Counted from the stretch's first letter, positions 1 to 36,777 are shown. The stretch: 36,777 bases of DNA from Candidatus Hydrogenedentota bacterium (GCA_045863335.1 BTVY01000057.1:1-36777), one strand, 5' to 3'. Program-made: numbers and translations. The notes: a model not told the origin generated them from the letters alone.

Positions 1-25
1 ATGAAGCGGTACTCACAGAACTGCA

Positions 26-58
26 CCCCTTTGAAGGGGGATCAAGGGGGATGTTCTT
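26..58 (+). repeat. Interspersed palindromic repeat family R1 (CCCCTTTGAAGGGGG-ATCA-AGGGGGATGTTCTT), copy 1
   Basis: Near-identical copies at 7740-7771, 10151-10184 and 10346-10379; internal CCCCT-TTGA-AGGGG hairpin. Confidence 0.85.
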
Positions 59-94
59 TGTACTTTTCGCAGCCACGTCCTGACTCGGCGATCG

Positions 95-125
95 AGAACT
101 CCCTGGACGGGAATCATTCCCATCC
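95..125. repeat. 31-bp palindromic element P (AGAACTCCCTGGACGGGAATCATTCCCATCC), copy 1, directly after the amidohydrolase stop
   Basis: 28/31 identical to 5591-5621; core dyad GGACGGGAAT-C-ATTCCCATCC. Confidence 0.75.
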
Positions 126-1192
126 TACTTGAGGCCCATGCGGTCCCAGTCGATGGGGCGGGCGATGTCGGCTCCGGTGGGTTTCTTGGCCTGGAAGGCC
201 AGGTAGTTCTCCCGCAGGATGCGGTTCAGGAGGTCCGGCGGGAGGTTCAGGCCGTTCAAGGTCTGGCCGGGGAGAACGGGGGAGTGGTAGGTCGCTTTCC
301 CAAGTAGGTCGAGGTAGGACTGGTACCGCGCGCGAATCCAGGCCTCGTCTTTCTCCGCGTACGCAGTGATGACGCAGTCCGTCCCGAACAGGAACCGGTC
401 CGGGTAGTCCGCGAACAAGGCCCGGAACTTGTCCGGGTCCCGCGACACGCGCTGGAGCCCCGCCTTCAAGTAGTCGTCGTGACCGAAACTGATGTCCGTA
501 TACAGGTTCGGGAAAGTGTCCAGAAACTCGCGCAACCGCGAATCCTTGATGGACGACAACATGAAGTGGGGGCAGATGACCTTCAAATCGGGGAATTGCT
601 TCAACACCGCGATGAACTCTTTCGCGAAGCCCGGCGTCTTCGGGCCGGGATTGACGTGGAAGCAGACGGGGATGAAGCGTTCCTCGCAAAACGCGTACAA
701 CGGCAGCATCGCCGGATCGTCCAGCGGCCGCGTGTGGAAGAAGTACGCGCCGGTTCTCTTCGTCCGGTACCCATGCCCGAGATACAGTTTCAACCCCGTC
801 GCGCCGCGCTCCACCAGCGATTGAAATTTTGAAAGCATGTCCGGGTCTTCCGGGGTGACCGTCGGCCACGCCTCAAACCGCCCCGGCCACCGCTCCACGA
901 TCCGCAACAAGGCCTCATTGTTCTCATCGTACCGCGTGAACCCCACGTCCTCGTTCAACGTAATCGTGAACCACGAACTCCCCACCAACACCGTCCGCTC
1001 GATCCCCAAATCATCCATCACCGCCAATAGCTTCGGCGCCTCGGCTTCCGATTGGATGTGCTCGTGCGTGTTGATGGTTTGGGCGGACGCGATACAGGAA
1101 ATCACGGCGGACATCGCGGGGATCAAGCTTCGCAATCTTGCACACAGCCAATATCGGGCACGGTTGCCGAGTCTAAGCGGCCTGACTCGCAC
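125..1192 (-). CDS. Amidohydrolase family protein (Amidohydro_2-like TIM barrel); true start probably 1135 (TTG) or 1114 (ATG)
   Basis: Metal-binding motifs INTHEH, FHVN, CPHF, YTDIS and LFGTD; host-like GC. Confidence 0.85.
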   Translation of the reverse strand: MRVRPLRLGNRARYWLCARLRSLIPAMSAVISCIASAQTINTHEHIQSEAEAPKLLAVMDDLGIERTVLVGSSWFTITLNEDVGFTRYDENNEALLRIVERWPGRFEAWPTVTPEDPDMLSKFQSLVERGATGLKLYLGHGYRTKRTGAYFFHTRPLDDPAMLPLYAFCEERFIPVCFHVNPGPKTPGFAKEFIAVLKQFPDLKVICPHFMLSSIKDSRLREFLDTFPNLYTDISFGHDDYLKAGLQRVSRDPDKFRALFADYPDRFLFGTDCVITAYAEKDEAWIRARYQSYLDLLGKATYHSPVLPGQTLNGLNLPPDLLNRILRENYLAFQAKKPTGADIARPIDWDRMGLK

Positions 1193-1196
1193 CGAT

Positions 1197-2516
1197 TCAG
1201 GACTTTCGCCGATTTCTGACCAGGATCAGTATTGCCACCGCAGCTATAATGATTGCCACAACGATCCCGTACGTGAGCATACTTGATCGCTCTTCTCCGG
1301 GCTGCAGCACAACCTCTCCAGCGGCTTCCTGGCCCGCGCCTTGTGTCGGTACGTCAGGGGCCGCGTCTTCGTTACTCTCAGGAGCGGAGTTCTCTACCAT
1401 CGAAGATGGGTCAGAGGTCTCTGCGCGTTGATCGGCATCGTCTGACCCTGGAGTGGCCATGGCGGTATCCACACGCGCCCCCGTACCCACCGCGAAATGG
1501 ACTCCTTCGCTAGACTGCAGCGGGTATCCCTCGCCTACCAATTCCGACGAATCGACCGTGTGTTCCCCCCCGCCCGCACCATATTTGTGTGAGTAGTCCA
1601 ATGTGACGCTGCCGGATTGGGGATCAAATGCATACGTTGATACGGGTGCGTAGTACTCATCGTAACGACGAAAGTGGAGCATGTCGGCCTCTTCATCGAT
1701 TTCCGATTGAAAGACTCGTAAATACTGCCCACTCCCCTCCGGGCCCCTGATAAACACAAGGGAAGGCCAACCACCCTCGTTGTCACGAATGAATCCAGCA
1801 AACGTTCCATAGGGATGAACCGACAAGTCATCCTCCATGTTAATCCTATGAAGCACGACTTCTTCTGGAGTTTTCCGTATGACAAAGGAACTGGCATGTG
1901 CTACGTCAAACAGCTCCTTTTGTTCGCGGGGAACCCCCGTTAACCGATATTGTCCAAACACGTACAGCACTCGCCCGTCTTTCAAGTCAATATCTTGGTG
2001 GACGACTGAAAAGAACGCCTTGGATGACATTGCATCCAGGCGAATCTGCTCAAACTCTTCAGAGCTTAGTGCGGATGTTCCCTCGATCCACTGCAAAGTG
2101 TCGTTCGACGGGTACCGGATCATGACATCGTCCAAGCTCCCCGTAGCTAACATCTGGGCCACCATTTGGGGGACGATCTGGTCGGCTTGGATAACGCTAT
2201 CTTCCATTCGGTCCCACACGCCTTTTGCCCAAAGGGAAATCTCTTGAGAGATTCTGGTCTGTTCTTCTTCGCTGAGGCTTTCGTAGTTCTCCGGTAGCTT
2301 GGATTCGCCTCGATATTCCGCGTTCGCGGCCTCGAAACGATTCGACAACGTCTGAAGATACGCCAGAGCGCCGTCCGGGCTATCAAATTCTCTTGTCGCT
2401 TGCCCGCAAACAGGAAGTACGCCCAACAAACCGCCTACAACCAAGAGAACGATGCGTGGTGTTATCGGCGTTACAAAGGCCTTCCGGTTAGCTGGCGGAA
2501 AATGGTGAAGAATCAT
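1197..2516 (-). CDS. Exported, C-terminally membrane-anchored hypothetical protein; candidate immunity protein
   Basis: GGAGGA 8 nt before the ATG at 2516, next to the upstream stop; N-terminal hydrophobic signal (IVLLVVGGLLGVLPVCGQA), acidic linker, C-terminal TM helix plus RNRRKS. Confidence 0.75.
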   Translation of the reverse strand: MILHHFPPANRKAFVTPITPRIVLLVVGGLLGVLPVCGQATREFDSPDGALAYLQTLSNRFEAANAEYRGESKLPENYESLSEEEQTRISQEISLWAKGVWDRMEDSVIQADQIVPQMVAQMLATGSLDDVMIRYPSNDTLQWIEGTSALSSEEFEQIRLDAMSSKAFFSVVHQDIDLKDGRVLYVFGQYRLTGVPREQKELFDVAHASSFVIRKTPEEVVLHRINMEDDLSVHPYGTFAGFIRDNEGGWPSLVFIRGPEGSGQYLRVFQSEIDEEADMLHFRRYDEYYAPVSTYAFDPQSGSVTLDYSHKYGAGGGEHTVDSSELVGEGYPLQSSEGVHFAVGTGARVDTAMATPGSDDADQRAETSDPSSMVENSAPESNEDAAPDVPTQGAGQEAAGEVVLQPGEERSSMLTYGIVVAIIIAAVAILILVRNRRKS

Positions 2517-2521
2517 TGTCA

Positions 2522-4672
2522 CTATCCTCCGTGGTTCACAACCACGTTGTTGGCATAACGATTGCCGCGGGCTCTCAAGGTATTATTGCCCAGCGAGCCT
2601 TGTTGTGGCGGTGGCGGCCTCGGTATGGATATATCTTCCGCCTCTGTAAGTGTCCCGTAAGGATTTTCGTCCAGATCTTTCACTCCGTCTTCATTGTAGT
2701 CTCGCCAATTGTGAGTACCGCCGACACGGTGGCCTTGGGTGTCTAGTGGATTACCGTTAGCATCTTGTGGACAAAGGGCTAAAATTGGCTCGGTATACCA
2801 AAACCGTGCCCAGCACGCCGACCCGGAAGCGGGTGGCGAGGGGCTGCGTGCTGGGAGCATTAGGAAACCTGCGTCGGCTGCAACATCCTGGTTGCGCTGT
2901 GTCGTTGACATATGGACCACTGCGCCCTCCTTGATCCTTTGTGCAACGCGAACCTCCTGAGCGGTTCCGGGATCCCAATATGCTACCAACTCTATGCGGT
3001 GATGCCCCGAGTATGCTGGGTTGGCCCCAGTTTCCACGGGTGCAGAGCGGTATTCGATGGTCAGATCCTGCGTAATCCCAAATCCAGCCGTGTAGGGTCC
3101 TGCAAGAAGTGATTGTGAAACTGCCGTCGGGCCGCTACCCCATACTTCGACAAACACTTCGTCCGGAGGATTTGAACCCGATACCACATTCACGGCAAAT
3201 GTCGTAAACGTCAACGTTCGCTGAGTAACGTTTTGGGTCATCGCTGCCGTAATGCTGCCAATTGTATATGCACCGTAAGCAACCGCTGCTTCGATTTCAA
3301 CGGTGTTTGCATAGGGTTTCCACCAGTATAGCCGGTCAGTTTGGCCGGCATTATACTTGTCGTAACCTTCCATCCGTCTCATGCCATGTACGTATGCGTT
3401 TGACGGTGGATAGAGATGGAGATGTTGGCAGGCACGCCGATAGTACCCACCACTGTCATTAGGAAGATCACCTTGATCAGCCAAGTGGACTTTCATGGCA
3501 AATCGAGCGTGTTCTTGCCAATCCCATACCGTCTTCCGACTACGATAGTTCTCATCTGTGAGTTGCAGTAGTCCAAAGCCATTCGTCCCCCGCCCCTGAC
3601 TGTCCAAGGCTTCCCACAGCGGGTAATTGGCGTGCGAAGCGGTTCCAGAACCGCTTCCTGGCCAGTAGTGGCGGCCATCAGATTCTTGCATTGCCTGAGC
3701 ACTAATCATTCTCGAAACTTCCGCTTGCACGTGAGCCCTGTCTTCCGCACTGGAATAGGATCCATTCCCACTCATGTCGTCGTTTGGTATCCCGTCATCG
3801 TTGAGATCGACGTCCAGGAAACTCGAACCGTTGGGCCTCTGGAAGTAGCCAGTCGGAGTCGTGCTTGAAAGAACTGAAATCATCGGAGAGGTGAGCGTGC
3901 CACCGACAATATACACGCCCGAAAACCCCGCCGTAGTTCCCGCGACGAGGGTTTGCTTCTCTGGGTCGGCGTTCGGAACCTGGACTTCGACGGTCAAACG
4001 CTTGAGGTGGCCGCCGAAGATCCCCTCATTTGTCACATCGTTGTTTTGATCCCAGGCGATCTGCCACGTGTTCTGGGCAAGCTGCCCGGAATCGAGAGCG
4101 CCGGGATGGACGTACCCGGTTGCGGGCGCATCTGGATACTCGAGAGCATTCGCGCCAGCCGCATCACTTCCAACCACGAACCGGTACGTTGTTCCCTGCG
4201 GAATACCGGTGGGGAGGTTCAATCGAACCGTCAGTTCAGGCATTGCACATGGGGTAAACGTTTGTGTCGCGGAATCGTAATGGCCCAAATCAATCGCGAT
4301 GTTGCTGCCCTGTTGGATAACCACCCATCCGCCCTGTCCGTCGGGGACGAGGAAATCGACATCCGCCAAGTTCAGCTTGTTGTGATTCACCGTTTTGACC
4401 GCGTATCGCACTCCGGTCGGCGTAGTTAGCGTCGCCGTGACACTGACGACTTGCCGGGTTTCGGTGTTCTCGATAGTTTCCACCGCGTATTCCGCCGACA
4501 CCGTTGCCGGTAATTGCGGCTCGAACTCATACGTAAGCACATCTTCTAAGTCTTCGCCGGGCAACAGATAATTCCGGCCGTTGTCGGTTCCCAGCATCAA
4601 CTCATGGTTCCGGAAATGGGCGGTCAGCGCGATGCTGGGGGACTGCGGATAATAAATGGGGACAGTAACCAT
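2522..4672 (-). CDS. Toxin/effector-like protein with a lytic transglycosylase (SLT/GH23-like) domain; its first 7 codons (MVTVPIY) come from the REP hairpin, so it is probably 5'-truncated
   Basis: SLT-like motifs AMQES, GFGLLQL, WDWQEH, KYNAG and C-terminal RYANNV; Dx[DN]xDG loops; no signal peptide; more AT-rich than its flanks. Confidence 0.65.
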   Translation of the reverse strand: MVTVPIYYPQSPSIALTAHFRNHELMLGTDNGRNYLLPGEDLEDVLTYEFEPQLPATVSAEYAVETIENTETRQVVSVTATLTTPTGVRYAVKTVNHNKLNLADVDFLVPDGQGGWVVIQQGSNIAIDLGHYDSATQTFTPCAMPELTVRLNLPTGIPQGTTYRFVVGSDAAGANALEYPDAPATGYVHPGALDSGQLAQNTWQIAWDQNNDVTNEGIFGGHLKRLTVEVQVPNADPEKQTLVAGTTAGFSGVYIVGGTLTSPMISVLSSTTPTGYFQRPNGSSFLDVDLNDDGIPNDDMSGNGSYSSAEDRAHVQAEVSRMISAQAMQESDGRHYWPGSGSGTASHANYPLWEALDSQGRGTNGFGLLQLTDENYRSRKTVWDWQEHARFAMKVHLADQGDLPNDSGGYYRRACQHLHLYPPSNAYVHGMRRMEGYDKYNAGQTDRLYWWKPYANTVEIEAAVAYGAYTIGSITAAMTQNVTQRTLTFTTFAVNVVSGSNPPDEVFVEVWGSGPTAVSQSLLAGPYTAGFGITQDLTIEYRSAPVETGANPAYSGHHRIELVAYWDPGTAQEVRVAQRIKEGAVVHMSTTQRNQDVAADAGFLMLPARSPSPPASGSACWARFWYTEPILALCPQDANGNPLDTQGHRVGGTHNWRDYNEDGVKDLDENPYGTLTEAEDISIPRPPPPQQGSLGNNTLRARGNRYANNVVVNHGG

Positions 4673-4677
4673 TTATT
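4651..4677 (+). repeat. RAYT-associated REP-like hairpin AATAAATGG-GGACAGTAA-CCATTTATT (copy A, downstream of RAYT)
   Basis: 9-bp perfect stem with a 9-nt loop; identical to 6210-6236 and to the reverse complement of 5540-5566. Confidence 0.92.
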
Positions 4678-4684
4678 GGGACCC

Positions 4685-4691
4685 CCTCCTT
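4685..4691 (-). promoter_or_regulatory. Shine-Dalgarno AAGGAGG upstream of the REP-embedded ATG at 4672
   Basis: AAGGAGG(GGG) 12 nt upstream of the ATG; also present in copy B with 7-nt spacing. Confidence 0.55.
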
Positions 4692-4750
4692 GATACTTGA
4701 TGCCGGTCGGGTAAATCCGATGCAACCCGCGCACCCGTGATCCTTTTGTA

Positions 4751-4779
4751 ATACTAACACTGATACCCGGAAAGCGCAA
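4751..4779 (-). promoter_or_regulatory. Outward-facing sigma70-type promoter TTGCGC-N17-TAGTAT with extended -10 TG
   Basis: -35 at 4779-4774, -10 at 4756-4751; both hexamers, the TG and the 17-nt spacing are conserved in copy B while the spacer differs. Confidence 0.65.
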
Positions 4780-4802
4780 TGGAGTCGCGTGCTGGCTCCC
4801 AT

Positions 4803-5504
4803 TCACCGGCGTTTGCGGCGGACGCGATCTCTGCTGCCGTGGGGGCGGCCGCGGGGGATGGCGCGGACGCGGCGGCCCAGGTAGGTCTCCACTTTGCTGA
4901 GAAAGGAGTCGCTGCCGAGGGGACGGCCCGTGCGCGTGTGCAGGCGAAGGAGGTCCACCTCGGGGCCGGAATCGGCAATAGCGACAAGCGTAGCTTTCCA
5001 TTTGGCGGCGGGCATCTCCTCGAACCACGCGCCGAGGTCCAACAGCCGGGCCGGGTCCCCCCCTTCGCCGCAGTGGGCGGCCGCACTGGACCACGCGTGG
5101 TCCCATGCCAACGCAGTCATCGCCGCGCGCACGGGATTGAGTTCCACGTACGCCGTCGCGTTGTGCGCGTAGTTCTCATCCATGGGGCAGGAGTAAAACC
5201 GGCTTTGCCAGAGGTGGCCCAGGCGCCCGTGGAGGCGATGAATATACTGGGCATACATGAGGTGCGTGCGCCCCATGGTACTCGCCAGCGATTCCTCCCG
5301 CTCCGGCGTGACGACAAGGTGGACGTGATTCGTCATGAGGCAGTACGCCGACACCGCCAAGCCATGGCGTTGCGCGCTCTCCCGCAGAAAGGAGAGGTAG
5401 ACGCGCCGGTCGTCATCGGTGAAGAACACGTCTTGCCGGTAGTTGCCCCGCTGCGTGACGTGATGAGCCACTCCCGGGAGAACAATTCGCGCCTGCCGTG
5501 CCAT
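4803..5504 (-). mobile_element. rayt: REP-associated tyrosine transposase (RAYT / TnpA-REP, Y1 HUH transposase)
   Basis: MARQARIVLPG start, HHVTQRGN, AYCLMTNHVH (HUH), LWQSRFYS, YVELNPVRA (catalytic Tyr), WSSA; flanked by inverted REP hairpins. Confidence 0.93.
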
Positions 5505-5539
5505 GGGGGAGACGATAGCACCAAGCCGGAATCGGATGC

Positions 5540-5578
5540 AATAAATGGTTACTGTCCCCATTTATTGTCCCATTTATT
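5540..5578 (-). repeat. REP-like hairpin upstream of RAYT (inverted relative to A and B) plus a partial tandem duplication GTCCCATTTATT
   Basis: AATAAATGG-TTACTGTCC-CCATTTATT at 5540-5566, followed by GTCCCATTTATT at 5567-5578. Confidence 0.9.
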
Positions 5579-5590
5579 CCAGATCGCCTA

Positions 5591-5627
5591 AGAACTCCCT
5601 CGAAGGGAATCATTCCCGTCCAGGAGA
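5591..5627. repeat. Palindromic element P, copy 2, downstream of the 120-aa gene
   Basis: AGAACTCCCTCGAAGGGAATCATTCCCGTCC(AGGAG); 28/31 identical to 95-125. Confidence 0.75.
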
Positions 5628-5667
5628 TGCTACTTGTGCTTACCTCTACAAGTGCAGGTACTTATCA

Positions 5668-6030
5668 TTAATGCTTCTCCAAGTTCTTAAATATGTCGCT
5701 GAGGAAATCCTGATCTGGATCGTTAAGCCTTGTACGTTTATCATCCTTTGCATAAATAAGTGTTAGTGTGCCCTTGTTGCCTACATCCTCGATTGCGACA
5801 AGTCCGTCGAGGATGAGCAGGATGTTGTAGGCTACTTGGTCGCCTGCCATCTGAACTACCTTGGCAACTCGCTCACGGTCTTTTTCGGGAAGATGGTTGT
5901 ACCAAGCACTGAGCTCCTGCAACTCACTATCTGGCCGACGTCCAGGCGGAACCCGTAGCGAATCTTGAATGCCTCGAGTCGCCCCCGAAACCACCTTCTT
6001 CACTGCATCTACGAACTCTAGTGCGTTCAT
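5668..6030 (-). CDS. Small helical hypothetical protein; candidate polymorphic-toxin immunity protein
   Basis: AT-rich; FVDAVK...PPGRRP...WY...LILDG...LND pattern recalled from proteins found after Rhs toxin tips; ATGA overlap with the upstream toxin-tip stop. Confidence 0.7.
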   Translation of the reverse strand: MNALEFVDAVKKVVSGATRGIQDSLRVPPGRRPDSELQELSAWYNHLPEKDRERVAKVVQMAGDQVAYNILLILDGLVAIEDVGNKGTLTLIYAKDDKRTRLNDPDQDFLSDIFKNLEKH

Positions 6031-6209
6031 TTTCTAAATGCTCGAGCATACATCCGCATGTTCAATTCAATTAATTCGAAGAGATCCCTATTCGGGGCAT
6101 TCGTGTACCTTCGCAAATTGTTAACGTCAAGTGCAAGTAAACTGCGGGGCTTGCCTGTGTACCTCCCGTGGACTACGGGGATGGCGCGGTGCTCGTTAGT
6201 GGGCAGTAG
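6027..6209 (-). pseudogene. Truncated polymorphic-toxin C-terminal tip (60 codons: LLPTNEHRAIPVVHGRYTGKPRSLLALDVNNLRRYTNAPNRDLFELIELNMRMYARAFRK)
   Basis: Open frame with no start codon of its own at the 5' end, beginning at the REP edge and ending with an ATGA overlap onto the next gene; resembles the C-terminal half of HNH-like Rhs tips (LPxxEH...TNAPN). Absent from the ORF track. Confidence 0.6.
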
Positions 6210-6236
6210 AATAAATGGGGACAGTAACCATTTATT
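6210..6236 (+). repeat. RAYT-associated REP-like hairpin (copy B)
   Basis: Identical to 4651-4677. Confidence 0.92.
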
Positions 6237-6238
6237 GC

Positions 6239-6245
6239 CCTCCTT
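6239..6245 (-). promoter_or_regulatory. Shine-Dalgarno AAGGAGG 7 nt upstream of the REP-embedded ATG at 6231
   Basis: Minus strand reads AGGAAGGAGG-GCAATAA-ATG; opens the mini-ORF MVTVPIYSTAH* (6231-6196). Confidence 0.6.
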
Positions 6246-6296
6246 CCTGAATCGTGATACCGCTCGGGTGACCCGTGCATCCGTGATCCTTTTGTA

Positions 6297-6325
6297 ATAC
6301 TAGCACTGCGGTCCGAAATGCGCAA
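6297..6325 (-). promoter_or_regulatory. Outward-facing sigma70-type promoter TTGCGC-N17-TAGTAT (copy B)
   Basis: -35 at 6325-6320, TG extension, -10 at 6302-6297; same geometry as copy A. Confidence 0.65.
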
Positions 6326-6427
6326 CGGAGTCGTGCGGGGGGTGCGTTTGCGGCGGACGCGGTCTTTGCTGCCGTGGGGGAGGCCGCGAGAACGATTGTC
6401 TCAGCACCGCGCCGTTTTCCCTCATTG

Positions 6428-7732
6428 TTACCGGCTCTTCGGGGCTTGGTTCGACTCTATTCCTGAGTTTGCCATCGCCAGTTGCTGGCCTTTTGCGCGG
6501 GCTTCCTGGGCGGCGCGGAGGGCGGTGAAGGCGACGGCGCTGTTGGGGTAGTGGTTGGCGAGGCGGTGGTAGGCGGCGAGGCCTTCGTCGATCTTCTGGT
6601 GGCGGACGAGTTCGCTGGCGTAGTGGAGGTAGGTTTCGACGGTTTCCTGGTAGGAGTTGCGTTCGGGATGTTCGCGGATGTGGCGTTGTTCGGTGAGGAT
6701 GCGTTCGGCCCAGTGGCCGGCGCTTTCGAACTGGCCCGCGCTGCTCTCGACTTTGCAGAGCATGAGCCGCGCGCGGTACACGTCGGGCGTGAGGGTCGTG
6801 CGGTTGGCCAGGGTTTCGAGGGCGGGTCTGATGAGCTTCCAGTAACCTTGCGCGCCCGCTCCGCCGGGGGGCGGCACCATTTCGCGTTCCAACACCCGGA
6901 GGTAGCCGTAACGGCTCCGCCACGGTTCTTTCTCGTCTTGGAGCAGCGGCGTCAGCCCGTCCACGGCCCGGCGGCGCGTCTCGCTTTGCCGGAGTGCGTC
7001 GATCATGGGTTCGACTTTGCGCAGGAAGGGATCGAATTCGAGGACCCGGCGCTCGGCGTCGGTGGCTTCGCGCTGGCGAATGGAACTGACCTTGATGGGG
7101 AGATTCAGATAGGTGCCAACCCATTCGCCGGCGAGGTCCAATCGGCGGTTCGCCCAATGGTAGATCGGGAGAAGGAGTGCGTTGTGCGTGGTATCCAGTC
7201 TCGGGTACCGAAGCGCCAACTCATTGCTCGCGTGCATCCGGAAGGGGCCGGGCAAGTAGTTGTCGGGGTGGGCGAGGGTGGAGAGGGCGATCACGGCGAC
7301 GAATTCGTTGCTTCCCTGGGAAAATCTGAGTAGTTTTCCGGCAATGTCCGTTCCGTCGTCGCCGGGGTGCTTGAGTGACACGTCGTGCAGCGCGACCAGC
7401 AGCGCGTCGATTTCATTCGTTTCGGGTTCCAGGAAGTGGTCGTAGAAGGCTTCGCGCATCCGGTCCGTCATGAGGACATTGATGTCGAATTGAAGCAGGT
7501 GCAGGTTGCCGAGGGCTTCGTCTGCCAACTCGGGATCGTCGCTGCGGTACGCGCGGATTTGAGTTAGGAGATCATATGCCGCTCGCATGGGGTAGCCCGC
7601 GGCGATCATGTCCAAGGCTTCGTTGCGTTGCCGGATGAGATCGGCCAGTTCCTGTCCCGGAGATGGCGAAGCGAGTACGGATGCAAGGATTAGCAGCAGT
7701 GCGGTCCCGCCTACACGGTTCAATCTGGACAT
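6428..7732 (-). CDS. Exported alpha-helical (HEAT/TPR-like) hypothetical protein
   Basis: Start MSRLNR followed by a signal peptide (ALLLILASVLASPSPG); C-terminal TPR-like helix AYHRLANHYPNS. The ORF extension to 7870 reads through repeat R1. Confidence 0.75.
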   Translation of the reverse strand: MSRLNRVGGTALLLILASVLASPSPGQELADLIRQRNEALDMIAAGYPMRAAYDLLTQIRAYRSDDPELADEALGNLHLLQFDINVLMTDRMREAFYDHFLEPETNEIDALLVALHDVSLKHPGDDGTDIAGKLLRFSQGSNEFVAVIALSTLAHPDNYLPGPFRMHASNELALRYPRLDTTHNALLLPIYHWANRRLDLAGEWVGTYLNLPIKVSSIRQREATDAERRVLEFDPFLRKVEPMIDALRQSETRRRAVDGLTPLLQDEKEPWRSRYGYLRVLEREMVPPPGGAGAQGYWKLIRPALETLANRTTLTPDVYRARLMLCKVESSAGQFESAGHWAERILTEQRHIREHPERNSYQETVETYLHYASELVRHQKIDEGLAAYHRLANHYPNSAVAFTALRAAQEARAKGQQLAMANSGIESNQAPKSR

Positions 7733-7739
7733 CTTTGGG

Positions 7740-7771
7740 GAACATCCCCCTTTATCCCCCTTCGAAGGGGG
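7740..7771 (-). repeat. Repeat family R1, copy 2
   Basis: GAACATCCCCCTTTATCCCCCTTCGAAGGGGG is a reverse-complement variant of 26-58. Confidence 0.85.
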
Positions 7772-8017
7772 AGTTTTGCTCCACGTGGTCCCTGTGAGAT
7801 TCTGGCGCACGGGCGCGCTCGTGGGGTTCGTGTTGAGACTGACGATGACATACGCCAGCGCGTGTGTCAAGGGGTTATAAGTAGCTAGTAGAGGGATCTC
7901 TGTGCTTGTTGAGCGAAAGAGGGTGCGCGCCGTCGGGGGGGCGGTCGGAGGCCGGCGCGATTGGTGAGTTCCCTGAGGTCCTTGGGAATGTTGGGCCGCC
8001 GGGGCGCGTTTCTATAC

Positions 8018-8046
8018 TTGACTTTGGTTATCGGTTAGGTAATAAT
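8018..8046 (+). promoter_or_regulatory. Possible sigma70 promoter for cysIH (TTGACT-N17-AATAAT)
   Basis: Near-consensus hexamers with 17-nt spacing in an AT-rich divergent intergenic patch. Confidence 0.35.
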
Positions 8047-8169
8047 TGGCCGCTTCGTGACGGAATTTCGTTTGTAGCGGAGCGTGGGGCGTGGTAGACT
8101 ACGGCGTTTAGGTGGGATTCTGGAAATCGCCGTTGCGGGGTGATGGCTGGGGGCTTTTGTTGAAGAGGG

Positions 8170-8286
8170 CACGGGCTGGTAGCCCGTGTGGGGATCATGG
8201 CCTGGAAGGCCATGGCACCTCGAATCATCGGCTGGAAGCCGATGGCACCTCGAAGATCACGGGCTGGAAGCCCGTGGCACCTCGAA
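8170..8286 (+). repeat. Tandem array of four REP-like hairpins, family R2 (8-bp stem, GGA/GGT loop, GCACCTCGAA tail), ~30-bp period
   Basis: Hairpins at 8170-8188, 8196-8214, 8226-8244 and 8258-8276, each a perfect 8-bp stem. Confidence 0.9.
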
Positions 8287-8336
8287 TTCACCTCGGTGCG
8301 AATGTCGTTTTGTGACTTGAGTTAGGAGTGATTGGA

Positions 8337-10100
8337 ATGGCTGAGCAGCAGGGCGCGGATGAGCAGGAAGTAAAGCTGTCCGCGGTGGAGAAGATTAAGG
8401 AAGCGAGCCAGGGGCTGTATGGTCCCATCGGGCAGGAGTTGGGCGACGGGACGCCGAAGTTCGGCGAGGAGTCGATTCAACTGCTGAAGCACCATGGCAC
8501 GTATCAGCAGGACGACCGCGACACGCGCACGGACCGCAAGAAGGCGGGCCAGGAATGGGATTACAAGTTCATGGTGCGCACGAAGTTCCCGGGCGGGAAC
8601 ATCTCGGCGGAGCAGTACCTGATCTGTGACGACCTGGCGGAGAAGCATGGGCAGAACGATCTGCGCGTGACGTCGCGCCAATGCTTCCAATTCCACGGCG
8701 TGGTGAAGGGACACCTGCGTCCGCTGCTGAACGAGCTGAACCGTCTGGCGAAGATCACGACCATGGGCGCCTGCGGCGACGTAGTGCGCAACACCATGGC
8801 GTGCCCGGTCATTGATATCGATCCCAAGTATGCGGATTGCGGTGCGGACCTCCTTCAGAAGGCGAAAGATATCAGCGCGCATTTCCTGCCGAAGACGACG
8901 GCGTATTACGACCTGTGGGTCGATGATGAGAAGGTCGAGGTGAACGAAGACGGCACGATCCGCGTGAAGCCGCGCGACGAAAAGCCGGTCGAAGACCCCA
9001 TCTACGGGACGACCTATCTGCCGCGCAAGTTCAAGATCGGGTTGACGGTCGATTTCGACAACGCCATCGATGTCTATGCGAATGACGTGGGCGTCATCGG
9101 TGTGACGGAAAACGGCAGGATTGTCGGGTACGAGGTGCTGACCGGCGGAAGTCTTGGGTACACCCATCGCAAACCGGAGACGTATGCGCGTTTGGGTTCA
9201 CCGTTCGCCTTCGTACAGGAAGACGAGTTGATCCCGTTGCTCGAAACCATCGTAAAAGTACAGCGCGATCACGGCGGCCGCGCGAACCGCAAACACGCGC
9301 GCATGAAGTACCTCATCGACGACTGGGGTTTTGAGAAGTTCAAGCAGACGGTCTTCGAGTACGCGGGCCGGACCTATCCCGAGCCGAAGGGCATCACGCC
9401 GTCGGACCAGCCGGACTATCTGGGCTGGCACAAGCAGATTCAGGACGGCCTGAACTACGTCGGCGTGTGGGTCGAGAACGGGCGCATTCGCGATTTTGAA
9501 GGGAGCTTCCAGTTCCGCTCCGGACTGCGCGAAATCGTCAGCCGCTTCAAACCGGATATCCGATTGACGCCGCACCACAACGTCATCCTCGCGAACATCC
9601 GCGACGAAGACGTGGCGGAAGTGCAGGCAATACTCGACAGGCATGGCATCCCCACGGACAAGGGAATCTCCACCGTGCGCCGTCTCGAAATGGCCTGTCC
9701 GGCGCTGCCCTTCTGCGGGCTTGCCATGGCGGAAGCGGAACGGGCTATGCCGGGACTCATTGAGAAGATCGAGGCGGCCGGTCATGCCGACGCCGACGTT
9801 ATCATCCGCATGAGCGGCTGCCCGAACAATTGCTCGCGCCCGCGCACGGCGGAGCTGGGTATTGTCGGCAGCGGCGCGGACCGCTACATCATCTATACCG
9901 GCGGCGACTATATGGGCACGCGCTTGAACGACGTGCTCGCGGAGAAGGTAAAACTCGACGACGTGGCGCCTTTGGTATCCGCGCTGTTGTCCGCGTGGAA
10001 ATCCCATCGCAGCGACGGCGAACGCTTCGGCGACTGGTCGTTCCGCGTCGGGATCGAAGGTTTGAAACCCTATATCGAAACGGCGGCGCCGTCCGCATAG
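8337..10100 (+). CDS. cysI: Assimilatory sulfite reductase hemoprotein (siroheme/4Fe-4S)
   Basis: KHHGTYQQDDRD, TSRQCFQFHG, ACGDVVRN, YLPRKFK, ACPALPFCGLA, SGCPNNCSRP; AGGAG RBS before ATG 8337. Confidence 0.93.
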   Translation: MAEQQGADEQEVKLSAVEKIKEASQGLYGPIGQELGDGTPKFGEESIQLLKHHGTYQQDDRDTRTDRKKAGQEWDYKFMVRTKFPGGNISAEQYLICDDLAEKHGQNDLRVTSRQCFQFHGVVKGHLRPLLNELNRLAKITTMGACGDVVRNTMACPVIDIDPKYADCGADLLQKAKDISAHFLPKTTAYYDLWVDDEKVEVNEDGTIRVKPRDEKPVEDPIYGTTYLPRKFKIGLTVDFDNAIDVYANDVGVIGVTENGRIVGYEVLTGGSLGYTHRKPETYARLGSPFAFVQEDELIPLLETIVKVQRDHGGRANRKHARMKYLIDDWGFEKFKQTVFEYAGRTYPEPKGITPSDQPDYLGWHKQIQDGLNYVGVWVENGRIRDFEGSFQFRSGLREIVSRFKPDIRLTPHHNVILANIRDEDVAEVQAILDRHGIPTDKGISTVRRLEMACPALPFCGLAMAEAERAMPGLIEKIEAAGHADADVIIRMSGCPNNCSRPRTAELGIVGSGADRYIIYTGGDYMGTRLNDVLAEKVKLDDVAPLVSALLSAWKSHRSDGERFGDWSFRVGIEGLKPYIETAAPSA

Positions 10101-10150
10101 CGCTATTGCAAGGCTGCGCATTTGGCGTGCCGTAGATTTGAGCAGGATGC

Positions 10151-10379
10151 GAAGAACATCCCCCTTGATCCCCCTTCAAAGGGGAATAGGACCGCACGTT
10201 GTGCGCTATTGGCGCGACGCCTCTCCACAATTAGGGTGGCGTCGATCCGATTCTGAGCGGAATTGTGACGAGCCGATGAGATTGCGGGTACGGCGACGGC
10301 CTGCCCTTAACATCCCAACACTTCCGGCACGGAGGTGTGGCAGTTCCCCCTTTGAAGGGGGCGCAGGGGGATGTTCTTC
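10151..10379. mobile_element. MITE/REPIN-like element: inverted pair of R1 repeats (10151-10184, 10346-10379) around a ~160-bp non-coding spacer
   Basis: GAAGAACATCCCCCTTGATCCCCCTTCAAAGGGG ... CCCCCTTTGAAGGGGGCGCAGGGGGATGTTCTTC, lying between cysI and cysH. Confidence 0.7.
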
Positions 10380-10430
10380 TCGAAGCGCGGTTGCATTCGG
10401 TTGTAGGTAGGACTACCGAGGATTTCTGAG

Positions 10431-11165
10431 ATGGCATTGGTACATGAAAGCGAGCATCTGGACGAGCTGAACGCACTCGGTCCGGAGGAACTCATCGCAT
10501 GGGCGTACAGGGAGCACGGCGACCGCGCCGGCATCATCACCAGTTTCCAGAATACGGGCTGCGTGATGATTGACATGGCGCACCGCGTTGCCCCGCAGAT
10601 GCGCGTGATGACGGTGGACACCTTGCGTCTACCGGATGAGACCTACGCTTTCATGGATACCATCGAGAAGCGGTATGGCATCAGTATCGAGCGGTTTCAG
10701 CCGGATCCGGAACGCGTGGCGCGGATGATCGAGCAGCACGGCGAATACCTCTTTTTCGACAGCAAGCCGAAGCAGGAGTACTGCTGCCGCATTCGCAAGG
10801 TCGAGCCCAACCAGCGGGCGCTGGAGACGGTTGATGTCTGGATTACCGGACTTCGCCGCGACCAGTCCGACGCCCGGAAGCAGGTGGACAAGGCGTCTAT
10901 CGTGACCCAGGGTGAGCACCGGATCATCAAGCTGGCGCCGCTGGTTGACTGGACCGAGGAGCAGGTTCGCGCGTACCTCGCTGACAACGGCGTACCTTAC
11001 AACCCCTTGTATGATATGGGTTACACGAGTATCGGATGTAAAATCTGCACGACGCCTACGAAGCCTTGGGAAGATAAGCGCGCGGGCCGTTGGCGCTGGT
11101 TCAATCAAGGCGGGGAGGGCACCTCAAAAGAGTGCGGCATCCATCTTGGCGGTAGTGGTATCTAA
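10431..11165 (+). CDS. cysH: APS/PAPS reductase, 4Fe-4S (APS-type)
   Basis: DTLRL, CCRIRKVEP, WITGLRRDQS, SIGCKICT, RAGRW, KECGIH; the CC...CxxC cluster ligands are present. Confidence 0.93.
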   Translation: MALVHESEHLDELNALGPEELIAWAYREHGDRAGIITSFQNTGCVMIDMAHRVAPQMRVMTVDTLRLPDETYAFMDTIEKRYGISIERFQPDPERVARMIEQHGEYLFFDSKPKQEYCCRIRKVEPNQRALETVDVWITGLRRDQSDARKQVDKASIVTQGEHRIIKLAPLVDWTEEQVRAYLADNGVPYNPLYDMGYTSIGCKICTTPTKPWEDKRAGRWRWFNQGGEGTSKECGIHLGGSGI

Positions 11166-11211
11166 TGTTACATTGCTGTAACGCGCTGTAACAGATTTTG
11201 ACAATCATGTT

Positions 11212-11256
11212 AATCCCTTGGGGCTCCCCCACTGCCACAAGGGATTCCTTTTTTTT
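11212..11256 (+). terminator. Intrinsic terminator after cysH
   Basis: Stem AATCCCTTGGGG / CCACAAGGGATT (1 mismatch) followed by CC and T8. Confidence 0.7.
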
Positions 11257-11422
11257 GAGGCGAACCCGGCCTACATCCTTCTAGTGCAATACTTTGCGTC
11301 GGAAGACAATTTTCGTCGCCAGATTTGGCATCATTCCTGTGATCCACCCCGCTACCGATTCTACGTGGCTTCCGGGGGCATTCCTCGTGGTTTCGACAAA
11401 GAACGTGGCGAAAGGCGGGCAC

Positions 11423-11944
11423 ATGAAACCAGAGACCTATCGTGATGCGCGTGATCGGTACGGGGACGTCAATCTTGTGAATGCAACCTGGCCCGGGGAG
11501 GCCCGGTGGATGGTCCTGTTCGACGTGCCTCACGAGATTGCCTCGATCTGGATCAACGAGTCCACCGGCCGAGGCATGCCGACGAGACGTATTTACTGCA
11601 ACCAGGACCTCGTCGCGCCTCTCCATCGTGCACTTGAGAACCTCAGGTGCGTCGGCCTCCTTAACGAACTCAAAACGTTTGATGGGTGCTTCGAGATCCG
11701 CTCCGTTCGGGGCAGCTACGATAGAGTCTCGGCACACGCATACGGACTCGCCATCGATCTGAACGCGTCTGACAATCCAACCGGCGCAACGCCGAAACTC
11801 ACGCCGCAATTTGTCGGCTGCTGGGAAGACGCGGGTTTCGACTGGGGCGGCCGGTTTTCCCGTCCGAACGGCATGCATTTTTCCTATGCGTGGGAGGGCA
11901 CTGGGAATCCCATGTTCGCCCGGGCGGCGATGAGACTCGCGTGA
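11423..11944 (+). CDS. M15-family zinc peptidase (peptidoglycan endopeptidase/carboxypeptidase, endolysin-like)
   Basis: R...SAHAYGLAIDLN and FDWGGRF..GMHF motifs; ATG at 11423. Confidence 0.85.
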   Translation: MKPETYRDARDRYGDVNLVNATWPGEARWMVLFDVPHEIASIWINESTGRGMPTRRIYCNQDLVAPLHRALENLRCVGLLNELKTFDGCFEIRSVRGSYDRVSAHAYGLAIDLNASDNPTGATPKLTPQFVGCWEDAGFDWGGRFSRPNGMHFSYAWEGTGNPMFARAAMRLA

Positions 11945-11952
11945 AGCGTTGC

Positions 11953-11986
11953 CGAAAAACACCCCACCGCATCGCAGGGTGTTTCG
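11953..11986 (+). terminator. Hairpin after the M15 gene, possible terminator
   Basis: AAACACCC ... GGGTGTTT inverted repeat; weak U-tract. Confidence 0.35.
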
Positions 11987-12555
11987 AACATAGAGTCAAT
12001 TCGCCGGCGCTTAGGAACGGGCGTTAGCCGAGGTGTCCAGTGTTCGGATATCGGATTCTCTCCGTAACAAGTCATTACAGACGGTGCCTCGGGTTGCGGT
12101 TTGCCAGACGCAGTCCACGCGGCGTTTCCCTTTATCAAGTATAACGTTACGCTCTCTCGACCTATCCCGCCGGTCCTTGGCACACGCTTTGCTCCGTCAT
12201 CCACTACGCTGAGTGAGTAGCAAGGCATGAGGCTCCAGCAATGGAACGGATTGTGCTCGTCGGAAGCGGCGGGTCGAGGGTAACTCGCCATCGCCGGCCG
12301 TAGCGGATCGCGTGACGGAGGCGATGGCGAAGTATGCGCAACTTCGGATCACGTTCCAGCCCGTATTCGATCGGATCACAGAACGAATGCCACGAGTAAC
12401 TGGTTTGACTGACCAGAGCTCCGGCGACGGGGTGCCCGATGCAATAATCGCAATGGGATCATGGGTGCAACGCGCTGCCTATGGTAGTTGAGTGATCATT
12501 GGAACAGTCCCGTGGAAACCCGGGGGCGTGTGGAACCGAAAGAGGAGGGGTGCGG

Positions 12556-13380
12556 GTGAGTCGGCCTACATTGCGGTTGTTTGACGGCTTTGGCCATACC
12601 AGTCCGGAGTTGCGCGACGAGGTTCGAGACCTCCAGGTCGCGTTGACGGGGAAAGGCTACGCGTTGGAGGACGACGGCCTCTTCGGTCGAGAGACCGAGA
12701 TGATGGTTAAACGATTCCAGCAAGATCAGCGTTTGGATGACGACGGGATAGCAGGCCGCCTGACCTGGAACACCCTGCTGGATTTTCAAGGCGCGGGTGG
12801 CGATTGCATGCCGGAAACAAGGTACCCCAGGAACTTCGCGTCGCTGTTGCCCCAACTTGATGCGGCAGGACGATACCGTCAGTGGATCGAAGCAGGGGCG
12901 CGGGATTGCGGAGTGTCGCCCGCGATTGTTTGCGGGATTGGTTCCCGCGAATCGGACTGGGGATTTGGATTGACACCCGTGGGACCCGCCGGGACCGGCG
13001 ATCGCAGCCCTCGTTCGCGGACCAGGCCATTTCGCCCGGGGAGGATGCCCCCGGATGGGGAGGGGTTCGGACGCGGACTCATGCAGATCGATTTCGATGC
13101 CCACGAGTTCGCGCGGACGGGGAACTGGCGGGACCCGGAGGCGAATATCCGGTACGGGTGCAACGTCCTCAAGAGCAATCTGGCCCTCATGCGTCGGCGC
13201 ACGCCCCTGGAGGGAACCGCGTTGCTGCGCGCGGCCATCGCGGCATACAACTGCGGCGGCGGCAACGTGCTTACCGCCATTGAACAAGGGCGCGACGTGG
13301 ACTACTTCACGGCCCATCGCGACTACTCGCGGGAAGTGTTGAATCGTGCGGGCTGGTTCGGTCTGCACGGGTGGGATTGA
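12556..13380 (+). CDS. Peptidoglycan-binding domain fused to goose-type lysozyme (GH23)
   Basis: PG_binding_1 motifs (DGLFGRET..VKRFQ...DGIAGRLTW); catalytic SRES, GLMQID, IAAYNCG, DY.T...DYSREV..RA.WF; GGAGG 7 nt before GTG 12556. Confidence 0.88.
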   Translation: MSRPTLRLFDGFGHTSPELRDEVRDLQVALTGKGYALEDDGLFGRETEMMVKRFQQDQRLDDDGIAGRLTWNTLLDFQGAGGDCMPETRYPRNFASLLPQLDAAGRYRQWIEAGARDCGVSPAIVCGIGSRESDWGFGLTPVGPAGTGDRSPRSRTRPFRPGRMPPDGEGFGRGLMQIDFDAHEFARTGNWRDPEANIRYGCNVLKSNLALMRRRTPLEGTALLRAAIAAYNCGGGNVLTAIEQGRDVDYFTAHRDYSREVLNRAGWFGLHGWD

Positions 13381-13474
13381 AAAAAATCATGCCCTGTCGA
13401 TAAGAACTTCCATGGGGAAGTGACAACTGTCTGAGCCATTACGATGCGCGTTCCGGGGAATGAGGAGATTGACG

Positions 13475-14293
13475 ATGGATACAAACGCATTTTGCTGTAC
13501 GCGGGTCGTACGCGCGGTCCAAATCGCATTAGCCGCAGTGATATGCATCCCCATTGCGTGGATAGCAATGGAAACGGTCGATGGACAGGGCGCGATGCCG
13601 CGATTCTCGGATTCGACAAACTCGATTGAGTTGATTGGTTGCGTTGGAGGGCAGGATGCGCACACGGCGGCCATCAGCGGCGCCGATTCCAGTCATATCG
13701 AAGGCGTGGGGAGGATTATTATTCTTCCCGGTTTGAATCCTGCGGTGGACCAAGCACTGCGAGAAGACTGCAACGAACTTCGCAAGGTATTCCAGGTGAA
13801 TGCGCCGATGTTCTTTATGGAGGAGGAAAGCGGTTACAACGCAGTGGCCACGCCGGAGAGTCTGGAGGGATTCGTTGGCGATGGTACCGTGTTGTTTGGC
13901 CGGCGCATGATGGAACTGCAGTATCTCAATGGAACGCCTGACGGGATTCCGACGATCCTTGCGCATGAGTTTGCGCACATACTGCAGTACAAGGCGCGAT
14001 TTCCCCGGCTTGCAACCGCAAAGTGGCAAGAACTGCATGCGGATTACATGGCGGGTTGGTTCACCGGACACCGCAGCCGTTACAAGCCGCATACTCCAAT
14101 GAACTCCCTCATCGCCGTCTATAACGTGGGAGACTACGCGTTCAATCATCCGAGCCACCACGGCACGCCGGAGGAACGCGCAGCCGCGTTCGAGCGCGGA
14201 TTCTGGTTGAATATCAACGGCAACGTGTCCAATTCAGCCATCGCATTCCAGGAAGGATTGAACTTTATTCGCGGAATGGGTGCACCGCTGTAA
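13475..14293 (+). CDS. Neutral zinc metallopeptidase (YpfJ-like) with an N-terminal hydrophobic segment
   Basis: LAHEFAHILQ, ELHADYMAG, HGTPEERAAAF; GAGGAG RBS. Confidence 0.85.
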   Translation: MDTNAFCCTRVVRAVQIALAAVICIPIAWIAMETVDGQGAMPRFSDSTNSIELIGCVGGQDAHTAAISGADSSHIEGVGRIIILPGLNPAVDQALREDCNELRKVFQVNAPMFFMEEESGYNAVATPESLEGFVGDGTVLFGRRMMELQYLNGTPDGIPTILAHEFAHILQYKARFPRLATAKWQELHADYMAGWFTGHRSRYKPHTPMNSLIAVYNVGDYAFNHPSHHGTPEERAAAFERGFWLNINGNVSNSAIAFQEGLNFIRGMGAPL

Positions 14294-14307
14294 CGTGGTC
14301 GATCGCG

Positions 14308-15240
14308 TCAGTAGGCGATCAGTCGATTGCGTCGCCTCGCCAACTCGCTCGCGTACCGATGACCGAGTGTGTCTGCGTATTCCGCGGCCCACTCGGTCAA
14401 TCGTGTATCCCCGGCGGGTGGAGAATCGACGTAGAGGAGTCCGTCCATCAGCCCGCGGATTTCGTCGCGCGTGATCACGACGTCGCCGACCAGCTTGCCA
14501 ACAATCCACCCTGCCGAATAGCCCAGGGCTGGCGGCACGGAGACGATGGGCCGATCCTTGCCGATACTTTGGCCCACGGTGCGGACCAGTTCGCGGTATG
14601 TAAACGTTTCCGGTCCGATGGCATCGATGATCGCATTGTCGCTTGTTGCGCCCTGTTCTACGGCGAGTGCGGCGAGATCGTCGACGTAGATTGGTTGGAG
14701 CCGGTACTGACCGTCGCCAAACACGCCGAATGCTGGAACGTGCCGCAAGATCCATGCGATGTTATTGATGAGAATGTCCTCTTTCCCGAACAACACAGTA
14801 GGGCGCAGGATCGCGTAGGGTATCCCAGACTCGACGAGTGCCCGTTCAAGCCTGGCCTTGTCCCGGAAATACTCCAGCGGCGAATCTTCACTGGGGTTGG
14901 TGATGCTGATGTGCACAATACGGCGCACGCCGGCGATTTTGGCCGCATCGAAGAGGCTCAGCGTATTTTCCACTGCATCCGCGTGGGTGAAATCCTTGTG
15001 ATTGAACCGGACCCAGTACGTGTTGTAGAGGACGTAAACGTCCGCCAATTGGCGCGCCAGTTCATCGGGACGGTCAAAATGAAAGGGGAAGGCACGAACC
15101 TGATCGCCGAAAGGGTTCTTCCGATTCAGTGAATTCGTCAGGGTAATCACGGGAACCCCGCGTTCGAGTAGACGACGGGCGATGTATTTTCCAGAGTAAC
15201 CGAAGGCCCCGGTGACCGCGTGCGTGCGCCGCTCGTTCAT
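14308..15240 (-). CDS. NAD(P)-dependent epimerase/dehydratase (atypical SDR, NDUFA9-like)
   Basis: VTGAFGYSG Rossmann motif, YFRDK, LRPTVLFG, QPIYVDDLA. Confidence 0.88.
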   Translation of the reverse strand: MNERRTHAVTGAFGYSGKYIARRLLERGVPVITLTNSLNRKNPFGDQVRAFPFHFDRPDELARQLADVYVLYNTYWVRFNHKDFTHADAVENTLSLFDAAKIAGVRRIVHISITNPSEDSPLEYFRDKARLERALVESGIPYAILRPTVLFGKEDILINNIAWILRHVPAFGVFGDGQYRLQPIYVDDLAALAVEQGATSDNAIIDAIGPETFTYRELVRTVGQSIGKDRPIVSVPPALGYSAGWIVGKLVGDVVITRDEIRGLMDGLLYVDSPPAGDTRLTEWAAEYADTLGHRYASELARRRNRLIAY

Positions 15241-15287
15241 GGTGCGATACTCAACCTCCGGCCGGTCGGCGTGAGTGCGGTACCCGG

Positions 15288-15848
15288 CTAATCGCCAAAG
15301 GTCCGTCGCAGTTCATCGATCAGGTCTTCGTAGGTCACGTTGACCATGGACTCCAGGGGCTGCGCCCCTTCCGTGTCGTTCAAGGCCGAGGCGGCCTCAG
15401 GATAGTCCCGCTGGATGCGCTCCAACTTGGCCTGTTGATTCTTGTACCTGCGCAAAAGCCGCATTGCTTCGGATATGAGTGCCTTCTGCTGCAACGCGCT
15501 CCGGATGGAGATGATGAGGTCGAGTTCATGGCACGGCTTGGTATAGAACCGGCTGATGGCGCCGTCGTTGATGGCCTGGATTGCGACTTCCAGCGAGGGC
15601 TTACCCGTGAGCATGTAGCGAATGGTGCTCGGAAACTCACGGGCGACGATGTAGAGGAAGTCAGTGCCCAGCATGCCGGGCATTTGGTGGTCGGATATCA
15701 CGACGTCGACATCGGTCGATGCGAGCACCCGCAACCCTTCCTCGGCCGAGTTTGCGGTCAGCACTTCATAGGGTTCGCGGCGAAATACTCTCTTGAGCCC
15801 GTCCAATACACGCGGCTCATCGTCCACGATGAGGATGCGATGGGTCAT
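15288..15848 (-). CDS. Response regulator (REC domain plus coiled-coil tail)
   Basis: ILIVDDE, ISDHQMPGMLG, MLTG, TKP; GGAAGGAG RBS before ATG 15848. Confidence 0.9.
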   Translation of the reverse strand: MTHRILIVDDEPRVLDGLKRVFRREPYEVLTANSAEEGLRVLASTDVDVVISDHQMPGMLGTDFLYIVAREFPSTIRYMLTGKPSLEVAIQAINDGAISRFYTKPCHELDLIISIRSALQQKALISEAMRLLRRYKNQQAKLERIQRDYPEAASALNDTEGAQPLESMVNVTYEDLIDELRRTFGD

Positions 15849-15899
15849 TGCCGTCTCCTTCCACGATTCCTCGGCAGACACGTTCACATTATCCGTAGC

Positions 15900-16838
15900 T
15901 TACAGCAACCGGCCTTCTACGCGGTTGCGGCCCCCCGCCTTCGCGGAATAGAGGGCGTCATCGGCTTGGGCGAGCAGCGCAGGCGCCTCGACCGTGCTAC
16001 CGCGCGCCGCAGAACTGGCCCCCACGCTGATCGTAAGGTCAATGGTCACTTCGCGGGAAATGGATACCGGTTCGTCGGCCATCCTACTTCGTATCCGTTC
16101 CGCCAATACAGCCACTTCGTTGCCGTCTGTGTGGGGACAAATCACGACAAACTCGTCGCCGCCCCATCGAACGACACTGTCGTACTGGCGGCATGCATCG
16201 CGCAGTCGCGCCGCTACTGTCTTAATAAGTGTGTCGCCGGCTTCGTGCCCGTAGGTATCGTTTACCCCTTTGAAGCGATCCAAGTCAATCAGGATGACCG
16301 AGAGATCCTGCTTGCCGCGTTTCAGGAGCAGGAGGTTTTCGTCGAGTATTTCGCGCCCGCGGCGGCGATTCAGCAACCCGGTCATCCCGTCCGTGGTCGC
16401 AAGAACCACGAGTTTTTCGTTGGATTCGCGCAAGCGCTGGTGCAACTCGACAATGCGAATACCGGCACGGACGCGGGCGATTAACTCGCGCTGATCGTAC
16501 GGTTTCGAGAGAAAATCGTCCGCCCCGGCTTCCAGCGCCTCGACGATGCTGGTGATTTCCTGCTTTCCGGTCAGCAGCAGGATGTACGTGTATCCGGATT
16601 GACCTTGGGCTTCCTGTTCGCGAACCCGCTGACAGAGGTCGAGTCCGCTGATGCCAGGCATCATCCAATCCGTGACGAGCACGTAGTCGTGCCCGTCTTG
16701 CAGACGCTTCAGGGCGGCCTCCCCGCTATTGGCAAAGGCGAGATTCCATTGCGATTGGTATTCGCGAAGGCTGCGTTCAACCGTTCGCAACGCGCGTTCA
16801 TCGTCGTCCACATAAAGTACGCGAATCTTATCGGCCAT
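15900..16838 (-). CDS. REC-GGDEF diguanylate cyclase (WspR/PleD-like)
   Basis: REC (VDDD, TDWMMPG, SKP); DLDRFKGVNDTYGHEAGD, RQYD I-site, RWGGDEF. Confidence 0.93.
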   Translation of the reverse strand: MADKIRVLYVDDDERALRTVERSLREYQSQWNLAFANSGEAALKRLQDGHDYVLVTDWMMPGISGLDLCQRVREQEAQGQSGYTYILLLTGKQEITSIVEALEAGADDFLSKPYDQRELIARVRAGIRIVELHQRLRESNEKLVVLATTDGMTGLLNRRRGREILDENLLLLKRGKQDLSVILIDLDRFKGVNDTYGHEAGDTLIKTVAARLRDACRQYDSVVRWGGDEFVVICPHTDGNEVAVLAERIRSRMADEPVSISREVTIDLTISVGASSAARGSTVEAPALLAQADDALYSAKAGGRNRVEGRLL

Positions 16839-16853
16839 GGGTTTCCATTCCAG

Positions 16854-17993
16854 CTACGCGTCCCGGACCCGGAATGGCTCGCGGACGCCAACGCCGGATG
16901 CGAAATTCCGGATCCGGAGCAACAGGGGATAGGTGACGCGGCGCCCCTTGGCGACCAGCAGGAGCCCGTTGGTCGTCTTGATATCCTCGTCTGCTTCGAT
17001 ATCGACGGTCAGCTCGCGCACCGTAATCAACCGGACCGACTGCGGTCTATCCGAACGAATCTTGTAGTGCTCGAGCCGGGATAGGAATTCCGGATTGTAC
17101 GAGCGTGGTTGCCGGCGCATGGCGGCGAGCGCCGCGCTGGGTTTGGCGCCCGCGGAAACATGACTGTCGAAATCCAGGGCCAGCCTGAGGAGCTGTGCGC
17201 CTTGGGCGATCGCGAGTTTCTCGGGATCGTGTTCCTCCGCGCCGAAGCCCGCATACGGCGTATCCTGATTCCGGATCATCTCGGCGATGGGCTCCATGCG
17301 AGGGATGTTGATCAGGAGTTCCGCGCCGATGCGCGGGTGTGCGTCCAACATCTCCTTTTCGTGTGGCGCCAAGGGCTGACCCGAACAGTACAACTCGAGG
17401 ATGCTTGGCGGCACGGTGACGAATCCAATTTGAGAGAGTAGTGCGGCCAGCTCAAATTGCCAGAGGTTTGGCAAGTTCAATTCGTGGCCGATATGGCGGA
17501 CCACGTGCCGGGCGCGATTCGCTCGACCGAACGCCGCGGGATTGAGCAGTTCCAGCAGGTCGATGAGAACGCGCACGCTGCCTTTGAGCGTCTTTTCAAG
17601 CAATTCCTTTTCGGCGCGAACCAGCCGCCACTGCTCGATGCCCGCGAAGATGGCCCGCTTCAACACCTCTGGGGGACAGGGCTTCGTCAGAAACCGGAAG
17701 ATGCTACCTTCATTGACCGCGTCGATTGCCGTTGTCGTATCGGCGTGGCCGGTTAGCATCATGCGAACCGAGAGCGGCGATCGCTCCTTGACCGCGCGAA
17801 GGAACTGAACTCCGTCCATTTCCGGCATGCGCATGTCGGCCACGACCACGGCAAAGCTCGTATTACCCCGGAGGAGTTCGAGCCCTTTCGGGGCGCCCTG
17901 TGCCGTGTGGACGTCAAAGGCCGTGCGCATCTGGCGCTCGTACCCCGCCAGTACCGCAGGCTCGTCGTCGACGAAGAGCACGGGTTCCTTCAT
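16854..17993 (-). CDS. REC plus degenerate HD-GYP-like domain protein
   Basis: REC intact; the HD-like region has LLSQIG instead of LLHDIG and lacks HHE..DG.GYP. Confidence 0.85.
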   Translation of the reverse strand: MKEPVLFVDDEPAVLAGYERQMRTAFDVHTAQGAPKGLELLRGNTSFAVVVADMRMPEMDGVQFLRAVKERSPLSVRMMLTGHADTTTAIDAVNEGSIFRFLTKPCPPEVLKRAIFAGIEQWRLVRAEKELLEKTLKGSVRVLIDLLELLNPAAFGRANRARHVVRHIGHELNLPNLWQFELAALLSQIGFVTVPPSILELYCSGQPLAPHEKEMLDAHPRIGAELLINIPRMEPIAEMIRNQDTPYAGFGAEEHDPEKLAIAQGAQLLRLALDFDSHVSAGAKPSAALAAMRRQPRSYNPEFLSRLEHYKIRSDRPQSVRLITVRELTVDIEADEDIKTTNGLLLVAKGRRVTYPLLLRIRNFASGVGVREPFRVRDA

Positions 17994-19204
17994 GTGTTTG
18001 CCTCGGGGCTGAGTGAGGAATCGCGTGGCTCGAACAAATCCGGACGGGTCATTCGCAACTTCGTTTCCTCCAGATAGGTCTCGTCAATCAAGCCGCTCCC
18101 GCGGCTTCCCGCGCCAGATTCCGATTGATGCACGAGGGAATTGGTCCAATGGACAATCGCGAGGGGGGTGATGCCGCGGGCAACACAGTGTGCGGGGTTG
18201 TGGTGATAGGCCACGGCTTCGACCACGGGATCGGGGAATCCCCAAAGGCCGAGGAGGTACCCGCCGACCTCCGCGTGTGTGGCTCCCAAGACTTCGCGCT
18301 CGATCTCATGAATCTGCGAGGTGTCGCCCCCGGTTCGCGCGAGGAGACTCGCGTACTCGTCGGATCGGCCGGCGGCGAGCACGAGTTTGCCGGTATCGTG
18401 AAGGATGCCGGCGGTGAACGCGTCGTTCGCAAGACGCTCGTTGGTGCCGTTCTGCAACGCGACACGCTTGGCCGAAGCGCCGACGGCGACGCTGTGGTCC
18501 ATGAAGGTTTCCAGGGAGAATCCCGCGGCAAGCCGCCTCTTGGCAAACTCCGAAAAGACTCCCATGGTCAGCACCATCGAACGGATGACATCGAGTCCCA
18601 GTAGACTGACCGCGTAGGTGACGCTCGTGACTTGATTGCGCACCCCAAAGTAGGCCGAGTTCACCCACTGCAACGTTTTCGCGGCCATGCCGACGTCCCG
18701 TTCGATGATTCGGGCGATCATCTTCACGCTAATGTCTGGCGCGTGAAGCTCCTCGATCAGTTCCGTGTGTGAACGAGGCAGGACCGGGAGGGCGGTGAAA
18801 CTGGATACGAGCCGGATCAACGCGTCATCCTGCAGAAGATTGCGCAGGGAAAACGCGCGCTCCACGGTCTCCTTCAACACGTCCGGATTGCACGGCTTGC
18901 TCAAGAATTGGTGGATGGGCCCCGTCAAGCGAAGCATCGTCTCATCGCCAGAATGGCCGGACAAGGCGATGCGTACCACGCGGGGGTAGCGCTGCATCAC
19001 TTCGGACAGCAATCGTGCTCCATCCATTCCCGGCATGCGCATGTCGGATACGATGACATCGATTGGCTCCTTCTCCATGAAATCCAGCGCCGCCTGTCCG
19101 CCGTTCACAAACTTCATGGTCCAGGAGTGCCGCATCGGTCGTAGCATGCGCTCCAGACCGACGAGGATGTTGGGTTCGTCGTCAACAAACAAGATAGACT
19201 TCAT
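17990..19204 (-). CDS. REC-HDOD domain protein
   Basis: REC; LPVLP, WVNSAYFG, AVSLLG, GILHDTGK, THAEVGGYLLGLWGFP, YHH. Confidence 0.9.
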   Translation of the reverse strand: MKSILFVDDEPNILVGLERMLRPMRHSWTMKFVNGGQAALDFMEKEPIDVIVSDMRMPGMDGARLLSEVMQRYPRVVRIALSGHSGDETMLRLTGPIHQFLSKPCNPDVLKETVERAFSLRNLLQDDALIRLVSSFTALPVLPRSHTELIEELHAPDISVKMIARIIERDVGMAAKTLQWVNSAYFGVRNQVTSVTYAVSLLGLDVIRSMVLTMGVFSEFAKRRLAAGFSLETFMDHSVAVGASAKRVALQNGTNERLANDAFTAGILHDTGKLVLAAGRSDEYASLLARTGGDTSQIHEIEREVLGATHAEVGGYLLGLWGFPDPVVEAVAYHHNPAHCVARGITPLAIVHWTNSLVHQSESGAGSRGSGLIDETYLEETKLRMTRPDLFEPRDSSLSPEANT

Positions 19205-19262
19205 ATCCACCTACTCGTAAACCTGCGCGTCTTGTTGCTGGCATGGCTCGGAACCGGGCCTG

Positions 19263-21275
19263 CTATCCGTCGATGGGAAGCCGGATCACAAATGTCGATC
19301 CCTTTCCCATCTCCGTCTCAACCGTGATTGTGCCTCCATGCTTTTCAACAATGACATTGTGGGCAATGGCGAGCCCTTGACCGGTGCCGCGACCCACGTC
19401 TTTGGTCGTGAAGAAGGGATCGAAAATCCGGCCGCGAATCGCCTCCGGGATTCCCGATCCAGTGTCGGATATGCGAACCTCGAACCAGTCGTCGTCGGAA
19501 CTCGTCGTCACCGTAATTATCCCTTTGCCGTGGGAACCGTCGCCGACGACGTCGGCGATTGCGTGGGCCGCGTTAATGAGTACGTTTAGGACCACCTGAT
19601 TGAACTCGCCCGGCAAACAGAGCACCGCCGGGATGTTGGAATCGATGTTGGTTTCCATTTCGGCGACGTATTTCCACTCATTTCTCGCCACGGTAATCGT
19701 ACTCTCGATGGCGCGATTCAGGTCGACCCGGGTCTTCTCCGCCGTACCCGGATGCGAGAACTCCTTCATGGCGAGCACGATACTGGCGACCCGCTCCACA
19801 CCGTCCAGCGAATCCTGGACGGCCTTAGGGATCTGCTCGATCAAATAGGGAAGATCGATCGTTTCGGAAACGCTTTGCACCTTGTCAAGTTGTCCGCCGT
19901 CAATGGCGGCATCTTTCGCGATTCGCGCCAGTTCCTGAAACTCTTCCAGGAGTTGATTGAGATCGCGAAACGAATCCTGGAGGAACCGGATGTTGTCACC
20001 GACGTACTGAATCGGCGTGTTGATCTCATGGGCTATCCCTGATGCGAGATTGCCGATGGACTCCAGTTTCTGGGCGTTGAGGAGCTGCAACTCGAGGTTG
20101 CGGCGCGCCGTAATATCGTTTCCGATGATGGACACTCCTTTGGCGCTTCCCGCTGCCGTACGCACCGGATTGATCGTGACATCCAGGATGCCGTCCGTAC
20201 CGTCGGGTTTCGTGTACCGCACATCCGCGGGTTTGACTGGTCTGCCGGAGTTGATGCACTCGGGAAGGGCCGGCTCCATAGCGATCCAGTCCCATCGGAT
20301 ACCGCAGTTTCGAATGTCTTTGCCGGTAGCCGACTCCGACGGGATGCCGAAGGTAACTTGCGCGGCCGTATTCCACCGTGTGACGCGCAGATTCGCATCG
20401 AGTCCGATGAGGAAATACGACATCGACGAGAGTAGGGCTTCTGTTTCCTCGTGCGCCTCCCGCAATTGGATCTCGGCATTGCGGGCTTCCGTGACGTCGC
20501 GGGCAACGTGTACGGCCCCAATGGCGTCTCCATCCGATGTCACCAGAGGCGACGTGCTCACGAGGAAGGCGCCCCCAAAGGCCTCGCCATAAACGCGGCC
20601 AAGATCCTCGGCCGTTGCCTGCTCGAGTGGCACGCCGCGCAGTGCGGCGTCGCAACGTAGTACTTCACAGAGGTGCCGTCCGACTGCCGCGCCCGGTTCG
20701 ATTCCCGCGCGGTCGGCGAGGGACTTGTTCACTCGGACCAACCGTCCGTGGGTGTTGACGATAGAAATAAGATCGGGAACCGCATCGAAGGTCGTCGCCC
20801 AATGGAGGGCTGACTCGGCCATGGCAGAGGCATAGTGATTAAGCTGTTTGTGCCGGTACGCCCTATCGACGGTACTTTCGAGCCGCTGCAGTCCGTGTGG
20901 CTTCTCGACAAAATCGAAGGCACCGAGTTTCAAGGCTTCAACCGCATCGGTCACGGTAGCATCGCCAGTGATGACAATCGGCACCGTTGAAACGCCGAGA
21001 TCCGTCATTGCGTGGAGCAATTCGATGCCGCTCATTTCGGGCATTCGCAAGTCAGTCACGAGCACTTCGTAAGACTTTTCGCGGAGAAGGTCCAGGGCTT
21101 TCCGCGCGCGATCCACTGCGTCGCACTGACAGCCGTGACGTTCGAGCCGCCGAACCATGACCTTCAAAAGCGTGGGGTCGTCATCGACAACGAGAACCGA
21201 GTACGGGGTCGTTGGCTCGTCGATTCCTGGAGCAGCGCTGTTCGCAGGATCAGACGACTTCGTCGTGCTCGGCAT
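19263..21275 (-). CDS. Hybrid sensor histidine kinase (REC-PAS-PAS-HisKA-HATPase, NtrB-like)
   Basis: GIAHEINTP (H box), NVLINAAHA (N box), DTGSGI, FDPFFTTK, GTGQGL. Confidence 0.93.
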   Translation of the reverse strand: MPSTTKSSDPANSAAPGIDEPTTPYSVLVVDDDPTLLKVMVRRLERHGCQCDAVDRARKALDLLREKSYEVLVTDLRMPEMSGIELLHAMTDLGVSTVPIVITGDATVTDAVEALKLGAFDFVEKPHGLQRLESTVDRAYRHKQLNHYASAMAESALHWATTFDAVPDLISIVNTHGRLVRVNKSLADRAGIEPGAAVGRHLCEVLRCDAALRGVPLEQATAEDLGRVYGEAFGGAFLVSTSPLVTSDGDAIGAVHVARDVTEARNAEIQLREAHEETEALLSSMSYFLIGLDANLRVTRWNTAAQVTFGIPSESATGKDIRNCGIRWDWIAMEPALPECINSGRPVKPADVRYTKPDGTDGILDVTINPVRTAAGSAKGVSIIGNDITARRNLELQLLNAQKLESIGNLASGIAHEINTPIQYVGDNIRFLQDSFRDLNQLLEEFQELARIAKDAAIDGGQLDKVQSVSETIDLPYLIEQIPKAVQDSLDGVERVASIVLAMKEFSHPGTAEKTRVDLNRAIESTITVARNEWKYVAEMETNIDSNIPAVLCLPGEFNQVVLNVLINAAHAIADVVGDGSHGKGIITVTTSSDDDWFEVRISDTGSGIPEAIRGRIFDPFFTTKDVGRGTGQGLAIAHNVIVEKHGGTITVETEMGKGSTFVIRLPIDG

Positions 21276-21565
21276 GTTGCCTCCTTGTTGCGCCACCGGT
21301 TGGTGAATGCCAAATGACGAACCAGAGCGGGTCCAATCCGGACACGTCGTGCATCCGCGGACCGCGATGGATTTCTCCTGTTAGCGGGGCATTTGAACCG
21401 GCAGCCTTGCATTGCCGGTTCGCCCGTGCCGTTGTCTTGATTATACTCTCAGCACAATTCTCTGCAAGTCTACTACGGAACGGCGCTCCGTTCGTAGACG
21501 GTCAGCGCAACTGCAAAACGCGTGTTGGCCGGCCAATCAACCCGGGATCGCCGCTGTCCATCGAT

Positions 21566-22711
21566 TCACTTCTCCGCCGCTCGCAAGGATGACGGCATCG
21601 CGGGAACTGAAATGCGTTCGCCCGTGTCCGTGACCTTCTCGCCATCGACGCGATACATCCAGAGTTCGCGAATCGGGTGGCACTGCACGATGAGATACTC
21701 GCCGTCCGGTGAGAAGGCGACCCCTTCCGGGATGGGTCCTGTCGGCAGCGTTTGGACCACCTCGAAGGTGTTTCCGCGGCGAGCGAGGATCGTAAGTTTG
21801 CCGTTTTCTTCGTGTCGCGGGTCGCCGGCGGCAAAACTGGATCCTTCCATGAGCACGGCGGCGACGAGTTTGCCGTTGGGGCTGATCTCAATCGATTCGG
21901 GACCGGAGCCGATGGGGATGTAGTCCACCGTGCGGGGCGGGTTGGCCTTCAGGTCGATCACGGTAAGTGCGTCAGTATCCGGTGTGCCTTGGCCGGACCC
22001 GGCTGTGAGGGCGAGGGCTCCGTCGGGGCTGATTACGCATCGATAGGGTTTGCCATAAACAGAGAATTTGCGTTCGGACACTCCGAGCGTGCCATCTTCA
22101 ACCGTCAGCAGCGCGAGATAGCCTAACGCGTTGACGCTCGCGACGGCCATGGTTCCATCGGGGGCGATGGATACATCGGAGATCTCGTCTTCAGGTTCGC
22201 ATACTTTCACGGTCTGTTCGATGGTGACGCTTTTCCCATCGATGGAAAGGCGGGATACCGTTCCAGCCGCCCGATTCGCCACCAAGGCGAAGCTGCCGTC
22301 GCGGGCGATGGACATGCCCGAGGGTTGAGCGTCCGTCTTGATCTCGTCGATCACGGCCGGCGGATTAGCGGTCAAATCCAGTACGTGGATGATATTGTCC
22401 GGGATCCACGCGCCGGGTTTGTCCGGATCGGGAAGCGTTGAGCTTGCGATGAGCGCGAGTTTCTCGTCCGGCGTGACGGCGATATTCGATGGCGGTCCGA
22501 TGACGCTGTTTCGAATATTGTCGAGATGAGTGACCGTGGGTGGAAAGGTCGAAAAATTGAGAATGGACAGCGAATCCGGCGGGGCATCGGGAAGGACCAC
22601 GGCCGTGCCGCTGGTGAGGTCGATCTTGCTCTCATTGCCCGAGATGACGATTTGTCCGCTGGCGGAGACGGCGAGTAGGCAGGTTATCAGAATAGCTCCC
22701 GCGACTTTCAT
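21566..22711 (-). CDS. Secreted YVTN/YncE-type beta-propeller protein
   Basis: Signal peptide; repeated I/F-SPDG blades. Confidence 0.85.
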   Translation of the reverse strand: MKVAGAILITCLLAVSASGQIVISGNESKIDLTSGTAVVLPDAPPDSLSILNFSTFPPTVTHLDNIRNSVIGPPSNIAVTPDEKLALIASSTLPDPDKPGAWIPDNIIHVLDLTANPPAVIDEIKTDAQPSGMSIARDGSFALVANRAAGTVSRLSIDGKSVTIEQTVKVCEPEDEISDVSIAPDGTMAVASVNALGYLALLTVEDGTLGVSERKFSVYGKPYRCVISPDGALALTAGSGQGTPDTDALTVIDLKANPPRTVDYIPIGSGPESIEISPNGKLVAAVLMEGSSFAAGDPRHEENGKLTILARRGNTFEVVQTLPTGPIPEGVAFSPDGEYLIVQCHPIRELWMYRVDGEKVTDTGERISVPAMPSSLRAAEK

Positions 22712-22800
22712 GGATGCTCCTTCTTAGGTTTTCCTGTAGCCAACCCCGTGCATATTCTTAAATCATAGCGATTGGAGATGCAGTCAACAAGCTGTCGGAC

Positions 22801-22832
22801 GAAGAACACAGGTGCCCTCACCTGTGTTCTTC
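22801..22832. terminator. Perfect 14-bp hairpin at the 3' end of the YwiC-like gene
   Basis: GAAGAACACAGGTG-CCCT-CACCTGTGTTCTTC. Confidence 0.6.
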
Positions 22833-23700
22833 AATGAATCACCGCGATTGCCATCAACACCACGAACAGGCTGCTCGTCGCGAGTTGTCTCAGCCCCAAC
22901 TGAGTCGGTTTGATCCCGGCCGGTGGCTGAATTCCCGACTGTGAAATATCCGCGATGGGGACCAGGAACGCGGCAACCGCGATCCACGACACAAAACCCA
23001 TCGACGCGCAGATACCCGCCGCAATCAAACAGACTGCGGCAAAGGGGAGCGTCAAAGCCAGGACGCGACGGGCATCTCGCAGATCCTGTAAGCGTTTCGT
23101 GCGCCGCAGCTCCAGTATCTTCGACACGTGAATGACCGTCGTTACGGAGTGGAGCGTGACCAATCCCCACAGAATCCATGGCTCGAAGCTGCTCGCTCCG
23201 CCGCAGACCCAATACGCCGCAGGCAGAGCCAAGGCAAGTACGGCGGCGGTGGCGTACTCCATCCCGCGCTGGTGCCGTTCGCTCTTCCGGCTGACGAGGA
23301 AGAAATACCTGAGAAGCAAGGGCGCGGCGAGCAAGCCGAGTAGAAGGACCCGCGCGTGGCCCAGGGCGACGAGACCCGCAGCGCCGACGGCACAAATCCC
23401 GCCGTAAATTGCGGACCAAAAGATTGCCGGTGCGCGATCGCTTGCCGGGCGAAGGCCGGACAGCACCTTGACCAGCAACGTGAGGGGCTGGCGTACCAGG
23501 AATGCGGCCAAGGCCGTGACAATCAGCACAATGAAGTCGGCGTGAAGGGTTCCGCCTGCCGCCGCTCCTACGATCAACGGTCCAATCCACCACACCCAGG
23601 CCCCGTGCTCCGGCGGGATGGCGTAATGCTTTCGCACGTAGCGCCGGACACCGGGCTGGTGCGGTCGTTTGCTTGAGCTATCGAAATCCTGAGAGGCCAT
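22831..23700 (-). CDS. YwiC-like polytopic membrane protein
   Basis: IPPEHGAW signature and many TM helices; ATG 23700 is the likely start. Confidence 0.8.
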   Translation of the reverse strand: MASQDFDSSSKRPHQPGVRRYVRKHYAIPPEHGAWVWWIGPLIVGAAAGGTLHADFIVLIVTALAAFLVRQPLTLLVKVLSGLRPASDRAPAIFWSAIYGGICAVGAAGLVALGHARVLLLGLLAAPLLLRYFFLVSRKSERHQRGMEYATAAVLALALPAAYWVCGGASSFEPWILWGLVTLHSVTTVIHVSKILELRRTKRLQDLRDARRVLALTLPFAAVCLIAAGICASMGFVSWIAVAAFLVPIADISQSGIQPPAGIKPTQLGLRQLATSSLFVVLMAIAVIH

Positions 23701-23865
23701 GAGCGCCAATACCTTAGTTGATGGACGCAGGGTATGACAATACCTATTGGCGTGCGAGGGCACAGCACCGGCTGTGCTCAGCATCGACGGCGTTGTGCCT
23801 TGTGCCGCTCACCTGCTAGGCTGGGTTCAGACATTTTTCGCGTTCAACGTTTGGGGGAACTTCGG

Positions 23866-26800
23866 ATGCGTCAACTTCTATCAGTGCTCCTAGTCTTCAG
23901 CGCGCTGACACTGCCGATTGGCATCGCCGCGCAGGAATCGGCCCTGTCGTACGAGGAACTCTACCGCGGCTTTGAATCGCCGGATCATGCCCGTTGGGGT
24001 GAGGTGCCCTTGTGGTGGTGGGAAGGCGAGCGGATGACGAAGGAGCGCGTTACAGCCCAGTTGGAAACACTGGCGGCCGAAGGGGTGAAGGCGGTGTGCC
24101 CCATCCAACGCTCGCCGGGGCGGTGCGATCCCCAGTCGTTCAGCCCGGAATGGTGGGATCTCTTCGCCTATACGAACGCCGAATGCAAACGGCTTGGCAT
24201 GTCATTGTGGGCCTATGACCAGGTGGGCTACGGCCATTACGGTTGGCTCGAAAAGGCCGCGGCGCAGGTCAACGATCCGCGAACGAAACGCGTGCTGGCC
24301 GTGACCGCGGACGGTACGAGCGAAGCCCCAATTCGCCTCAGCCTACCGGAGGGCGAGGTACTGAGCGCGCGGGCTTATCCCCTGCGGGATGGTGTCGCCT
24401 TCGACGAGGAAAGTGTCGACGTGATGGCAAGCGTATCGGGCGGCGTCCTGGAATGGTCGCCGCCGGATGGCACATGGCGCGTTGCGGTGCTGGTCACGGA
24501 ACCATTCCAGACCTTCTATTTGAGCGACTCGTCGGGCGACGCGTTTATCGACATGTTCTACGGAAAGCTCGAACGCACGTTGGGCGAGGATTCCATGGGC
24601 ACCAGCTTTGCCGGCGTCTTTCAGGACGAACATCCGCCCACGCCGCGCGACATCTATACGGAAGAATTGTCGCGAGCTTTTCGTGAACGTTGCGGATACG
24701 ACGTCGCGCGCGCCATTCCCGCGCTGCACTTTGATGTGGGACCGCTCACGCCCAAGTACCGGACCGATTACTTCGACGTATATCTCACCATCGTCGAGCA
24801 GGACTACTGGAAGCGGGTCTACGACTGGACCTGGGAGCGGGGACTGCTGACGAGCCACGATAACTGGGGCCGAAACAACATCAACAAGCAGAGCGAAGGA
24901 TATATCGATTACTTCCGCACGCAGCGCTGGTTCTCCGCGCCGGGCTACGACGACTCCGGGCAGCATCCGGTGACGGAGCGAAATTACTACGACACGAAGA
25001 TTGCGTCCTCCATCGCACGGCTGTACGGTCGCCCGCGCGTTTGGAACGAGGCCTTCCACTCCAGCGGCTGGGGCCGGACCACGGATCAGACCGTGTCGTG
25101 GTTGTCGGCGGGCATGGCCTTCGGCGCGAACCTCTACGATGAGCATGGTCTCTATTACGCGACCCGCGCCAGCACTTGGGAACACGCGGCGCCGGATCCG
25201 CATTGGCGGCAGCCGTATTGGCGATACTACGATGTGCTGTCCGACTTCGTGGCGCGGAGCAGCTACCTCATGTCGCAGGGGCAGCACGTGGTCGACGTGG
25301 GCGTGCACTATCCTGTTGCGAGTTTGCTCGCGGGAGAGCCACCCAACACGGAAGGTCCGGACTACAACCGGTACATGGCCTTGTCGCGCACGATCTTCTA
25401 TGCGGGCATCGACAACGACATCGTCGACGACGACTCGATACTTGCAGGCGAAGTGCGCAATGGCAAGCTGGTGATGGGCGGAAATGGATACCAGGCGCTG
25501 GTGTTTGGGCCGGAGACCACCGTGCGGCATGCGGTTCTAACCAAGGCAGCGGAGTTGGTCAGGAGCGGGGGCGAGGTCCTCTTCGTAGAACGGCTGCCCT
25601 CGGCGACCACGGAATCCGGTCGCGATGATCCCGCGCTTGCCGCATTGTTGACGGAAATGCTCGGGGTCAATACAACACCAAGCGAGCCGGTCGAGAAACA
25701 GTTTGACGGCGGCGGATTCTGTGCCTTCGTGCCGTCCGATGCCCAAACATTGCCCGGCATCATCTCAGAACATATCGAGCGCGATTTCGTCGCAACCGGC
25801 GGCAACGTCTTTGAAACGCACCGCAAGGTCGGCGATGTTGACGTGTACCTCGTGCAGAGTGTGGAGCCGGAGCCGTTCGTGATGGAAGCACAGTGCCGGG
25901 TTGATGGGGTGCCCGAGCTGTGGGACCCGTTCACGGGGGAGATTGCTCCGGTTCAATCCTTTGACCGTGCAAATGGCTATACGACCATCCGTCATCGCCT
26001 CGAAGGCAACACGGCAACGTTCTTCGTGATTCGACCGGGCGACTCGAAATCCTCGCGAGACACTGGACAAGGCGAGGCCATCAACGAGATCGTGATTCCC
26101 GAGACCTGGACCTTCTCGACCATCGCGACCCGCGACAATACGTGGGGCGAGTTCCGCTGGCCGCCCTCCGACGAAGTGATCGGGCCCGAGATACGCTCTT
26201 TCCGGTATCGCGAAGAGAGAGGCGCCGATGGAGTCGAGGCCGACTGGCATTTGAGGGATTTTGACGATTCCGATTGGCAAACCACCCTCTATTCCACAGG
26301 CCCCTACTGGCTCGTTCGTCTTTGCGACGCCAGTGACGAAACACTCGTGCGGCAGATACTGGAATCGGCACCGGCCGTCGCCGCCGGTACCGACTGGCAG
26401 GAGGTAAACTTCTCGAAGTCGATTGGCCTCGCGCAAGCCGCGCCCTGGGGTGGACACTCGGGATATCCCGACGGGCATATCGACAAGAATTTTATCGATC
26501 TTCCGGAAGGGCGGAAACTACTATTCACGCGGATCCACGTGCCAAAGGCGCAACGATGCGGGCTCCGCGTCGAACTCGGCAACGCGACGCCGCGCCTCTG
26601 GGTGAATGGTGAAGAGCAGCCTTTCGAAGAAGCCGTCGGAAACCTTCCCCTGCGCGAAGGCGAGAACACCGTGTTACTGGACCTTCCCGACGGCGGGCAC
26701 GGACGCCTGTTCGTGCAAGCCGCCCCGCCAACCGTGGCGTCGATGGCCGAAGCGGCACAAGGTGGCGCGACGCCCGAAATCGAAACCGCGTCGTGGATAT

Positions 26801-27987
26801 GGGCGGGACATTCTCAAGCGTGTTATGTCCGCAAGGATTTCGATTTGGATCGCGCGCCGAAAGACGCGCGATTGACGGTCAGCGTGAACAGCGGGTTCCG
26901 ACTTTTCGTCAATGGTGAGAAGATCGAAGAAGAAATCGGCCCGTGGGCGAATTGGCAGAAGCCGGAGACCTTCACGATTACTCCAGTATTGCGGAAGGGC
27001 CGGAACACCATCGCAATCTGGGGTCAACTCTTCGTGGACCAAAGCCTCCGCCACAGCGAAGAAGCCTTCCAGGCGCGGGGCATCGTCCTGGCGATGAAGG
27101 TCCGACTGGACGACGGGAAAGAAGTCAGTATTGTCACTGACGATTCCTGGCGCGGCGCAGTCGATGAGTTCGCGGATTGGCAGTCGCCGGACTTCGACGA
27201 CCGCGGCTGGACCCCCGTCACGATTCGCGGCAAGATGGGGGACGCGCCCTGGGGAATGGCCGTCGTCGAGAACGTCGGCGCGGTGACAGTGCCTAAGCGT
27301 CCTCTTTCCATCGATCTGGATAACCCCTACCTCGAATGTTTTGACGAGATGCCGGGCCTTGTCTACGACGTGAAACGCTCCGAGGACCTACGCGTCGGCT
27401 GGTATCGGTTCGAAGCGCCGCCGGGGTTGCAGGCGATCGTTCCGCCCGGCGACATTAAGGCACAGTTCTGGGTAGACGGTCAGCCCGTGGCGCTGATTCG
27501 CGGCGGTGCGGCTCTACTTCCAGAGCCGGCCCCTGCTGTATCCACCGTGGCAATGCGGGTCGAAATGCAGCCCGGAGCCTACGCTGGCGCGGCGTTTCCA
27601 GAACCTATCGAGTTGCAACTCGGAGGCGGGACGATCGGTCTCGGCCTCTGGAGCGATTACGCGCTGCCGACGTATTCCGGGATCGGCGTGTACCGCCAGA
27701 TTGTGCGGTTGGAGCCGCAGGAGGGAATGCGGACCTGGCTGGATCTCGGGCAGGTACTCGTCGCGGCCGAAGTGCTGGTGAATGGCAAAAACGCCGGCGT
27801 GCGCATTGCGCGGCCCTTCAAGTTCGATATCACCGACTTGATTCAGAACGGCGAGAACGAGATCGAGATCCGCGTGGCGAATACGATCGCGCCGCACTAC
27901 ACGACGATCCCAGCCATGAATCTCGGCCCCACGGATTCCGGTTTGCTGGGTCCCGTACGCTTGACACAGGTAAGCGATTCTTTATAA
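23866..27987 (+). CDS. Large secreted glycoside hydrolase (GH106 alpha-L-rhamnosidase-like) with accessory beta-sandwich domains
   Basis: Signal peptide; PLWWWEG, MSLWAYDQ, FQDE, KIASSIARLYGRPRVWNEAF, PELWDP, WLDLGQV, SGLLGPV. Confidence 0.75.
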   Translation: MRQLLSVLLVFSALTLPIGIAAQESALSYEELYRGFESPDHARWGEVPLWWWEGERMTKERVTAQLETLAAEGVKAVCPIQRSPGRCDPQSFSPEWWDLFAYTNAECKRLGMSLWAYDQVGYGHYGWLEKAAAQVNDPRTKRVLAVTADGTSEAPIRLSLPEGEVLSARAYPLRDGVAFDEESVDVMASVSGGVLEWSPPDGTWRVAVLVTEPFQTFYLSDSSGDAFIDMFYGKLERTLGEDSMGTSFAGVFQDEHPPTPRDIYTEELSRAFRERCGYDVARAIPALHFDVGPLTPKYRTDYFDVYLTIVEQDYWKRVYDWTWERGLLTSHDNWGRNNINKQSEGYIDYFRTQRWFSAPGYDDSGQHPVTERNYYDTKIASSIARLYGRPRVWNEAFHSSGWGRTTDQTVSWLSAGMAFGANLYDEHGLYYATRASTWEHAAPDPHWRQPYWRYYDVLSDFVARSSYLMSQGQHVVDVGVHYPVASLLAGEPPNTEGPDYNRYMALSRTIFYAGIDNDIVDDDSILAGEVRNGKLVMGGNGYQALVFGPETTVRHAVLTKAAELVRSGGEVLFVERLPSATTESGRDDPALAALLTEMLGVNTTPSEPVEKQFDGGGFCAFVPSDAQTLPGIISEHIERDFVATGGNVFETHRKVGDVDVYLVQSVEPEPFVMEAQCRVDGVPELWDPFTGEIAPVQSFDRANGYTTIRHRLEGNTATFFVIRPGDSKSSRDTGQGEAINEIVIPETWTFSTIATRDNTWGEFRWPPSDEVIGPEIRSFRYREERGADGVEADWHLRDFDDSDWQTTLYSTGPYWLVRLCDASDETLVRQILESAPAVAAGTDWQEVNFSKSIGLAQAAPWGGHSGYPDGHIDKNFIDLPEGRKLLFTRIHVPKAQRCGLRVELGNATPRLWVNGEEQPFEEAVGNLPLREGENTVLLDLPDGGHGRLFVQAAPPTVASMAEAAQGGATPEIETASWIWAGHSQACYVRKDFDLDRAPKDARLTVSVNSGFRLFVNGEKIEEEIGPWANWQKPETFTITPVLRKGRNTIAIWGQLFVDQSLRHSEEAFQARGIVLAMKVRLDDGKEVSIVTDDSWRGAVDEFADWQSPDFDDRGWTPVTIRGKMGDAPWGMAVVENVGAVTVPKRPLSIDLDNPYLECFDEMPGLVYDVKRSEDLRVGWYRFEAPPGLQAIVPPGDIKAQFWVDGQPVALIRGGAALLPEPAPAVSTVAMRVEMQPGAYAGAAFPEPIELQLGGGTIGLGLWSDYALPTYSGIGVYRQIVRLEPQEGMRTWLDLGQVLVAAEVLVNGKNAGVRIARPFKFDITDLIQNGENEIEIRVANTIAPHYTTIPAMNLGPTDSGLLGPVRLTQVSDSL

Positions 27988-28169
27988 TGGTCGCAATTCT
28001 GTAGTGGCTTACTTTGGCGTCGGGGGACGGCAAAGGGGGCAGGGAGCTTTTCTCTACCACGGCTGACGCTGTCTCTTCCGAGCAACCACTTGCCACCTGT
28101 CTGAAGTTTTCCATCGGACGGTCCGTTTTCATAGCGTTTGGGAACCGAAGTAATACGGGGGAGCGTGAG

Positions 28170-31106
28170 ATGCGAAGCTTTACTGCACTCGGCGCCACAG
28201 GTGTCTGTGTACGGCGCATCGGTCCTGTCTTTCTTGGTCTTGTTCTGGTAACCGGTCTCTTAACGTCCGGCGCTCCGGCGTGGGCGGCGGATGGCGATTT
28301 CGTGTGGGCGGGCGCCTTCGGAGGGCCTTCGAGCGACGAAGCGCGAGGCATTGCCTCGGACAGTTCCGGAAATATGTACATTACGGGTATATTTCGAGGT
28401 GCGGCAGATTTCGATCCTGGCCCCGGGACAGCGAGTCGAACGTCTCAAGGCGATACGGACATCTTTGTGTGCAAACTGAGCAGTGCCGGTAATCTCAACT
28501 GGGCAGTTGCGATTGGCGGCAGTTTGGAAGACTACGGGGCCGCCGTTACCGTAGATGCCAGCGGCAACGTGCTCGTGACGGGGTACTATGCCGGCACGGT
28601 AGACTTCGATCCCGGTGCAGGCACATTCAACCTGACCTCGGTCGGCGACTCCATAGACGCATTCATACTCAAACTCGATAACGACGGAAACCTCGTATGG
28701 GCTCGCACAATCGGGCGCTTGGATGTCGTTGGAAACATCGATGAACGCGGCTATGCGATTGCGACCGATGTCAGCGGCAATGTTTACGTCACGGGACGCT
28801 TTCATGACACCGTAGATTTCGATCCCGGTCCCGGGACACAGGAACTGACTGCGGCCGGATTTATCGACATCTTTGTGCTCAAACTGGATAGCAACGGCGA
28901 CTATGTTTGGGCCAAGGCAATCGGAGGCACTGCCTTGGACTACAGTTACGGCATCGCACTGGACAGCGCGAACAATATCTACCTCACCGGAAACTTCGCT
29001 GGGACAGCGGATTTCGATACCGGTCCGGGTACCTCCACCCTGACCGCTCAGGGTTTTGATGCCTTTGTGTGTCGGCTGGATTCGGCAGGCGAACCTGTTT
29101 GGGCCAGACAATTGGGCGGGACCGGTTCCGATGGGGGGAGAGGCATCGCGTTGGATAGCGATGGAAACGTCTATTCTATTGGAAACTTCGTCGACACTGC
29201 GGACTTCGATCCAGGTCCTGGCACTCACAATGTCACATCAACCTTTGCTGCGGCCTACGTATCCAAATTGGACGCCTCCGGGGATTTCGTCTGGGCGAGG
29301 GCCTTCGTAGGCGGCGCGACGGTGGGCACCGGAATCGCCGTAGGAGGCAATAACTTCATCTACGCCACGGGCGACTTTAACGATACGGTGAATTTTGACA
29401 TCGGTTTTAGCGACTTCACCATGAACGCGTCGGGTTCGGACGCGTATGTCGTCAAATTGAATACGGCGGGCGGCTTCGGGTGGGCGAAGCAGTTAGTCGG
29501 AGGGCCTTCCCATCCTATCGGTTATAGCCCGGCATACGGAGTCGCTACGAATGCGAATGGCGACGTTCTCACCGCCGGGAAATTCGCTTTCGACATCGAC
29601 TTCGATCCGGGCACGGGTTCGCACGTGATCGATACGGGTGAAGCGGTCTCCGCTACTGACGCGTTCGTGTTGAAGTTGGAAGGTGTGATTCCGGCATCCC
29701 AATCTCCGGAAGTATTCGCTGTCACCCGAGCAAACCCGTCTCCGACGAACGCGGCCAGCGTCCAGTTTACGGTGAGTTTCAGCGAATCAGTAAACGGCGT
29801 CGATCATGGCGACTTCTCCATCAATACGTCGGGCGTGACCGGCGCAGGCATCACCGGTGTTTCAGGTTCCGGCGACACGTACACGGTAACCGTAGGAACC
29901 GGCTCGGGCGACGGTACGATACGGCTTGATGTGCTCGACAACGACACGATCGTGGCCACCGATGACAGTACGCCATTGGGAGGCGCCGGTGGGGGCAACG
30001 GCAACTACACGATGGGTGAATCTTATTCCGTGGACAAGACGGGACCTGCAGTGGCGATAAGTGTGCCCAGTTCCAGTGTCACAACCAGTGGGCCGGTAAC
30101 TTTCACAATTACGTATAGCGGCGCGGCCAACGTGACGTTGGCAGAAGGCCACCTTACGCTGAATCGGACCGGCGATGCCACAGGGGATGTGTCCGTCTCG
30201 GGTTCAGGCAATACGACTCGGACTGTAGTCATCGAAAACATCACCGGTAACGGTACCCTCGGCATCTCCATCGGCGCTGGAACCGCGACTGACGCCCTCG
30301 GGAATTTGGCGATGGCGGCGGGGCCCAGCGCTGCGTTCGATGTAAGCAATACGGTCATTGCCGTTAACATCGGTTTGCCTTCGGTGCAGAGCACGAGTGG
30401 AGGCCCCGTCAGCTACGTGGTGACTTACGAGAACGTCTCCACCGTGACGCTCACTTCGGGCGACGTTGTCCTAAATGGTACCGGTGATGCGGATGCCTCT
30501 ATCGCGGTGGGACCTGTGACGAAGGAGAATCAGACGCTTCAACGCATTGTGACGCTCTCCAGCATTACCGGCAACGGAACGCTGGGCATTTCCATCGCCG
30601 CGGGTACGGCGACCGACGATTCCGCAAACAGCGCCCCCTCTGCCGGACCGAGCGCTACCTTCACGGTCGACAACTATGACCCGGACGTGCAAAGCATCGT
30701 GCTGTCGCCAGCCAAAGGATGGCTGGTAACGTATATCGTCACCTTTACGGAGCCGGTGTCCGGTGTGGACGCATCGGACTTTGTGATTACAACGACCGGG
30801 ACTGTGATTGGGTCCAGCATTCTCGGCATTAGTGGTGGCGGAGCGGTGTACACGGTGAGCATCGATTCGGGCGGAGGCGACGGAACGCTTCGTCTCGACT
30901 TAGCCGACGACGATTCTGTTCTCGACAGTGCCGGGAATCCGCTCGGTGGCCCGGGCGTCGGCAACGGGGATTTCGCTTCCGGCGACGTGTACTTTACGGG
31001 AACGGGCAAAGCCCTGCCGCTCGATTGGCGCTGGGTTTTTGCCGCCGCGGTTCTGACAGGGCTGGTTCTGATAGCGCGCGTCCATAGAGTCTCGGCGAGA
31101 AATTAA
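28170..31106 (+). CDS. Cell-surface protein: SBBP beta-propeller repeats, Ig-like repeats and a C-terminal LP-TM-basic sorting tail
   Basis: Repeated GNxYxTG.F....DFDPG units; repeated V.FSE.V.GVD..DF and GxGTL.I units; tail ALPLDWRWVFAAAVLTGLVLIARVHR. Confidence 0.85.
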   Translation: MRSFTALGATGVCVRRIGPVFLGLVLVTGLLTSGAPAWAADGDFVWAGAFGGPSSDEARGIASDSSGNMYITGIFRGAADFDPGPGTASRTSQGDTDIFVCKLSSAGNLNWAVAIGGSLEDYGAAVTVDASGNVLVTGYYAGTVDFDPGAGTFNLTSVGDSIDAFILKLDNDGNLVWARTIGRLDVVGNIDERGYAIATDVSGNVYVTGRFHDTVDFDPGPGTQELTAAGFIDIFVLKLDSNGDYVWAKAIGGTALDYSYGIALDSANNIYLTGNFAGTADFDTGPGTSTLTAQGFDAFVCRLDSAGEPVWARQLGGTGSDGGRGIALDSDGNVYSIGNFVDTADFDPGPGTHNVTSTFAAAYVSKLDASGDFVWARAFVGGATVGTGIAVGGNNFIYATGDFNDTVNFDIGFSDFTMNASGSDAYVVKLNTAGGFGWAKQLVGGPSHPIGYSPAYGVATNANGDVLTAGKFAFDIDFDPGTGSHVIDTGEAVSATDAFVLKLEGVIPASQSPEVFAVTRANPSPTNAASVQFTVSFSESVNGVDHGDFSINTSGVTGAGITGVSGSGDTYTVTVGTGSGDGTIRLDVLDNDTIVATDDSTPLGGAGGGNGNYTMGESYSVDKTGPAVAISVPSSSVTTSGPVTFTITYSGAANVTLAEGHLTLNRTGDATGDVSVSGSGNTTRTVVIENITGNGTLGISIGAGTATDALGNLAMAAGPSAAFDVSNTVIAVNIGLPSVQSTSGGPVSYVVTYENVSTVTLTSGDVVLNGTGDADASIAVGPVTKENQTLQRIVTLSSITGNGTLGISIAAGTATDDSANSAPSAGPSATFTVDNYDPDVQSIVLSPAKGWLVTYIVTFTEPVSGVDASDFVITTTGTVIGSSILGISGGGAVYTVSIDSGGGDGTLRLDLADDDSVLDSAGNPLGGPGVGNGDFASGDVYFTGTGKALPLDWRWVFAAAVLTGLVLIARVHRVSARN

Positions 31107-31163
31107 TCGGCTAAATGTCTATAGCCGGGACAATCGGCTATTGTAGATACGAGCTTTGACCAG

Positions 31164-31201
31164 ACTCCCTCCCGGGCCGGCGCGCAGGCGGGAGGGAGTT
31201 T
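31164..31201 (+). terminator. Probable intrinsic terminator
   Basis: 11-bp stem ACTCCCTCCCG / CGGGAGGGAGT followed by T residues. Confidence 0.55.
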
Positions 31202-31236
31202 GGCTTTGGCACGCTTCAACAATTGGGAGATAGACG

Positions 31237-32520
31237 GTGGCAAATCGAACTATCCTTGTTGTGCTGATCGCGGTTGCGTCTGCAATGGGTGCCGAACTTC
31301 CTCCGGTCGATCAACTGCCTGAACAGCCTGAGTTGCCCGATCCGTTTGTGATGCTGGACGGTACGCGAATCGAGACGCCGGAACAGTGGTACGAGATGCG
31401 GCGTCCGGAACTGAAGCAGTTGTTCCAGCACTACGTGTACGGATATCTGCCTCCGCCGACGCCCATTCAGGCGACGGTTATACAGGAAGACACAGACCTT
31501 TTCGGCGGGAAGGCCACGTTGAAGCAGGTGGAGATTCGCTTTCCCGCCTTGCCGGACAATGCCCCGCGAATCAACCTGGCCTTGTTTGTTCCGAACGCCG
31601 GTGGCCCGTCACCCTGCATCCTCGCGTTAAACAAGTGCGGTAACTGCACGGTGACGGATTTTCCCGGCGTCCGGATCAATCCCGACGCGTGGTTGCATTC
31701 CGCGTGCGGTCCTACCGAAGAACTTCGAGGCAACAAGAAGGACTTCTGGGCCATCGAGCAGAAGATCGACCGTGGGTACGCGTTTGCGACATTCCACGAG
31801 AGTGATATTGACCCGGACCAGAATGATTTTACCGACGGCATCCACCCCTACTTCCCGGATCTGCCCGGTCCGGACGCGGCCAGTTGGGGGACCATCTCGG
31901 CCTGGGCCTGGGGGTTGCAGCGGTGTCTCGATTACCTCATCGAAGACCCGGATGTAGACGGAGAGATGGTAATCGTCACGGGCCATTCCCGCCGAGGCAA
32001 GACGGCGCTCTGGGCCGCGGCTTACGATGACCGGTTTGCAATCGCAATGCCCCACCAGTCCGGCACGGGCGGTATGGCCCTGAGCCGGAACAACGAGCAA
32101 GAGACCGTCGAACGCATCAACGATCATTTCCCGCATTGGTTTAACGATCTCTTCACGGCCTTCAACGGGCGCGAGCAGGATCTGCCGGTCGACCAGCACC
32201 TCCTGGTTGCGCTGGTGGCTCCGCGACCCGTGTTGGATACGGCCGGTTTGCAGGACACATGGGCGAACTACGAAAGCGCGCTGCGGACCCTCAAAGCAGC
32301 GGACCCCGTCTATGAGTTTCTCGGGAAGCCGGGACTCGTGGGCGACGGTATGGTGGTAGAAGATGAGTCAATCGACGGTGAGGATTTCGGCACCTTACTC
32401 CAATACCGCCGCGACACAAAGCATACGTGGGACGCCGCATACTGGGAGAAGATGATGGACTTCGCAGACCTGCACTTCGGGCGGAGCGGTCCAGGCGAAG
32501 ATGACGTAGCGGGCCGGTAG
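31237..32520 (+). CDS. Secreted CE15-family glucuronoyl esterase-like alpha/beta hydrolase
   Basis: LPDPF, WGTISAWAWG, GHSRRGK nucleophile motif, SGTGG, HWF, PVDQH. Confidence 0.88.
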   Translation: MANRTILVVLIAVASAMGAELPPVDQLPEQPELPDPFVMLDGTRIETPEQWYEMRRPELKQLFQHYVYGYLPPPTPIQATVIQEDTDLFGGKATLKQVEIRFPALPDNAPRINLALFVPNAGGPSPCILALNKCGNCTVTDFPGVRINPDAWLHSACGPTEELRGNKKDFWAIEQKIDRGYAFATFHESDIDPDQNDFTDGIHPYFPDLPGPDAASWGTISAWAWGLQRCLDYLIEDPDVDGEMVIVTGHSRRGKTALWAAAYDDRFAIAMPHQSGTGGMALSRNNEQETVERINDHFPHWFNDLFTAFNGREQDLPVDQHLLVALVAPRPVLDTAGLQDTWANYESALRTLKAADPVYEFLGKPGLVGDGMVVEDESIDGEDFGTLLQYRRDTKHTWDAAYWEKMMDFADLHFGRSGPGEDDVAGR

Positions 32521-32693
32521 CGGGATTTCTCCTGTGGGAGCCTATTCCGCCAACGGATCGTCCATATTGTGATACCGCGCCTGCTTTTCCTCACGGGAAT
32601 CGCGCGTGAAACGCGCGGAGCGCTGGAAGTACAATCCGTGTGCTCACGAGTGTCGCGAAAAACCAGAGCGATTCTTTACGGGGGATAGATCGA

Positions 32694-35144
32694 ATGAATC
32701 ATTCAAATTGCCTGCGAAGTATGCCGGTTGTTCTTGGCGTGATGGTCATCGTCCTCACGCTACCGGCGTGGGGAAGCATAGACTTATCCAAGGCGGTCAT
32801 CCTGCCGCAACCAAACGAAGGTGTCGTTGGTCAGGCGGCCCGCATGCTGCGCGATGAACTGAACGAACGTTCCGGCGTGTTGCTTCCGATCGCCGATTCC
32901 GCCGCGGCAGGTCAGGTGGCAATCGCAATCGGTACAGCGAGCACGATAAATGGCGGCGTGGCCCCCGACGAACCGGAAGGATACGGCATCGCCATATCGG
33001 GCAGTACGATCTCGTTGATCGGGCACGATCCGCGCGGCGCCATGTTTGCCGCGGGGCGGCTGATTCGGCTAGTGGACTGTAAGGATGGCGCAATCACGCT
33101 CGATCTGCGCTCGCCGATTTCGACGGCTCCGGATGTGCCGTACCGGGCGCACCAGCTCGGATATCGCAATACCGCCAATACCTATGATGCCTGGACCATG
33201 GAGATGTACGAACAGTACATCCGCGACCTGATCGTGTTCGGGTGCAACGGAATCGAATTGATCACCACCCTCGATCCCGAGGCGAAAGACGGTCCTGTAA
33301 TGACCGAAAGCATGCGGGCGCGAAACGTGAAGTTGTCGGCCCTGTTCGGATCCTACGGTCTCGATGTATGGCTTTGGTCGCCCGTGATGGCAGACGATGA
33401 GGAAGACGTGACGACGCCGGAAGGCGTCGCGGTGGCGTTGGAAAAGCGTAGAGCCATGTTTGCGCAGTATCCCGTCATTGACCATGTGTTCATACCCGGT
33501 GGCGACGACGGCGACACGCCGGCCGAACACCTGATCCCGTTCATGGAGAAGCTCGCCCCGATTCTTCACGAGTCCCATCCCGACGCAAAATTGTGGGTGT
33601 CGAATCAGACCTTCACCCTGGAAGAGAATGACTACTTCTTCGGTTACCTCGAACGCGAGAAGCCCGATTGGCTGGCCGGCGTTGTCTACGGGCCTTGGAC
33701 CAAGATGAGCTGGGAAGAGATGCGCGAACGCACGCCGGACCAGTACCCCTTGCGGCGGTACCCGGATATCAATCACACGGTCCGTTGCCAGTATCCCGTG
33801 CGTGATTGGGACCCTGCTTTTGCCAACACGGTGGGGCGCGAGCCCATGATGCCGTTGCCGAAGGCGCATAAGCATATCTACCTGCGTTATCGGGACATCA
33901 CGGATGGATTCGGCACCTACTCGGACGGCATTCATGACGATCTGAACAAAGTGGTCTGGAGCGCCTACGGTTGGGATCCGGAAACCGATCTCGACGAATT
34001 GCTCGTCGAGTATGGCAAGGTCTGGTGGAACGACGACCTGGCCGAAGACGTTGCGAAGGGACTTTTCCAGTTCGAGGAGAACTGGGTTGGACCCATCCTG
34101 GAAAACACGACGATCCCGAAGACGCTGGAACTTTGGGAAAGTATCGCGAAGCGCACTTCCAATTTCGATATGAACTGGCGCGCGCAGATGTATCTGTTCC
34201 GCGCGCGGTTCGATGCGTTCGTGCAGGAGAAGGCAAAAGTCGAGGCACAGTTCGAGAAGGAGGCCTACGCCGCGCTGGCAACGGCGCGTCAGGCCGGTCT
34301 CGCGCAGGCCATCGCCGATGCCCGAGAGGCACTCGCTCAGGCCGACGAACCGATCGCGCCCGAATTGCGGAAGGGCATCGAGGATCTGGGACCGGTTCTT
34401 TTGAAGAGTATCGGCTATCAACTCAGTGTCAAAGAGCCGTATCTCGCGCGCAATCCTGAGCGCGGCGCGATGCTGGATTGGCTCGACCAACCGGTGAACG
34501 ACCGGCCGTGGTTGGAGCAGCGGTTTGACGACATCCTCGCGATGGAGGATGAGGCGGCGCAACTGGCGGCGATTGACGAGATTCTCCACTGGACCGATCC
34601 GGGTCCCGGAGGGTTCTACGACAACCTTGGCGCTGTGGGGCAATACGAGCACGTCGTCTACCAGAAAACCTGGGAGCAGGATCCTTACGGGTGTCATTCG
34701 CCGCGGGCAGAGTTTCCCCTGTACAAAGCGGACCGCACGACCGTAGCCGAACAGAGTGCTGCGATCGAAGAGGCCAACGCGACATTCAAAGAAGAAGACG
34801 GAGCGCGGCCGCAGGCTCGCCAGGAACTGCGCATGTCCTGGCAGTCGCAGATCGGCACGCATTACGGCACGCCGCTGAAGATGCGTTATGAAGGACTCGA
34901 CCCTGAGGCGACCTATCGTCTGAAGGTAACCTACGCGGGACGCTACAAACCGACGATGTCGCTGACCTTGAACGACACCTTCAGCGTGCATGGGCCCGTG
35001 AAGCAACCCGACCCGATCTGGCCGGTCGAGTATTTCATTCCTCACGAGGCGACGCAGAACGGCACGCTCGACGTGGAATGGAATCTCGCCGATGGGCGGG
35101 GGTGCATGGTGTCCGAAGTGTGGCTCATTCGGGGAACGGAGTAG
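32694..35144 (+). CDS. Secreted glycoside-hydrolase-like protein (GH20/GH67-type N-terminal domain, TIM barrel, C-terminal beta-sandwich)
   Basis: Signal peptide; PEGYGI...GHDPRGAMFAAGRL N-domain; acidic PGGDDGD motif. Confidence 0.65.
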   Translation: MNHSNCLRSMPVVLGVMVIVLTLPAWGSIDLSKAVILPQPNEGVVGQAARMLRDELNERSGVLLPIADSAAAGQVAIAIGTASTINGGVAPDEPEGYGIAISGSTISLIGHDPRGAMFAAGRLIRLVDCKDGAITLDLRSPISTAPDVPYRAHQLGYRNTANTYDAWTMEMYEQYIRDLIVFGCNGIELITTLDPEAKDGPVMTESMRARNVKLSALFGSYGLDVWLWSPVMADDEEDVTTPEGVAVALEKRRAMFAQYPVIDHVFIPGGDDGDTPAEHLIPFMEKLAPILHESHPDAKLWVSNQTFTLEENDYFFGYLEREKPDWLAGVVYGPWTKMSWEEMRERTPDQYPLRRYPDINHTVRCQYPVRDWDPAFANTVGREPMMPLPKAHKHIYLRYRDITDGFGTYSDGIHDDLNKVVWSAYGWDPETDLDELLVEYGKVWWNDDLAEDVAKGLFQFEENWVGPILENTTIPKTLELWESIAKRTSNFDMNWRAQMYLFRARFDAFVQEKAKVEAQFEKEAYAALATARQAGLAQAIADAREALAQADEPIAPELRKGIEDLGPVLLKSIGYQLSVKEPYLARNPERGAMLDWLDQPVNDRPWLEQRFDDILAMEDEAAQLAAIDEILHWTDPGPGGFYDNLGAVGQYEHVVYQKTWEQDPYGCHSPRAEFPLYKADRTTVAEQSAAIEEANATFKEEDGARPQARQELRMSWQSQIGTHYGTPLKMRYEGLDPEATYRLKVTYAGRYKPTMSLTLNDTFSVHGPVKQPDPIWPVEYFIPHEATQNGTLDVEWNLADGRGCMVSEVWLIRGTE

Positions 35145-35166
35145 ATCCCAGAGGGGGCCGCCGTCG

Positions 35167-36621
35167 TCATGGCCGCGTCTCCCCGCCGCGAGAGCCGGGG
35201 TGACGCTCGTTTTCGGTGAGCCAAGTCAGCAACCGATCGGTAAGTCGGCGCCGGACGGATTCGAGTGCCGAATCGCCGATGCGGTTATCGAACTCTTGCG
35301 GATCGTTTTCCATATTGTAGAGTTCGCCGGGCATCTCGGCGGGATCGTCAGTCGTGTGCCAGAGATTGAGCTTGTAGCGGCCGTCGTGAATCATGGTGGC
35401 GTTGATCGGCGGGTCCCAGTATTCGCGCTCCAGCGACATGCCGGAGTTGCGGTAGCAGCAGATCGCGTGGTCGTGTAGTTGTTCGATGGTTCCGGTCGCG
35501 GCGTCCAAAAGACTGCGCGCGTCCGGCATTCCTTCCGGAGCCAGGCCTGCTGCCGCAAGCGTCGTGGCGGCGATGTCGTGGAGTTGCGCCAGGGCATTGA
35601 CGCGCGTTCCTGGTTGAATGCGCCCGGGCCATCGTAGTAGCAGCGGCACCCGCACGTTTGCGTCATAGAAGTGCGCGCCTTTCACCAACAAGCCGCGGTC
35701 GCCGAGCATGTCGCCGTGGTCGCTCGTGAAGATGACAATCGTGTTTTCCGCAAGTCCAGTTTCCTCCAGCGCGTCCAGCACGCGGCCAAACTCCAGATCC
35801 GAATACGCCACGGCCGAGTGATACCCGTGGCGGATCTTCCGCAGGACGTCCGGCGTGAACGAATCGATGTCGCCAAGGTGGTTGTGATGACGTTCGCGAT
35901 CGATGTCCGGCGGTTCCCAACTCCGATCCGCGGGGCGGGGGAGGGGGCCGGGTATCGCGTCCGCGTCGACGAGCGAACCCATCTCGGGCGGATAGTGCTC
36001 GTAAGGATTGTGCGGTTCGAAGATGCTCATCATACAAAAGAACGGCTCGGGCTCGTCGCGCCGGCTGCGGAGGAAGTCGATGGTCCGTTCCGCGGCCCAG
36101 TACGTCATGTGCCGGTCCCGCGGCGGATGCAATAGCTTGCGTCCTTCGGCCTTCAGCCGCGCGTAGAACGCCGGGTCCCGCTCCTCCAGCCAGCGCGCGT
36201 AGGCCTGGTGCGGCGCATCCATGTGCATGCAACCTTCCTGGCACGGTTCAAACACGTCGAAGCCGTCGTGGGGATGACGCCGGTACGACTCTTCCTCGAT
36301 AGAAGATACATGAAGCTTTCCGAACAGGGCGGTGGTGTAGCCCGCCCCTTGCAGCCGCTCGGTGAACAGGACTTCGCCGTGGGGCAGGTTGTCGTAGAGC
36401 CGGTAGACGCCGTGGCCGGGGAGGTGTTTGCCGGTCATCATGCTGGCCCGCGACGGGGTGCAGATGGGGTTGTTCACGTAGCAACGTTCGAACACCGCGC
36501 CGTCCCGCGCGAGGCGGTCGAGGTTCGGCGTGTGGGCGAAGGGTACGCCGTAACACCCCAGCGAATCGAAGCGCTGCTGGTCGGTCATCAAGAGCAAGAT
36601 GTTGGGTCGGTCTGTTGCCAC
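35167..36621 (-). CDS. Formylglycine-dependent (Cys-type) sulfatase
   Basis: RPNILLLMTDQQR, CTPSRASMMTG, GKLH, PHNP, SDHG; GTG 36621 with GGAAGGA upstream. Confidence 0.92.
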   Translation of the reverse strand: MATDRPNILLLMTDQQRFDSLGCYGVPFAHTPNLDRLARDGAVFERCYVNNPICTPSRASMMTGKHLPGHGVYRLYDNLPHGEVLFTERLQGAGYTTALFGKLHVSSIEEESYRRHPHDGFDVFEPCQEGCMHMDAPHQAYARWLEERDPAFYARLKAEGRKLLHPPRDRHMTYWAAERTIDFLRSRRDEPEPFFCMMSIFEPHNPYEHYPPEMGSLVDADAIPGPLPRPADRSWEPPDIDRERHHNHLGDIDSFTPDVLRKIRHGYHSAVAYSDLEFGRVLDALEETGLAENTIVIFTSDHGDMLGDRGLLVKGAHFYDANVRVPLLLRWPGRIQPGTRVNALAQLHDIAATTLAAAGLAPEGMPDARSLLDAATGTIEQLHDHAICCYRNSGMSLEREYWDPPINATMIHDGRYKLNLWHTTDDPAEMPGELYNMENDPQEFDNRIGDSALESVRRRLTDRLLTWLTENERHPGSRGGETRP

Positions 36622-36673
36622 GTCGAAGTTTTCCTTCCGCGCTGTGTGAACGATACCACTATTCGGTACCAAT

Positions 36674-36777
36674 TGCGGACTGCGGACTGCGGATTGCGGA
36701 CTGCGGATTGCGGATTGCGGATTGCGGACTGCGGACTGCGGATTGCGGATTGCGGATTGCGGATTGCGGACTGCGGA
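36674..36777 (+). repeat. Heptanucleotide tandem repeat (TGCGGAY)n, at least 14 full units, running off the window end
   Basis: Direct reading; the last base varies C,C,T,C,T,T,T,C,C,T,T,T,T,C. Confidence 0.97.

Follow-up and report, generated by a model that had tools for sequence, protein, structure and literature searches.

Promoters that accompany a recombinase gene and read away from it into adjacent genes are familiar from integrons, in which Pc lies within intI/attI beside an array of attC cassettes. Outward promoters are also well established for insertion sequences (ISs), among them Pout of IS10 and IS-borne promoters that activate neighbouring genes (PMC9330008). The IS200/IS605 members treated in that source include ISTosp1, with co-transcription, and IS200, with an antisense Pout, and neither of these two is a 3' outward promoter (PMC9330008). 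In REPIN-RAYT systems (REPtrons), a Y1 HUH transposase is encoded between inverted short palindromes, of which further copies lie elsewhere in the genome (PMC3333891, PMC3733652, PMC8049555). What such systems do for their hosts is treated as an open question in PMC8049555, which also recalls an earlier speculation that REPINs might be promoters with RAYT as their factor, and which cites Matus-Garcia et al. (2012) for mobile promoters, short repeats with promoter features that stand upstream of unrelated genes in one genome. Our search of the literature on RAYT/REPIN promoters and on IS200 outward promoters, with subscription-only papers outside its range, found no report that places a defined outward promoter between RAYT and REP, and none of promoter-REP units dispersed without a RAYT gene.

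We analysed a stretch of 36,777 nucleotides from Candidatus Hydrogenedentota bacterium (GCA_045863335.1 BTVY01000057.1:1-36777), hereafter the window, in which a promoter-like motif (P-out) lies between a RAYT-like gene and the REP at its right end. As with the outward promoters of ISs, a complete promoter is found near one end of an element and points out towards a neighbour gene; here, however, the promoter is a predicted one only, its carrier is a RAYT/REP-type Y1 element and not a DDE insertion sequence, it belongs to an additional module, inserted after the stop codon of the transposase gene and ahead of the end hairpin, and this module persists, and probably spreads, without a transposase. 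Like the mobile promoters cited in PMC8049555, it is a short promoter-featured repeat upstream of unrelated genes in one genome, but unlike those, as far as that source describes them, it is tied to a named mobile system, with a REP at its 3' end, exists both attached to a RAYT gene and free, and has a long conserved leader. The initial annotation of the locus had compared the promoter with Pc of integrons. The two agree in direction, away from the enzyme gene into adjacent genes; but the enzyme here is a Y1 HUH transposase and not an IntI tyrosine recombinase, the promoter is outside the ORF, there are REP repeats only and no attI/attC cassette array, and the downstream genes are ordinary chromosomal genes. 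The analogy with Pc fails on every defining feature but direction.

The RAYT-like element and its promoter motif

The gene from which P-out points away encodes a 233-aa RAYT-like transposase (Table 1), whose top NCBIfam model is REP_Tyr_transpos (REP-associated tyrosine transposase) at 61.9 bits, the model cut-off being 80; judged from homologues, its start would be M20 of a longer ORF. As in its homologues, the gene lies between inverted REP copies. The window has three copies of the REP, against none expected, and the REP hairpin is paired in 95% of alignment cells. In the whole genome (6.75 Mb) there are 10 REP copies, together with two full copies of the transposase gene, a third interrupted by a contig end, and remnants. 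The element resembles REPtrons in having a Y1 HUH transposase between inverted short palindromes that recur elsewhere in the genome, but does not show their pattern of tens to hundreds of extragenic repeats and a single, vertically inherited RAYT gene: REPs are few, full transposase genes number two, the transposase falls below the NCBI cut-off for RAYTs, and a promoter module intervenes between gene and REP. With such REP and RAYT numbers, the element, which is 0.9 kb long and lacks a TnpB/IscB-like gene, is more like an insertion sequence.

Table 1. Coordinates of the features at the two module copies (A and B) and around them, counted from the first letter of the window
Feature	Position	Strand	Basis or remark
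716-aa ORF from the REP ATG, 5'-truncated piece of a larger gene family	2522..4672	-	homologue comparison
Copy A right-end REP hairpin AATAAATGG-TTACTGTCC-CCATTTATT, 27 nt	4651..4677	-	repeat search
ATG within the copy A REP	4672-4670	-	
Copy A purine-rich, Shine-Dalgarno-like tract AAGGAGGGGG, 5' of the REP ATG	4682..4691	-	sequence
Copy A variable leader part with CGGGT/ACCCG arms	4692..4734	-	no covariation, no excess stability
Copy A arms CGGGT / ACCCG	4729-4725 / 4712-4708	-	12-nt loop
Copy A conserved box TACAAAAGGATCACGG, predicted start near 4744 inside	4735..4750	-	sequence
Copy A -10 hexamer TAGTAT (predicted P-out), TGT directly 5'	4751..4756	-	sequence
Copy A spacer TTTCCGGGTATCAGTGT, 17 nt, 3' end TG-n (extended -10)	4757..4773	-	sequence
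Copy A -35 hexamer TTGCGC (predicted P-out)	4774..4779	-	sequence
RAYT-like Y1 (HUH) transposase gene, 233 aa, ATG at 5504	4803..5504	-	Pfam Y1_Tnp 1.5e-14
RAYT stop codon	4803-4805	-	
P-in: TTGCAT (5541-5536, overlaps REP arm), 18-nt spacer, TGC-TATCGT (5517-5512)	5512..5541	-	
Left-end REP, opposite in orientation to the right-end copy	5540..5566	+	repeat search
120-aa ORF downstream of copy B, same direction, between two inverted REPs	5668..6030	-	ORF call
Copy B REP hairpin, third in the window	6210..6236	-	repeat search
Copy B arms CGGGT / ACCCG	6275-6271 / 6269-6265	-	1 nt between
Copy B promoter and box	6281..6325	-	same hexamers and 16-mer as copy A
Copy B 16-mer box, identical to that of copy A	6296-6281	-	sequence
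Copy B -10 TAGTAT, TGC directly 5'	6302-6297	-	sequence
Copy B spacer ATTTCGGACCGCAGTGC	6319-6303	-	sequence
Copy B -35 TTGCGC	6325-6320	-	sequence
Copy B remnant, final ~15 codons (~47 nt) of the RAYT gene	6344..6390	-	alignment

The motif, TTGCGC-N17-TG(n)TAGTAT followed by TACAAAAGGATCACGG, has two occurrences on the minus strand, at 4735-4779 (copy A) and 6281-6325 (copy B). Copy A sits in a 125-nt stretch that extends from the RAYT stop codon to the right REP, and the module comprises, in order, the -35, the spacer, the -10, the box, a variable stretch with a small hairpin, the purine tract and the REP. Copy B is flanked by the RAYT 3' remnant on one side and the third REP on the other. 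The two copies are 79% identical across 317 aligned columns. The annotation had described hexamers, spacing and following 16-mer as the same in the two modules, with TG before the -10 and with differing spacers, and the sequence confirms this: the spacers differ at 7 of their 17 positions, and the 22-mer made up of TAGTAT and the box is matched twice in the window, against 0.00 times expected from 100 shuffles. The placement of the promoter in the 3' end of the RAYT gene, on the other hand, is incorrect, as the -35 of copy A begins 23 nt downstream of the stop codon, outside the reading frame.

P-out agrees with the E. coli consensus at 7 of 12 positions (three of six in the -35 and four of six in the -10) and has the TG in addition. 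A scan of 4400-6600 with the E. coli promoter consensus returned no sites. This negative says little about P-out, since the same scan also missed the promoter-like site of the RAYT gene itself (P-in). Only 7 nt separate the -10 of P-in from the RAYT ATG, which implies a leaderless mRNA; the RAYT mRNA seems to begin only past the left REP. A P-in-like pattern ending 6-7 nt before the ATG is present in 23 of 27 RAYT homologues of the order (52-100% identity), and its -35 lies within the 3' arm of the left REP or just past it.

Dispersal and conservation of the module

The module is a repeat in its own right. With its promoter, it is present in 19 copies of one subfamily (type 1) and at least 19 of another (type 2), distributed over six genomes of one Candidatus Hydrogenedentes genus. 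The genome to which the window belongs has seven modules (C57 twice, C3, C32, C77, C21 and a divergent copy, C2), and BLAST located 13 further copies in three other genomes of the genus; the type-1 promoter counts refer to 19 of these 20 BLAST-found copies from four genomes, the remaining one being cut by a contig end. Type 2 occurs in two further genomes of the genus. Its promoter reads TTGTCT-N17-TGCTATTCT (TTGTCT-N17-TGC-TATTCT) and is followed by a leader of ~165 nt unlike that of type 1, a purine tract and the same REP. Eleven type-2 copies were retrieved with the leader alone as query and were therefore ascertained independently of the promoter. In both types the module is non-coding and lineage-specific, with a length of ~125 nt in type 1 and ~215 nt in type 2.

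Counted by their flanks, the modules occupy 38 sites in the six genomes. Only a few of these sites have a full transposase gene, and at the others the RAYT gene is absent or reduced to a remnant, the length of which varies; one genome contains at least four copies of a mini-element consisting of an inverted REP, RAYT codons 153-233, the module and a REP. Six solo copies of type 1 start 0-18 nt 5' of the -35 (query positions 64-83, the -35 being at 82), and type-2 copies, compared in pairs, are typically homologous over a stretch that starts at about -22..-42 and ends at +173..+193, counted from the -10. No truncation between the -35 and the REP was seen among the copies found, and in all of them the promoter points outwards, with 70-190 nt between it and the end of the REP. 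These observations suggest that the unit persists without a transposase and that it probably also spreads without one. A scan of genome contigs returned the known copies and no additional ones, and a metagenome scan for a pattern anchored on the box and the REP returned no loci. Four metagenome loci matched by a 19-mer proved to be one unrelated sequence and were discarded as a chance match.

We looked at 30 loci of the same order that encode RAYT homologues; the four closest have the module. At about 20 of the 26 more distant loci (up to 72% identity), a figure read by eye from the sequences and not a formal count, a REP-like hairpin begins no more than ~45 nt past the stop codon, and nothing lies between the two. 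The existence of distant RAYT/REP pairs without the module indicates that it is a lineage-specific insertion and dispensable for RAYT and REP as such.

We compared the parts of the module across copies. In type 1 the fraction of the majority base is 0.58 over the 15 nt upstream, 0.93 in the -35, 0.82 in the spacer, 1.0 in the -10 and 0.94 in the box. TAGTAT is present in 19 of 19 copies, always at a spacing of 17, TTG in 17 and the TG before the -10 in 16. The 11 type-2 copies found through their leader have TTG in 10, TGC in 11 and TATTCT in 10. The box is confined to type 1 and is missing from the type-2 copies and from divergent C2, which has retained TTGCGC-N17-TGC-TAGTAT; what type 1, type 2 and divergent C2 have in common is the stretch from -35 to -10 alone. 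A joint profile of 30 independently ascertained copies of both types gives 1.79 bits for TTG and 0.71 for positions 4-6 of the -35 (1.25 for the whole hexamer), 1.65 for the -10, in which positions 1, 2, 4 and 6 are high and 3 and 5 low, 1.31 for the spacer, whose centre is variable, and 0.41 for the 22 nt upstream. TTG and TG are each found in 27 of the 30 copies and the 17-nt spacing in all of them, and the base between TG and -10 may be G, C or T. On this comparison, the conserved positions are those that sigma-70 would contact (TTG, 17-nt spacing, TG-n-TA.T.T). These counts are descriptive and do not represent independent trials: many of the copies are related to one another, and segmental duplication accounts for some of the sites, which makes the counts look more independent than they are.

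The host provides a further standard of comparison. Of its 45 tRNA genes, 24 are preceded by the pattern TTGNNN-N16-18-TANNNT, in most cases at a distance of 40-47 nt from where the mature tRNA begins; of 5000 random windows of 120 nt, 1.9% contain it. Ten of the 24 sites have TGn, and one of them reads TTGCGC-N17-TACACT. The host employs the same promoter architecture at its tRNA and RAYT genes. The claim of the initial annotation that the promoter is conserved and outward-directed is supported in so far as the 30 copies and the host architecture speak for it, which is support by comparison and not by expression; and conservation among the copies is selective, as the figures for TTG, TAGTAT and the upstream 22 nt attest. 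All comparisons were sequence-based and made within one genus of uncultured bacteria represented by metagenome assemblies. An RNA run (X4) yielded assembled contigs with 31% of the sampled words, none over 2000-4612 and with breaks at repeats; such contigs give neither transcript starts nor strands.

The conservation of the spacer and of the 16-nt box goes beyond what a promoter explains, and part of it may just reflect the youth of the copies. The block might then be something other than a promoter: a DNA-level feature such as a binding site for RAYT or a host protein, or a decayed left end, with copies that are alike because they are young. The spacer is nearly as conserved as the -35 in the joint profile, the E. 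coli-consensus scan was negative, and there is a weak colinear similarity between the left end (REP, P-in and first RAYT codons) and the module, although among 1000 shuffles 12.2% (copy A) and 3.1% (copy B) scored at least as high in local alignment. Against such an origin or role, conservation follows the pattern of sigma-70 contacts, including the free base between TG and -10 and the low positions 4-6 of the -35, and the block is absent from distant RAYT/REP elements that work. When the 30 RAYT loci were searched with a profile of the type-1 module (nhmmer), no left end was recovered and the matches under E = 0.5 were modules only. A decayed copy of P-in would, moreover, still be a promoter. 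Descent of the module from a left end with its RAYT promoter is not supported by these comparisons, and we consider it quite improbable that the block is not a promoter.

The leader, the REP and the downstream genes

The annotation had also proposed a structured leader. The CGGGT/ACCCG arms on which this was based do exist; since only 1 nt separates them in copy B, the physical stem there must be CGGG/CCCG with a 3-nt loop. Comparison of the homologous ends does not bear out a conserved structure. The hairpin is paired in 68.8% of alignment cells, and its covariation (0.065) is at the level of shuffled alignments (mean 0.064, with 241 of 500 shuffles as high). RNAalifold retained only the REP hairpin from 16 type-1 leaders, folding of copies A and B was no better than that of dinucleotide shuffles (z = +0.26 and -0.43 in the sense direction, +0.68 and -0.16 on the opposite strand), and an Rfam search found no match up to E = 1. 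With no covariation, no excess folding and no Rfam match, the leader is not supported as structured. In type 2 the sequence of the leader is well conserved and its consensus fold has -8.07 kcal/mol over ~190 nt, with a double change at 3 of 34 pairs, each in one sequence; a long-range pairing of the 5' end of this leader with the REP loop was predicted but rejected, as there are no compensatory changes. A leader peptide was likewise rejected: ATG or GTG follows AAGGA in some copies, A and B included, and elsewhere the triplet is GAG, ACG, GCG, ACA or AAG. What is conserved and explained neither by a promoter nor by structure is the first 16 nt of the leader in type 1, about 25 nt in type 2, and the purine tract, which stands at the same place before the REP in both subfamilies and whose role, if any, would be a matter of conjecture.

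This residual conservation would also fit the annotation's alternative of an element-end RNA. On such a reading the promoter is real and its product is a discrete RNA of about 100-190 nt, made up of leader, REP and a short 3' tail that varies; this RNA would serve the element by controlling RAYT or transposition or by acting on REP DNA or RNA, and expression of the neighbour would be a by-product. The 5' leader is strongly conserved within each subfamily (the type-1 box, and GAGTACTCAATGCCTGGATCG... in 11 type-2 copies), as is the purine tract just 5' of the REP in both, and copies without a transposase retain the whole unit from promoter to REP. For TnpB elements, RNAs are described that start in the 3' end of the IS200/IS605-family element and cross its right end (PMC4615843), and the transcript predicted here would resemble these right-end RNAs (omega/reRNA of TnpB; sense-overlapping transcripts), to the extent that PMC4615843 and bioRxiv 10.1101/2023.03.14.532601 describe them, in starting near the 3' end, covering the right hairpin and extending into the flank. 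Unlike them, the unit here has neither a TnpB/IscB gene nor a conserved RNA structure, and Rfam gave it no match. The leaders of types 1 and 2 are, moreover, unrelated in sequence and length, neither shows covariation, folding is no better than in shuffles, and the REP hairpin is without terminator features. An antisense action of the right-REP RNA on the left REP, its obvious target, was considered and dropped because the RAYT mRNA appears to begin downstream of the left REP and so to lack it. On balance we think it unlikely that the unit is kept for an RNA of its own.

A scan for terminators at the REP found no terminator-like site on the minus strand. A plus-strand terminator was discarded: the hairpin and T-run at 6265-6283 are found in copy B only, the T-run of copy A being 14 nt from the stem.

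Transcription into a cargo gene, as proposed in the annotation, could not be upheld in that form. All-against-all BLAST of the downstream ORFs, made in search of a common cargo gene, showed them to be unrelated to each other except at a few duplicated loci. Pfam assigned names to several genes that lie downstream in the same direction: DUF7684, an alpha/beta hydrolase, Lgt (twice), a sulfatase, two RHS-repeat proteins and a further gene with a weak match to CarboxypepD_reg. One copy faces an FGE-sulfatase gene, and at another a TPR fragment comes first, on the opposite strand. Copy A itself abuts a 5'-truncated ORF of 716 aa, whose same-genus homologue is an open frame of 1348 aa; homology begins at residue 8 (4648), at the edge of the REP, and the preceding seven residues are REP sequence. 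The ORF may be a dead gene. The 120-aa ORF downstream of copy B has a positive codon-usage score, and searches of Pfam, NCBIfam and PADLOC gave no match for the 120-aa, 716-aa and 441-aa ORFs.

The first downstream gene has the same direction as the promoter at 28 of the 38 sites and the opposite direction at 6, with no call at 4 (calls were made with a simple codon-usage caller trained on this genome, plus Pfam). This bias was rejected as proof of promoter use, as the first upstream genes are equally biased (28 same, 5 opposite and 5 without a call); insertion with a strand bias, or selection that disfavours antisense orientation or transcription, may underlie it.

The REP of copy A contains an ATG 5' of which the purine tract lies, and one could suppose that promoter, tract (as ribosome-binding site) and ATG together form a cassette that is translated into the flank as MVTVPIY-fusions such as the 716-aa ORF. 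The ATG stands 7-12 nt past the AGGAGG-like tract and is in frame with a long ORF at copy A (716 aa), at C3 (344 aa) and at an RHS-repeat ORF (>507 aa); at copy A and at the RHS copy, homology to larger genes begins at the REP edge. Three in-frame cases among 19 copies are, however, the chance rate, and the one at C3 is accidental: in the orthologous site without the module, homology begins 5 nt past the REP, and the native start codon, an ATG, lies another 40 nt on and is preceded by an AGGAG of its own. At C32 the abutting piece of a gene is out of frame, and the ATG itself belongs to the palindromic stem of the REP, occurs in both orientations and is missing from some type-2 copies. Translation from the REP is accordingly a very improbable purpose of the unit.

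A probable promoter-bearing unit and its possible significance

We consider it probable that the motif is a genuine promoter directed outwards and that its carrier is a dispersed unit of promoter, leader and REP. P-out would be a working promoter of sigma-70 type with an extended -10, located in a lineage-specific non-coding module that, in full elements, lies 3' of the stop codon of the RAYT-like Y1 transposase. Most copies are deletion derivatives or dispersed units which have lost the transposase and retained the stretch from just 5' of the -35 through the REP. Transcription would begin ~7 nt past the -10, near 4744 and 6290 on the minus strand, and the transcript would cross the REP, a weak A/U-rich hairpin lacking the features of a terminator, into the flanking sequence. 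We propose that, by reading through the REP, the element supplies its neighbour with transcription rather than silencing it. Promoter activity, read-through of the REP and a benefit to the host or the element are all steps that we infer.

A more far-reaching and, in our view, doubtful proposal is that the unit is a free-standing mobile promoter cassette, moved or copied through its REP end by RAYT provided in trans, and that it is retained for restoring or rewiring the transcription of whichever gene it has landed ahead of. If this were true, the family would be a concrete case of REP and RAYT as a promoter-plus-factor system, an idea that is not new. The REP also supplies the -35 of what appears to be the leaderless promoter of the RAYT gene, so that both promoters could be under the control of the REP-binding enzyme.

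The position of the RAYT -35 inside an arm of the gene's own left REP hints at simple autoregulation, in a gene whose mRNA looks leaderless throughout a whole order. The module outlives the transposase and, across six genomes, stands before some forty genes that are unrelated to each other. If P-out is active, insertions of such elements would be less polar than expected, and these repeats would serve as portable transcription starts, a role beyond that of terminators or RNA stabilisers.

A promoter-like site for the RAYT gene at the left REP

The RAYT gene, which encodes a Y1 (HUH) transposase-like protein, has a promoter-like site of its own, the -35 hexamer of which (TTGCAT/TTGACA) lies within the left REP's 3' arm or just past it. 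The -10 hexamer ends 6-7 nt upstream of the ATG, and thus the RAYT mRNA is predicted to be leaderless. Of 27 homologues from across the order, 23 share this arrangement, with a -35 in or just past the REP arm and a -10 close to the ATG, which suggests that the gene may be controlled by whatever binds or extrudes the left REP.

Features discussed in this section; coordinates are those of the window unless a locus is named
Feature	Position	Strand	Remarks
716-aa ORF	2522-4672	minus	compared with a same-genus member (L078)
RAYT promoter-like site	5512-5541	minus	homologous arrangement compared at RAYT homologue loci L047-L076
11-bp hairpin	5631-5660	plus	flanked by the 120-aa ORF and the left REP
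38-nt double-hairpin repeat (GGGGAACATCCCC... CCCCCTTCGAAGGGGG)	7737-7774		
Example type-2 copy, leader-REP pairing	L124:1240-1428	minus	predicted

Pairing and repetition of hairpins

In modules of the second subfamily (type 2), seven predicted pairs join the conserved leader 5' end (AGTACTCA) to the REP loop and 5' arm (TGGTTACT), and such pairing in the RNA would open the REP hairpin. None of the seven predicted pairs showed compensatory changes among type-2 copies. At one locus (L013, contig C90 of G005) the right REP is present in direct tandem immediately 3' of the module, as two copies 5 nt apart; at several distant RAYT loci, half-REP arms are repeated 3' of the hairpin.

Two further hairpin features occur in the window. 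The 38-nt double-hairpin repeat has 129 copies in the genome, allowing up to five mismatches, and causes a depth spike of approximately 50-fold in sequence runs; it is a true high-copy REP-like family, with no relation to the RAYT-linked hairpin. On the plus strand, the scan classes the 11-bp hairpin as terminator-like.

Genes adjoining modules and a mini-element lacking the transposase

The 716-aa ORF downstream of module copy A corresponds to the C-terminal portion of its gene family, a same-genus representative of which is an open frame of 1348 aa. Identity is 80% over the first ~260 shared residues and 43.7% over the whole alignment, so that the remainder is far less similar. Another fragment of this family adjoins the module on contig C32, and two further module copies lie inside or ahead of RHS-repeat genes.

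In the same-genus genome G004, a mini-element of ~420 nt is present in at least four copies, nearly identical to one another, on contigs C20, C27 and C29 (loci L040-L043); it comprises, in order, an inverted REP, RAYT codons 153-233, the promoter module and a REP. Judged from its appearance, this mini-element suggests recent mobilisation of a promoter-bearing unit without the transposase.
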